DNA of 63,706 bases, filler included, from Lenisia limosa (lineage: Eukaryota > Protista > Breviatea): assembly GCA_001655205.1 (NCBI GenBank). It is 13 parts of 13 records of this genome, joined end to end, with 100 filler letters (N's around TTAATTAATTAA, not from the genome) between each part and the next. Parts side by side here need not be neighbours in the genome. Positions count along the whole stretch, not along the records: positions 56,728 to 62,050 come from LPNZ01006303.1; 12 more parts are not named here. One strand, given 5' to 3'. Both the position numbers and the translations under genes were made by a program. The notes under the pieces were generated by a model, which did no database searches, was not told where the DNA came from, and worked only from the letters and a program-made list of their open reading frames with translations. Shown here one piece after another: positions 1 to 63,706 of this stretch. How positions within the stretch are numbered: position 1 is the stretch's first letter; the number at the start of each line of letters is the position of its first letter.

Positions 1-395
1 CGCATAATTTACTCTCTTTCTCTCTCACTCCCTCTCTCTCTCTCTCTGTGTGTGTAAGTGTGTTCCAAACACAAACCCAGACATATGTACCAGGATAAGT
101 CTTGACCGATATTCCTTGGGAAATCATAGAGCAAATCAGTTAAGACTTATATACACACGCATCTATCCCCCCCCCCCCACTCTGAGANNNNNNNNNNNNN
201 NNNNNNNNNNNNNNNNNNNNNNNNNNNNNNNNNNNNNNNNNNNNNNNNNNNNNNNNNNNNNNNNNNNNNNNNNNNNNNNNNNNNNNNNNNNNNNNNNNAG
301 AGATATCGTCTTGGTGACTAGGATAAGTCTTGACCGATTTGAATTAATATTTCCAAGGAAAATCACAATCGATTTTATTTTTAAAAAAGTCTCAC

Positions 396-2281
396 CAGTT
401 CAGCAGGGGTGAAGTCAAACTGAGCTTGGAGGAGGCAGTATTCGCCTAGGAGATTATGCGGTAAAAAAGTGAAACCGGAGGAGGAGGAGGGATTCGCCTC
501 GGAGTAAAAATGGGTGAAAAAAAGAAACTGTGGGGTACAATTGGAAAATTTCTGAAACAAAGAAGTCCCAATCAACTCTTTTGGCTGACAGCACACAAAA
601 CAAACAAAGCCCAAGAGTGGGGTAGGGCATGCATCTTGGAGTAAAAATGGAAAAGGTTTGAACACTCGTAACACAGTATTTAAGGTTGTGAACCCTCCAC
701 CAGTCACAAGACAAAACCACTCCCCCCACACCCATAAAATACCACCCACGATACATTAATTTAATTCGCCCCTCTCCCTCACCATACAAACACATCAACA
801 GCAAAAGTCTCTACCCCCCACCATACAAACACAACACACACACTGCAAATTAATACCTAAGGCTTAACTTCGGTCCGAAAAAATTGTCAATATCGATAGT
901 TATTGAAAATTTATCATGAAATACAGTCTTTTTTTGAACCAAAGTGAAAACCCAGTAATACCCCATACCAGTCAAGGTGACATCAGAGACAGTGCGATTA
1001 TCGGTGCAAACAGCAAGGGGGATTCCGACGTCAAAGAAGCGTCTGTAAAGAGTAAAAGCAAAAAAAACGGAGGGAAATTAAAAAATAAGAGAAGAAAAAT
1101 TCCGTATTTTCCACTGGGCACAAGCCGTCCTTGAAAAACCTCGCCACCATTTGGCCGAGTTTAACCGTTCTACTTTCGGAGGGTGATGGTATAATTCATC
1201 CCCACATTTCCCCCCGAACGGCTGAATGGCTTGATTCTGGCTCTGACAAGTTCACCGTAGGGCTTCCTACCCCACGGCGATAAGAAACGTTGCTAAGATC
1301 TCTCTACTTCTATTTCTAAAAAAAAACAACAGAAAATAGGTGTAACTTAATTGATCACGGAATCTAAATATGTTTCTCCATCACTTGCTCAAGCTGGGTG
1401 AAATACCAACATTTTGCATCCCGTTTTTCCTGACCTCCATTTTAGGTCCAAAAAAGACTGAATTCTTGATAAATACCCGTCTTTTGGAACCGAAAGTGAA
1501 GCGCTTGTATTTAAAAAAGCCAAACCTGATGGGATGCTCCTCGAGGGTTTGGACGGCCTTGGTCTGGATGTTGGAGGTCACACAGGACTCAATCGCCACC
1601 TTGCGGTCGATCATGTACTGCATAAGGCTAAAGACGGTTAAATTGGCATCTCAATGTTGGCTAAAAAAAGAGTCAAATAGGCATGTCTGAGGACTCACCC
1701 CACCCTCTCTCCTGTTCTATGACAGTATTTCATCCCCCTCCCCCCCACGACTCGTCCTCAGTGAGACGAACACCATGGCCGATACGATGAGCACCTGGGN
1801 NNNNNNNNNNNNNNNNNNNNNNNNNNNNNNNNNNNNNNNNNNNNNNNNNNNNNNNNNNNNNNNNNNNNNNNNNNNNNNNNNNNNNNNNNNNNNNNNNNNN
1901 NNNNNNNNNNNNNNNNNNNNNNNNNNNNNNNNNNNNNNNNNNNNNNNNNNNNNNNNNNNNNNNNNNNNNNNNNNNNNNNNNNNNNNNNNNNNNNNNNNNN
2001 NNNNNNNNNNNNNNNNNNNNNNNNNNNNNNNNNNNNNNGAAATTGGAAGATTTTAGGGGGGAGAGAGGGGTGCTTTGTTAGTCATATTTGCATGGGCAAT
2101 AGTGCTTCTCAAGCCTTAGCTTCTACAAACAAAAAAAAAAGAAGGAGAAAAAATAGAAGTGAGACGAAGGGACTTTACTGAAAGAGAGCATACCACAGTA
2201 TCTGAGGGAGTCATGGATTGAGTCCGCACCCGCAGCCTCTCCGCTGTGAATTGTGCAGTTGAGCTGCTGGTCACGAACAAT
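396..2281 (-). CDS. ADA: Adenosine deaminase, partial, at least 5 exons
   Basis: GT-AG spliced exons give IVRDQQLNCTIHSGEAAGADSIHDSLRYC/GAHRIGHGVRLTEDE/SLMQYMIDRKVAIESCVTSNIQTKAVQTLEEHPI/RRFFDVGIPLAVCTDNRTVSDVTLT/GEYCLLQAQFDFTPAEL. These match the ADA motifs HxGE, RIGHG, E-x-C-x-TSN..HP and TD[DN]. Intron phases are consistent. Confidence 0.93.
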
Positions 2282-2447
2282 CTGAAGGGGGGGAGAGGGT
2301 AAAATTTGGAAAATTTATGAAACAAAAAAAAACCCAAATCAACTCTGTTGTACAATTGGTATGTCATACAACATGCTTTTTAATACCCCCAACAACAACT
2401 ACAATGAACCACCCCCATTACCATTTATAAACCCGGGGGGGGGGGGG

Positions 2448-2547
2448 NNNNNNNNNNNNNNNNNNNNNNNNNNNNNNNNNNNNNNNNNNNNTTAATTAAT
2501 TAANNNNNNNNNNNNNNNNNNNNNNNNNNNNNNNNNNNNNNNNNNNN
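2448..2547. other. Artificial contig-joining linker (44N-TTAATTAATTAA-44N), first of 12
   Basis: Identical 100-bp structure with stops in all six frames at 2448-2547, 6997-7096, 11550-11649, 18734-18833, 22294-22393, 28142-28241, 45170-45269, 47127-47226, 51560-51659, 54710-54809, 56608-56707 and 62051-62150. Adjacency across these points is not biological. Confidence 0.98.
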
Positions 2548-2640
2548 CGATGAAGAATATTAGCGTAAAGGTAGAATAAATATTCAGGGGAAAAATCAAC
2601 ACGAGAAGATTGTAAGACAATTATTCCGACCCCCCACCGC

Positions 2641-4720
2641 ATCCGGGGAGTCCTCAATGCCAGCATGGATGTGCATGAGTTGGAAAAGGTTTGTCATGTC
2701 AGTCACAGCCTGAGTCAGCTCGCGATACACACTGGAAACGTAAATTATAACAATTAAACTCTATCCGTTTTTGTTATAGGTGAAACCGTAAAATGGTTTG
2801 CTCTTCCAGTGCCAAGATCCTCCACGCCAAAAATCCTCGGGGTTTTCGTCCTGCTGCCACCATCGTCACCTTATGCAACCGAGTTATGTCTATTTCTTCT
2901 TTCTTTTTACTAAATGTTAAATACAAAAAATACTGGAAATGTAAAATCTTAGGGCTTCACTACAGTAAAAAAGCATTGGCATGATATCGACAAATGTCAA
3001 GGAATCATCAGGAAACTAAGTCTATTCTTTGGCATGTTAATTCGCGATATTCACATTTATAGAAATGAGAAATAAAAAAGGTTCTATCCAGCCGAAGCCG
3101 TCCACACCATCACGCTTAAAAGAGATATTGGATTAGAGTAAAATATGAATTCACAATAATAGGAAATATCAGCCAAATGCCCCCCCTCCAAGAATTGAGA
3201 AGTTGTCAGTTAATCATATGATATCTTGGGCTTCTCCTCGGTCCCAAAAAAAGACCGAATTTCTCAATACCTCTCCGATACAAATCTATATTATACTGGT
3301 CTTTCTCGGACCCTAGGGAAGCCCCAATATCNNNNNNNNNNNNNNNNNNNNNNNNNNNNNNNNNNNNNNNNNNNNNNNNNNNNNNNNNNNNNNNNNNNNN
3401 NNNNNNNNNNNNNNNNNNNNNAAACCGTGAAACTATATAAAATAGCGTGTCAGAAACGTATACGCATGGGTTTGGCCCACAAAATTGATCTTAGCACTTC
3501 AAGTGGACTTAATTTATCTACATGTATATATATACTATATAACATATAGTATATTATTTACAGTATATTAGTATAGTTTTCAAATGAAAACACCGCTTCA
3601 GATAGTTTTACCAATTTGTAGCTTTACGCCAATATTCTTCATAGAAATTTCCTTCGTTTTACCCCCCCCCCCCCCNNNNNNNNNNNNNNNNNNNNNNNNN
3701 NNNNNNNNNNNNNNNNNNNNNNNNNNNNNNNNNNNNNNNNNNNNNNNNNNNNNNNNNNNNNNNNNNNNNNNNNNNNNNNNNNNNNNNNNGGGAATATGGG
3801 TAATTTATGTGGGAATAATGGACAATCCATGTCGGAGTAATACTTGTCAAAGAGTTGATAGAAGACAAACAAGTGTTAATAGGAGGAGAGAAATGGATGT
3901 TGCTGTGGGACCAAACTTGACACCTTGCACTTCCACCTCCGCACGTCTAACCAGGTTGGTTGCTTACAGTTAGGGCTTCACTTCAATTTTAAACAAGAAT
4001 GAATTTCTCGATAAATCCAAGAAAAATATATTATAGATATTTCACTAGTCCTTTTTTGACCGAAGTGAAGTCCTACTCACAATGGATGTCTTCCATACCT
4101 ATCACTGGTATTTGGTGGGGTTTTCAATTGGGTTGAGATGTTCGCTATACCACAGACTTGACTATTTTTTGGAGAGGCGGCGCGAAAAACTCGCAAAGAA
4201 TTGTATGTATATATGTATAGGGGCTGCCACTCCACTTGAGAAAAGATTCCAAAAAACGAGCTACTAACTGTTTTAGGTTCAAGAAATACCTTACTCGTAT
4301 CAGGAAGTATGTCAAGCCCCATCAAGTAGGATCTTACGGACCTCAGACACACAAGAGTAACCTTGGTAAGTCTTGGTTTTGTCAATCTCACCCGCTCGTA
4401 TATGGTATAATGAGCGGCATTAAGAGCAATCACGCCGACCCAGTGTTGTCCAAATTTATTGTTGAAAGAAATGAGGTGTGAATATGAAATGCTCTTTTCA
4501 AGCTTAACATGGGCTCATTAATTCAATGCTAAGAACCACAGAAATATGCTATGGGCGTGGGAGGTGGAGGAGGAATACAATAACCCAGTCTCTGGCAACC
4601 CGCAAATGAAAACCTTGAAGTCCGTAGTATCATGGAGGCAGGTATGCACGCACTTTTTTTTCTTTAAAACGTGAAGGCGTTATGAGTTGATCGTTGTTAC
4701 GCTTGACGCCTTGGATGAGA
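2641..4720 (+). CDS. Hypothetical multi-exon gene, possibly degenerate
   Basis: GC-richer exon-like blocks with GT-AG ends (about 2641-2729, 2781-2885, 3790-3955, 4278-4476, 4534-4641). No recognisable domain, and frames are not fully reconcilable. Confidence 0.3.
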
Positions 4721-6576
4721 GTAAATGACGTGGCACCATAATAAACAATTGCCACGGATCGTCAGATCGATTGTCAATGACCAACTCAAAAAGCTCGGAA
4801 CAGCTTCCATCCGTGCCCACCGAGGTCGAGGAAAGTCCATGTCCTAGTCATCCCAATGACTCTTGATGCAGGCCTCTACGTCCGTGATGAAGGAGTTCGG
4901 TACCTACAATTGCAGAAGTGACTGGGCTGTTGCTATCAATCCTCGTGTGTTGTTTGCTTTTTCTCGATTACATAAATTTCCAATTTTCCTCCTCTTTTTT
5001 TGTTGTTCATCTCGTTACGATACTCAAAGGATCTTTTGAAGAGGTGTTGGTTGAGAAGGTAATTCTTCCTAAGGGCCTCACACTGTCCCTTTTTTTTTCT
5101 TGGAAAAGGCTGTTTTGGATGGAGGGGGTAATCCATTTAGTTCTTTCTAATAGTTGTTCAATTCCCTCTTGAGGTGGTCTTCAGCTCTGTCGAGGCCCTC
5201 CCTCCTAAATAAAAAAAAAGGTGTATTTTGATCCATTTTGTGGCTTAACCCAATTGAACATGCCCTACTACTTGATGGCAAATACCGTGATTCTTGTTAA
5301 TTTTTTTTTGAAACCACCTCAAAAGAGATGAGAAACCTGATTGACAAAATACCATGATGTTTTTTCGGCTGTCATCGCCACCAAGGGGGGCGGGCCAACT
5401 TAAATACCAAAAATGTTCAGCGTTTTGATGCACTGATTTTATATAGTATTACAAGTGGTATTGTTTTTTTTTTTATTTCGTTAAAAACACATCATAACTT
5501 TTTTTACAAACAACATTTTGTGCATAAAATATAGTTCAAATTCCAAAAAATGACAAACTTTTCAGAGAATATGACCTATTTTGCGACAAGTGAAAGGAAC
5601 AACTGTTTGCCATTACTTATGTAACTCACTGTTCATATTTACTCATAAAATGTTTCCCCTGTTGCTCTTCTACGACCTTAACCATCTCAACCACAGCCAG
5701 GCATCTTCCTTCCCCATCTTCGTCAGTAATGGTGTCATCTTCGCTCTCGTTTATGCTAGACATATCCAACGCTCTGCCCGTCTATATTGAAGTTCATTGC
5801 CAAACTCAACGGTCACTGCAGTATGAAGAGGACTCGTACAGCCATAATATTTCGCTAATTCCGTTTCCAGAGCCAGCTGCTAATGAATATTCAGGTTCGA
5901 CAAGCCTTGAACAAGGAGCAGCAGGCCAGATCTAGTGGAGTAACACGACTTGTAGCGTCAGTTGTAGCTGACGTTACCTATTCACAAACCGACACCTTCC
6001 CATTCTTCCAAGCAGTGTTAGAAATGAGTCACTCAATAGTTGATCTGTTGATCGAATGGCGGTCCTTGACAGTACGAAAAACTACTCCCAACTCCTTCTG
6101 GCTTATTTTGCGTATTGTGCAGGTGCTGCGCTTTAATATATGACCGTTGTAAGTTATCATTTCTGGATTGTGACCTGATGATGATCAGTTAAAGCTTATG
6201 TCCAGTTTCCCTCACCCGGCTGGTCTATGTTTTGAGAGGCCGGCTTGTGGGCGATATTGATTTCCCAATATATTGAGCGACATGACCCGGTAACGGTCAT
6301 TTCGACTCACTTTTATAATAGCAAAGAAAACATATCATATCAATAGGAATGATACATATTCCACACTATTGTATTTACCACTTATCTACTTAAATATTCT
6401 ACCCGGTAGTATTTGTCATTCTTAGCAAAAACGATTATTATATTGGAAATCATAAATCTGAGCATTATTTCTAATACCCCCCCCCCACCNNNNNNNNNNN
6501 NNNNNNNNNNNNNNNNNNNNNNNNNNNNNNNNNNNNNNNNNNNNNNNNNNNNNNNNNNNNNNNNNNNNNNNNNNNN

Positions 6577-6806
6577 ACGTCTGCGTCTTTACGGCTTGTT
6601 TTTCGTATCTGTAGAAACTTAAGTTTCTCATACCTAGAAAGAAAACAAAAATGATACATGTCAAAAAAAAAACAATGTTTTCCCACTTTATACCAAATTA
6701 ATTCTTGCGCCCCCTACCGTCCCAATAAGGCGTCATATTTCATGGCCTCGAGGTTGTCGTTTCCGAAGTACTTCACCGTCTCGAAGTTTGTCAGCGAGTC
6801 AACCAT
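6577..6806 (-). CDS. ABCB6/HMT1/ATM1-type half ABC transporter, two exons of the transmembrane domain
   Basis: Spliced peptide MVDSLTNFETVKYFGNDNLEAMKYDALLG/RYEKQAVKTQT matches the VDSLxNFETVKYF...Y...KT motif of ABCB6/ABCB7. The second exon runs into an N gap. Confidence 0.8.
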
Positions 6807-7640
6807 CTGGGTGGTGTCATGGGTTACGAAATAACAATTACCTGGATGAGAGGGGTAAAACGAAAGGTACATTATCATTAATAATAATCATCTTTTAATC
6901 AAAAATAATCCTTAGCATCACATCTCAAAACAGTGGATTGATAAGCCCAGGTCAATCAAAGGAGAAGAATGATGAATTTATTAAAAGCTGACAGCCNNNN
7001 NNNNNNNNNNNNNNNNNNNNNNNNNNNNNNNNNNNNNNNNTTAATTAATTAANNNNNNNNNNNNNNNNNNNNNNNNNNNNNNNNNNNNNNNNNNNNCCCC
7101 TCTCCATCCCCTTCCCCCGCTCCTGAAATGAACAGTCAAGATGAGGTCATTGAATTGGAGGAAGTCAGCGTCCAGAATGTCAAGTGGGCGAGAGAAGGGA
7201 AGGGGGGCATCATTTTTGTCAACAACTGCTGTCTGACCTAAATTCCGATAGAACTTCTATTGATGGAGATAAACTAAATCGATTTCCTTTGTATGCTTTG
7301 TTTTTTTTTTACCTCATAAATTTCCATTTTCACTTGTTTGTTTGGAGTTTCAGATTATTCGGTTCGTGATTAGTACCTTTACGCCAATATTCANNNNNNN
7401 NNNNNNNNNNNNNNNNNNNNNNNNNNNNNNNNNNNNNNNNNNNNNNNNNNNNNNNNNNNNNNNNNNNNNNNNNNNNNNNNNNNNNNNNNNNNNNNNNNNN
7501 NNNNNNNTAAAGGTTTGCTGAAAAAGACGCGTAAAGTATATCTTTTTATCGAGGGCCCCAAGTTCTTGGCCGCCATGTTGGTATACGTATGATTGTATAA
7601 AAACAACATATCGGTTTTACCCTTTATTTTTACCGTGCAG

Positions 7641-8050
7641 GTTCATGCTATTGACAACGGTCTCTGTTTTCCCTTCAAGCATCCTGATAGATTCCGCATT
7701 TGTATGGAGTGGAATATTCTGCGCTGCTGAGATTCTTTTGGCGTTCTCAAAACGGTGTTACTTACATACGATCTTTTTGATTTGTTCACTCTGAGCGAGA
7801 TAAACCTTCTTGCTTCTTTTCAATCACTCAACCCTGGATAAATATCAATATTCTCTCTGACCTCTTAGACCCCTTCCAATGGCGTGACCTCAGTCAGGCA
7901 CATGAACCTTACAGCGAAGAGCTAAGGAACAGTGTGTTACCCAAGCTGGAGAACCCATCGTTCATTGGTAGGGCAAAAAGCGAGACTGTTGGGCATATTT
8001 GATCAGTAGTCCACAGGCTTATTGTTATAAATCTACACTTATCAGTACAA

Positions 8051-8081
<31 letters not shown>

Positions 8082-8763
8082 TNNNNNNNNNNNNNNNNNN
8101 NNNNNNNNNNNNNNNNNNNNNNNNNNNNNNNNNNNNNNNNNNNNNNNNNTCACAGGGATTACACAGCTACTCCAGCTTTATTATATGTACTTAGAGTCCT
8201 GCAATTCAGTCTTTCTTAATTAAAACCCAATACCATTCTAACATGCACAGCATCACTTCTGGCTGAGATCCGCCGGATTCACCGTACGTCTCCCGAGTTC
8301 AACGAAGTTCGTTTCTCACAACAAGTGTCTGTCTTCCGAGGGCAGGTTTGAGGGAGGTCAGTTGTTGGGTGCACTTGCGTTTGACTTCATTTCTGCAGAC
8401 AAAACCGCTTATTGAGGCTCACCTTTCAGGTTTCAAATCTCCGTAAGGCCATGAGAGACGGCATGACCCCTGCCCAGCTGCTTGAAATGCCCCTTAAGGT
8501 TCGCCGCGTTATTCCGTACGTCCTTCATACTACATATAAGTCGTGCTCTTACCTTTTTTCGATTTCTATTCTGTAAATTGATAACAGTCTCTGTTTCCCC
8601 CNNNNNNNNNNNNNNNNNNNNNNNNNNNNNNNNNNNNNNNNNNNNNNNNNNNNNNNNNNNNNNNNNNNNNNNNNNNNNNNNNGTGACTGTGGAGCCAACA
8701 GAGCGAGGGTGGAGGCTGAAGCATGCCTTAACAAAGGCTCGTCCGCTGTTCCAAACATGCTAA
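7641..8763 (+). CDS. PI4K2: Phosphatidylinositol 4-kinase type II (Lsb6-like), C-terminal exons
   Basis: VHAIDNGLCFPFKHPDRFRI/YPFQWRDLSQAHEPYSEELRNSVLPKLENPSFI/ASLLAEIRR...FSQQVSVFRGQ/VSNLRKAMRDGMTPAQLLEMP...KARPLFQTC*. This matches the PI4K2 pattern AIDNGLxFPxKHPDxWRxYPFxW ... RGQxxNL. A probable upstream exon lies at about 7100-7182. Confidence 0.9.
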
Positions 8764-9879
8764 ACGCTGTCTTCTTTTTGATGTTGATGTATTTCTGATT
8801 TATTGTTTCGTTTCTTCTGCGTTTCTTTGGTGTTTCTTGGAGACAATTCTTTCATGACCTACCGGATTTGAATTGTTTATCAAGTTTACTGCTCCGTGGA
8901 ATGACGTGAGAACACTCCGTGCTAGGAGGAGTATATATACTCCTAGTTCCGTGGAATAAATCCACATTCCTGACACACGTACGTGGAATTGGACCGCAAA
9001 ACCCGTTTGCATAATTCAGTGGCGGGGAATTTTTGGGTTATTTTCAGAAAAAGTGAAAAAAGTAATTGAGAGTAAGATAGTGTGAGTGTGTGGTGATAAA
9101 GAAATAAAGAAAAGGGGAAAGGCAGAATGAGCAGAGTAGTGACGATGATTTGGATACTTCTCCTTCTAATTGGGCTCTCCACTTGGTGAGTAGTGTTAAA
9201 AAACAATATAGGATAATAACGAGTCAATGGCAGGCCTGTGCATTGACNNNNNNNNNNNNNNNNNNNNNNNNNNNNNNNNNNNNNNNNNNNNNNNNNNNNN
9301 NNNNNNNNNNNNNNNNNNNNNNNNNNNNNNNNNNNNNNNNNNNNNNNNNNNNNNNNNNNNGCCGTTCCCTACGTAGGTTGTTATTTGGTTGGAATTTGGT
9401 CCGGTTAGTCCCGTCGGTCCGTCTACATGACGACAATGGGATTATTCATATAATGTGTTGGGGGATTGGCTTGGGAACAGCCATTTGCTCTGGGTTTGAG
9501 TTTCCTTGGGTTTTTTTGACAAGGCGTCGTAGTATGACTTCGGCCAGACTTGGTTTATTCATGAGCAGGACATATTTTACCGCAATTTACAATTTAGGCG
9601 CTATTTGAGGCTCGAATTGCTGAATTGGAGGTTTGCTGGAGTGTGTTCAATATTTGCACATCTTCTTTCATATTACTCACCCCTTTTTTTAAAAAATATA
9701 CATATGATATATATGTGGGTAATTAAAAACGCATTACTTTCCATTACACCCTTTCACGTAATACACATTGGTGCAACTACCTTAAGTGAAAGTCAAATTC
9801 GATTAAATAGCTTCTTTTTAAAATAACTTCTCAGATACATGATATCTTTTTTGAAATACAAAAAGAGATACTTGAAGAT

Positions 9880-11549
9880 ATTGACCCGCCAGAAAAAGTT
9901 CTACTGCAAGACTATTCCTGAAGGTGCGGAAGAAAGCAGCTGTGTCAAAGTGGGCGAGCTCTACGAGTCCTGCGAGTCGTCCTTGATGGAGGGGTTATAC
10001 CGACCCAAGTCTTCCGCTGCTTCTAATGTGGGGGTATATGATATACTACATGATATCAGATGTATTATGCGTCTGTTATGTATGATGTATAGCGCCAATA
10101 TTGTCACCTAATATAATGCCTGTTGAAATGATACTCCAGGTAGTTGAGTGCAACTTTGGCAAATGGGAAGGAGCCGTGTCTAAACCTGGTAGGTTGCAGC
10201 AAGTCGATACTGTATAATATGGGTGAATCTCAAATCCCCTCAGAGACAGCGTAATTCTGAATATTGGCAAATATTAAGGCAGTATTCATTTCGTTGATTT
10301 CACCCCTTATTATTGTATGTGTGTGAGGGAGATATTAATTTTCAATTCCCCCCACCCCCCACAGGCTCAACTTGTCGCGAAGTTATCGCCAGTGGAGACC
10401 CTTATGGAGCTTATTCCTTCAACATCAGCGGAGGTGGGAAGGGTAATCTTATCAAATGCGTTGTTTCTGCTTTTTTGAATAGAACTCATGAAATCGCTTT
10501 AATGCCATCAGGAGGATTGGCGCTTTGTTTTTTATTACCCCCCCCCCTCCAGAAGTCTATAATTTTGAATGCGTTGAGGACGGAGGACTGGGTAAGCCAC
10601 AGTGAACTTCGAAGCTGACTTTAAATTGATATCGAGTTTTGAAGCCCTGACAATGTCCTGTGTTTTGTTATTTTGTTGACAAGCCTGATATTTTGGTTTT
10701 TCTTTCTTAACCCATAACCCCAGCATGGACCATGATTCCTGCCGGAGACTTGTCATTCTTCAACTATCCTGGGGGGTGTACTGCTCCAACATCCCCAGCA
10801 ACAGGTGGGTGGCTCTTATGATTTACTCAGGACATTTCTGGATAACAACACATACTTTCCGCAATTAACATGGCAGGAACTGCTGTAATCAGTTGTAATA
10901 ATGCTGGTGGTGCTGATGATAATCACTGCGGTTGTAACGTATTCTCAAAAGTCCCATTAAACATCCAGAGTTTGGGGGAGGGGTTGAATACAACAGACGT
11001 ATTGCGTTTTTGGGAGTTAAATTTCTGTTCCGGCTATCGAATGTGGCTGACTTTTTAGGGGTGAAGCTATCTAATGTGGCTGACTTTTTAGGGGTGAAGC
11101 TATTCTCTTGGAGTGGCAGCTCTGCTGTTTGCGGTAATCTGGGTGTTTGAGCTTAAGATCGTTTAGGATGAGCAAGTTGTTCACCTCACCAGGAAACGTG
11201 GCCTTCCCCTCAGCACGGGCAAACACCTTTGACCTCTACCCTCGCGACTTCGGCTCTTTTGACGGCTATGATGTGGGGGCTATGATGTGGAGCGGGATAT
11301 AAGGCAGTGTCTTTGAGCATTATCAGTAGGGAATCCCTAATTATTAGTCTTCTGGCCAGAAATGACTCTCTTTGTGTTTCACGAAGGGGCCGAAGCTGTT
11401 CTGACTTGACTTACATATTGTATATTACTACTGCACACTTTACCACACCATATTGACGATGAAGGGTTACGTCCTGGCATGTGACGCTGGGGACTGCAAT
11501 GAGCAGGTTGCCCATGACGGTGGCACCTACGACTGGGGGGCCGTGGGCC
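9880..11549 (+). CDS. Hypothetical Cys/Gly-containing multi-exon protein, partial
   Basis: About 9 short exons with GT-AG ends (e.g. FYCKTIPEGAEESSCVKVG, GSTCREVIASGDPYG, AWTMIPAGDLSFFNYPGGC, GTAVISCNNAGGADDNHCGCN). No family recognised. Confidence 0.6.
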
Positions 11550-12534
11550 NNNNNNNNNNNNNNNNNNNNNNNNNNNNNNNNNNNNNNNNNNNNTTAATTA
11601 ATTAANNNNNNNNNNNNNNNNNNNNNNNNNNNNNNNNNNNNNNNNNNNNAAGAAAAAAACCAGAATTTTGAACGGCCGCATATAGAAAGAAGAGTATAAC
11701 AAATCCCAGTTAAAGTTGTTTTAATACGGGACCAATTCGCTAAATACATTATGAATTGCGTAACATGATTTAAAATATTAAGATGGAGCAATGTGTTTAT
11801 TACTTGGTCAAGGGCACAGCTCCAAAAAGAGAGGCAAATGAAAATAGAGGAGAAAGACAAGGTCATCTTCAAAATAGAGCCACATTCCCTACAATTACAT
11901 GGTATCTTACCTTAAGATCGCTAAGTTGGACTGAGAGGGTAAAGTCAAAGATCAATGGCTCCATAAAGACTGAAGATTGCGCCCATAACGAAGGTTTCTA
12001 TGTAGTTCAACATCATAACGAGGATGAATAGCCCTACCTCTTCTTCAGAGGAAGTATAAGATCTTCTCTTGAGCCGTGAAAATCAAACGAATTGTATATA
12101 GAGACGAGAAAATTTTTTTTTTGAGAAAAATCACTTATATACCCTGTTTTGGGGTATCATGTTTCTATCATTGTTTTATACACTTCAGTGTCAATGAATA
12201 GAGGACTCGGTATAAGAGAATATAAAGTAGAACCCTTAAACATAATTAGAGCGGGATAAATGATTCGAAAAAGTGAAAAATAGCAAAACTGTGTTTTTTT
12301 ATCTTTAATCAGATTATATAACGCTCTTCTTGTCTACCTTTATCGCTTAATAAAAAAACGCTTAATGTTAAAATCAACTTCCAAAAGAAGAGCTCAACCC
12401 ACACTCTACGCTAACAGATCAACCGCAAAAAAAATAAAAAAATACTCAATTCATATTTTTTGGAGAGGCTAAAAAGTTACTATCAGAAACAAATGAACAA
12501 GAGTTGATATAAACGTAATATATGTCAAAAGCAC

Positions 12535-15500
12535 CTGGTTAAGAGTAGACTTAGCAGCATTGTCAAAAGATTGTTCCATTCCGTTTTCGGAAAGTTTTAA
12601 TTGTAATGATTGTTGAAGACATGTTTTGGAAGCTTGCTTTACAGCCAAAAATTCCTTAGCAATTTCATTACCTGCGAGATACGCCGTGGAGAGCTTGTAA
12701 AAATTAATAATTCAACTGTCTCGTTTCGATAGAGTTCACCTGATTTCATTACAATCATATCTTCTAAGCCACATGTAAATCCATGATACTGCAGATATCT
12801 GGTCATCATTCGACTGAAAGCTGTCAGTAGCCTTCCTGCAGCACTCGAACCCTGGAGCTAAAGAGTAAACGAGTTTCTCAAGTACCTCATGAATTGCATG
12901 GATAATACCACCATCTGAAGCACCAAGCTGGGACTTATCAATAACACCTGACAAAAGTTCGCCTTATGACAACAAAAGAAAGCAACCATTTAAAACACGT
13001 ACGACACCTTCTTCACAATAAGAAGAAGAGCCCCATTGTGAACAAGGAATCTAAATTACACCCCAAAAACACCTTTGTTTTCCCTTGTATTGTGGGTTGC
13101 GTTCCATTCTTGACAATAAATGAGATTAATGATGAAATAACCTTAAATTAACACAAACAAAAAAACTTGTTTTCCAGTCCATAAGGAAACAGGTTTCAAT
13201 ATTGTTGGCAATGGTAAATGAATTATCTCCGGGGGACCAATCAAATCACCAACTAATTAGAGTAAATTCAGAAACCTGCCGTCCAAAGAAGATCACAAAA
13301 TTCTTCTCTTGAGACAAACGACTCCTTTTGAGTCAAACGAACTCCAGCAACAACTAGGAAAGATAAAAGCAGTATATGTAAATAATAGGAGCTTTTATAA
13401 ATAAGTTTTTTTAAAAAAAAATCGCTGTATCGGTGTAAAAAAAGTATTGATAAATAATACCCCATGATACATATCAACCATACACAATAATACTTATATC
13501 GATATACAAAACCAGAAATGAAATATAGAAGATATTTCTTCAGTATTTTCCCGTAAAACTCCTTTTATTATGTATTAATATGTTAATATTATATTTATAT
13601 GACTTTTTTTGCTTCAAGAAATATTATATTAATATTTTGAGATTAATATGTATTAATAATATTAATTGCCTTCGGCTCTAATATATAGCTATACTATATA
13701 GTATACAACATAATACATAATATATCGATATAGCTAAAACCGCAAACATGATTAAAATCGTAAACAAAAGAGGCTTTTCTTTCAGTTTTTGACCCAATGC
13801 ACTCCTTATTTACCCCGCTTTCGCACTGTTTGCAAATTATCGCCCGAAACACTCCTGTCAGTGTTTTATTCAAAAGCATGAAGTCCATTTTTGGAGAAAA
13901 TGTGGTGGTGTAAAGATATTAAGTCAACTTATGTACGGTTTTTTTCAAGAATTTTCCTTGTTCAGTCAATATAATGCAGTCAATGGACGAAATAGACGTC
14001 TGATTAAAGTATATGCTGTGTCAGTAATACCGTTCTGGAACGGCACAAAAAGGTGAGAGTTAAATTAGCTTGATTAATTAACATCTTCTATCATATTTTC
14101 GCCCATTTTTGGGTAATTTACGCTCAATTTGTCTCGTTACCTTTACTAAAATATATGATATATCATATCATATATGCATCATAATGCTATTAGGTTGCTC
14201 AAGAGTGGTGAAACTCAAAATGCTTTTCACTGGGACGATTTTAGGCCCATAATCGGGTTTTTAATGTTGATATATTGATATGTCATGAAGGTGGTGCTTG
14301 GAGGGAGAGTTGATCCAGATACACCTGGCTGGCAGCTTGCAATTCTAAATTTCAAGCTGACCACACTCCGTTTTTTGATATTTCAAAAATCGCGTGAAAA
14401 TTGTCCTTTCACTTCCTTTCTTCTCTCTGATAAGTTGGTGTTCCTCTTCTTCCCCACATTCTTTTTCCTCTACTTCTTCACAGTCTTCAACCTCCTCCCT
14501 CTTCTTGGATGCGGTGTTCTTTGTTTTCTGAGTGACCAGTGACTTCAAACCTCTGGTGTTTTTCTTAACTAGCTTTGGCGACGGTTGTGGCAACAGTGGT
14601 CTTTGTGGTAACAGCTGCTTCTGAGCCGCACAGCCGATCTCAGGTATCACCGAGTTAATGGCTGTTCTTGTACAAAGAATTGTCCAAAAAAAAAANNNNN
14701 NNNNNNNNNNNNNNNNNNNNNNNNNNNNNNNNNNNNNNNNNNNNNNNNNNNNNNNNNNNNNNNNNNNNNNNNNNNNNNNNNNNNNNNNNNNNNNNNNNNN
14801 NNNNNNNNNNNNNNNNNNNNNNNNNNNNNNNNNNNNNNNNTTTTCCCTTTTTGAGGTTTAAACACGATATTTGAGGAATTTGATTATTTAAGTGATTACG
14901 CAAAACCAACACGTACTCATCGTCGATCTATTGGAGTATTAGCCTCATAAGCCTCGGTTGTGCACATTCCAGGCAATTTTCACCCATTTTTAGAATTGCC
15001 ATTTCAGGGCGGTTTTATACGAAAAACTAGCCGGCGGAATTATCCCGAAGGCTCATTTTAATTACTTTCCACACTTTTATTACTATTTTCCAAAATATAA
15101 AAAAAGAGCCACCTTAAGCTCCTTTCGCCAATCTGGTGCGAATTAGGATATAATCCCTCAGTCCTTAAGGTAAAGAGGAGGAAGGGAATATTCATGTTAG
15201 ACAGATCAAGTCTTATCTTAAGTCAGGTCAAGATGAAATCAATTAGACACGTTACATGCAAGGCAGATGTGCTTCCTTGCAGGAAGCAAACCAAGCGTAA
15301 GTCCAAGACCAGGGAGGATGTTTCTATCCCCCTCTTAAGTCGGAGTACCAGTTTCAAATTGGATTCTAGGGTTCTTTAGTTGGTCCTACTTCGACCAATA
15401 TCTTTTTGTTTCTTCGCCAAATAATATTTAAAAGGCTGAATTTTATGTTTTGTTATCCAGGTATATTTTTTCTCCACTGCAAATCTCCACAAAATGTGGC

Positions 15501-17637
15501 AAATGCATTAACACCAAAATAGGCGATAAACATTTTTAAAAAAACAAAATTTAAAGACGTAACAGAGAATGAGAGAAATAAAGAAGAGAAAAAAAGCAAA
15601 AAGCAAAAAGGGACCCCCCCCCCCTTTTGTTTTTTTAAAAAATTCCATGAAACAATATTCATAGAAACCGAAAAAATCGGTGGAGTTAAACCGCGAACAT
15701 GATTAAAACCGCAGAGGCTTTTCTTTCAATTTTTACCCCTCTTTCGTATTGTTTTAAATTATCGCACGAAACACTCCTTATACAGGGTTTTATTCAAAAG
15801 CATAGGCAGGGGTATCAATATACATGCAAAATCCTTTTAGGTGATGATATCAGTGGTCGAACGAAGGGAAAAAGTAGTTCATTTTATCCTGTTTCTCACA
15901 CCCTAAAAAAGTTGAAAGACAAATATCTTACCAGCCTATAGTGTAGCGCAAGATGGCTAGCTTCCCCTTCAGACTCAGGCAAAGGATACAGTTATCCGCC
16001 CATATCTTAATGGACCCTAATCATAACCAAAGCAGGTAAGAAGGGAAATACCATTCATGAGAAGACTGGGGACAGTTTTAGTCCCTATAAATATATATAT
16101 AGTATACCTCTACTTTCACGAATCAGTCTCGATTAAGGTGGGGGTGCAGGCCTTTTCTTTATTATGGAAAATAGTGTAATGAAAGTGTAGTAAGTTATTA
16201 AAAAGACCCTTCGGGATAAATCCGTAGGGTTTTTTTGTGTATGAAATAGCATCGGGTAGAAATACGTAAAAATGCCCATTTCCCGACTTCTGAGGTTCTC
16301 ACTTGACTATGCCTCGTTTGTCCCTCGGAACCTCCCTAACAACCGCGGAAATCCTGGAATGCCATATCCCCTCGGGAACCATATACCCTCGGGAAAATGA
16401 GAAAGTCATATTTTTCGTTTTGAGGTCATCCNNNNNNNNNNNNNNNNNNNNNNNNNNNNNNNNNNNNNNNNNNNNNNNNNNNNNNNNNNNNNNNNNNNNN
16501 NNNNNNNNNNNNNNNNNNNNNNNNNAACATCATTTACGGGGCAAGGGGATAAAGGGGTAGAAAGGGTGGGGGATACTATATCACGTCATCCAACTTGCTT
16601 GTTTAGACTTGGATTCCACTAAGTATACGTGAGTCGTTAATAATGGCCCCAAACTTGATGAGTCGGAAAAATTCCTGTAATTCAACCGAAATGTCGTGAA
16701 AAAGAAAATTTGTGTTGTAGTAACCTTGTTGAAAGATGAGGTTTTGTATGAATAAAAGTACTTTGTACCAATCTGAAGTCTACCTCCGTACATATTGATG
16801 GAAATCTGAACATTTAGTTTTTTTTTTTAATATTTTGAGGTAAGATTTCATAAAAATATGTAGGTATACTACTACACACAATACCCTGGTACAAAAAATA
16901 TATATGGCGCCACCATGTCTAAAATGCCCTTTGATAATGCCTATTTTCAGAACGTAACTTCTTCACTCTTCTGTTTTGCTGTTACTACAATAACTGACCT
17001 ATATTGTAAACAAAATGGGGGAAAAAAACTCTTGTTTTAAAATACCTGTGATCTCCATTTTCTGAAGATGAAGGAAAATGTTGGTCATAACGTTGAAAGC
17101 TTTGGCATCTTAAATATCTTGTCATTGTGTCCCCTTTTTTTACCATGTCATGTGCTATTTGAATTTGTATAAATCTTACACTAGCAACATGACAGTGCCA
17201 CCTGGAATTATAAAAATAATATCAGCATAGTTTCTTATTGAGTGCTTCAACACAATTGAATACTGCGTAAAACAATATTTATGGGAGAAAAGGTCTCACC
17301 ATGATCTTGAATTAGTCCACGAAGAGGTCGGCCGCTGGATGGTACCAGGTACTGTTCATCAGTAAACGCCAAAATTTTTGCTGAATATGTTATATGAAAA
17401 AGTGAACTACCTTCAGCTTGAGCCATTAAAGATTGAGGGAAATGCACATTCATCTCATCTCCATCAAAATCTGCATTATACGTGTTGCAATTAGCATAGT
17501 GCATTCGGATAACTCTATCATTCTGGAGAATATGGACACTAATAACAACGAGAGAAAAAAACCGATGTGCCATAATTGATGGCTTGTGTAAGGTTGGCTG
17601 TCTATTCACCAAAACAAAATCCCCATCTTGAATATGC
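12535..17637 (-). CDS. RPA1: DNA-directed RNA polymerase I largest subunit, internal fragment
   Basis: Spliced peptide [105 protein letters not shown]...[18 protein letters not shown]...[16 protein letters not shown]...HE/LQG...GFTCGLED. It has the NADFDGD catalytic motif and the Pol I-type MHYANC context. Eight 22-30 nt GT-AG introns plus one 3946-nt intron (17299-13354). Confidence 0.96.
13736..15805. repeat. Diverged direct repeat pair (about 120-145 bp) at 13736-13880 and 15688-15805
   Basis: Both contain AAACCGC(A/G)AACATGATTAAAA..AGAGGCTTTTCTTTCA..AAATTATCGC..GAAACACTCCT..GTTTTATTCAAAAGCAT in the same orientation. Confidence 0.8.
14345..14690 (-). other. Coding-like acidic/basic ORF fragment inside the long RPA1 intron
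   Basis: Open frame of about 110 codons ([30 protein letters not shown]...[19 protein letters not shown]) truncated upstream by an N gap. No domain recognised; may be a mobile-element remnant. Confidence 0.35.
14995..16262. repeat. Diverged inverted repeat pair (about 125 bp) at 14995-15120 and 16132-16262
   Basis: TTATCCCGAAGG..TTTTAAT.ACTT..ACACTTT.ATTAC..TATTTTCCA...CCACCTTAA in the first copy matches the reverse complement of the second. Confidence 0.7.
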
Positions 17638-19233
17638 CTTAAGAATGAATATAACCTTTACATACAGTCTAGTCTAATCATTTCAGTGATATGGTTTATG
17701 GTTAGAAGTCAAATGTTCTTGTTAGCTTCCAAACAAGTAAAAAATGAATCACCCATATAGGATTAATGGGGTAAGCCACAATATGATTAAGTTTTTAATT
17801 AGGAAAAAAAAAGAGGGGGTAACTTTTGACCAAGAAAAAGCAGAGTAACAACTTTTGAAAAATCGATTATTTGGACAAACGAGGCCCTTTCCCCCCCCCC
17901 CCCAAATCAATTTTTAGATTATTAATTAAGTACATATTGAGAGAGAAGGTGATTGAAGAGTACCTGAGGTTTGCACTTTTGGCATTTTTATTATTGTGAA
18001 AAACCTGGGGGTACGACATCTCAAAATTTCTTGATCTCCAACTTTCAAATTTTGGCGAAAAAATATTTCTCCTTGCGCAGTTAAGATGAGTAAAGTGCAT
18101 GTTTATAGTAATTAGTAACATCAGAGTTGGATAAGATGATCACTGTCCTGAGTTAGAAAATCTCCAAAGGAGGCTTCACTCCTCTCCCTCTTGCTTATTT
18201 TTGGAGTCTTTGGTTGTTTACGAACAATTAATGACGATAACTGGCTCGGGCCTCTTCCCTATTTAAACGGTATTTTTCGGACCGAAGGGAAGCCCTAGAA
18301 CACATGTACTTCAAACAACACCCCTGTATCACGAGTTTCTTTCACAGTGGGATAATGTCTCAATTTTCTCTTCAAAGGATGGGTGTTGTTTGTTTTTTGT
18401 AAGTTCACTTTTGGTCCCAACACACGAAATAAATATCTGTATTTATTGAGGATTTATCGAGAATTCAGTCTTTTTTGAACCAAAAGTGGAGATCTAGTAC
18501 ACTCTATGATATAGTATGCTATAATACATATGTATGTGCTGGTATTGTTTTTTTAAAAAATATACTGTTTAACTTCTCTCAGACTCTCTGCTCTGATTTT
18601 TCTCCAAGGTGTTCGCCTTCTTTTACACACCATTTAAAGCAAGATTGCTAATATCTTATAATATGTTGCCACCCCCACCCCTATCATTTATCTTTTTTTT
18701 GATATCACCCACCACCACTACCACCATTGAGTANNNNNNNNNNNNNNNNNNNNNNNNNNNNNNNNNNNNNNNNNNNNTTAATTAATTAANNNNNNNNNNN
18801 NNNNNNNNNNNNNNNNNNNNNNNNNNNNNNNNNTTCATAAATATGTGTTTTTTTTTTAACTAAATGTTTTTTTTTTTTCGAGAGTTGTAAAAACAGTGTT
18901 TGAAGTCCCAAAATGAATAAGTAAACCTAGTTTTGTAACAAATACACAAGTTGCAAGATGTTTTAGCCAACTTGGTGATTGCTTAGGATAAATTATATTA
19001 TACAAGAAAGACTACACACAAGAGTTGTATCATGAAACGGACAAAACCTTAACATACGTGATTCTTATTTACTGTTACAAAAGAAGTTATTTTGGAAGAA
19101 AAGAGAGCAAATGTTATGGTTCTCATACTGAGCAAAATCGTCGTTAATTCTAGTAAAGTTAAAAGATAACGTCACCGAAACTTTTTGTTCGGATATTCGT
19201 GACAGTTTTCTGGACTCTATATTATCCCCCCAG

Positions 19234-22200
19234 AAGTCCAATGCCCGTGGTGTATGGAGGGCAGCAAAGTCGGAGATGTCATCCCGCCCTCTGTTTACGT
19301 CACTGCTGTCAGGTTCGCCTTTGGGGAAGTACTGATTTCTGAGGGTGTTATATTTGGGAATATATTATTATCTGGGGGTGCAAATACATACTGAGCCCCC
19401 CCTCTTACCCCAAGGGCTTCACTTCGGTTCGAAAAAAAGGCTGAAATTCTCTATAAATCCTCCAAAACTATCGATATTTTCCCGAACCAAAGTGAAGCCT
19501 TACTTACCCTCCTCAGACTGAGCCGCACCTCGCCGTTTCCTAAGGCCAAAAGAGCCCTGGCCAACATTGTTAACCTGATGCGGGTAAGCAGAGGGGGCTA
19601 TAATTGTATTGAGGAGGGGGGATTATTGTTAGGAACTTACCATATTAGGCAGTTATTTCTCAAAAATATACCATATTAGGCAGGTATTTCTCAAAAACAT
19701 ACCATATTAGGCAGTTATTTCTCAAGAATTTAACGTATTTGAGTTATTTCTNNNNNNNNNNNNNNNNNNNNNNNNNNNNNNNNNNNNNNNNNNNNNNNNN
19801 NNNNNNNNNNNNNNNNNNNNNNNNNNNNNNNNNNNNNNNNNNNNNNNNNNNNNNNNNNNNNNNNNNNNNNNNNNNNNNNNNNNNNNNNNNNNNNNNNNNN
19901 NNNNNNNNNNNNNNNNNNNNNNNNNNNNNNNNNNNNNNNNNNNNNNNNNNNNNNNNNNNNNNNNNNNNNNNNNNNNNNNNNNNNNNNNNNNNNNNNNNNN
20001 TCCTCGACAACTATCGATATATCCTCGAAAACGATCTGACTTTTTCGAACTGAAGTGAAGCCCTAGGGGTTACGGATATTTTCAGATACATTCGAGGATT
20101 TCACACATTCAATCAATCCAGACCTTCAATCGACATACAATACTCAATCCGTACATTACATACATGTAATTCACGGATCTGATAATCGATCCACTTATTC
20201 ATTATTCAATCAATCCAGACATTTTAATTCCACATTCAATAGTCAATTCACGCTTTCAGCCCTCTCCTCCAGACCATGGCACTTCTCCCGGAGTATTGTC
20301 AACAGTTCATTGAAACAGAAAAATCAATCTTCACTGACACGTTTCCTATTTGCCGTGAGTCTGAATCCTCAGATTGAGTATCTATAAATCCTCAGATTGA
20401 ATTTCTCTCTAAATCCTCTAATTTATTGATATACTATTACCAATCTTGACTGGGTTACCGTTAGCGGGAAACCACTTTCACAGCTTTTGACCAGATAATC
20501 ATTTCTATACACTAACACGTATTAAATCACTTTTCCTTGATCAATTACACCCGACAGATATTGATAAATATTTCCTCCGAAAATGAAACCACCAAAATTC
20601 CCCTTTTTTTTTATTATTTTTATTTTATTTGCACTGGAGTTAATACTTTCTATTATCATCTAGAAAGTAGTAACTCTAGGCTCAGTGATGTGATGATGTG
20701 CTATAAAAGCAAGTGGTCTGGGCTTCGTGTGTTATCAGCAAACAGGGTTGATTTTGGGCTTCTTTTTTTTTGTTTTGTTAAATAAATTTTCCAATTTCAC
20801 CCCCCCCCCNNNNNNNNNNNNNNNNNNNNNNNNNNNNNNNNNNNNNNNNNNNNNNNNNNNNNNNNNNNNNNNNNNNNNNNNNNNNNNNNNNNNNNNNNNN
20901 NNNNNNNNNNNTACTGTACGCCTGAAGTAGCTCTACATGAGGCACATTATCTGTTCCAAAACGGTGATAGCAGCCTTGTTGGCAACTTAGAGTGGGCGAG
21001 TGGGTCTTGCATTAGTTACATGGGAGGGTCGACAATTGGACTTCATTAAAATATTCTTTGCAGTCTCAAAAAAACCGAATTTCTCTATAAATATCTATAT
21101 TTTCACGGGTATCTTCGGACCGTATTCAAGTGAGATTAACATGGGATTTGGTTGTAGTTCCAGAGCGGCGATAAAGGTCTTGTTGGCAACTTAGAGTGGG
21201 TCTTGCATTAGTTACATTTGTACTGGTATTCTGTAATTTTGAAATGATAATCCTCAACATCATTTACAATCTTAGAAAACCCCCCGCAATTTACGAACTT
21301 AGAATCGCTCCCGCCGCGATCCAGAACCTAATTCCTATCATCGCCATTCTTGCTCATCAGCCCTGGAAGCTCACACCCCAACATCTGGAGGTGGGAGGGG
21401 TGTTTACCTATGGTCCCAAAATAGACTGAGTTTCTCGATAAATCCTCGAAAATAATTGATATTGTGATGGTCTTTTTCGGACCGTAGGGAAGCCCTAATT
21501 GGGGGGTATGGGGGATTGGTGTGAAAATAATGATATAAGAGTGGGGGTTTGCGAGGTAAATATAGTATATCCTGCTTCGGCCAGATACAAACTTATTTTT
21601 TTTACTTTCTCATTGCTATATATTATAATACCCCCCAGGCCGCCCTCAACAAACCATGGTCAATCCGACAGCTCATTTCTCTTTTGGTAGTTGCTATATG
21701 GAGCATTACTCGCGCATGTGCGTCGTCCGCGCTCAACGCCCCGTTCGATTGTGGTGGGCAGGGGGGGGGGGGGGNNNNNNNNNNNNNNNNNNNNNNNNNN
21801 NNNNNNNNNNNNNNNNNNNNNNNNNNNNNNNNNNNNNNNNNNNNNNNNNNNNNNNNNNNNNNNNNNNNNNNNNNNNNNNNNNNNNNNNNNNNNNNNNNNN
21901 NNNNNNNNNNNNNNNNNNNNNNNNNNNNNNNNNNNNNNNNNNNNNNNNNNNNNNNNNNNNNNNNNNNNNNNNNNNNNNNNNNNNNNNNNNNNNNNNNNNN
22001 NNNNNNNNNNNNNNNNNNNNNNNNNNNNNNNNNNNNNNNNNNNNNNNNNNNNNNNNNNNNNNNNNNNNNNNNNNNAGCTGACAAAGACGACTCGGATGAA
22101 AGGGCCGAAAATAGTGGGGCTCTACTATTATCTTTCTAGCTCTATGATATACCTAAGGCTTCACTTTGGTTCGAAAAGAGACTGAATTCCCATAATTATA

Positions 22201-22250
22201 TTTTTAACCCCCATAGCCACGGCTCGGAAGCCAATGTCAAGCCTGGCGGA
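19234..22250 (+). CDS. Hypothetical multi-exon protein, partial
   Basis: Exons EVQCPWCMEGSKVGDVIPPSVYVTAV/RLSRTSPFPKAKRALANIVNLMR, PLLQTMALLPEYCQQFIETEK, YCTPEVALHEAHYLFQN, PWKLTPQHLE, CYMEHYSRMCVVRAQRP, with GT-AG ends and MITE-filled introns. Confidence 0.55.
19637..19751. repeat. Tandem repeat, about 35-bp unit (ACCATATTAGGCAGTTATTTCTCAAAAA)
   Basis: Three copies are visible before a 269-nt N gap. Confidence 0.85.
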
Positions 22251-22393
22251 CCTACTCAGGGGTCATGCAGAGGATTTCATCATTACTGGTGGGNNNNNNN
22301 NNNNNNNNNNNNNNNNNNNNNNNNNNNNNNNNNNNNNTTAATTAATTAANNNNNNNNNNNNNNNNNNNNNNNNNNNNNNNNNNNNNNNNNNNN

Positions 22394-24792
22394 AGCCGCA
22401 GCCCCTTCGGATACATCCCCCTCCATGACAACACCTTCAAACTTCACCTTCGAGGGCATCATACCCCCCACGTTCAGCTTCAGTAACAGTGTCTTTGCAC
22501 AGCATAAGGTGGGGGCTACAAAATATGTGATTTTGAGAATTTCTTATAAGGTGGGTTATTGGTGTCTTTGCACAGCAGAAGGTGGGGGCTGATATCATTA
22601 GGGCTTCCCTACGTTCCCAAAATAGACGAATTTCTCGATAAATTCTGGATAAATATCGATATTTTGACGCTCTTTTTCGGACCGCAAGAAAGCCCAAGAT
22701 ATATATATATAAATCATGGGATATGATTAGGACTTCACTTCAGTTGACAAAGGACTGAATTTCTCGATAAATCCTCGAAAACAATCGATATTTAAGCTGT
22801 CTTTTTCGAACCGAAGTGGAGCCCTAGATATGACATAGAATCAAGTTGGTGATCAATACGATCCAAAAAGGATAATGCGGGGGGGGGGGCTGATTATTTT
22901 CATGTTTAGTANNNNNNNNNNNNNNNNNNNNNNNNNNNNNNNNNNNNNNNNNNNNNNNNNNNNNNNNNNNTATACTATTACATGTATATATTTTTAATAA
23001 AATTCTTTGTTGTTGTTTTATTCACTATTTAGGAGGTAGAGAAAGCCGAAACCGAAGAACCAAAAAAGGAAACCATTGGACAGGTTGGCTTTGAGAAGTG
23101 GCTTGTTTTGTTGTCTTATTCATAGGGCTTCACTTCAGTTTGAAAAAAGACTGAATTTCTCGATAAATCCTCGAAGACCATCTATATTTTTCTGGTCTTT
23201 TTTTTGAACCGAAGTGAAGCCCTACTTATCCATCTCTGTTAACACGTTGAGTTGACGGCTTCCACGAGATAATACCTCTTCATCGAAATTTCCTTCATTT
23301 TNNNNNNNNNNNNNNNNNNNNNNNNNNNNNNNNNNNNNNNNNNNNNNNNNNNNNNNNNNNNNNNNNNNNNNNNNNNNNNNNNNNNNNNNNNNNNCTCCAT
23401 ATTATTTCATATTTCGACATCAACTAGTAAAATATCAATATCATATAGCAAAATGCTATATATCTTATACAGATGATGGAGTTAATGGCTTCAGCCAGAT
23501 AGAAACATCTGAGAAAGAGGTGGTATGAAATATTTAGAGAAAATGAAAAGTGAGTGTACATAAATTACATACCGATAAATCATGTACTAAAGTGGTGTCT
23601 TTGTTCCCACTTGGGCCATTATTTGCCGGTAAATAATTTGGTGTTGTGTATGCGCCCACTCCATATTATAATGGTGGTACTATATATTAATGCGAATTAT
23701 TGTGACAGAGCGAGTGGTATATCAACTATTTAGATGAGGAAGAGGCACCACATGGAGCTGAAGCGATTCAAGAAGGAAATCAAAGATTTGCAAGACGAAA
23801 GGTTGGGCGGTATGAGAAAATCTCTGAGTAAGGGCTTCACTCCTGTACGACAAAGATTGGTATTAGGGCTTCCCTACAGTCCCAAAAAAGACTGAATTTC
23901 TCGATAAATCCTCGATAAATATCGATATTTAACGGTCTTTTTCGGACCTTAAGGAAGCCTTAATAAATAGTCATTCAGTCATTGTCTGGATCGCGGTGAA
24001 GTTCTACTCTGAATGACAAGATACATCATATGTACAGTGACGGGGTATGTGATTTCCCAAGCAAAATCGGTCAATACTTACCCTGGTCAGTGTATCTGAT
24101 ATGTCGTTATCGAATTATTCAGTCATTTTCTCTATCTGGGTGAAGTCCTACTCTGAAACCCCCACCTCCCCCACCCTACTCCCACCTCCTCCCTCCTGAG
24201 GGGCAAAGAGGGGGGGGNNNNNNNNNNNNNNNNNNNNNNNNNNNNNNNNNNNNNNNNNNNNNNNNNNNNNNNNNNNNNNNNNNNNNNNNNNNNNNNNNNN
24301 NNNNNNNNNNNNNNNNTAAATCATTGCAATGATATGATACCTCATTCACTCGTTTTATTATTGACAAACTGATACTCTGATAAACTCGACATTAACTCAA
24401 AAGCTCCTCTGTATATAATTAAATATCATATCAACATAGTAATGAAAGATGAATTATACTTACCAATTTTGTTACTTTCAACCCTCATGTTTGAAATTAT
24501 TAAGCTAACAAATTGGATTTTCGAATTGTTTTATTTTTGTTACGTGTTGTTCATTCTCCCCNNNNNNNNNNNNNNNNNNNNNNNNNNNNNNNNNNNNNNN
24601 NNNNNNNNNNNNNNNNNNNNNNNNNNNNNNNNNNNNNNNNNNNNNNNNNNNNNNNNNNNNNNNNNNNNNNNNNNNNNNNNNNNNNNNNNNNNNNNNTTCA
24701 GCAGGAAAATCGTTCAGAAGAAGGAGGACTTTGAGGAGAGACAGGCGGCTGAGCTCCTGACTCTCAAGGATGCTAATGATGATGAAGAGTGA
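22394..24792 (+). CDS. Hypothetical protein with charged/coiled-coil C-terminal region, partial
   Basis: Exons ...FTFEGIIPPTFSFSNSVFAQHK, EVEKAETEEPKKETIGQ, MRKRHHMELKRFKKEIKDLQDER, SRKIVQKKEDFEERQAAELLTLKDANDDEE. Confidence 0.55.
23123..23224. mobile_element. MITE family B1 (about 100 bp, TIR GGGCTTCACTTCGGT, TA flanks), representative copy
   Basis: TA-GGGCTTCACTTC...GAAGTGAAGCCC-TA. Other full or partial copies at about 858, 1432, 3971-4075, 18440, 19412-19502, 20000-20067, 22154, 22728-22827, 53783-53862, 53910-54007 and 56372-56457. Confidence 0.9.
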
Positions 24793-24904
24793 TATATAAC
24801 ATGGTTAATAATGGTGCAAATGATGGTGAGGATTGAAGTATATGGTTAATAATGATAGACATGCAGGGATTGGTGATTATTGATTGATCATCGATATTGG
24901 TAGA

Positions 24905-26648
24905 TTAATATATAACAGGTTTGGAACTCCGTTGAGCGCGTCTTTTCTTGAAATATCGATATTTATCGTGGCTCCCTGCCTGCAGATAAAAAATGGCTAG
25001 TTTTGTGCTTTGTGTGGCAAAATGAGCTTTCAAGAAATATCACCACGAAATGTGCCTAGGGCTGGAAGGATGTACTTCATCGTTAGAAGTGAGAAATATA
25101 AAAAACAAAGTTTTATCTGGCCGAGGCCGTCCACACCACGCTTATAAGAGATATTGGATTTTTAGAGCACCCAATCCTTACCACACATAGTAAGTAATAA
25201 GTAGTGACCTGGATTCACCTCAGATGAAACAGAAAAAAGAGTATCATATATCCCTTTTTACATGAAATGCAAAAACAGAAACACCAAAACGACTTTAGTT
25301 ATTGCTAATCATTCTCCTGAAACTTCGAGGGGGAAAATTGGAAGGAAGGAAGGAACAAACTAGAAAGGAGGGAATTAGGAACTAGGAAGGAAAGGGGATA
25401 ACTTGGACGGAGGGTAAGAGAAGAATTGTGTGTCGGGAGAGGGGAAATATTCGAAGTAAGGAAAGAGGAGAAGCGTGAGGAAAAAAAATCAAGAAGAGCA
25501 CGGAAAGATTGTGGATCGGGGGAGGAAGTCATATTACACTTGAGGGGTCATCAAGCTCGAGCACGCTGGAGAGGGATCCCTGGGATATTGAGAGGATGTG
25601 ATACTATGAGACTTTACTGTATAATAGGCCAAAATTCGGTCCGAAAAAGTCCGTATAAATATCGAAATCTGAAGTCTTTTTTTGGGACCGTAGCCCTATT
25701 TGCCCACCTGCAGCATCCGCATACCCTTACCAGCGGATAAGTCTCGAACGATTTGCTCTGTGATATACAACATAATACCCCTGTCCAACACATACATACA
25801 TAGATATACATACATACATACACATACATAGATACATAGACAAAATTACATTTAGTATATAAATATCTACTATATATGATATACATATACATATGCATAN
25901 NNNNNNNNNNNNNNNNNNNNNNNNNNNNNNNNNNNNNNNNNNNNNNNNNNNNNNNNNNNNNNNNNNNCCAAAAGCTGATTCAGCTCTGCCACCTTGGAAT
26001 GGTAATTATGATCATATGGTAAAATATCTAAACTCTTGCAGTATTTATCGAGAATTTGGTCTTTTTATATCATAGTATCATATATTTTAAAGAAAAGAAA
26101 AAGAGAGACCTGGACCTCCACCATCTTTTCCACCACACCATCACGCTTACAAGAGATATTTGCACACATATATATATATATGGATTTAAACACACCATCA
26201 TGATCATACGACTTGGATCAAAAATATATTATAAACATATAGACTATGATATATAACTAGGGATTTTTTACAGTCCTAAAATAATGATGAATCGTCAATA
26301 AATATCGATAGTTGACCGGTCTTTTTCGTAACGTAGGAAAGCCCTATGTATAATGTAGTTTTCTTGCGTTACCTTAGATTCAAACGACGCATCATGGTCA
26401 TACGCTGCATTGACGGCTTCGGCCATAAGTACCTGTGGGGGGGGGGGGGNNNNNNNNNNNNNNNNNNNNNNNNNNNNNNNNNNNNNNNNNNNNNNNNNNN
26501 NNNNNNNNNNNNNNNNNNNNNNNNNNNNNNNNNNNNNNNNNNNNNNNNNNNNNNNNNNNNNNNNNNNNNNNNNNNNNNNNNNNNNNNNNNNNNNNNNNNN
26601 GGTGTCCAAAAGAGACCGAAACGTATTAGTCCAATCCGGGGTGGCCAT
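24905..26648 (-). CDS. Hypothetical small multi-exon protein
   Basis: MATPDWTNTFRSLLDT.., VLMAEAVNAAYDHDASFESK/VAELNQLL.., QIVRDLSAGKGMRMLQ/AGSHDKYRYFKKRRAQRSSKPVIY*, with canonical splice sites. Confidence 0.55.
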
Positions 26649-26649
26649 A

Positions 26650-26765
26650 GTACCCGGGTATATCAGGGGTGATGGAGTACCTGGTTGTATTAGGTGTAAT
26701 TGAAATGGAGTACCTGGGTGTATTAGGGTGATTGAAATGGAACCGGGTACCTGAGTGTAAATGGA
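26650..26765. repeat. Degenerate tandem repeat (ATGGAGTACCTGG.TGTATTAGG.G..ATTGAA-like)
   Basis: About three diverged units immediately upstream of the minus-strand gene start at 26648. Confidence 0.6.
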
Positions 26766-28394
26766 GCTTGAGGCTTAAAATATGAGCATATGGAAAAGAG
26801 AGAAGCGCATTTGAAGTGCAATATCCGTGTCAGGACATATTCACTACAGCGCATCGATTTGGGTTTCTGATAGTGGGGATTCCCCATTATTACATTGGAA
26901 TCCAAGGTAGCTATAGAAATCCTAACCAAGAAAAGTCATCGAACAAATCTCAGTCGCCAAGAACCCCCTGCCCATTCATTATCCATCCTTGGACAATGAT
27001 GGATACGGATAGATAAAGAAAGGTAAGAATATTGAATTCACAATATGCAAAATGATAAAAGGGTGAATAATAATGGTCGATGAATCGATAATGGCTGCCA
27101 ACCTTCTTGATCAAGGAATTAAGGTCGGGAACTTGGTCAAAAGGCTGTGGGAACGGGTTGCCCAGGAATTGTGTTGCTACTTGCTCATTTATTTTAAATA
27201 CGTAAATACTCGTTAAATACGAAGAGAGCACATAAGAAGAGGCAATTATTCGGTGTCTTTAATGTATGTGTATACCCAGACTTTGTGAGCTATACGCCTG
27301 AATATTTTCAAATTTGTTTCCACGAGAAGACGAGATGACAAACGGATTAGAAATAAAATAAAGACTTTATTTGTTATATAACGAAAGACCGCCTGGTAAC
27401 AATGGCGGGTAGGATGATCGACCCTCCGCCCCCATCGAAGAAGCCCCCTTCCTGGTACACCACGCCTGTTAATGAGGTATTGTGGCGGAAATGCTTTAAA
27501 ACACATATTGAGAGGAAGGCGCCGAACACTTTCGCCTGCTTATCTTTATTACTTTGGTTTGAGTAGAATAAAGGCCTTATGTTGTTCTAGTCTTTGATAT
27601 ATATATATATATATATATATAGTTATTATGACTCTTTAAATATTTGTGTTTTTGAGTTATTAAAAATGATAAAGTTGTGAAGAAAAATGGGCTTATATCT
27701 TCATTCAGTTTACTATAATTGCAGATATAATACAAGATTATACATTCCAAGTGCTTTCACTTGAATCCCACTCCCAACCTACTCAATGGGATGTCAAAAT
27801 TATGCTTGAATAGAGCAAGTAGCAATGCCCAGTGAGAATGTTGTGCCCATGTTCTACGATATATTAGAGCTTTTGTTTTTGGAGCTAATTAGGGCTTCCT
27901 ATGATTTAATGGTGTATTAAGAACAAAAGTCTGGCATTTACCCTCAATTAATTGTCGATCAATTGATTTTGAAGTTGTTGTGTTTCATAAAGGTTCCAAT
28001 TCAAATGTACCTTAAAATTTACTATCTGTCTTTTCATTTTTTAGTTTTTTCAATAAGCGTTAGATCTTTGGGTTTCTTTTCTTTCATACATTTTCCATTT
28101 TAACTCTTGGAAATTTCCTTGTATTCCACCTCCCCTCTTCANNNNNNNNNNNNNNNNNNNNNNNNNNNNNNNNNNNNNNNNNNNNTTAATTAATTAANNN
28201 NNNNNNNNNNNNNNNNNNNNNNNNNNNNNNNNNNNNNNNNNGGGGGGGGGGGGGTACACTGTATATCTTATATACTATATCACTAATAACACGGCTAATC
28301 TTTCATCCCTATGTCTTCTTTGATTTCACGTTCCCCTCGGACCCTAAGCGTTAAATTGGTTCGTGACTGTTAAAATTTCATTTCCTTGTTTGGG

Positions 28395-28474
28395 TGGAGT
28401 TTCAGAATATTTGGTTCGTGATTAGTTCCTTCACGCCAGTATTTGACACTTCCTTCGTTTCACCCCCCCCCCCC
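28395..28474 (+). repeat. Intron 3'-end module E (about 80 bp), representative copy
   Basis: TGGAGTTTCAGA.TATT.GGTTCGTGATTAGT.CCTT.ACGCCA.TATT...TTCCTTCGTTTCAC(C)n. Related copies at about 3620-3675, 7343-7393, 23280-23301, 51825-51860(-), 54565-54595(-) and 55590-55716. Confidence 0.75.
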
Positions 28475-28657
28475 NNNNNNNNNNNNNNNNNNNNNNNNNN
28501 NNNNNNNNNNNNNNNNNNNNNNNNNNNNNNNNNNNNNNNNNNNNNNNNNNNNNNNNNNNNNNNNNNNNNNNNNNNNNNNNNNNNNNNNNNNNNNNNNNNN
28601 NNNNNNNNNNNNNNNNNNNNNNNNNNNNNNNNNNNNNNNNNNNNNNNNNNNNNNNNN

Positions 28658-31600
28658 GCTCGGTTGACGACAGAAACTCCAGCCTTCTGGAGGAGGTGAG
28701 GGGCCAGTCTGTTAAAGCCGAAGGGACTATTTTGTTGAAACCGCTCTGTGTTTCAAACCGTTATGTGTTCCAAACAGCATGATTATTCATTTGGGGTTTT
28801 CCATTAATTGTCCATATCATATAATATGTACAGTGTTTATTTTGATTCTATTGTTTCGTACAGTTTTTTATCCCCCCCCCCCCCNNNNNNNNNNNNNNNN
28901 NNNNNNNNNNNNNNNNNNNNNNNNNNNNNNNNNNNNNNNNNNNNNNNNNNNNNNNNNNNNNNNNNNNNNNNNNNNNNNNNNNNNNNNNNNNNNNNNNNNN
29001 NNNNNNNNNNNNNNNNNNNNNNNNNNNNNNNNNNNNATGCGGTGGTGGCAACAGAGCGGATCCTCACCTTGCAGTCCGAACTGAAAACAGCCCGGGCCGA
29101 GGCAGCTCGCCTGGAGAAGGATGTGGGGGGGAGGTGTATCGATATACTATAAATATTGTCTTCTATTATCATAGTCTATGTCTATATTGTCAATAATATA
29201 TGTAAACAATTGCAGATTGCCCTCATTTTCACCCATTAGCTCATGTCAGTTGAGACTCGGGCAGACAAGGCCGCAGCACAGGCTAGGGAAAAGGAGGTTG
29301 GGTGATGGGGCTTTGAAGGATTTTTTTCAATGGTGTATGTTTGGGTATTTCCATCATCATATAATATCAATTGAATTTACTTTGCCAAGACCGCTCTCTC
29401 TGCTGAAGTTCAACGTTCTAACCGAGATTTGCTCGAAAGCAGACAGTCTCTTGCAACCCTTCAGGTATGTCGTCATTGTATCGGAGACCGAAAGATCGGG
29501 AGGAGGGGTGATTCAGCTTTGAAATTTTGATACTGTTGACAAACTATCCATCCTTAGTCCCAACCACCCCAACCGCGAAGACTACATAAATATCATTAAT
29601 CATATATTATAGTATACAATATACCGTATGTAGATATATTCCTTCATTTCACCCCTCCCCCCATCCACTGTTTCTGTCAATATTCTTCATGGAAGGATCC
29701 TGTGCTTTACCCACCCCTCCCCCCAGAGGTCTATAGCCGATTCCGAGTCGGCACTCGTGGCGGCGGAGAAGCTTTTAGAGGTATGGCGCAATACTGGTAA
29801 TCGTCTTCTGTTGAAATATACCATCAGCATTATGTTTTGTCAACAGGGTTTTTTATTTGTGTGTGTGTGTTTATCCCTTTACTTACCCCCCCCCCCCCCN
29901 NNNNNNNNNNNNNNNNNNNNNNNNNNNNNNNNNNNNNNNNNNNNNNNNNNNNNNNNNNNNNNNNNNNNNNNNNNNNNNNNNNNNNNNNAGAGAAGTCAAG
30001 GATAGAGCAGGTATACCCGTGGAATTAGTGATACCACGAAATCACTTTCTGTCCCCATCCCTTGTCATATTCATTTTCAAGATTCATATTTTATGAATAG
30101 CATTCGGATAATTTTAAGATCTTTTTACAACTGTTCAATCTCAATGATTGATTACTCCATTGTGTTTGAATGGTGAGGGCGGCTCTGACCCTACAGCGTC
30201 TTGTCGAGGCCGATAAAGATGTTTTGAAAGCTCTCAATGAAACTTCAGTAGTCAAGGTAAGTAACGTAGTGGGATTGTCGCTATAGTAATAGAATCACGG
30301 GCTATTCTATTTTATGCCGCATTCTGTACTATACACCTATTGTATAATATGTATATATAACACCTTAACATCGTAAACGCCGCTTACAGGATTGTACTAT
30401 GACATAAACTAACCTTTTTTACCAGTCTGAACTTGCGTCGCGGTCACGCGAAGTTGACCAGCTCACGCATGCGGTCCAGAGCCGGGAGGAGGAGGCCAAA
30501 GTAGCCCGGGCCGCAGCCGATGTCTCCAGAACGTCTCTCATGAACCAGGTGGGGGGGGGGGGTAATAAANNNNNNNNNNNNNNNNNNNNNNNNNNNNNNN
30601 NNNNNNNNNNNNNNNNNNNNNNNNNNNNNNNNNNNNNNNNNNNNACTCCATGCCCTCCACCCTTTGTTTCGTATAACTCTTCATCTTCCCAGTCCATTGA
30701 AGCAAGTGAGCATGAGGCGATGCTCCGAGCCACACACGAATCCCGTCTGCAGGAGGCTGTCAAGGACGCACGTGACCATGCGGCCACCACGCATAACAAG
30801 GAAATTACGTCTCTCCGTCAGCAGTTGGAAGCCCTCCGAGCCACGTTGGACAGAGATCTATCCGACTGGAGGGACAAAGAGGCCCAGTGGCTTGCAGCCG
30901 AAATGGGGCTGAAGAAGGACCTTGCGGCGGCGCATCAGCAGAACCAGCAGAACACCGACCATCTCAAACAGGTCGGGAGAGAGAAATAGCTGGGGGGAAG
31001 GGGGCGCGCGGTGGGTGCTTTTAGTTTCTCAATTCGGTTTCTTTAAAATCAAATTGTTTTATTTTGACCTGGCATCGCAGGACACCTCGCGACTCAACAT
31101 TGCACTCAACAAGGCCGAGGGTGAGATAGAAGCCCTTAAACGGGCCCTCCGTGATGCCCAGCAGGAGACCCATGACTTGAGGATGGAGGTGGGGGAAGGG
31201 TGTTATTTTGTTTCTAAAACACGTTATGTGGATTTAGTTATTATTCATTAAAACATTCCATATGAGACTTACCATATTAGGTAACACAGAAAGCCGAGGC
31301 GATGAGTGGTGCAGAAGCCCGAGCCGCGGGTCTTGCTGAGGAGGCTGCTATGCACTCCGCTAATTACGATATTGCACAACAGAGGTGGGGGGGACATACT
31401 TCATAATCGTCTTATTAATTCCCCCACAATCTCACACCCTAACCTATCACGATCTTCAGCAATTATCTTCCCCAATCTAATCCATGCCCCAAAGGTCTGA
31501 GAAGTCGGAGTCTCGTCTGGTTGAAGCCGAACGCCTTGCAGGAGAGGGTCGCATCCATGCCAAGGAGCTCACTGAGGCCAAGGCTAAGAATAGGGAGCTG

Positions 31601-34600
31601 GAGGTGGGGAGGAGTGTCTAATATCTTGTCAAACAGTAGTAATCAAACGGAACGTTAGGTTACTTACCGTTTTTGTAAAACATTAGCCCTCAACACTCAA
31701 CAACCAGATTGAGGCCCGCGAATTTAGAGCCGAACTAGCCCTCATGACGTCTTCCCGGGACGGCCTGAATAAGATGGTAGGGGACGGGGATACTGTTTTC
31801 ATAAAACTGACGTTTTTACTTGTTTTTGTTTATGTGCTCTGGTTTTTGTCTACTTTGGTTGCTCGTGTTTGCTGTTTTTTTTTTTGTTGTTTTTTGTTTT
31901 TTTTTTGTTGNNNNNNNNNNNNNNNNNNNNNNNNNNNNNNNNNNNNNNNNNNNNNNNNNNNNNNNNNNNNNNNNNNNNNNNNNNNNNNNNNNNNNNNNNN
32001 NNNNNNNNNNNNNNNNNNNNNNNNNNNNNNNNNNNNNNNNNNNNNNNNNNNNNNNNNNNNNNNNNNNNNNNNNNNNNNNNNNNNNNNNNAGAGAGGGCAG
32101 AAGAGCGCGTTAACGCCAATTCCGCTGTAATTGACCGCCAACAGGCTGAGATTAAGACGCTAAGGTGAGGGGCGGTGTCTCACCAGAAACCTCCACACCC
32201 CTCGAGGCCTTCTTAGAAGTGACTTGCCTGTGGCATTTGCTCTGTTGTATTCGATTGTGTTTCCAGTATTTATATAACGTAGCTTGTTGATTTTATGTTT
32301 GTTTCCTTTTGTTTTATGGGTTTTTTGAGTGATAGGACTTGCTGCAGAAGCCACCAGCCTGTTTGTCCTGTTTATTTTATTGTCCCCCCTCCAGGCAGCG
32401 CATTGAGGAGTCAGAGAACACCTGGCGCACCAAGGAGCTGGACTGGGTCCGAACTTCGGCGCGGAACGAGGCGGTTGTGGCCNNNNNNNNNNNNNNNNNN
32501 NNNNNNNNNNNNNNNNNNNNNNNNNNNNNNNNNNNNNNNNNNNNNNNNNNNNNNNNNNNNNNNNNNNNNNNNNNNNNNNNNNNNNNNNNNNNNNNNNNNN
32601 NAACTCAATAAGAAGTATTCTTAGGGGACAGATAAGGGGAGTCCAATAGTCCTATCTATTACCACCTAGATGCAAGGACCTGAACAATGAGAAGAAGTCC
32701 CTGACCAAAGAGCTGTCCGAAGCTTTCAACTTTGTTGGCAAAGACGATGACATACAGCGCCTTGAGTGGCACGGCCCGGACTTTGGTGGGAGGAAAGTGC
32801 TTTTTGTCAGACGATAGTGGGAGAGACTCTGCTACAGTTCTTGATGGTTATTATCACCCAGCCATTCCAGCTGAATCATCAACGATTGGTAGTACCGCAC
32901 ACTTACTTTATAGATGGCCCTATTCAGTCCAGTGGTATGACCGCCGTGACGGCCAACTCTATNNNNNNNNNNNNNNNNNNNNNNNNNNNNNNNNNNNNNN
33001 NNNNNNNNNNNNNNNNNNNNNNNNNNNNNNNNNNNNNNNNNNNNNNNNNNNNNNNNNNNNNNNNNNNNNNNNNNNNNNNNNNNNNNNNNNNNNNNNNNNN
33101 NNNNNNNNNNGGATCTTTTCTGCATCACGTGTTGCTAAGTAGTGTTTCGATGCCTTAAACATAGCTTACTTGTCATCAGATATGACTACGCTACAAGGAC
33201 CAATGGTCGTACATGAGCCTCTTAATGACTCCGCTGCCAGCCGATCACAGAACCCTGAAGTGGTGCGCGCGGGAGATATGGGACAGGATACCATTGTAGT
33301 TCTATTTATGGATTTATTGTTATATCCCACCACGTGCCCAATTTACAATTTAGATGATGACAATGCAAAGTGCGGAATCACAGGAGGTTAGTTGTGGAAA
33401 CCATCGATACCATTTATTTTTTGTTTTTATTTTGCGTTCTCATTGTTAAATTTAGTCTTCATTGTTCTGAACCTCAATTGATTTTCCACAACATTTACTG
33501 GGAACCGCGTTGATTGTTTAGTCTATTGAAACTCTTCCCAAGGAGGAGGTACTAAGACGCCAGGAAGAGTCTGCGATTTTCGCTAAAATGAGGGCCGAAA
33601 ATGAGACCTTGGCCAAGGAAATGCAGAAACACAGTAAGAGGGGGTGGGACAATTTGACTCAACTATGTTATGGGATGGGGTGGGGTTCAGCCAGGATTTT
33701 TGCGGAGTACTCTTTAATCCAACAATCTGGAGGTGTTACAGGAGCGTTGACATTTTAGGTCAGACAATGGCAGAAGATGACGAAGAGGACCAGATCCTTG
33801 GTGAAGAAGCCGAGGAAGATATTACAAGGTTAATGGGGCTCCTTTTGTTGTGTTTAACCAGCGTGTGATGGTGCTGGTGGAATTATCCATCCGTAACCTG
33901 TAGGTGCGTCATGACATGGTCTTGCTCGCCCCCAATATTAACCATCCAGACTTGAAGAAGCTGTGCACATGCAAGAGCAGGATGAAGAGCAGAAGCGGCG
34001 AAGCGAAGATGAGCGACAGCGCCAACTTGCTCATGATGCTGCCATCCTTGTGGGATATATTGGGTTTCATATTGTACATATCGATATGTTAACATTAATT
34101 ACCTTCCATGTTAGGAAACTGATTTTGAATACATACCTTATTAGGCAATTGATTGAGAATGCTTACCATATTAGGCAGCTGAGGAAGCAGCCCGAGCCGA
34201 GGCCCAGCAACTTTTTGATGAGGCAGACCGCTTAGCCCGCGAGCGTGATGCCTTGGGTGCGAGGAGGATATTAAGGCTTCCCTACGGTCTGAAATACGAG
34301 GATTTATCGATATTTATCGATAGATTTGGTCTTTTTTTTAGGATCGCAGTGAAGCTAAAGACGATAATATGAAAGGCAAATTCCAACAGAAATAGCTGGA
34401 TTTATATTTAAGAGAGAGGAGGGGTGTCTAGTTTCAGTAGAAGCAAAATAAGATGATCTGTCCGTACCTTGCTTGCACTAATGGATTCAGAGGGCGAGCG
34501 GGTGGCTTTAGCAGTAGAACGTGCCAAGATCAACGCACAGCAACACGAGGTGGCTGAACTACTGCACAACGCTGAGACCTTGAAGAGCGACAACGACACC

Positions 34601-37600
34601 AAGGCCAATGAGCTGGAAAGGAAGTCCCTCCAGCTTGCTGAGGAGCAGGAAGCAGTTCAGTTCCGGTCGCGTCTAGTCAATGATGATGAGGCCCGGATCC
34701 TCGATGCTGCTCGGAGGGCAGAGGAGGAGATTGAAGAGAGGGAGCAGGCGTATCATGAGCATCTCCAGGAGTGGGGGGGATAAGTTGCTTATTGTCCAAC
34801 TTCGCCAATTTGTAAAAAGACGTACCCTACAACATTGAAAAGTACAACTAATCGATATTGCTTATTGCTAACCAATGCATGATGAATGATGACACTGGTA
34901 CCATTATACCTTACTCACACTACAGACTGGAGGAGGCGGAGAAAGAGCTTGAAAAGCGGCGTGATGCTGAGAGGGCTGAGCAGGAACGCCAACGCCAGGA
35001 GTTAGCGCTTGCTGCCTTGGTGGGCGGGGTAGAGTTGGAGCTTGCTGCCTTGGTGGGCGGGGTTGAGTTTTTATTTAATACAAAGCAGGATAAATCAGGC
35101 ATACCCCTTTTGAGTTACACATTTTTTACCTCTTAGAAACTCAAGGAAGACGAAGAAGTTCGTTTAGCTGCTGCCCAGAGGCAGGCGGAAGAGGTGAGTA
35201 GTAGTCAGAGTGATGCCGACTAGGGCTCGAATGACTTTTATCTGTATGTTTGTGTGAATCTCTCTCGTATAGTTACACCAATTCTCTTGGTGTGCTCTCT
35301 GAAAGCATGTTCAAGGATTTCTCTACGATTATGGAGATTCCTAGACGACCCCCCATATGCTGTGACCCCTACAGGTTCTCCGAGCCTCTGAGGCCGAGGC
35401 GGAAGAACTCATTGAAGCAGCCAAGGTACAAGGTAGTAGGGGACCCCTTTATGGCAAAGTTGTATTTCTAAGTTTATTCAGACGGATTTCTCACTCTCAA
35501 AAGACTGCAAACCTACTTCTTTTTTTTTTTTTNNNNNNNNNNNNNNNNNNNNNNNNNNNNNNNNNNNNNNNNNNNNNNNNNNNNNNNNNNNNNNNNNNNN
35601 NNNNNNNTTGCCAGGCCAGGTTCTGAAACTATCGGCCGAGGCTGAGGCTGAGGCTCTGCGTGTGTCCAAGGAGCTTGCTTTGGCATCAAGGGAGTCGGAA
35701 GTGCTTCAAAGTGCTGGTAGGGGGAAAGGGGTGGGTGAATGGTGAAAAGAAAAATCAAAGGGGGGGAGGGGAAGAAGTGCAAATGCATTTATCCAGAGTC
35801 GATTTCAGACTCTTTTTTTCTTCATAATTCTCCATTTCACCCCCCCCCCCCNNNNNNNNNNNNNNNNNNNNNNNNNNNNNNNNNNNNNNNNNNNNNNNNN
35901 NNNNNNNNNNNNNNNNNNNNNNNNNNNNNNNNNNGACCTTCGCCAGACTGCGGACAGAGAAGCGGAACGTTGTCGGAAGCTGGCTGAAGATGAAGCTTCC
36001 GATATCCGACAAAAGGCCGAAAAGGAACGCGTGGCCCAAGAAAACCACGCTCAGCGCGAACTTCAAATTTCGCGACATGAAGCACGTGCCGTTCTAGCTC
36101 GGGCCGAGGCCGAGGCCAACGCCTTGGATGCGCAGACGCAACGCTTGCGTGATGAGGCAGAAATTCTCAAATCACAGGCTGAACGAGATGCGGAGCAGAG
36201 CAGAGCCATTTTGGAAGATACTAATCTCAAGAAGGTGGAGAGGGGTATCTGTTGGAAGGGTATCTATCATTTATGAAATTTCCACCCAACTCAAACATTT
36301 AGTCAACAAAGTTGCTCCATTTTGGGGGTTATTTTCATAGTCTTACCCCCCCCCCCCNNNNNNNNNNNNNNNNNNNNNNNNNNNNNNNNNNNNNNNNNNN
36401 NNNNNNNNNNNNNNNNNNNNNNNNNNNNNNNATTCCCCCAGGCCAACATTGAGGAGGTCAGAGAAGCCGAAGACAGAGCTGCTCGAACCAAGTCCGAGAA
36501 ATTACAGTCAGAAGCGGATAAACTCCGAGCCGAACGCGAAGAAATAGACCGACAACGCGCTGCTCTTGCCAAAGAAGCCGAGGAGGAGCAACGAAGAATG
36601 AAGCTTCGCCAGGAGGAACTGGAGGCCCAACAGGCAGCTGAAAATGCGGCAGCCGCAGCCAGGGCTTTGTGGGGGGCGTGGTCAAAAGCCTAATGCTTAG
36701 CTTGATATTTAACTTGCCATATGAGGAAGATAAGGGATCGCTGTCATATAGAGACAAATGACGCTGACTTGCCATATAGGGAAGAAGAAGAGGCCCGGCG
36801 TCAGATGCTCTCGGAGGCCCTCAATATGGAAGACGTTCTTCGGAGTAACTCATCAGTTATTTCAACCATCAACTCTCTTCCGGGGCAACGTGAGGGGACG
36901 TTTATTGGGAATATGAAGACATTAAATTCGATTTCCCGCATCTGTTCAAATTGTTTGCCCATATCTAATTGGGGGGTTTTTTCGGAAATACGTGACTTGC
37001 TGAATTTACCTTCCCGATTTGACTGTTATAGACACATCACCTCTCCGGACTTCGGGCATCCCCATCGCCTGNNNNNNNNNNNNNNNNNNNNNNNNNNNNN
37101 NNNNNNNNNNNNNNNNNNNNNNNNNNNNNNNNNNNNNNNNNAAGAATTGCATGGCTTTCCGTATTAGTTCCCCTTCCCTTACCAAATACGGTCATTTTAC
37201 TTACCATATAAGGTAACCCCGCAACGTAACAGCAGACGTAGAGACGGCTCAGCTACCCGCCCTCTTCTGTCGCCTGTCCGACAGGTGGGTGTGAGACTAT
37301 GACTTTGATATTTAGATTTATTATTATTTTCATTGGGTAAATATTATTTTCCAATAGGTCTTGTATCTAACCGAGATATTGTTGACGGATTGACTCAATA
37401 ATACCTTGTTTTGTTTTTTTGTAATTATCGGTGGATGAAGTGACCCCAACTGCACTTACGCCATTCAACACTCTTTTGTCCACCTAACCCTAATTTTAAC
37501 TCGTATCCCACTTTCATACACTTTAAGAAGCGACTGGCCTGGGCTTTTTTTTTTCTTGTTATCAACCCTTGTGTGTTATTATTAGCCTGCAGATTAATTT

Positions 37601-37776
37601 GGGGTTTTTTTTTTGTTTCATAAATTTTTCAATTTTACCCCCCTCCCCAGCCTCAGCCCAGCATTCCCCTCCCGAACCTGTCACAGCCCTCGCGGCCGCC
37701 GGCGTTTGAGTTCCGCTCCCCGGCCCGACACTCGGGGTTCCAGGACGCGCTGCAGAGTGGGCTGGTGACCAGCTGA
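28658..37776 (+). CDS. Large Ala/Glu/Arg-rich coiled-coil protein, about 30 exons, 5' end missing
   Basis: Consecutive exons join in consistent phase, e.g. AVVATERILTLQSELKTARAEAARLEKD/LMSVETRADKAAAQAREKE/TALSAEVQRSNRDLLESRQSLATLQ/RSIADSESALVAAEKLLE ... REEEEARRQMLSEALNMEDV ... PQPSIPLPNLSQPSRPP...GLVTS* (TGA at 37774-37776). Confidence 0.88.
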
Positions 37777-38178
37777 ATGTATAGGCAATATTCTATGTTT
37801 CTTATCATTTAAGTTGAAAAGAGTTGTATAATTGAAGTGATAGAGGCTTCGGTGAACCTACCTCTATCTATCTCACTCATGTTCGGCGTTTCTGATTGTT
37901 CACTTCCTAGTTGCCTCCAATAGGGGTGTGGACGACTCAGTGAAGAATGCAGATAGTCTCATAGCCGACATCTATAACGTGTCGCGGGAGGACTGAACTG
38001 TTGTTTTGTAATCTATTGTTAGGGTTAGTGTTTCTTTCTTGCAATTGTTTCCGGCTTAGGCTCGTACGTTTTCTGTTATTTAGCTCTATTTTTGCCCAAG
38101 AAGGAATTATGTTCAGAGTCAGTTCCCCGGTTCTGCTTGTGAGCCACATAAAATAAAACAAAAAGTCAAACCATCATT

Positions 38179-41100
38179 TCAATAGTGATAGTCCATCAAA
38201 ACGGCCACCGTTAGTGGGACTTGTTGCGACTGGCTGTCAGGGATGTACTAAGGATGTTAGGGAAGATAATTAAGGCTTAAAAGGTTGAAAATATTTTCCC
38301 CTGGTCGCGTCATGTCAATCTTGATCAAATGTCAACCTGCATATCATGATTCAAAATACTATGATACACTTTCACCTTTCGTGAGAAGTATCTGAGGCAA
38401 TGACTATTTACAGGTTTTGGTATGGTTTCCACTCACCTCAGTCGCATGTTTGTTGTCTGCACCCCTCTCAATGAGGTACATTACAGTTTCCAGAAGGTAA
38501 TGTTTCGCAGCATTCATGAGGGGTGTCCTTCCCTGTTTTAGGAAGGTAAATAATGTCTAATGGCAAAAAGGATTTCAAATGGTGATGTTCATATTCCAAA
38601 GAAAAACAAAGTGCTCTAGTGAAGAGGTACATCATGTTCATATCACAAAGAAAAACAAAGGTGTAGTGAAGAGGCACATCATTCATACATCTTGCAGGGA
38701 CAATATCTATTATAGACACCGTTATATAAACACTGCACACGTCTGTCAACCCACCTCATTATCAGCCCTGTCAATGTCCGCACCACTATCAATGAGGTAC
38801 TTCACAATGTGTAAGCTGCCAGTGTCAGCAGCAAAACTGAGGGCAGTGCTACCCTGTGAAATAAATATCAATGAGGTCATTAATGGTTACGGCTATGGAG
38901 GAGTAACAGACGGAATGGTGTAATATGAAAAATCATTTTATGGATAACATTCGTCCATGCCCCTTACATCATATCTTAATCCACATACATGTACATAGGA
39001 GAGACGGGGGAAACGAACAGTGCAATTTGTGAACAATTAAGCTTAATTTTGCGGTTTAAGATTAACTTATTCGGTTGAACTATCAAGAAACTGTTTTCTG
39101 ACTTCGAAAGCAATATGAATATGGGGTAGTTGAAGCCTATGCTGTTGTAACTAATTGTATTCCTGTAATCAAATAGATTTATGATAGAACAATGATTCAG
39201 CATCTCTAATATCTAGACCCACTTCCTGATCAATGCGGTTGATGCATGCACCCTTCTCCACGAGATGCATTACCGCATCCAAACAGCCAGTCATAGTCGC
39301 AACGATGAGAGGCGTTTCGCCCTGTTAAATCAATAAAAGATGACAACAGTGAATATAGAATATATTGCCCGTGATAGAGCTTATTGATCCACCCTCCTTA
39401 TGGTCACATTTGTTAAAGATAGCACCGTTTTTAGTGAGGCACTTCACGATAAGAAATTCACCAAATCGAGCAGCGGAGGTGAGGGGAGTACCTCCCTGAT
39501 TAAAGACGAATATGCATTCACTACAGAGAGCCATCGATGATGTAACTCACGAATACTCTTGTTAATTGAAAATATTCGAAGAAGGAACCCATTATGAAAA
39601 GACAATAGAAAAATTGACTTTGGAAAACAATGTTCTCAGCTGGATAAAATAATATGTTATTGTCAAATAAATATCACTATACCTCACAATTTAATGACAA
39701 ATAGAATGAAACAGAGAGGCGATAACGGCTTCTAGATCAAGAAGAGGAAGACCACCGTCTATCAATACATGCACCACCCCCAGAACCTCTCTCCCCTCCA
39801 GCGGTGATCTCACCCAAGACCAGTAGCGCCTCGCCCACTTCTCCACTTCCCCATACGCCCAGTTATAACGCCAGCACTCTGATAAACTCGGGTGAATAAT
39901 ACAATTGAAGAACCTCTTGCTCACCCACAGTAGTATCAGCCTGTTCGATGTCTGCACCACACTCTATAAGATACTTCACGATATCCAAGTAGCCACTCTC
40001 AACGGCACCTATGAGGGGAGATCTTGCCTGTATAAATCTGTGAGAAATGGAGCTACCACACAATACGGAATACACAATAGGTCATGTATTAGAACAAGAC
40101 ATACACAATAGGTCATGTATTAGAAGTACATATAGTACATATGATATAAACACGCAGTTATCATTTGTCATGAAGTATTATTTATCGATAATGTGTCACT
40201 AGTCATGAAAGAGAACTTTTCGAAAATTTCTCTTCTAGACTAACATGGTCATATAAAGAAAGCCCTGGCTATATTACACAGTATTGTATGTATCTTCCCC
40301 TACATTATCATCAACATTGTTGACATTGGCTCCCTTCTCAATGAGGTACTTCACGACATCAAAGTCGCCAGAGTCAACGGCAAAGCTGAGGGGAGTTCTC
40401 CCCTGTTTAATGAATGTTGGCCATACAACAGCCAACTAAAATACAGTAGACTATTAAAGAAAGGGGAACATAGCGTTTTCAATAACATATCACAATGAAA
40501 TACTAAACTTCCAAAAAAAAAGATTTGTCATGAGAATTTCAAGAGAATACAATGATACAATTGACCCTCTATCCACTCACAAAGCAGTCCGGTTGCTTAA
40601 TATCTGCACCGTTCGCAATGAGAAACTTCACGATGTGCAAGTACTTTTTTTGCGAGGCAAGAATGAGGGGCGAATCCTCCTGATTGGTGAAGGTCAGCTT
40701 ATAGAATCATCATATCAAATGATGTGTCCTTCCATCACCGTGGATTATTGAGTGAAAATTTTGAATTTATGAACCCGTAGTCTGAATATAATAATATTCA
40801 CTGTTACTTCGAAAATTGTTTTGTTTGTGAAAGAACAAAACAGAAGAAAACACAATGATGTATAAAAGGACTCGAAATAATGATACAAAATTTAACTTTC
40901 ACATAATTATATAGATATGCATAGTTTATGAGAAGAGAGACCTTCTTTCAGATTTTGTCAATTAATTGCGGAAAAAAGCAAAGAAGTCTGAGTTCTCCAG
41001 ATTCAGCTCGGGTCCATAAAGACGTATGTGTCCATTTTTCACTGGATGGAAATCATTCAGTACTGTATGTAAAATTGAACAAAGTAATATAGTATTGTAA

Positions 41101-42187
41101 CAGTAAGTAAATTGTTAATTTGTTTTTTTATCATTGTATAATATAATTATTCATCAAGAACGATCTTCGTTACTCACCTCATTGTTAGATTTGTTGATGT
41201 CTGCACCATTCTCAATGAGGTTCTCCACGATATCTAAGTGTCCAAACCATGTGGCAAGGATGACAACTGTGTTTCCCTACTACATGAGAGTCTATTCATA
41301 TTACAGTTTCCATTGTTCCCTGTCTTCTCTTCCATAATATTATTCATATCAGAAACTATATACATTATGTACAATGACAGATATCATATGTATGATGTTG
41401 TTTACCAAGTTCAACTGAAAAAAGTACAGAAAGAAATCAATAAAACATATTATGATAATAAGGGCTTTACGTAAACAGAACTATATCAAATAAAACATGT
41501 AAAAATAGGAAACGGTAAATCTACTGAATTCCACCCTACCTCATTATCCACTTGGTCCATATCTGCACCATTCTCAATGAGGTACTTCACTACATCAAAA
41601 TAGCCACGCAGAGCAGCAATAGAGAGGGGAGTGTATCCCTGCACGGAGCTCAACATTACATAATGAGGGATTTAATCACTTTTTTCCCCTCCAATAAGGT
41701 AATACTCCCCGCTAATTGAAACATCAACGTTTTCAAAGGAAATCGTTGGGGAAACAAAACAAAAATATCAAGAAAGCATGAGCGAACCCATATTTTCCAC
41801 ACAATAAGTACAAAAAGGTTAATAATAAGCTTCAAAAACAAGTTCATCACACTTCAATGTAAAAACAGACTACAAAGTGTAACCATACAAATCGCTCACC
41901 TCATAATCCACTTTATTGATCTCCGCGCCCTTCCCAATGAGGAACTCAATGATATCCAAGTGCCCTCGCTCAGCAGCGTAATTCAGGGCTGTTCTTTCCT
42001 GAGGAGAGTTAAAAACAAAACAATTAAGGGTTCACTGAATGAATACATGTTCTTGCGAGTGCAGAGTTTATTTGAATTCCCAACTCACCTGGGCTCCAGA
42101 CGTTTGGTGAATTAACTCCCTATTAGCCTCAATGAGACGCTGTACTTCCCCAAGGTTTCCATTCAAACAGGCATTGAAAATGTCCAT
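38179..42187 (-). CDS. Ankyrin-repeat protein, 12 exons, complete
   Basis: ATG at 42187 (MDIFNACLNGNLGEVQRLIE...), then ten exons each encoding one ANK repeat (e.g. GYTPLSIAALRGYFDVVKYLIENGADMDQVDNE, GRTPLSFAVDSGDFDVVKYLIEKGANVNNVDN). Last exon YIPDSQ...DYHY* with TGA at 38181-38179. Confidence 0.95.
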
Positions 42188-42812
42188 TCTTTGTGTTCAA
42201 AACACTAAAGGTTGTTAGCAATGACTCAATCTCCAGTAGTTGTTCTAATCTTGTTCAACCTGATTCCTGATACTTGGCCCAAATAAAAACACTGCTCACA
42301 TAATACATTCACAAGCAAAAAGGTACACTCACTTCTCTTCCTCAACCCTAGGAAGCGCATATGATATATTCTACTTTAGAACATATGATATCAATCATAT
42401 ATACCTCCCAGTTCTACCAATCCCATTAAATAGAAGGATTGTATGAAAATATATCCCTCTTGTCGTATATAGATGCCCTGTTTTACTCAATAAGAAATGT
42501 ATACCCTTGTCTTACATAGTACTTTAGATTGAAAGAAGGATTTCCGTCAGAGTTGGAGATTTAGGGCATCGCGTGTCTTCTTCTCACTGTCTTTGATAAT
42601 ATATAGTATTTTAAATATAGACTTGGAGAGGGGGCACTCCGGACCCCCCTCGGAGCCCCTGGAGGGTACAGGTTGGAGACGAGCATTGGGAGTCTGCAAA
42701 TCATTCTGGGGGTTTTAAAACCCCAAGGTAACTTATGTGAAAACAATTAATTCTGTTCTGTTTTCCTGAAATGATGCCTTAGACGGATATAGATTCACAA
42801 GTAATCAACAAA

Positions 42813-44901
42813 ATGGCTGCCGCTGACACCAGCAAAAACAGGAGAGTTCCTCGTTCTCTCTCGGATTCCCCAAGCCAAACAAGATCGCCATCAAGGGACT
42901 ATTCGTAGGCATTAAGATGTTTTATGATTTATTTGACGGGTTTCATTAAGACTGATTGACTACGCCTTTTGCTCCGAATTGTAGCTTACCCTAGCAGGAC
43001 AGCAGCTCGGAATACTCCTGAAATCACCTCAGCAAGACGGCCAGCAGCGGCGGTAACCTCAACAAGTAACCCTACTAGAACCCCTCCTGCAAGACAAGGT
43101 GACACACTTTCCCTCTTGTTGCTATGGATGGTTTTATGGCAAAATTGACAACAATTCAGGGCCTCTCGATGATCTTTCGCATCTTCGAACAACTCTTCCT
43201 GGAGGGGGGTCTCACCTCTGTTCCACCACTACTACGCAGTCGGGATATCTTGGTAAGCAGTCTCTCTAGTCAGTAAAATGGAAGTACCAGATGGTGTAGG
43301 GGAGGAATGGTGATAAATGAAGATAAGCTACATGGGTTTTCCCGCGATAAGCAATGGTATGGAACGATATCAACTTTGAACAAGTTAATGAACTTGCAAC
43401 ACATAACCCATACAACGCGTCACAATTGCTGTTCTCAAGATTAACTGCCGCAGTGGACCATGTGACAGGGGCAAAGACTGCGGAGGATGAGACTAGTCAC
43501 TTCATCACATCGCAACCCAGCAAGCCAATACAGCGCCGACGGTCAAATACGTCCGAACGTCCGCCTTCAGGTACGCTGCACACTGGTCTCAGCAATATTG
43601 GTATTTTTACAGTGACCGGGATAAGTCTTGATCAATTTTCCCTGGAAATTACGTAGAAAATCGGTCATGCCCCCACCCTCTCGTTTTTATAAGATGCCAT
43701 TAGTCAAGGCTGCTGAGTCAAGAGGGAGTTTTGATGGAGAGTTTGACAGTCTGTAGTGACGCACGAAGACTCCCGCATTTCGGCCCTGGCCACACGGCAA
43801 CGCATGCGTCCGAAGTCAAAAACACAGACCCCTCCACGTACGGGNNNNNNNNNNNNNNNNNNNNNNNNNNNNNNNNNNNNNNNNNNNNNNNNNNNNNNNN
43901 NNNNNNNNNNNNNNNNNNNNNNNNNNNNNNNNNNNNNNNNNNNNNNNNNNNNNNNNNNNNNCCTCTTGACTATTCCAGCAAATCATCCCACAAAATCACT
44001 CCATCATTTCAAGCAGCAAAATTGGAGGTGAATTGGATTTAACTGTAACCTGATAATAGGATTTTAATCGAAAGTTGATGTTTCATGCTTCACATTTATT
44101 TTTGGCCTGCTCTCATGACCATTCAAATCACCCTTCAAATCACGCTGATAGTTCGCACTCCACAAACCACACTGCTGTTCCCCCCACGTCTACCTCCACA
44201 TCCCCCCACCCCCACTCCAACACCATGCCCACAATGCCTCTCCAGTCCCCGAGTTTCAGGTGGGAGGGGGGTGTTATTCCTTATTATTCCTGGGAGGGCG
44301 TGATGGGGTGTAGGAAATGTTCTGCTTAAAACACATTTCTATATTACCATTACCCATGGCCATCCCCCCTCCCTCCTTTTTTGTGTTGATGTATTAAGTT
44401 CGCATTTAAGGCCTCTATTTCAGATATTACTCTACTCTGGCCAAAAATAAACAAATGAGTGAAGAAAGGAAAGGGATTTGTTGTGATATTATTTCTTAAT
44501 CCTCACCGCTCAGTGTCCCTATCAATGGTAACGATCGAACGATCAGTCCCCCTCTTATCCCAAGGGTATGACCGGTTACGGATAAAGGGCATTCAATATT
44601 CCGGCAAAAACACAAGAGGCTCATACTATTTCACCTTCTGCAATAGTATGTAAAATATTCGCTATTTTGACACTCATGCAAATCTCGGGGTGTAACAGCT
44701 ATACCCATACTTTTTNNNNNNNNNNNNNNNNNNNNNNNNNNNNNNNNNNNNNNNNNNNNNNNNNNNNNNNNNNNNNNNNNNNNNNNNNNNNNNNNNNNNN
44801 NNNNNNNNNNNNNNNNNNNNNNNNNNNNNNNNNNNNNNNNNNCTCGCGCAAGGCGTCTGGTGGCGGCGGCGCCACAACACCCATGCACGAGTTCCTAATT
44901 G
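42813..44901 (+). CDS. Hypothetical Ser/Thr/Pro-rich protein, partial
   Basis: MAAADTSKNRRVPRSLSDSPSQTRSPSRDY/SRTAARNTPEITSARRP.../GPLDDLSHLRTT.../WNDINFEQVNELATHNPYNASQLLF..., with GT-AG ends. Later exon phases are uncertain. Confidence 0.55.
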
Positions 44902-45299
44902 TTGATGGCCAAGCAGTCAAAGTATGGGGGTGGGGGGATTATAGGGATGGGGAGGGTGTTTTTTTTTTATGTAATATAAGTATACAGTAACTGGAATAAG
45001 TCTTGACCTATTTTCCTTGGGAATTCGCATAGCAAATCGGTCAGCAACTGTATATTATATGATACGTTTTGACTGGGAGGGGATACGTTCAGAACCGGGT
45101 TTTCCTGCCAACAGAGTTGATTTGGGTTTTTTTTTTCATAAATTTTCCCATTTTACTCCCCCCCCCCCCNNNNNNNNNNNNNNNNNNNNNNNNNNNNNNN
45201 NNNNNNNNNNNNNTTAATTAATTAANNNNNNNNNNNNNNNNNNNNNNNNNNNNNNNNNNNNNNNNNNNNATGATACATTCCCCCACATTTGGCCCATCC

Positions 45300-47126
45300 G
45301 GAAACGGTTTCGTCTAGGGCATCTCTTTTGAGGATTCCCTTGATGCCACTGTGGATAGGTAAATCCTGGAACAGAAAATAGAAACATCATAAGTTGTAGT
45401 CAAAAGATGAAACACTCAATAAGGGCATCTGATCAAAGCCATCACGATCATAATCCTACCTCTGAACAGTGGCAGCCAGATCCTCGTCGGACATGGCAGA
45501 GTGCGCCAGTTGGCCGAGGGAGGCGGCAGCGGCGGTGTACAGGGTCGGCTCGGATATACAGGACTCTGGGGGGTTCATAACGGATAATATAGAAATGAGA
45601 AATAAAAACAAGGTTGTATCTGAACGAAAACGTCCACGCCATCACGCTATAAGAGATATTGGAGTATAGTACTGATAGATTCATCATTTATCAGGGAATA
45701 ATCCAGAAATTGTGGAAGTGGCGGTCAGGAGACGATTTTATTTACTACTATATAAAGATGAAGCANNNNNNNNNNNNNNNNNNNNNNNNNNNNNNNNNNN
45801 NNNNNNNNNNNNNNNNNNNNNNNNNNNNNNNNNNNNNNNNNNNNNNNNNNNNNNNNNNNNNNNNNNNNNNNNNTGTCATGGAGCGACAAGTACCTGCGAA
45901 TTTGCTTAAACTTTTGAAGTCATCACAAGACGCCAGCGCTGCCGCCGCAGATCTGAGAGTTGTAAATTGAGAGAAGACGGGGAAAACAGTGTAGATATTG
46001 GTCGGCTTGATCCAGGTATTACATTTAATATCACATTTCTCTTTATTGTATATACTATCATATCATATCATATAATATGATATACTGTGATCCTGTGCTT
46101 AACAGCCCCTAAACCTGAAAGCAAATATGGCGGCTGGAGCTTCAGGGACACTGTCAGATGAAAATCCCTGGGGGACTTGGCCCTGCAACCAGCCGACACC
46201 CTCGAAAAGACTTCGACTGCCGCGAAGAAAGGCAGAAATCACTACTATGTCATATGGAGGGCATATGCATCTAGCCTTCGGGGTGTTCACAACAGCAATT
46301 GGCATTTCAAATAAAGAATCAAAATGCAATCAATCGGGGTATGCTAAGACTAATTCAATAAAGAGAAGAGAGAAAATAAGTAGCATTACGGAGAGTTACG
46401 TGTCAATAGTATTCAAAAGCCTCACAGCTAAGCCGGGTTTTCTCCTTTTGAGGGTTGGATTTTGACTTGAGTTTCTTCTTAGTCATTGACGAAAGTAGAG
46501 TGGCAGTACTCTGAAGCATGGGTAACACAATGGGGACACGGAAATCGCATTTCAGCAGAAACAAGACAAACTATTTGTAGACACGCACCTTACAAAAAAA
46601 AAGGTCATGCATGATGAATTACGGAGTAATATCATCATTAACAAAAAAAAAAGCTGCTCTACACTAGTTCCCCAATTTTCCCCCCCNNNNNNNNNNNNNN
46701 NNNNNNNNNNNNNNNNNNNNNNNNNNNNNNNNNNNNNNNNNNNNNNNNNNNNNNNNNNNNNNNNNNNNNNNNNNNNNNNNNNNNNNNNNNNNNNNNNNNN
46801 NNNNNNNNNNNNNNNNNNNNNNNNNNNNNNNNNNNNNNNNNNNNNNNNNNNNNNNNNNNNNNNNNNNNNNNNNNNNNNNNNNNNNNNNNNNNNNNNNNNN
46901 NNNNNNNNNNNNNNNNNNNNNNNNACAACAAACACAAGATACAGAGTCAATAAAACGATGTCATATTTCTATGTGAGCTCAGGGTGACTTTGGGTTTATG
47001 AGGGGCGTTTCTTGATTCCAGTAAGGAAAGGTTCCCCACCTTGACAACCGCGGATTTGGCAAGAGCTTCGTCCTCATCATCATCGCCGTCATAGGCTCCT
47101 CCAACCCTCTTGAAATACAGATTCCT
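45300..47126 (-). CDS. Hypothetical helical protein, internal exons
   Basis: Exons RNLYFKRVGGAYDGDDDEDEALAKSAVVK, RVPIVLPMLQSTATLLSSM, VVISAFLRGSRSLFEGVGWLQG, SAAAALASCDDFKSLSKF, SCISEPTLYTAAAASLGQLAHSAMSDEDLAATVQR. Confidence 0.55.
45592..45662 (-). repeat. Dispersed intronic element D (about 75 bp, non-palindromic), representative copy
   Basis: Consensus on the transcribed strand TCCAATATCTCTTATAAGCGTGATGGTGTGGACGGCTTCGGCCAGATA..CTTGTTTTT.TTTCTCATTTCT. Copies at about 3061, 21575, 25087, 26095, 50843, 51412, 52605, 54810, 55840 and 55985. Confidence 0.8.
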
Positions 47127-47300
47127 NNNNNNNNNNNNNNNNNNNNNNNNNNNNNNNNNNNNNNNNNNNNTTAATTAATTAANNNNNNNNNNNNNNNNNN
47201 NNNNNNNNNNNNNNNNNNNNNNNNNNAATAATTTACCTAAATAGGGTATATTTTACCCGATTTCTGCGGCCTAGCATATATTCATATCTGACCTCCTCAG

Positions 47301-50300
47301 CACAGCGCTAATGCGAAGTACTCGACCCTCAGAATGGGTTTCAGCGGCACGGGCAGGAAGGAGCTGGAGAAGGAATATATCGTGGGGTATTGAAGGGTTT
47401 GTCCTTTTACCACCAAGAGTTGATTTTGGGCTTTTTTTTTGTTTTTTTTACAAAAATTTCCTATTTTACTCCGCCAGGGTCTTGAATTGGCTACCCGATT
47501 AGCCGCCGCGCGTTACTTCTTCACCATAATGGTGGTTGTCTGTGCCTTGTTGGCCGCCTCATGGCCCTTTGAGTTGGTGGATCCTGGGTCGTGAAACAGT
47601 AAATAGTGTTATTAAGACTGTTCTTCTGTTTTGCATTGTTATATGCAGCAATGGGTTCTCAAAGACGCAATACTTGGAACCAGGAATGAGGCTCTACAAC
47701 ACACACACACACACACACACCCATCACTCACACGTTTTGGGTGTTATTCCATGGTTTTGCTGTTTTCTACTGAATAAAAATCATATTTATTCCCAGAAAA
47801 GCTGACCATTACCCCCCCCCCAGGAACCCTACAATCACCCGTGCTGCAGCTGCTGTGGCTCTTCTCCTATCCCTGCTGGCTCTCTCCGTGTCCCTCCCCT
47901 GGAACCTGCCTGCTTCACCTCCTTATGCTACTCATGTGGGGGGGATATTTGGCTTTTTAAGATCAAACTTCCTCTTTTTTTCGTGTTTTCTTTCTATTCC
48001 GACTATATTAACCTGGTGGATTACGTCAGCTTTATACCTATACCAAGTCTAAAACTGAGTCTGTGGCTAGGAGTAGGGCAAAGACGATAGAATACTTTGA
48101 CAATGCAAGAACATCAAAAACAAACATCACATCAGTAGGTTGTAAAGTGCCTCTTCAGAACTTTGCAAACTGTTCTCTTTTTCCTAAATAGGATTACAAC
48201 AACAACCAAGAGCGGATTAAACACCGAACTATCCATTGTGGAAAATGAAAGGTTTTCCATTTGAGATGATGGGTTGAAGTACCTTGTGCAAACTGACTGC
48301 ATATTTATATCCCGAAATCGTAGCCAATGCCATGTTTTTATTGCCCTCCCACATTTTACAAAACTGTTTTGAGTCCTGAAGGTCACAAGTGTTCTGGGGA
48401 TTATGAACAATCTCACTCTTAAGTGTTCGAAAACAGTTCCCTTTTGAAAAACAAACCCAGTTCAGCTTGCTTGGTAATTGGAAAAACTGTGTTCCACTCA
48501 AAAATTTTGACACTGAAACCTCCCTGCTAGCAAGCCCTTGAGCACTTTCACAGAAATCTATCACCTTTTTTTTTTTTTTTCTTTNNNNNNNNNNNNNNNN
48601 NNNNNNNNNNNNNNNNNNNNNNNNNNNNNNNNNNNNNNNNNNNNNNNNNNNNNAATACGTAATATAACATTTATTACTTGTACATGTACATGTACATACA
48701 TCAATTTATTTGTGTCTGATGTAATAATATGTGTTTTTATTATAAAATCATATCATATGATATGTTGTATTACATGTTGATCATTCTTTAAAATAAACGA
48801 TGAATTTCTTGTATTTTTGGATCCGTTCTAACCCCAGATAGATTGGAGTCATTTTACGCCTAGCGTCTTTGGCGATTTTAGCCATTCCAGGTTTGCTGGA
48901 CTCCTGGGTTTTATTATTTTTATTACTACTCCATACTTTTTATTCCTTTTCTCAATTTTTGTTTCAGGTAAAACAGGTTATAATCATTATTTCTTGATGG
49001 TGCGGACGACTTCGAAACTCCTTTCTTCTTTTTCTTTCTACTTTGCTTCATAAAGAGTTTCATCAGTTTAACAATATCATGTAGTATTTATTGGGATATG
49101 GGCGGAGGTATAACTAGGGCTTCCCTATGCTCCCAAAAAAGACGAAATTTCTCGATAAATCCTCGATAAAATCGATATTTCACCGATCTTTTTCGGACCG
49201 TATGGAAGCCCTAGGTGTTCCAAGTGAACTGATTGGGATATTGAAGTAAAGAAATGAACAAAACGCTTACCCCCCCCCCCAAACCAATCATCTAAATTTC
49301 CTTTACCCCACAGGTATCACCGCATTTGAGCAGATTGATGCGGATGGCTGGGACGCAGGTCTCGCGTTTGGGCCTCTTCTGGGTGGGGGGTCTTTTGAAA
49401 TGAGTGAGTAGTTCTTTAAATGAGTGATCGGCTAACCCCCTTTTAAAGTTGACAAAAGGTCACGATCGTCAACAGTTATTAATCAAAAGCTCAATCCAGA
49501 TAGCAGATTAGGCTTCACAAAGGCCTTCTGACCATTGAGTGTCACCTTTTTAGTTGTCACGTGGACAGTTGGTGCCCCTATGGCGGCGTCTACTGTGGGG
49601 GGAGGGGGTAACAGACGGTTTCAATTGGAGGAACTTTTGGTCATTTTAGTACAGTTGCTTGGAAACTTTTGATGAAGAGGGGGGATGGTGTCTGTTTCAT
49701 ATATTATCCCCCTGGGCTTTTTTTGTATTATTGTTATCAATTCTTGTGTGTTGTCATCCAACAGTGTTGATTTTGGGCTTTTTAAAAAAATAATCCCATT
49801 TCACCCCCCCCCCCCAGNNNNNNNNNNNNNNNNNNNNNNNNNNNNNNNNNNNNNNNNNNNNNNNNNNNNNNNNNNNNNNNNNNNNNNNNNNNNNNNNNNN
49901 NNNNNNNNNNNNNNNNNNNNNNNNNNNNNNNNNNNNNNNCCCCCTACGCCCTGGGTATCGACGGCTGGAATCTCATCCTTCGAGCGTCTTTGTACCTCCA
50001 GGTGGGATGGAAGCCCTGTTGCATCTTTTGGTTTAGCAATTCTCTTTCTAACCCTAAAACCAGATTATTATCTGTCTAATCCCCCAGATTATGATTGTCT
50101 GCATTATGTTTGCCGGCCGTCGAGACCGTTTAAGTCGAAACAGCTTCCTGCAGCTAAAGGTGGGGGAGGGTATTGCGTTATTGAAGGTGGGGGTTCGGTC
50201 AGATCCTCCATTTCCCATTTTCCCTCCCTCACGCAATCTTAGGCTCTTCTCGGGGCCTCACACCAGTCTTCCAAGGTGCTAGCAGCCCTTTTACCCGCAC

Positions 50301-51559
50301 ACGTGGTCCCGGCTGTCAGGCGCGGGGGAGTTATNNNNNNNNNNNNNNNNNNNNNNNNNNNNNNNNNNNNNNNNNNNNNNNNNNNNNNNNNNNNNNNNNN
50401 NNNNNNNNNNNNNNNNNNNNNNNNNNNNNNNNNNNNNNNNNNNNNNNNNNNNNNNNNNNNNNNNNNNNNNNNNNNNNNNNNNNNGGATAATATTATTGTA
50501 AGTGAAGGAAGGCAGCATATTAATTAGCTTCTTCAGTTCATTTCAGTTCAGTTCATTATATATAGGTTATCCAAGAGGCTTGCGTTATGCAGAGTGATTT
50601 GGTAGGGTTCACACCCTTCACCCGTGCCAGACACCCAAAAGAGGTAAGTTGCCTTTTGGGATGAAATTGAAAGTTGTTTGGTTTTTTTACAATTTTCCAT
50701 TCCCCATCCTTATTTCACCCCCCCCCCCCAGGTATTCCAGTTTTTGAACATGATGTTTTCTGCATTTGATCGACTAGCCGTCGAAATGAACCTCATCAGA
50801 GTAGCCACTATTGGTGGGGGGGGCAGTATTAACAAGCAAAATCCAATATCTCTTATAAGCGTGANNNNNNNNNNNNNNNNNNNNNNNNNNNNNNNNNNNN
50901 NNNNNNNNNNNNNNNNNNNNNNNNNNNNNNNNNNNNNNNNNNNNNNNNNNNNNNNNNNNNNNNNNNNNNNNNNNNNNNNNNNNNNNNNNNNNNNNNNNNN
51001 NNNNNNNNNNNNNNNNNNNNNNNTATCTGGCGATGGCGCGAGGCGGCGACGCGTTTGACTTAGGCAGCCCCGCAGCCGCAACCACGCAGTTCTCTCTCAC
51101 CACCATTAAGGCCCTCAAGAAAGTCGCTTTTAAGGTATGGCGGTTGCCTTTTATGGTATGTTCGGGCATTTTATTGCCCCCACCTCTCCCATTTCACCGT
51201 CACGCTCTAGTCCGGGCTGGAAGCAGGGGAAGTTGAGCTGCGTATTGGAGTGGCGGCAGGCCCCATTTGGGGCGGTGTAATCGGACTCGCGTCTCCAAGG
51301 TGACAGGCAATCATTATTTCCAGTATTTCGAAAGTTTCACCAATATTTTTCGTCATTTTTGTTTCAACTTTATAATGAGAATAAGCTAGCTTGATTGTGT
51401 TGAGAAGGGTTCGGCCAGATTCTACTTTGTTGTTTTGTTTCTCATTTCTACTGGTACAACTCCTGATGAAAGTTGGGATTTTCCAATTTTACCCCGCTAG
51501 ATACCTTATTTTCGGCCCCACGCCGGGCCGGGCCGAGCTGTGCGAGCAAACGTCCCTCC
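47301..51559 (+). CDS. Membrane-associated class III adenylate/guanylate cyclase, partial
   Basis: Hydrophobic exons, then KVLAALLPAHVVPAV, VMQSDLVGFTPFTRARHPKE/VFQFLNMMFSAFDRLAVEMNLIRVATIG, YLAMA, ELRIGVAAGPIWGGVIGLASP/RYLIFGPT. These match the class III cyclase motifs DIVGFT, TIGD, LRIG..GP..GVVG..PRY..FG. Confidence 0.9.
49115..49213. mobile_element. MITE family B2 (about 100 bp, TIR GGGCTTCCCTACGGTC, TA flanks), representative copy
   Basis: TA-GGGCTTCCCTA...GGAAGCCC-TA with the same internal core as B1. Other copies at about 3226-3325, 18270, 21050, 21410-21498, 22598-22697, 23864-23962, 25625-25696, 26260-26346, 34272-34360, 52964-53060, 54981-55080 and 56061-56163. Confidence 0.9.
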
Positions 51560-52486
51560 NNNNNNNNNNNNNNNNNNNNNNNNNNNNNNNNNNNNNNNNN
51601 NNNTTAATTAATTAANNNNNNNNNNNNNNNNNNNNNNNNNNNNNNNNNNNNNNNNNNNNTTAAGCATTTGAGAAACACATGGGTTGAAAAAACAAAAAAA
51701 AAGACCAAACAAAAAAGACCAAACAAAAAAGACCAAACAAAAACAGACCAGGTGGCGAAAAGGTTAATATTGTAAAAATGGATTATTCATTCCAGTGGAG
51801 TGAGGGGGTGGAGAGAGGAAGACAATTTCGAGCGCCAAGGTACTTATCACGAAACGAATAGCCAAGCTGATGGAGGGGGAGTAAAATTGGACAATTTATG
51901 AAAAAAAGCTTAGATCAACTCTGTTGGCCAACAACACAAGAGGGTTGATAACATCAAAACAAACAAAGCCCAGGCAAATCGCTTCTGCAGTACCGCATTT
52001 CATCGTAACTATGGAATATTGTGCGTGCGGCAGTAAGATACAATTGTGACTTACCAATTTCATGAAGGGGATGCTTGTCATGCCATTCATGCAACTCCTT
52101 TACCTCGTCTAAATAGTATCAAATTGTGTCTATATGATATATTGTCAATCTACCATGTTAAGATGCCTAAAATTAAAAACTAATTCATGAAATCATTTGC
52201 TAATAATTCTTGCATAAGTAGGGCTTTACTCTGCTCTATCAAAAGACCCGTAAAATATGGATACTGTTCGAGGGAGAATTCCGCCTTTTTTGTATCCTCT
52301 CAAAAGCCGTCTCTCACCCTCAGTTAGTATGGTCCTTGAGAAATGAACAAATTCGCCATGTGACACTCTTCGAGCGTCCTGAATGATTGTGAGTAAGATG
52401 TTCGGTATAATCCTGAGAATTATATAGTATAACCAAGTGACAGAGAGGAAATTTACCAATTAATTACACGGGGTCATTGTGAATTG

Positions 52487-52567
52487 TACAATGACTGGAG
52501 AAATCTTGACCGATTTACCATATGATTTCCCAAGGAAAATCGCTCAAGACTTATCCTGGCCACTGTA
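52487..52567. mobile_element. MITE family C (about 80 bp, TIR CAGTGACCGGGATAAGTCTTGA, TA flanks), representative copy
   Basis: Palindromic TA-CA(G/A)TGAC..GGATAAGTCTTGACCGATTT...AAATCG.TCAAGACTTATCC.GG.CACTG-TA. Other copies at about 88-152, 314-375, 24033-24095, 43608-43668, 44983-45052, 54008-54082 and 56492-56567. Confidence 0.85.
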
Positions 52568-53352
52568 TATTAGAACAAACTTGAGCATTGTATAAGATAT
52601 GAAGAGATGAGGAAAAATCAAAGTGGTATCTGTCCGAATCCGTCCACAAGCGTCTCAGAGATATTGGTTTTACAATATTAAGTCACCCAATCATTTGCCT
52701 TATCCAGATGTGATCGACAATTCGGTCTTTTTCCGGAAAGGAGGAAATAAATAACTTGGAACATTCAGAAGTACCCAAAAAAGCATACGTTTTCGCCCAG
52801 CTTTAACGGGCACAAACGACTTGACAAGCTCATTGTGTCACTAAAACAGTCAAAATACTATTTCAATTCTTCTTTCGTTTTTCACAGTATTGCGAGTATC
52901 ATCTAGCAAGCTCCAATAAAAACTAGGTTCATTAAAAAACCAATAGGGTCGGTTTGAGTATTACTAGGGCTTCCTACGGCCGAAAAAGACTGGAAAAATA
53001 TCGATATTTACCGAGAAATTATCAAGAAATTCAGTCTATTTTGGGACCGAAGGGAAGTTTTTTTAAGTATCACACACTTGCTTATCTTTTCATGATACTT
53101 ACCAAAAAGGGCTTGCCCAACTTACCAAAAGAAGAAGCAACCTAAGTTGTCCAAACGATGCTTGACAGAAAAATGATCGCGAAGTTCAAGTGCAAACGCT
53201 GGCTAAAAACGGTCAAATTAAAAGTTGCTTTGTTGTTGCCCGCACCAAAAAAATGAACAACCCTACTCTGTAGTGATTGATCAATATAGTATCCCTTTAT
53301 TATGAGCAAAAAGTGATTTTTCGCGTTTATTGTGTCAGTAAAAAATGCATCA

Positions 53353-53457
53353 TTGGGGTTCTGTGATGTCAGGTTTTCATTGGGATTCTGTAATGTCGGG
53401 TTTTCACTGGGGTTCTGTGATGTTGGGTTTTCATTGGGGTTCTGTGATAGCGGGTTT
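53353..53457. repeat. Tandem repeat, about 21-bp unit (GGGTTCTGTGATGTCGGGTTTTCA(T/C)TG-like)
   Basis: Four to five diverged copies inside an intron. Confidence 0.8.
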
Positions 53458-53507
53458 TAGTAGAGTATTGAAGAGTTCAATAAAAATTCACGGAAATCAA
53501 ACATAGG

Positions 53508-54557
53508 GGTAGGCAGATCCACGTACCTTATGTGCGGCCTCATGGTGAATGTGACTATCTTGTGGCGTGGGTGGGAGAGGTGGGATGTAAACAGATTCTG
53601 TGGGGGGGGGGGGGGNNNNNNNNNNNNNNNNNNNNNNNNNNNNNNNNNNNNNNNNNNNNNNNNNNNNNNNNNNNNNNNNNNNNNNNNNNNNNNNNNNNNN
53701 NNNNNNNNNNNNNNACAGCACAATTTTATCTGAAGAAATACATGAAGGTTGAAGGTTTTTTGACAACATACAGCATCAAACCCAGGGTTTTACTTCGGTT
53801 CGAAAAAGTCTAGGAAAATATTGATAGTTTTAGTTTTTTTTTTGAACCGAGGTGAAGCCCTAGGTATATCCCTTCAATATTAGAATTAATCACAACACTG
53901 AATGAATATTGGAGCTTCACTTTCAGTTCAAAAAGACACCGATTTGTTAAAATGGCAATAATTGGGGGATTTATTAAGAATTCTGTCGTGAACCAAAAGT
54001 GAAGATCCAGTGACCAGGATAAGTCTTGATCGATTTTCCTTGGAAACTCATCCAGCGAATCGGTCAAGATTATCCCGGTCATATATCAAAAATCTAATCT
54101 CCCTTCTCAGGGAAAAAGAATTGGATGACAACCACAATGATTGAATAAAAAACATACCTTCTTCTTCATAATCATTAGAAACCGGAATGTCTTGAACGTC
54201 ATTATTTTCCGGCTCCGAGCATTCTTCCGATGCTTCCGAGGTGTAGGAAGCCTCGTAATCATCGGAAGCTTCGGTGGTATAATAGGGCTTTTCCTCCGGT
54301 TCATTTCGCTCCAGTTTGGGGGGAGGTGTTGTTTTCATCGTTAAGTGTTCAAAGGCAATGGAGGCTTCCTCCTAAATGGTCAAATTTTACTTTATTGTTA
54401 AAAAACGCAACCAACAAACCTTCCTTCTTTGCTCCTCCTCCTGCTCCATTTCAAGCTTCTTCAGCAAATGCCGCAAGCGTCTCTCCACTTTCTTCTCGGC
54501 TATTTCGGCTGCAATCCGGTCCTCTTCCTCCTCCGCTGAAGACGCATTGTACTTCAC
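53508..54557 (-). CDS. Hypothetical acidic protein, internal exons
   Basis: VKYNASSAEEEEDRIAAEIAEKKVERRLRHLLKKLEMEQEEEQRRK/EEASIAFEHL...NDYEEE/ESVYIPPLPPTPQDSHIHHEAAHK, phases consistent. Confidence 0.65.
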
Positions 54558-55164
54558 TCTGGGAGGGAGAGTAAAACAAAGGAAATTTCGATGAAGATGG
54601 ACTCAGAATCTGGGGGTTATGGGGTAAATGAAGGTATTTCGATAAGTTGTTGGGGTAAAGGTACAAATGGGGGTAAAAATGACAACTTTTATGAAGGGAC
54701 ATGTACATCNNNNNNNNNNNNNNNNNNNNNNNNNNNNNNNNNNNNNNNNNNNNTTAATTAATTAANNNNNNNNNNNNNNNNNNNNNNNNNNNNNNNNNNN
54801 NNNNNNNNNGTGATGGTGTGGACGGCTTAGGCCAGAAACAACCTTTTTTTCTTTTCTTTTCTCATTGCTATACATAATGTATGATGGGTCAAGTCCAACA
54901 CACAGTGTAATCCGTATAAAATATCGTATCCGATTCAGGACTTATCATAAGCAGCAGCTATTAACCCCTTAGCTGATGTCTAGGGCTTCCCTACGGTCTG
55001 AAAAAAGACTGCATTTCTCGATAATTCCTCGATATATATCGATATTTTAACGGGGTTTTTCGGACCGTAGGGAATGCCTACTGATATCCTTTCTTTGAGT
55101 GCCTGAAGGATAATAAAATTTCCAAACTGGCTCATTATAATGATGGGATGCAGTGCTGCAGAAA

Positions 55165-55284
55165 CGACTGGCCTGGGCTTTGTTTGTTTTGTTATTACCA
55201 ACCCTTGTGTGTTGTCAGCCAACATAGTTGATTTGGGTTCTTTTTGTTTCATAAATTTTCCTATTTTACTCCCCCCCCCCCCCC
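55165..55284 (+). repeat. Intron 3'-end module A (about 120 bp, ending in a C-run and AG), representative copy
   Basis: CGACTGGCCTGGGCTTTGTTTG..CAACCCTTGTGTGTTGTCAGCCAACA(G/T)AGTTGATTTGGGTT..TTTCATAAATTTTCC.ATTTTAC(C)n. Other copies at about 525-615(-), 2282-2350(-), 20712-20809, 35790-35851, 37531-37650, 45105-45169, 47410-47478, 49710-49817 and 51865-51980(-); terminal part only at about 7305-7330. Confidence 0.85.
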
Positions 55285-55412
55285 NNNNNNNNNNNNNNNN
55301 NNNNNNNNNNNNNNNNNNNNNNNNNNNNNNNNNNNNNNNNNNNNNNNNNNNNNNNNNNNNNNNNNNNNNNNNNNNNNNNNNNNNNNNNNNNNNNNNNNNN
55401 NNNNNNNNNNNN

Positions 55413-56310
55413 TGTCAGAATGGCCATGTTGATACGGTACGTTATGGACTATTCGAGAATCTGTAAAGAGATTTATGTAGGTATAAAAGAGATTTATGGA
55501 TACGGTACAGGGGTACAATGGGGCCAGAATGGTCATGTAGACACGATACGGGGGGATATGGGGGTATAATGTGTTTGTGGGGGGATAATGCCCTATTCGT
55601 GATAAGTACCTTTTCGCCAATATTCTTAATCGATATTTCCTTTAGTTCACGAACAGAGATGATTTTGAGCTTTTTTTGTTTCATCGAAATTCCCTTCGTT
55701 TCACCCCCCCCCCCAGGCAAAAACCCTTCTGCAATACCCCGTGGATGTGCACTTTTCCTCGGAGNNNNNNNNNNATGAGTAAACAATATCTTGGGTTGTT
55801 TTATATGCAGCTATCAAATAGATAGTTTACCAGATATGTATCATCATCACGCTTTAAGAGATAGTAAAATATTAATTCACCAACCTATGTATTCACGATT
55901 TGATCAGCACGATTATTATATTATGTATGCTGTGGCGCACAGAAAGCTATTTGCACAGAGTTGTTAGGCAAATGATTGAAAATTAATATTAGCGTGAAGG
56001 TGTGGATGCCTTCGGCCAGATACACTCTTGTTTTTTCATATACCGGTATATCTATTATATCTAGGGCTTTCCCACGGTCCCAAAAATAAAGACTGAATTT
56101 CTGATAAACTCTCGAAAAATATCTATATTTTGACGGTCTTTTTCGGACAGTAGGGAAGCCCTGATTATATCATATACTAAACTATCTTGCCCAATTACTC
56201 CCCCCCCCCCCAAGTGTGGGTTCTCTAGCGTCGTATCAATGATAGTCGAGCACTGCAATCCCTTCCCTCCCTCCGACTGCCTCTCCAATGCTCTTCTCGC
56301 AGCCGGCCAG
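55413..56310 (+). CDS. Ankyrin-repeat protein, internal exons
   Basis: CQNGHVDT/AKTLLQYPVDVHFSSE and CGFSSVVSMIVEHC...LSNALLAAGQNG, which are ANK-type A(C/G)QNGH motifs. Confidence 0.7.
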
Positions 56311-56767
56311 AATGGGCTTCGTCCCCAAAAGAGACCGAAATTATATCATAGCATATACTAACTGTTATACCTGAGGCTTCACTTCGGTGGAAAATATCGA
56401 TAGTTTTCGAGGATTTATCGAGAGAGTGTTTTTTTTCGAACCGAAGTGAAGGCCTAGTTATTCCCTTGTCGTCTTTGACATGGATGTCTGCGACTGGAAT
56501 AAGTCTTGACCGAATTACCTTGGGGAACACCAGAGCAAATCGATCAAGAGTTATCCCGGTCACTGTATTTTTATATATATATATATATGATATAGATACT
56601 AAACTGTTACAGCCCCCCCCCCCCCAANNNNNNNNNNNNNNNNNNNNNNNNNNNNNNNNNNNNNNNNNNNNTTAATTAATTAANNNNNNNNNNNNNNNNN
56701 NNNNNNNNNNNNNNNNNNNNNNNNNNNAAACGCAAGATCTTCGGGACTCAAGTCCATTTCTTCGGCT

Positions 56768-58385
56768 TCAATGGTGTCTTTCAAACGTTTGATTCCTGCT
56801 GTGAAAGTGCCTGTGCGAACGCAATATTTCCTTCCGCCTTGAGCTGCTGGGTCTCGATGGTAATGTGAACTTTACCCAGAAGTGAGCATTCCAACATTTT
56901 GGGCCAAGCAGGGGTACGGTGATACACATTTGGTGACATTCATGTTCACCTCTGTGAACAAGTGCGTGAGGTAGGGCCTGTTTGGAAGGGTAGCCATCCG
57001 TGGGCAAGGGTCTGAAAGTTGTGCCCTTTTCATAGACACTGGGGTCGATCAGCAGAGGGTTGTAGTCATCGACGGTGTAGCCACAGGACTGAAGTAATGC
57101 TCGAATCACCGCATGTGTTGGCTCGCGGAGAGCTTTTGCAGCAATCTCGGTAAGCTCAGTAGAGGTCATGGTCCTTTGAAAATGAATTATATTAATTGGA
57201 TATATGACTACAAAAACTAGTATGGAACATTATTGTATCAATATAATGCCAAGGTCACCATTAAATAATCATTAGGAGATGTACATGGGACAATTAATGG
57301 ATGTTAGTAATAATTAATAGTGAATGGGATAAAATCAACCGACATACTTGTTAGGAAAATATTTGCAATAGGTGGCGATCTGGCTTCTGATTGATGCATT
57401 AACCTTGGCGTGGTGGAATGAATCCCCAACCTAAAGTACAATGACTAGAGTTATATAGAAATTGGGAATTTTCACAAAACTGACCTGCATGAAGTGGGAA
57501 GTGAAAGCAGGTTCAATCACAAGTATTATTTTATACAAGAGGAAGACAGCCGCAGACACCTAAATAGTAAAAATGAAGAGCAAAAATCATTCAAAGAATG
57601 CAGGTTTGACATTACAAAAACTAATAGCAAGACCCATCATACATCAGCAGAGACATGAACCCTGGCCCCATCAAGCACAACAACGAGAGGGTTTGTCAAA
57701 GTGGATTCCATTCTTTGGTGTAGACGTTCGAATGTCAGCATGATAGCCTCAGAATTGAAGAAAACGCTAGAATTCACTCCAAAAAGTCTCATAACATGCT
57801 TTCGAGCAGCGTTTTGAGCGACAGGACTGGATTCTTCCATTCTGAGTGTCTCTTCAGGTGAGTATTTATTTAACCATTTCACAATCTTATCAATTTTTCT
57901 GATCCAGTATCCGACCTTTGGTCTCCCATCTTCTTTTCTTCTTTCTTCTCCTTGGCAGCAGCCTGTGAAGCTGCAACTTTGTAGATCTGCTCTCCTCCAA
58001 TCATGATAGAAGACTCCATCAGCTGTCCTTCCAATGTACTCAGAGTTAAAGCAGAGGCCATTGGATCACCCTTGACTCCCCCCCAATATGACTTCATCCA
58101 TGCAATTTCGTCGCCGAAAAGTATCCGACTTGGGGGTACGGGGTGCTGTGGGGTAAATTGTTTGAGCAAGCTGATGGCGACTTCAATATTCTTGTATCCT
58201 TTTTTCGAGTCCTTTTCTTCAATATGCTACGTTGTCAAAAGACAATGTTTAAAATAATGTGAATAATCAAGAAAAAAACTCACCTTTTTACACTGATTTC
58301 TAAGCAATTTGTACGTTTTACCAAGGATTTTCACTTTATTAAGGCGTTTGAGAGGTATGTTTCTTTGGTGGAAGCTTCTGTAAAA
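56768..58385 (-). pseudogene. pogo/Tigger-like (DDE_1) transposase-derived gene with introns and at least one frameshift
   Basis: RILFGDEIAW (first D) ...TLSTLEGQLMESSIMIGG... VVVLDGARVH (second D) ...IEPAFTSHFMQ/VGDSFHHAKV (PxxTSHxxQxxD) ...AVIRALLQSCGY. A frameshift lies near 57930-57960. Confidence 0.75.
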
Positions 58386-58714
58386 TCCGGGAAAACAAAT
58401 GGTCGCTTTGATTTAATTGATTAGAAAAACGAAAGAAAAGGGATTCTAAAAGAAACAAGAAAAGTTATGGATGTTGCAAAAGGATTGAAAAAGGTTTTGA
58501 ATCTTGCTCTGTGATAGTTTACTCTTTAGCATGGTATGAAAACTCATGTTTCCCTATTGGTAAGAGAATTGAAGAAAAGTGACAAAGATGGAAGAGGAAG
58601 TGCGACCATTGTGAGACAACAGCTGAAGGACCTTGTTGAATCTTCAAATTTAGACCGAAACCGTCAAATGGCTACCTAAGTATGCTTCATTTTTGATATT
58701 TACCCAATTTTTAG

Positions 58715-59440
58715 CCTGAGAATTGTATTCCTTGTGCAAGAACTTGGAATTCTGGAAATAGACTGATGCGATCAATACTATTTCACGTGGAACAGATGAA
58801 AACAGCGGACATCACAAAGAAAAACAAGGAAGCAGGTCGTCGTTATATGGTTGAAATGACAAAAGAGGCCATTATTTTGAGAATCCTAAATATCTACCGA
58901 AATTTGGCCGATAATCAGCTTGAGCTTGGTAAGTAAAAGTGTCTCTCACTATTTCCAGCAAAATCAGCATTTGATACCTCAATTGACTCGCTTTATACTA
59001 CTTTCATCACCACTGCCAATCGGGAGCTTAGATTTAAGCCATCTTTTGAGACTGCCTTAAAAGAGGTTAGATCTATTTTTTTGCAATAATAATCATCATA
59101 TTTTCAGCTTTTAAACAAACCTTTGAATGCAGTTCAGGCAAATAAACTTATCAAACAATCTGTCGACCGTTTATCTGAGTCAGTTCCTGATTTCGTCATT
59201 GATAATAACAAGGTAACAATGTTCGACGAAATTGCTTTTATGTCTGGTAAATGGGAAGGTGTCAGGAATAAACCCCTAGTGTCAGAAGTATCCATTTCTT
59301 CTATGACAGGTCAAGTTGTCAGTTCCCCCATTATCATCGGAGGAGATTACTGCCTCTCAAACAAAAAGAGGATACGTTTCAGAAGAAGTTTTGAGTTATG
59401 ATCTGATCTATGATTCACATCACTATTCTGTTCGATGAAA
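58715..59440 (+). pseudogene. Second, diverged and truncated paralog of the same DDE-like protein
   Basis: TMFDEIAFMSGKWEGVRNKPLVSEVSISSMTGQVVSSPIIIGGD aligns without gaps to LFGDEIAWMKSYWGGVKGDPMASALTLSTLEGQLMESSIMIGGE of the minus-strand copy. The frame closes at 59401. Confidence 0.7.
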
Positions 59441-59717
59441 ATGTGATGAAGACTCCTCCAAACCTTCTTGAAATAAATTCAGTTCACCTATGAGCAAAAA
59501 GAGGTTAAAGTACAAATTTTTGACTTTCGCTCGACTCTCTTGCACTTTATATACTTAATATTTTAATATAGCATCAAAAACATATCCATCCTGTTTCCGA
59601 ACCGATTTATTACATTTCCTTCGTAGCAACCCCACTTTCAAATCCCCCCGGGGGTAGGGGGTGAACCACCCCTGGTACTTGGAATCTTGGAATCCAGCAT
59701 TCAGCCTCGATCGAAGA

Positions 59718-60817
59718 ATGTCTCAAGGTCAAGATATTAATAAAATCATTGACAAGCTTCTATCAGTGAGAAGGTTTTTTTTTCAGTTTCACCTGTACTC
59801 GAACGTCGAAATATGTTGATTTATTGGAGTCTGATATTAGATTTTTGTGTATACGTGCAAGAGAAATTTTTGTGAGTCAACCTGTTCTCTTGGAACTGGA
59901 AGCTCCTATTAAAATTGTTGGTTTTTTTTATAAAAATTTGAATTAGGTGATATCCATGGGCAATACCTCGATTTATTAAGGCTTTTTGAGTATGGTGGCT
60001 ATCCCCCCTTTGCAAATTATCTATTCCTTGGAGATTATGTCGATAGAGGAGTTAATAGTTTGGACACGATTTGCCTCCTTCTAGCTTATAAAGTGTTTTC
60101 TTTTTGTTAATTTGATCAAATTTCCTGAAAATTTTTTTATGTTACGTGGAAATCATGAATGCTCAGCAGTGAGTAGAATATATGGTTTCTATGAAGAATG
60201 CAGGAGACGCTATAATGCAAAATTATGGAAAACATTTGCTGATTTATTTAATTGTTTACCTTTTGCTGCAATTATTGATGACAAGGTGTGGTTTAATCGT
60301 TTTTGACAATAGATCTTTTGCATTCATGGAGGTCTTTCTCCTGACTTAAAGTCAATGGAACAATTGAGAAGGATTATGAGGCCAACCGATGTTCCTGACG
60401 CTGGACTAATTTGTGATTTATTATGGAGCGATCCTGACCCTGATGTGACTGGATGGGGAGAGAATGACAGAGGAGTATGAGTCTTCTTTTTTTATTTTGG
60501 TTTCATTTACCTTTGGAGAAGATGTTGTCTCCAGGTTTTTGGAAAGACATGATTTCGATTTGCTTTGTCGTGCACACCAAGTGGTTGAAGATGGGTACGA
60601 GTTCTTTGCAAAAAGACAATGTGTGACTTTATTCTCTGCACCCAATTATTGTAATGAGTTTGATAACGCTGGGGCAATGATGACGGTGGATGAAACTCTG
60701 ATGTGCTCTTTTCAAATATTAAAACCTGCTTTGAAGAAACTCAAGTTTAATTCTGGGACAGTGTCTTCCTTGAGACCAGCTACCCCTCCAAGAACCAAGA
60801 AAAAGAAATCAAGGTAG
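59718..60817 (+). CDS. PPP1C: Serine/threonine protein phosphatase 1 catalytic subunit, complete, 6 exons
   Basis: [117 protein letters not shown]. Introns at 59774-59795, 59921-59946, 60093-60114, 60286-60312 and 60475-60499. Confidence 0.97.
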
Positions 60818-62150
60818 TTAGGAATGTATTGACGATTTGTCTTGTGCAAACTAAGTGAATATCTTAATAATCATTCCCCTACTGTGCCCCCCTCCTTTTC
60901 TACTGTATGGACCGATAGTTACACATGCACAGTTTTCACGTGGCTCAAACGTGGTGACTGCCCTAGGAATATTCTAACGAATAGGGACAAAAGATGTTAA
61001 AAATGAATTTCAAAATAAACCAATAAAGCCGGAGTCCACGCGAAAACAATGTTTTGGAATTTCGCCCAGGGGTGACGGTCATTGTATAAACCCCCCAGGT
61101 GGCGGTATAATGACCATTTTTATGCTCTTATTATCTCTTTTTACTACGTCGAGGACTTCACGGTTTTAAATATGTGTTTTAAAGTAGTCTATAGCAGCCC
61201 AAACTTAATTAAAAAAAGAGAAAAGTTGTAGGAAGTTAACCGTATTTTTCTGACATTGTGTTAAAACACAGAAGACTAAGAAATGACGAAGGTTGGTGTT
61301 CTTTGGATTGTTTAAGTTTATATATAACAATTATCAGGAAGGATGGCGAGGGAGAGGCCTTTTGATACTTGCGAAGTGCTGTTTACGAACTCCATTGTCT
61401 TAAGGTGTGCCTTCTGCCCTTCTTATTAACATATCTTATTGTATTAATAACTATCAATTGCAAAAATGGGAACTTTGGAATATGTACCGGACTTCCTCTT
61501 CAGCATTACACTTTTCTCTCCCCTGATCAGTGCATTCTCTCACTCGCAACCGTATGGCAATTGATTCCCAATTCTTCCAGTACCTGTTTAATTGTCTTTA
61601 AATGTTTATTTATTATGCTTTATTTAATTTTGTAGCCACATATTTATGTCGTAGTTTATCAAAGTGTTGCTCTTGTACTGACTTATTTACCATTGGTGGA
61701 AACATAATTGAACAGCAAATCCAGCAAACAACAAAATGATGATTCTTTGAGTCTTCTAGTTTGTTGTTTCTTCTATGTCAGCGTTGGTTTATTTTTTAAA
61801 AAAGCATGTCCATTTGCCCATTAAGTTGCCCTTTTCTCCATCTTGAGGTTGTCATCCTGAGCGACTACCGAAGATGCATCAAGGGGAAGATGTACATAGG
61901 TAGGTTGTCTTTTGGGAGGTGACAAAGAACCAAACCCTGAAGAAACGGAGGTCAACGAGGCAAGTGTCTACCTCAGTGCCTACACCTCGCGACCGTAACA
62001 AGGTCATGAAGGGGATTGTTGGTTCGTGATTAGGTTATTTTTTGTTTGTTNNNNNNNNNNNNNNNNNNNNNNNNNNNNNNNNNNNNNNNNNNNNTTAATT
62101 AATTAANNNNNNNNNNNNNNNNNNNNNNNNNNNNNNNNNNNNNNNNNNNN

Positions 62151-62215
62151 TGATGATGGTGATGGTGATGATGGGATGGTGATGGTGATGATGGTGATGA
62201 TGGTGTTTATGATGA
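62151..62215. repeat. (GAT/GGT)n trinucleotide microsatellite
   Basis: TGATGATGGTGATGGTGATGATG... at the start of the last contig. Confidence 0.85.
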
Positions 62216-63706
62216 TATGTTCAATTATTGGAGAGACTGATGCTGTTATGATTCGGTGTTAGCGGTGAAGATGATGGGGTGGTAGGTGAGGATGGTGATG
62301 TTGGAGGTGAATGATGATGATGGGGGCCTGATAAGGCGTGACAGGGGCAAAACTACATGAACTGTGACTAGAGGAAAATGGTGGTGATGTCATTAATCTG
62401 GGAGCTAAAAGACAACCAGTCAGCTGTTTGAGGTAATAACAAAAGGGGGATGGAAACATGACTGAGGATGATAAAACGAAAATTACTGAGCAAAAGATCA
62501 TACCTCTTTCAAAAAGGCATGGCTGTGGCTTCCAAATTCTGACATTTCTACAATGAAAGGTTACAACTGCGGGGTAGAAGGCACAAAACTCACTGTTAGT
62601 GTACACATCCCAGCCTTTGCGAGCTGCGTTGACGATTGTTCTCGTCATAACTTTGTTAACACTTTGAAGTCCATGCTCCTCAGCGAGGCGAACGCCAGCA
62701 CGATCGACATTAGGCAGCATTTTGCCGCCAAATGACTAAGAAATGTGTTTCGGCCGAGACTTTCTCAGATTTAGTTTCTACCTGGGACAAACACCGTATC
62801 CTAATCAGTCCTATCGTCAAAAGGTGGGTTTTGTGAAAAAAATGAGTTGAAAGAAAGCCCCCCCAGGGTCTGCTATTTATACTATTGTCTAGAAATCCTT
62901 CAATCCTTTTGATTCCAGCTAATGATAATGGTATAACCTTCTTCAGTAGAAAAAGTAACTTAGAATTGTATATACTGATCTTCGCATCACATTACCTTTT
63001 TTTCTTGACCTTTTGAGAGCCTTCTGTGGCTCTACCTATTGGCAAAGCTCATATAAAACGAGAGAATAGGAGAAACCTTGCAACATGCAACCAACGCCTG
63101 TTCCTTCGCACTTTCTGAGGAACCCATCACAACACCCTCAACAGCACTCCCCGCACTACTATCAAGGCGGCCAATCGCATCCTAGTATTCCCCAGTCTTT
63201 CCAATCTCCAGTCCGAAATAATGCGCATCAAGTTTGTGGGGGTCTGTGAATGTTTGATATTTTTTGGATGGTTGCCTGAATTGTAAATGTTTTACCGTTA
63301 ATTCTATTGATGTCTGACTTACTATTATTACATTCACTAAATGCTCCTTATAAACGTGATGGTGTTGACGACTTTGACCAGATAGTTACTTTTTCATTTC
63401 CTTTTATAAATATATATATTATATATATTAATATGATATACTACATATCGATATCTAATAGATATATCATATATGATATATAATATACTATACATATCTC
63501 CTAGTACCTCTGTGCCAATTCCTCAAAAGATTCCTATATAAAGAAGCAAATGACCTTTCATTTAATAATTTGTTAATTTTCCGCCAATTTGTTTGTGATA
63601 ACCCTTCCCTCAGTTATATGCTATGTGTTTCCTCAATGTTACATATGATCATATTATATTTCATACTATATTTCATCGTTGCTGTACGCTGGAGTGGTGG
63701 GATGCG

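Follow-up and report, generated by a model that had tools for sequence, protein, structure and literature searches.

Evidence for GT-TG micro-introns in an intact, expressed gene for the PP1 catalytic subunit

Background

The dinucleotide AG at the end of introns that begin with GT is among the most invariant signals of eukaryotic gene expression. A gene for the PP1 catalytic subunit, found in the window (the whole stretch of DNA that was analysed, 63,706 nucleotides), raises the question of whether TG can take the place of this signal. A sequence-only reading had proposed that the coding sequence of this gene needs three micro-introns running from GT to TG, and that a spliceosome which tolerates TG sets the 3' site largely by distance. 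Two public runs from one 2016 study bear on the question: X1, which is DNA by its behavior, and X2, which is poly(A)-selected RNA.

Results and discussion

The PP1 gene and its product

The PP1 gene lies on the + strand at 59718..60817, from an ATG at 59718 to a TAG at 60815-60817, and is the one conserved gene of the piece covering positions 56728-62050. Read straight through, it runs into a frame break or a stop at five places. Only after five segments had been taken out was an ORF of 978 nt (325 aa) obtained, giving six exons separated by five micro-introns and a product colinear with PP1 without gaps. Re-reading of the sequence returned the coordinates and sequences of the five introns as first claimed. 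The companion claim, that the gene is otherwise intact and aligns to canonical PP1 without gaps, was borne out by comparison with 57 near-full-length PP1 genes fetched from metagenomes: 20 independent ones aligned with 0 gaps over 315-322 residues, at identities of 74-78%. Exon 4 by itself (57 aa) matched residues 107-163 of human PP1-gamma, gapless and colinear (E = 8e-30).

The motifs GDIHG, GDYVDRG, GNHE, HGG, RAHQ and SAPNYC are all intact, as is a TPPR site at the C-terminus, and the tail bearing this site is of the animal/fungal type. The product thus displays the marks of PPP phosphatases (GDxHG, GDxVDRG and GNHE) along with full-length colinearity to PP1, and it shares all metal-binding and catalytic motifs with the PP1 family (human PP1 alpha/gamma, PDB 1u32 and 3e7a). 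It differs from known PP1s by reading SAPNYCNEF where SAPNYCGEF is usual. The best relative in a set of 5.8 billion proteins was 81% identical, and identities of no more than about 74-80% to the PP1s found suggest a fast-evolving lineage.

Three PP1 matches from ENA were considered as relatives and rejected, being fungal-type genes with GT..AG introns of 60-120 nt. Among 80 PP1 loci from JGI metagenomes no relative with tiny introns was found, and these loci served as colinearity controls; an exact 42-mer across PP1 intron 3 had no match in the JGI metagenomes. Two of the JGI loci, L032 and L056, come from unrelated eukaryotes and carry a canonical GT..AG intron where PP1 has its intron 2, in the same phase, the site falling within the Gly codon of GDIHG. 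The position of intron 2 is therefore old, and what is unusual here is confined to size and end signals.

Five micro-introns, three of which end in TG

All five introns lie on the + strand and begin with GT, as U2-type introns do, but the U2-type AG is missing from the 3' end of introns 1, 3 and 5. Intron 1 (59774-59795, 22 nt, GTTTTTTTTTCAGTTTCACCTG) reads GT..TG, or GG..CT given one base of boundary ambiguity. Intron 3 (60093-60114, 22 nt, GTGTTTTCTTTTTGTTAATTTG) reads GT..TG and has no boundary ambiguity at all, while for intron 5 (60475-60499, 25 nt, GTATGAGTCTTCTTTTTTTATTTTG) an ambiguity of two bases allows GT..TG, TA..GG or AT..GT. Taking GT as the common 5' end, introns 1, 3 and 5 all end in TG. 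The other two, intron 2 (59921-59946, 26 nt) and intron 4 (60286-60312, 27 nt), are GT..AG.

The internal dinucleotides are informative as well. As had been noted from the sequence, intron 3 contains no AG and yields an in-frame TAA upon retention, and intron 5 yields an in-frame TGA and has its sole AG at nt 6-7, unused; both descriptions were confirmed. In intron 1 the AG at nt 12-13, whose use would give a 13-nt intron, is also passed over, and introns 2 and 4 both leave a TG at nt 19-20 unused. Downstream of the TG acceptors the nearest AG lies at +34 nt (intron 1), +52 nt (intron 3) and +19 nt (intron 5), so that these sites are not TG-AG tandems.

Splicing in poly(A) RNA

Run X2 contains a spliced contig of 931 nt corresponding to 59762..60814 on the + strand, with a depth of about 1208 and 0 mismatches to the exons. 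After left-normalisation its deletions coincide exactly with the modelled introns 2-5: it lacks 26 nt at 59920 and 27 nt at 60284 (the same deletions as introns 2 and 4, left-normalised), 22 nt at 60093 and 25 nt at 60475. Its 11 unaligned 5' letters, ATCAGTGAGAA, equal 59762-59772, the end of exon 1, are unique in the piece, and are joined to 59795/59796. In the dominant RNA, intron 1 therefore loses 22 nt and not 13, in agreement with the choice made from sequence against the 13-nt AG alternative; support for this intron is weaker than for the other four, as it is bridged by 11 letters on one side only.

X2 depth falls to zero in the repeats on either side, although these have 3-14 times the DNA depth of PP1, so that the PP1 signal in X2 is RNA and not DNA carry-over. 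The junctions are supported by one RNA contig from one run, and contigs conceal minor isoforms; TG use is thus shown to be dominant, though not necessarily exclusive. Within this scope, transcripts retaining the segments or using other acceptors, which would have spoken against the proposal, are replaced in the assembled dominant form by one from which the segments are exactly removed. The human type of TG usage, as a minor alternative site close to a competing AG, does not describe this gene either, the assembled dominant form being the TG one.

The PP1 contig of X2 ends at 60814, one base short of the TAG, and no RNA contig was found on 60822-61177, about 360 nt past PP1. The 3' UTR may be almost absent, the poly(A) being added at the stop codon or beside it; otherwise the transcript end was left unassembled. 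The break at 60814 also led to a sixth intron starting there being considered; it was rejected, its putative next exon having no RNA contig.

The same locus in DNA

In X1, one contig of 1660 nt covers 59439-61098 with 0 differences from the window and retains all five segments. These coordinates delimit a single-copy island around PP1 (59439..61098), with a depth of 41.8 in the DNA run, between repeats whose depth is 100-570 on both sides. The five segments of 22-27 nt are thus kept in DNA and missing from poly(A) RNA, where the exons are joined in frame, as expected of U2-type introns. The claims that PP1 needs three GT-TG micro-introns and that the spliceosome tolerates TG are borne out by this comparison, the RNA contig being deeply covered and the DNA run holding no intron-less copy. 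An unexpressed pseudogene standing beside an all-AG paralog, which would have counted against those claims, is excluded for the window copy by the perfect identity of the RNA contig to the window exons and the single-copy state of the locus.

Removal at the DNA level would produce the same RNA: the transcript could come from a version of the gene without the segments, either a processed retrocopy or a somatic genome from which they had been removed in the IES-like manner of ciliates. In size the segments resemble the sequences that ciliates eliminate, and the RNA contig by itself cannot separate splicing from a shortened template. However, the DNA run holds the retained form only, at single-copy depth, and no X1 contig carries any of the five deletions. 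Two canonical GT..AG segments go along with the TG ones, and all five start with GT. Ciliate eliminated sequences are lost from somatic DNA and bounded by TA; here the DNA keeps the segments, and their ends are G..G instead of the TA..TA known from ciliates. The 325 PP1 codons contain no in-frame TAA or TAG, a further point against this origin, which is considered very unlikely.

It could also be asked whether the real acceptors are AG, three T's having been miscalled in sequencing or assembly. The TG bases agree in the window, the Logan contig of X1 and L001, a contig of an ENA metagenome assembly (sample ERZ3820729) that is 99.93% identical to the window, its two differences (59228 and 61401) both lying outside PP1. 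The three assemblies were probably built from the same reads, so that their concordance is not independent proof of the T's, and this leaves some room for a shared error. An error would nevertheless have to be the same A-to-T change three times over, exactly at position -2 and at a depth of 41.8, and two to three introns of a neighbouring gene (see below) are alike. Such a coincidence is very unlikely. The five segments are best explained as genuine pre-mRNA introns of an intact, single-copy and strongly expressed PP1 gene, most likely removed by a U2-like spliceosome whose choice of 3' site, elsewhere bound to AG, admits 'A or U, then G'.

A second gene with similar introns

Contig L001 reaches about 3 kb beyond the piece and holds a NEK6/7-like kinase gene on its + strand (L001:4063-4709). 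The junctions of this gene were set by homology only, from colinearity with kinase motifs and with NEK7 (the exon ending in RVMHR against NEK7 119-160), and all five of its introns are readable with a 5' GT. The first (L001 4100-4121, 22 nt) may be GT..GG or GG..TG. The second (4250-4273, 24 nt) reads GT..TG, interrupts LLQ/SLSHPNI and passes over an AG at nt 18-19. The third (4356-4381, 26 nt) reads GT..AG, with a 32-nt alternative equally in frame; the fourth (4520-4541, 22 nt) reads GT..TG and interrupts MHR/DLKPAN; and the fifth (4621-4641, 21 nt) reads GT..AG.

On this homology-based model, TG ends are not confined to PP1. With a second gene 3 kb downstream needing like introns, the property is probably a trait of the organism, beyond PP1 alone. 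The NEK6/7-like frame has no recognisable continuation past SPERMQ on L001, the gene being there either interrupted by a repeat or a fragment.

Pattern among twelve introns

Two further introns, both GT..AG and RNA-supported, are borne by the flanking repeats: one of 42 nt upstream (about 59066-59107) and one of 46 nt downstream (about 61292-61337). Together with the five of PP1 and the five of the NEK6/7-like gene they make up a set of 12 from about 8 kb of this genome, with a length mode of 22 nt and a composition of 53% T and 6% C. Their constant 5' signal is GT alone. No AG or TG that ends within the first 20 nt is used, and in 10 of the 12 the first G from nt 21 onward serves as the 3' end; as to the exceptions, NEK intron 1 is ambiguous and the 46-nt repeat intron violates the pattern by skipping an AAG at nt 23-25. 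All four introns of 22 nt have an A at nt 18 and a G at nt 22, and most of the others share an A-N3-G 3' end. In every intron, candidate branch A's precede the 3' G by 4-6 nt (contexts TTAAT, TTTAT and TCAC).

The proposal that distance from the 5' site largely fixes the 3' site is plausible. The skipped early AG and TG dinucleotides and the first-G pattern are consistent with it; a dozen introns make a pattern and not a proof.

Non-AG ends were found in 5-6 of the 10 introns of the two conserved genes, and this count bears on a more modest explanation, namely that TG is limited to a few introns, for instance by recent A-to-T mutations after which a ruler still finds the G, in a genome that otherwise obeys GT..AG. 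The sample is small, at 12 introns, and a survey of tiny animal introns gives AG as the 3' signal (PMC13644364). However, so high a proportion would be very unlikely at a genomic rate of about 1%, and the published logos derive from predictors and aligners restricted to GT..AG, which are blind to TG. A local oddity of this kind is regarded as unlikely.

The composition of the splice sites is also pertinent to the type of spliceosome. U12-type introns accept varied 3' terminal dinucleotides and have short branch-to-3' distances, two properties that recall the present introns. The 5' ends seen here are GTTTTT, GTGTTT and GTATGA, not RTATCCTT, and the introns hold no branch box resembling TCCTTAAC. 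Moreover, lengths of 22-25 nt are far under those known for U12 introns, and the minor type would have to account for half of the introns in two genes. Minor-spliceosome introns are for these reasons a most improbable explanation, and a major-type (U2-like) spliceosome, working in a mode ruled by intron length, would be the most likely agent.

A putative mechanism

In such a mode, a length ruler would position the 5' site, conserved only in its GT, as well as a branch adenosine some 17-18 nt further downstream. The second catalytic step would then pick the first G found at least about 4 nt beyond the branch adenosine, and any AG or TG less than about 21 nt from the 5' end would be disregarded as a consequence of the ruler. 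The contact made by the last G would be retained, with an A at -2 dispensable and a T at -2 harmless. Pairing between the last and the first G of an intron is established, as is a contact of the A at -2 with the branch A; of these two, only the pairing would still be required here.

The predicted cause is loss or divergence of the Prp18/Slu7/Prp8 fidelity module, combined with an AG-independent early recognition (U2AF35); the prediction is based on yeast without Prp18, which behaves similarly, though weakly. A wider version can be put forward only tentatively, its probability falling somewhat short of even: a new rule would hold throughout the lineage, by which, in introns of 21-27 nt, the 3' end is the first G (after A or U, perhaps G) about 4 nt past a ruler-placed branch A, itself about 18 nt from the GT, with a large share of all introns, perhaps a third to half, lacking AG, and with the second-step fidelity factors (the Prp18/Slu7 module and the reading of AG by U2AF35) lost or remodelled. 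Were the organism a parasitic animal with tiny introns, annotation limited to GT..AG would regularly break genes of this kind, adding to the low BUSCO scores and the 'intron retention' reported for such animals.

PP1, an essential gene, would here provide a natural case of TG serving as the only and dominant acceptor of most introns. Such a case would separate the contacts that the catalytic spliceosome cannot do without (the last G) from those that it can forgo (the A at -2), would make the 'molecular ruler' model of the 3' site testable in introns barely above the spliceosome footprint, and would be a natural counterpart of the yeast Prp18 fidelity mutants. Genes of this kind would be mis-annotated by standard gene predictors and spliced aligners, and gene counts and completeness scores of tiny-intron genomes could be biased as a result.

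Comparison with known systems

Other eukaryotes almost never use a TG acceptor alone, whereas the splicing machinery of the window organism routinely accepts it. A full-text survey of the literature on GT-TG introns and on non-AG sites in short introns found constitutive TG acceptors described in no tiny-intron organism.

Ciliates are among the known hosts of tiny introns, which measure 15-16 nt in Stentor and about 25 nt in Paramecium and are reported as GT..AG. Like those of the window they are constrained in length, have their branch A within a few bases of the 3' end and give stops upon retention. Ciliates, however, reassign stop codons, of which the window PP1 shows no sign.

There is a close resemblance in form to the introns of myxobolid myxozoans and of Dicyema japonicum, which are likewise 20-27 nt long with little beyond GT at the 5' end (Hadjez et al. 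2026, PMC13644364; Zverkov et al. 2019, PMC6543705; Aruga et al. 2007, PMC2222250). In T. kitauei introns are mostly 20-25 bp and GC is 37.5%; the D. japonicum genome has a GC of 36.7% and 49% repeats. The GC of 36-40% seen here, the dense repeats about a single-copy gene, the TPPR-bearing PP1 tail, the NEK6/7-like kinase and the intron mode of 22 nt would fit a fast-evolving animal such as a myxobolid, and would fit a dicyemid too, though as a guess. These introns and those of the window lack a polypyrimidine tract and have a few A's just before the 3' end, and gene content is of the animal/fungal type on both sides. In the tiny animal introns conserved A's shift away from the 3' end as length grows (PMC13644364); this growing distance from A to 3' end suggests a branch set from the 5' side, and the PP1 and NEK pattern agrees.

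Two differences stand out. The third intron base is mostly T in the window introns and A in those of myxobolids and Dicyema, and the latter are described as AG-ended whereas 3 of the 5 RNA-verified PP1 introns end in TG. For the tiny introns of myxobolids and Dicyema, AG is given as the sole 3' signal and conventional U2AF-dependent recognition was inferred (PMC13644364). TG ends would be missed in these studies, as the predictors and aligners were limited to canonical sites (PMC13644364 and the Dicyema genome paper).

In human U2-type introns TG is the commonest non-AG acceptor, reported from 36 genes and always as an alternative in close tandem with AG (Szafranski et al. 2007, PMC2374985). 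The human sites and those of PP1 are both TG acceptors of introns starting with GT. In human, however, TG is never the sole site, while in PP1, a housekeeping gene, it is the dominant site of constitutive introns, the nearest downstream AG being 19-52 nt away.

In yeast, Prp18 is described as a ruler enforcing a minimum distance from branch to 3' site, and in prp18-delta cells UG, CG, GG and branch-proximal 3' sites become usable (Roy et al. 2023, bioRxiv 10.1101/2023.01.12.523824). Yeast without Prp18 resembles the window in its non-AG acceptors, in its near-branch sites and in keeping the last G more often than the A. It is nevertheless a laboratory mutant whose isoforms of this sort are minor and mostly unproductive, with a shortest branch-to-3' distance of 7 nt, whereas in the window such sites are used naturally, dominantly and with a productive outcome, at a distance that would be about 4-5 nt.

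Flanking repeats

The flanks of PP1 within the piece (56728-59438 and 61099-62050) are multi-copy repeats in the DNA run, with many variant positions, and some are weakly transcribed. The ORFs of these repeats had no match in Pfam or databases, and a protein search with a 133-aa flank ORF returned none; a Tc1/mariner transposase identity considered for the upstream repeat was dropped, having no Pfam support. The sole match of one repeat ORF was another repeat contig, L002, from which no further conserved gene was obtained. Scanning the piece, L001 and L002 for Rfam families and tRNAs gave nothing usable, and no direct or inverted repeats of at least 20 nt were found within the piece.

Three minor observations concern these surroundings. 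Near the end of L001, at 5550-5590, lies a run of more than 30 G, likely a low-complexity tract or an assembly artefact. In the upstream repeat ORF at 58677-58715, an in-frame TAA stands at the apparent end of an exon and is followed by 35 nt of the form GTATGC...TTTTTAG, after which the frame resumes; the TAA marks either a decayed copy or a hint on stop-codon use. At 61844-61935, contigs of the DNA and RNA runs both switch strand, an 'opposite strands' joint which suggests that this repeat also occurs in an inverted arrangement at another place in the genome.
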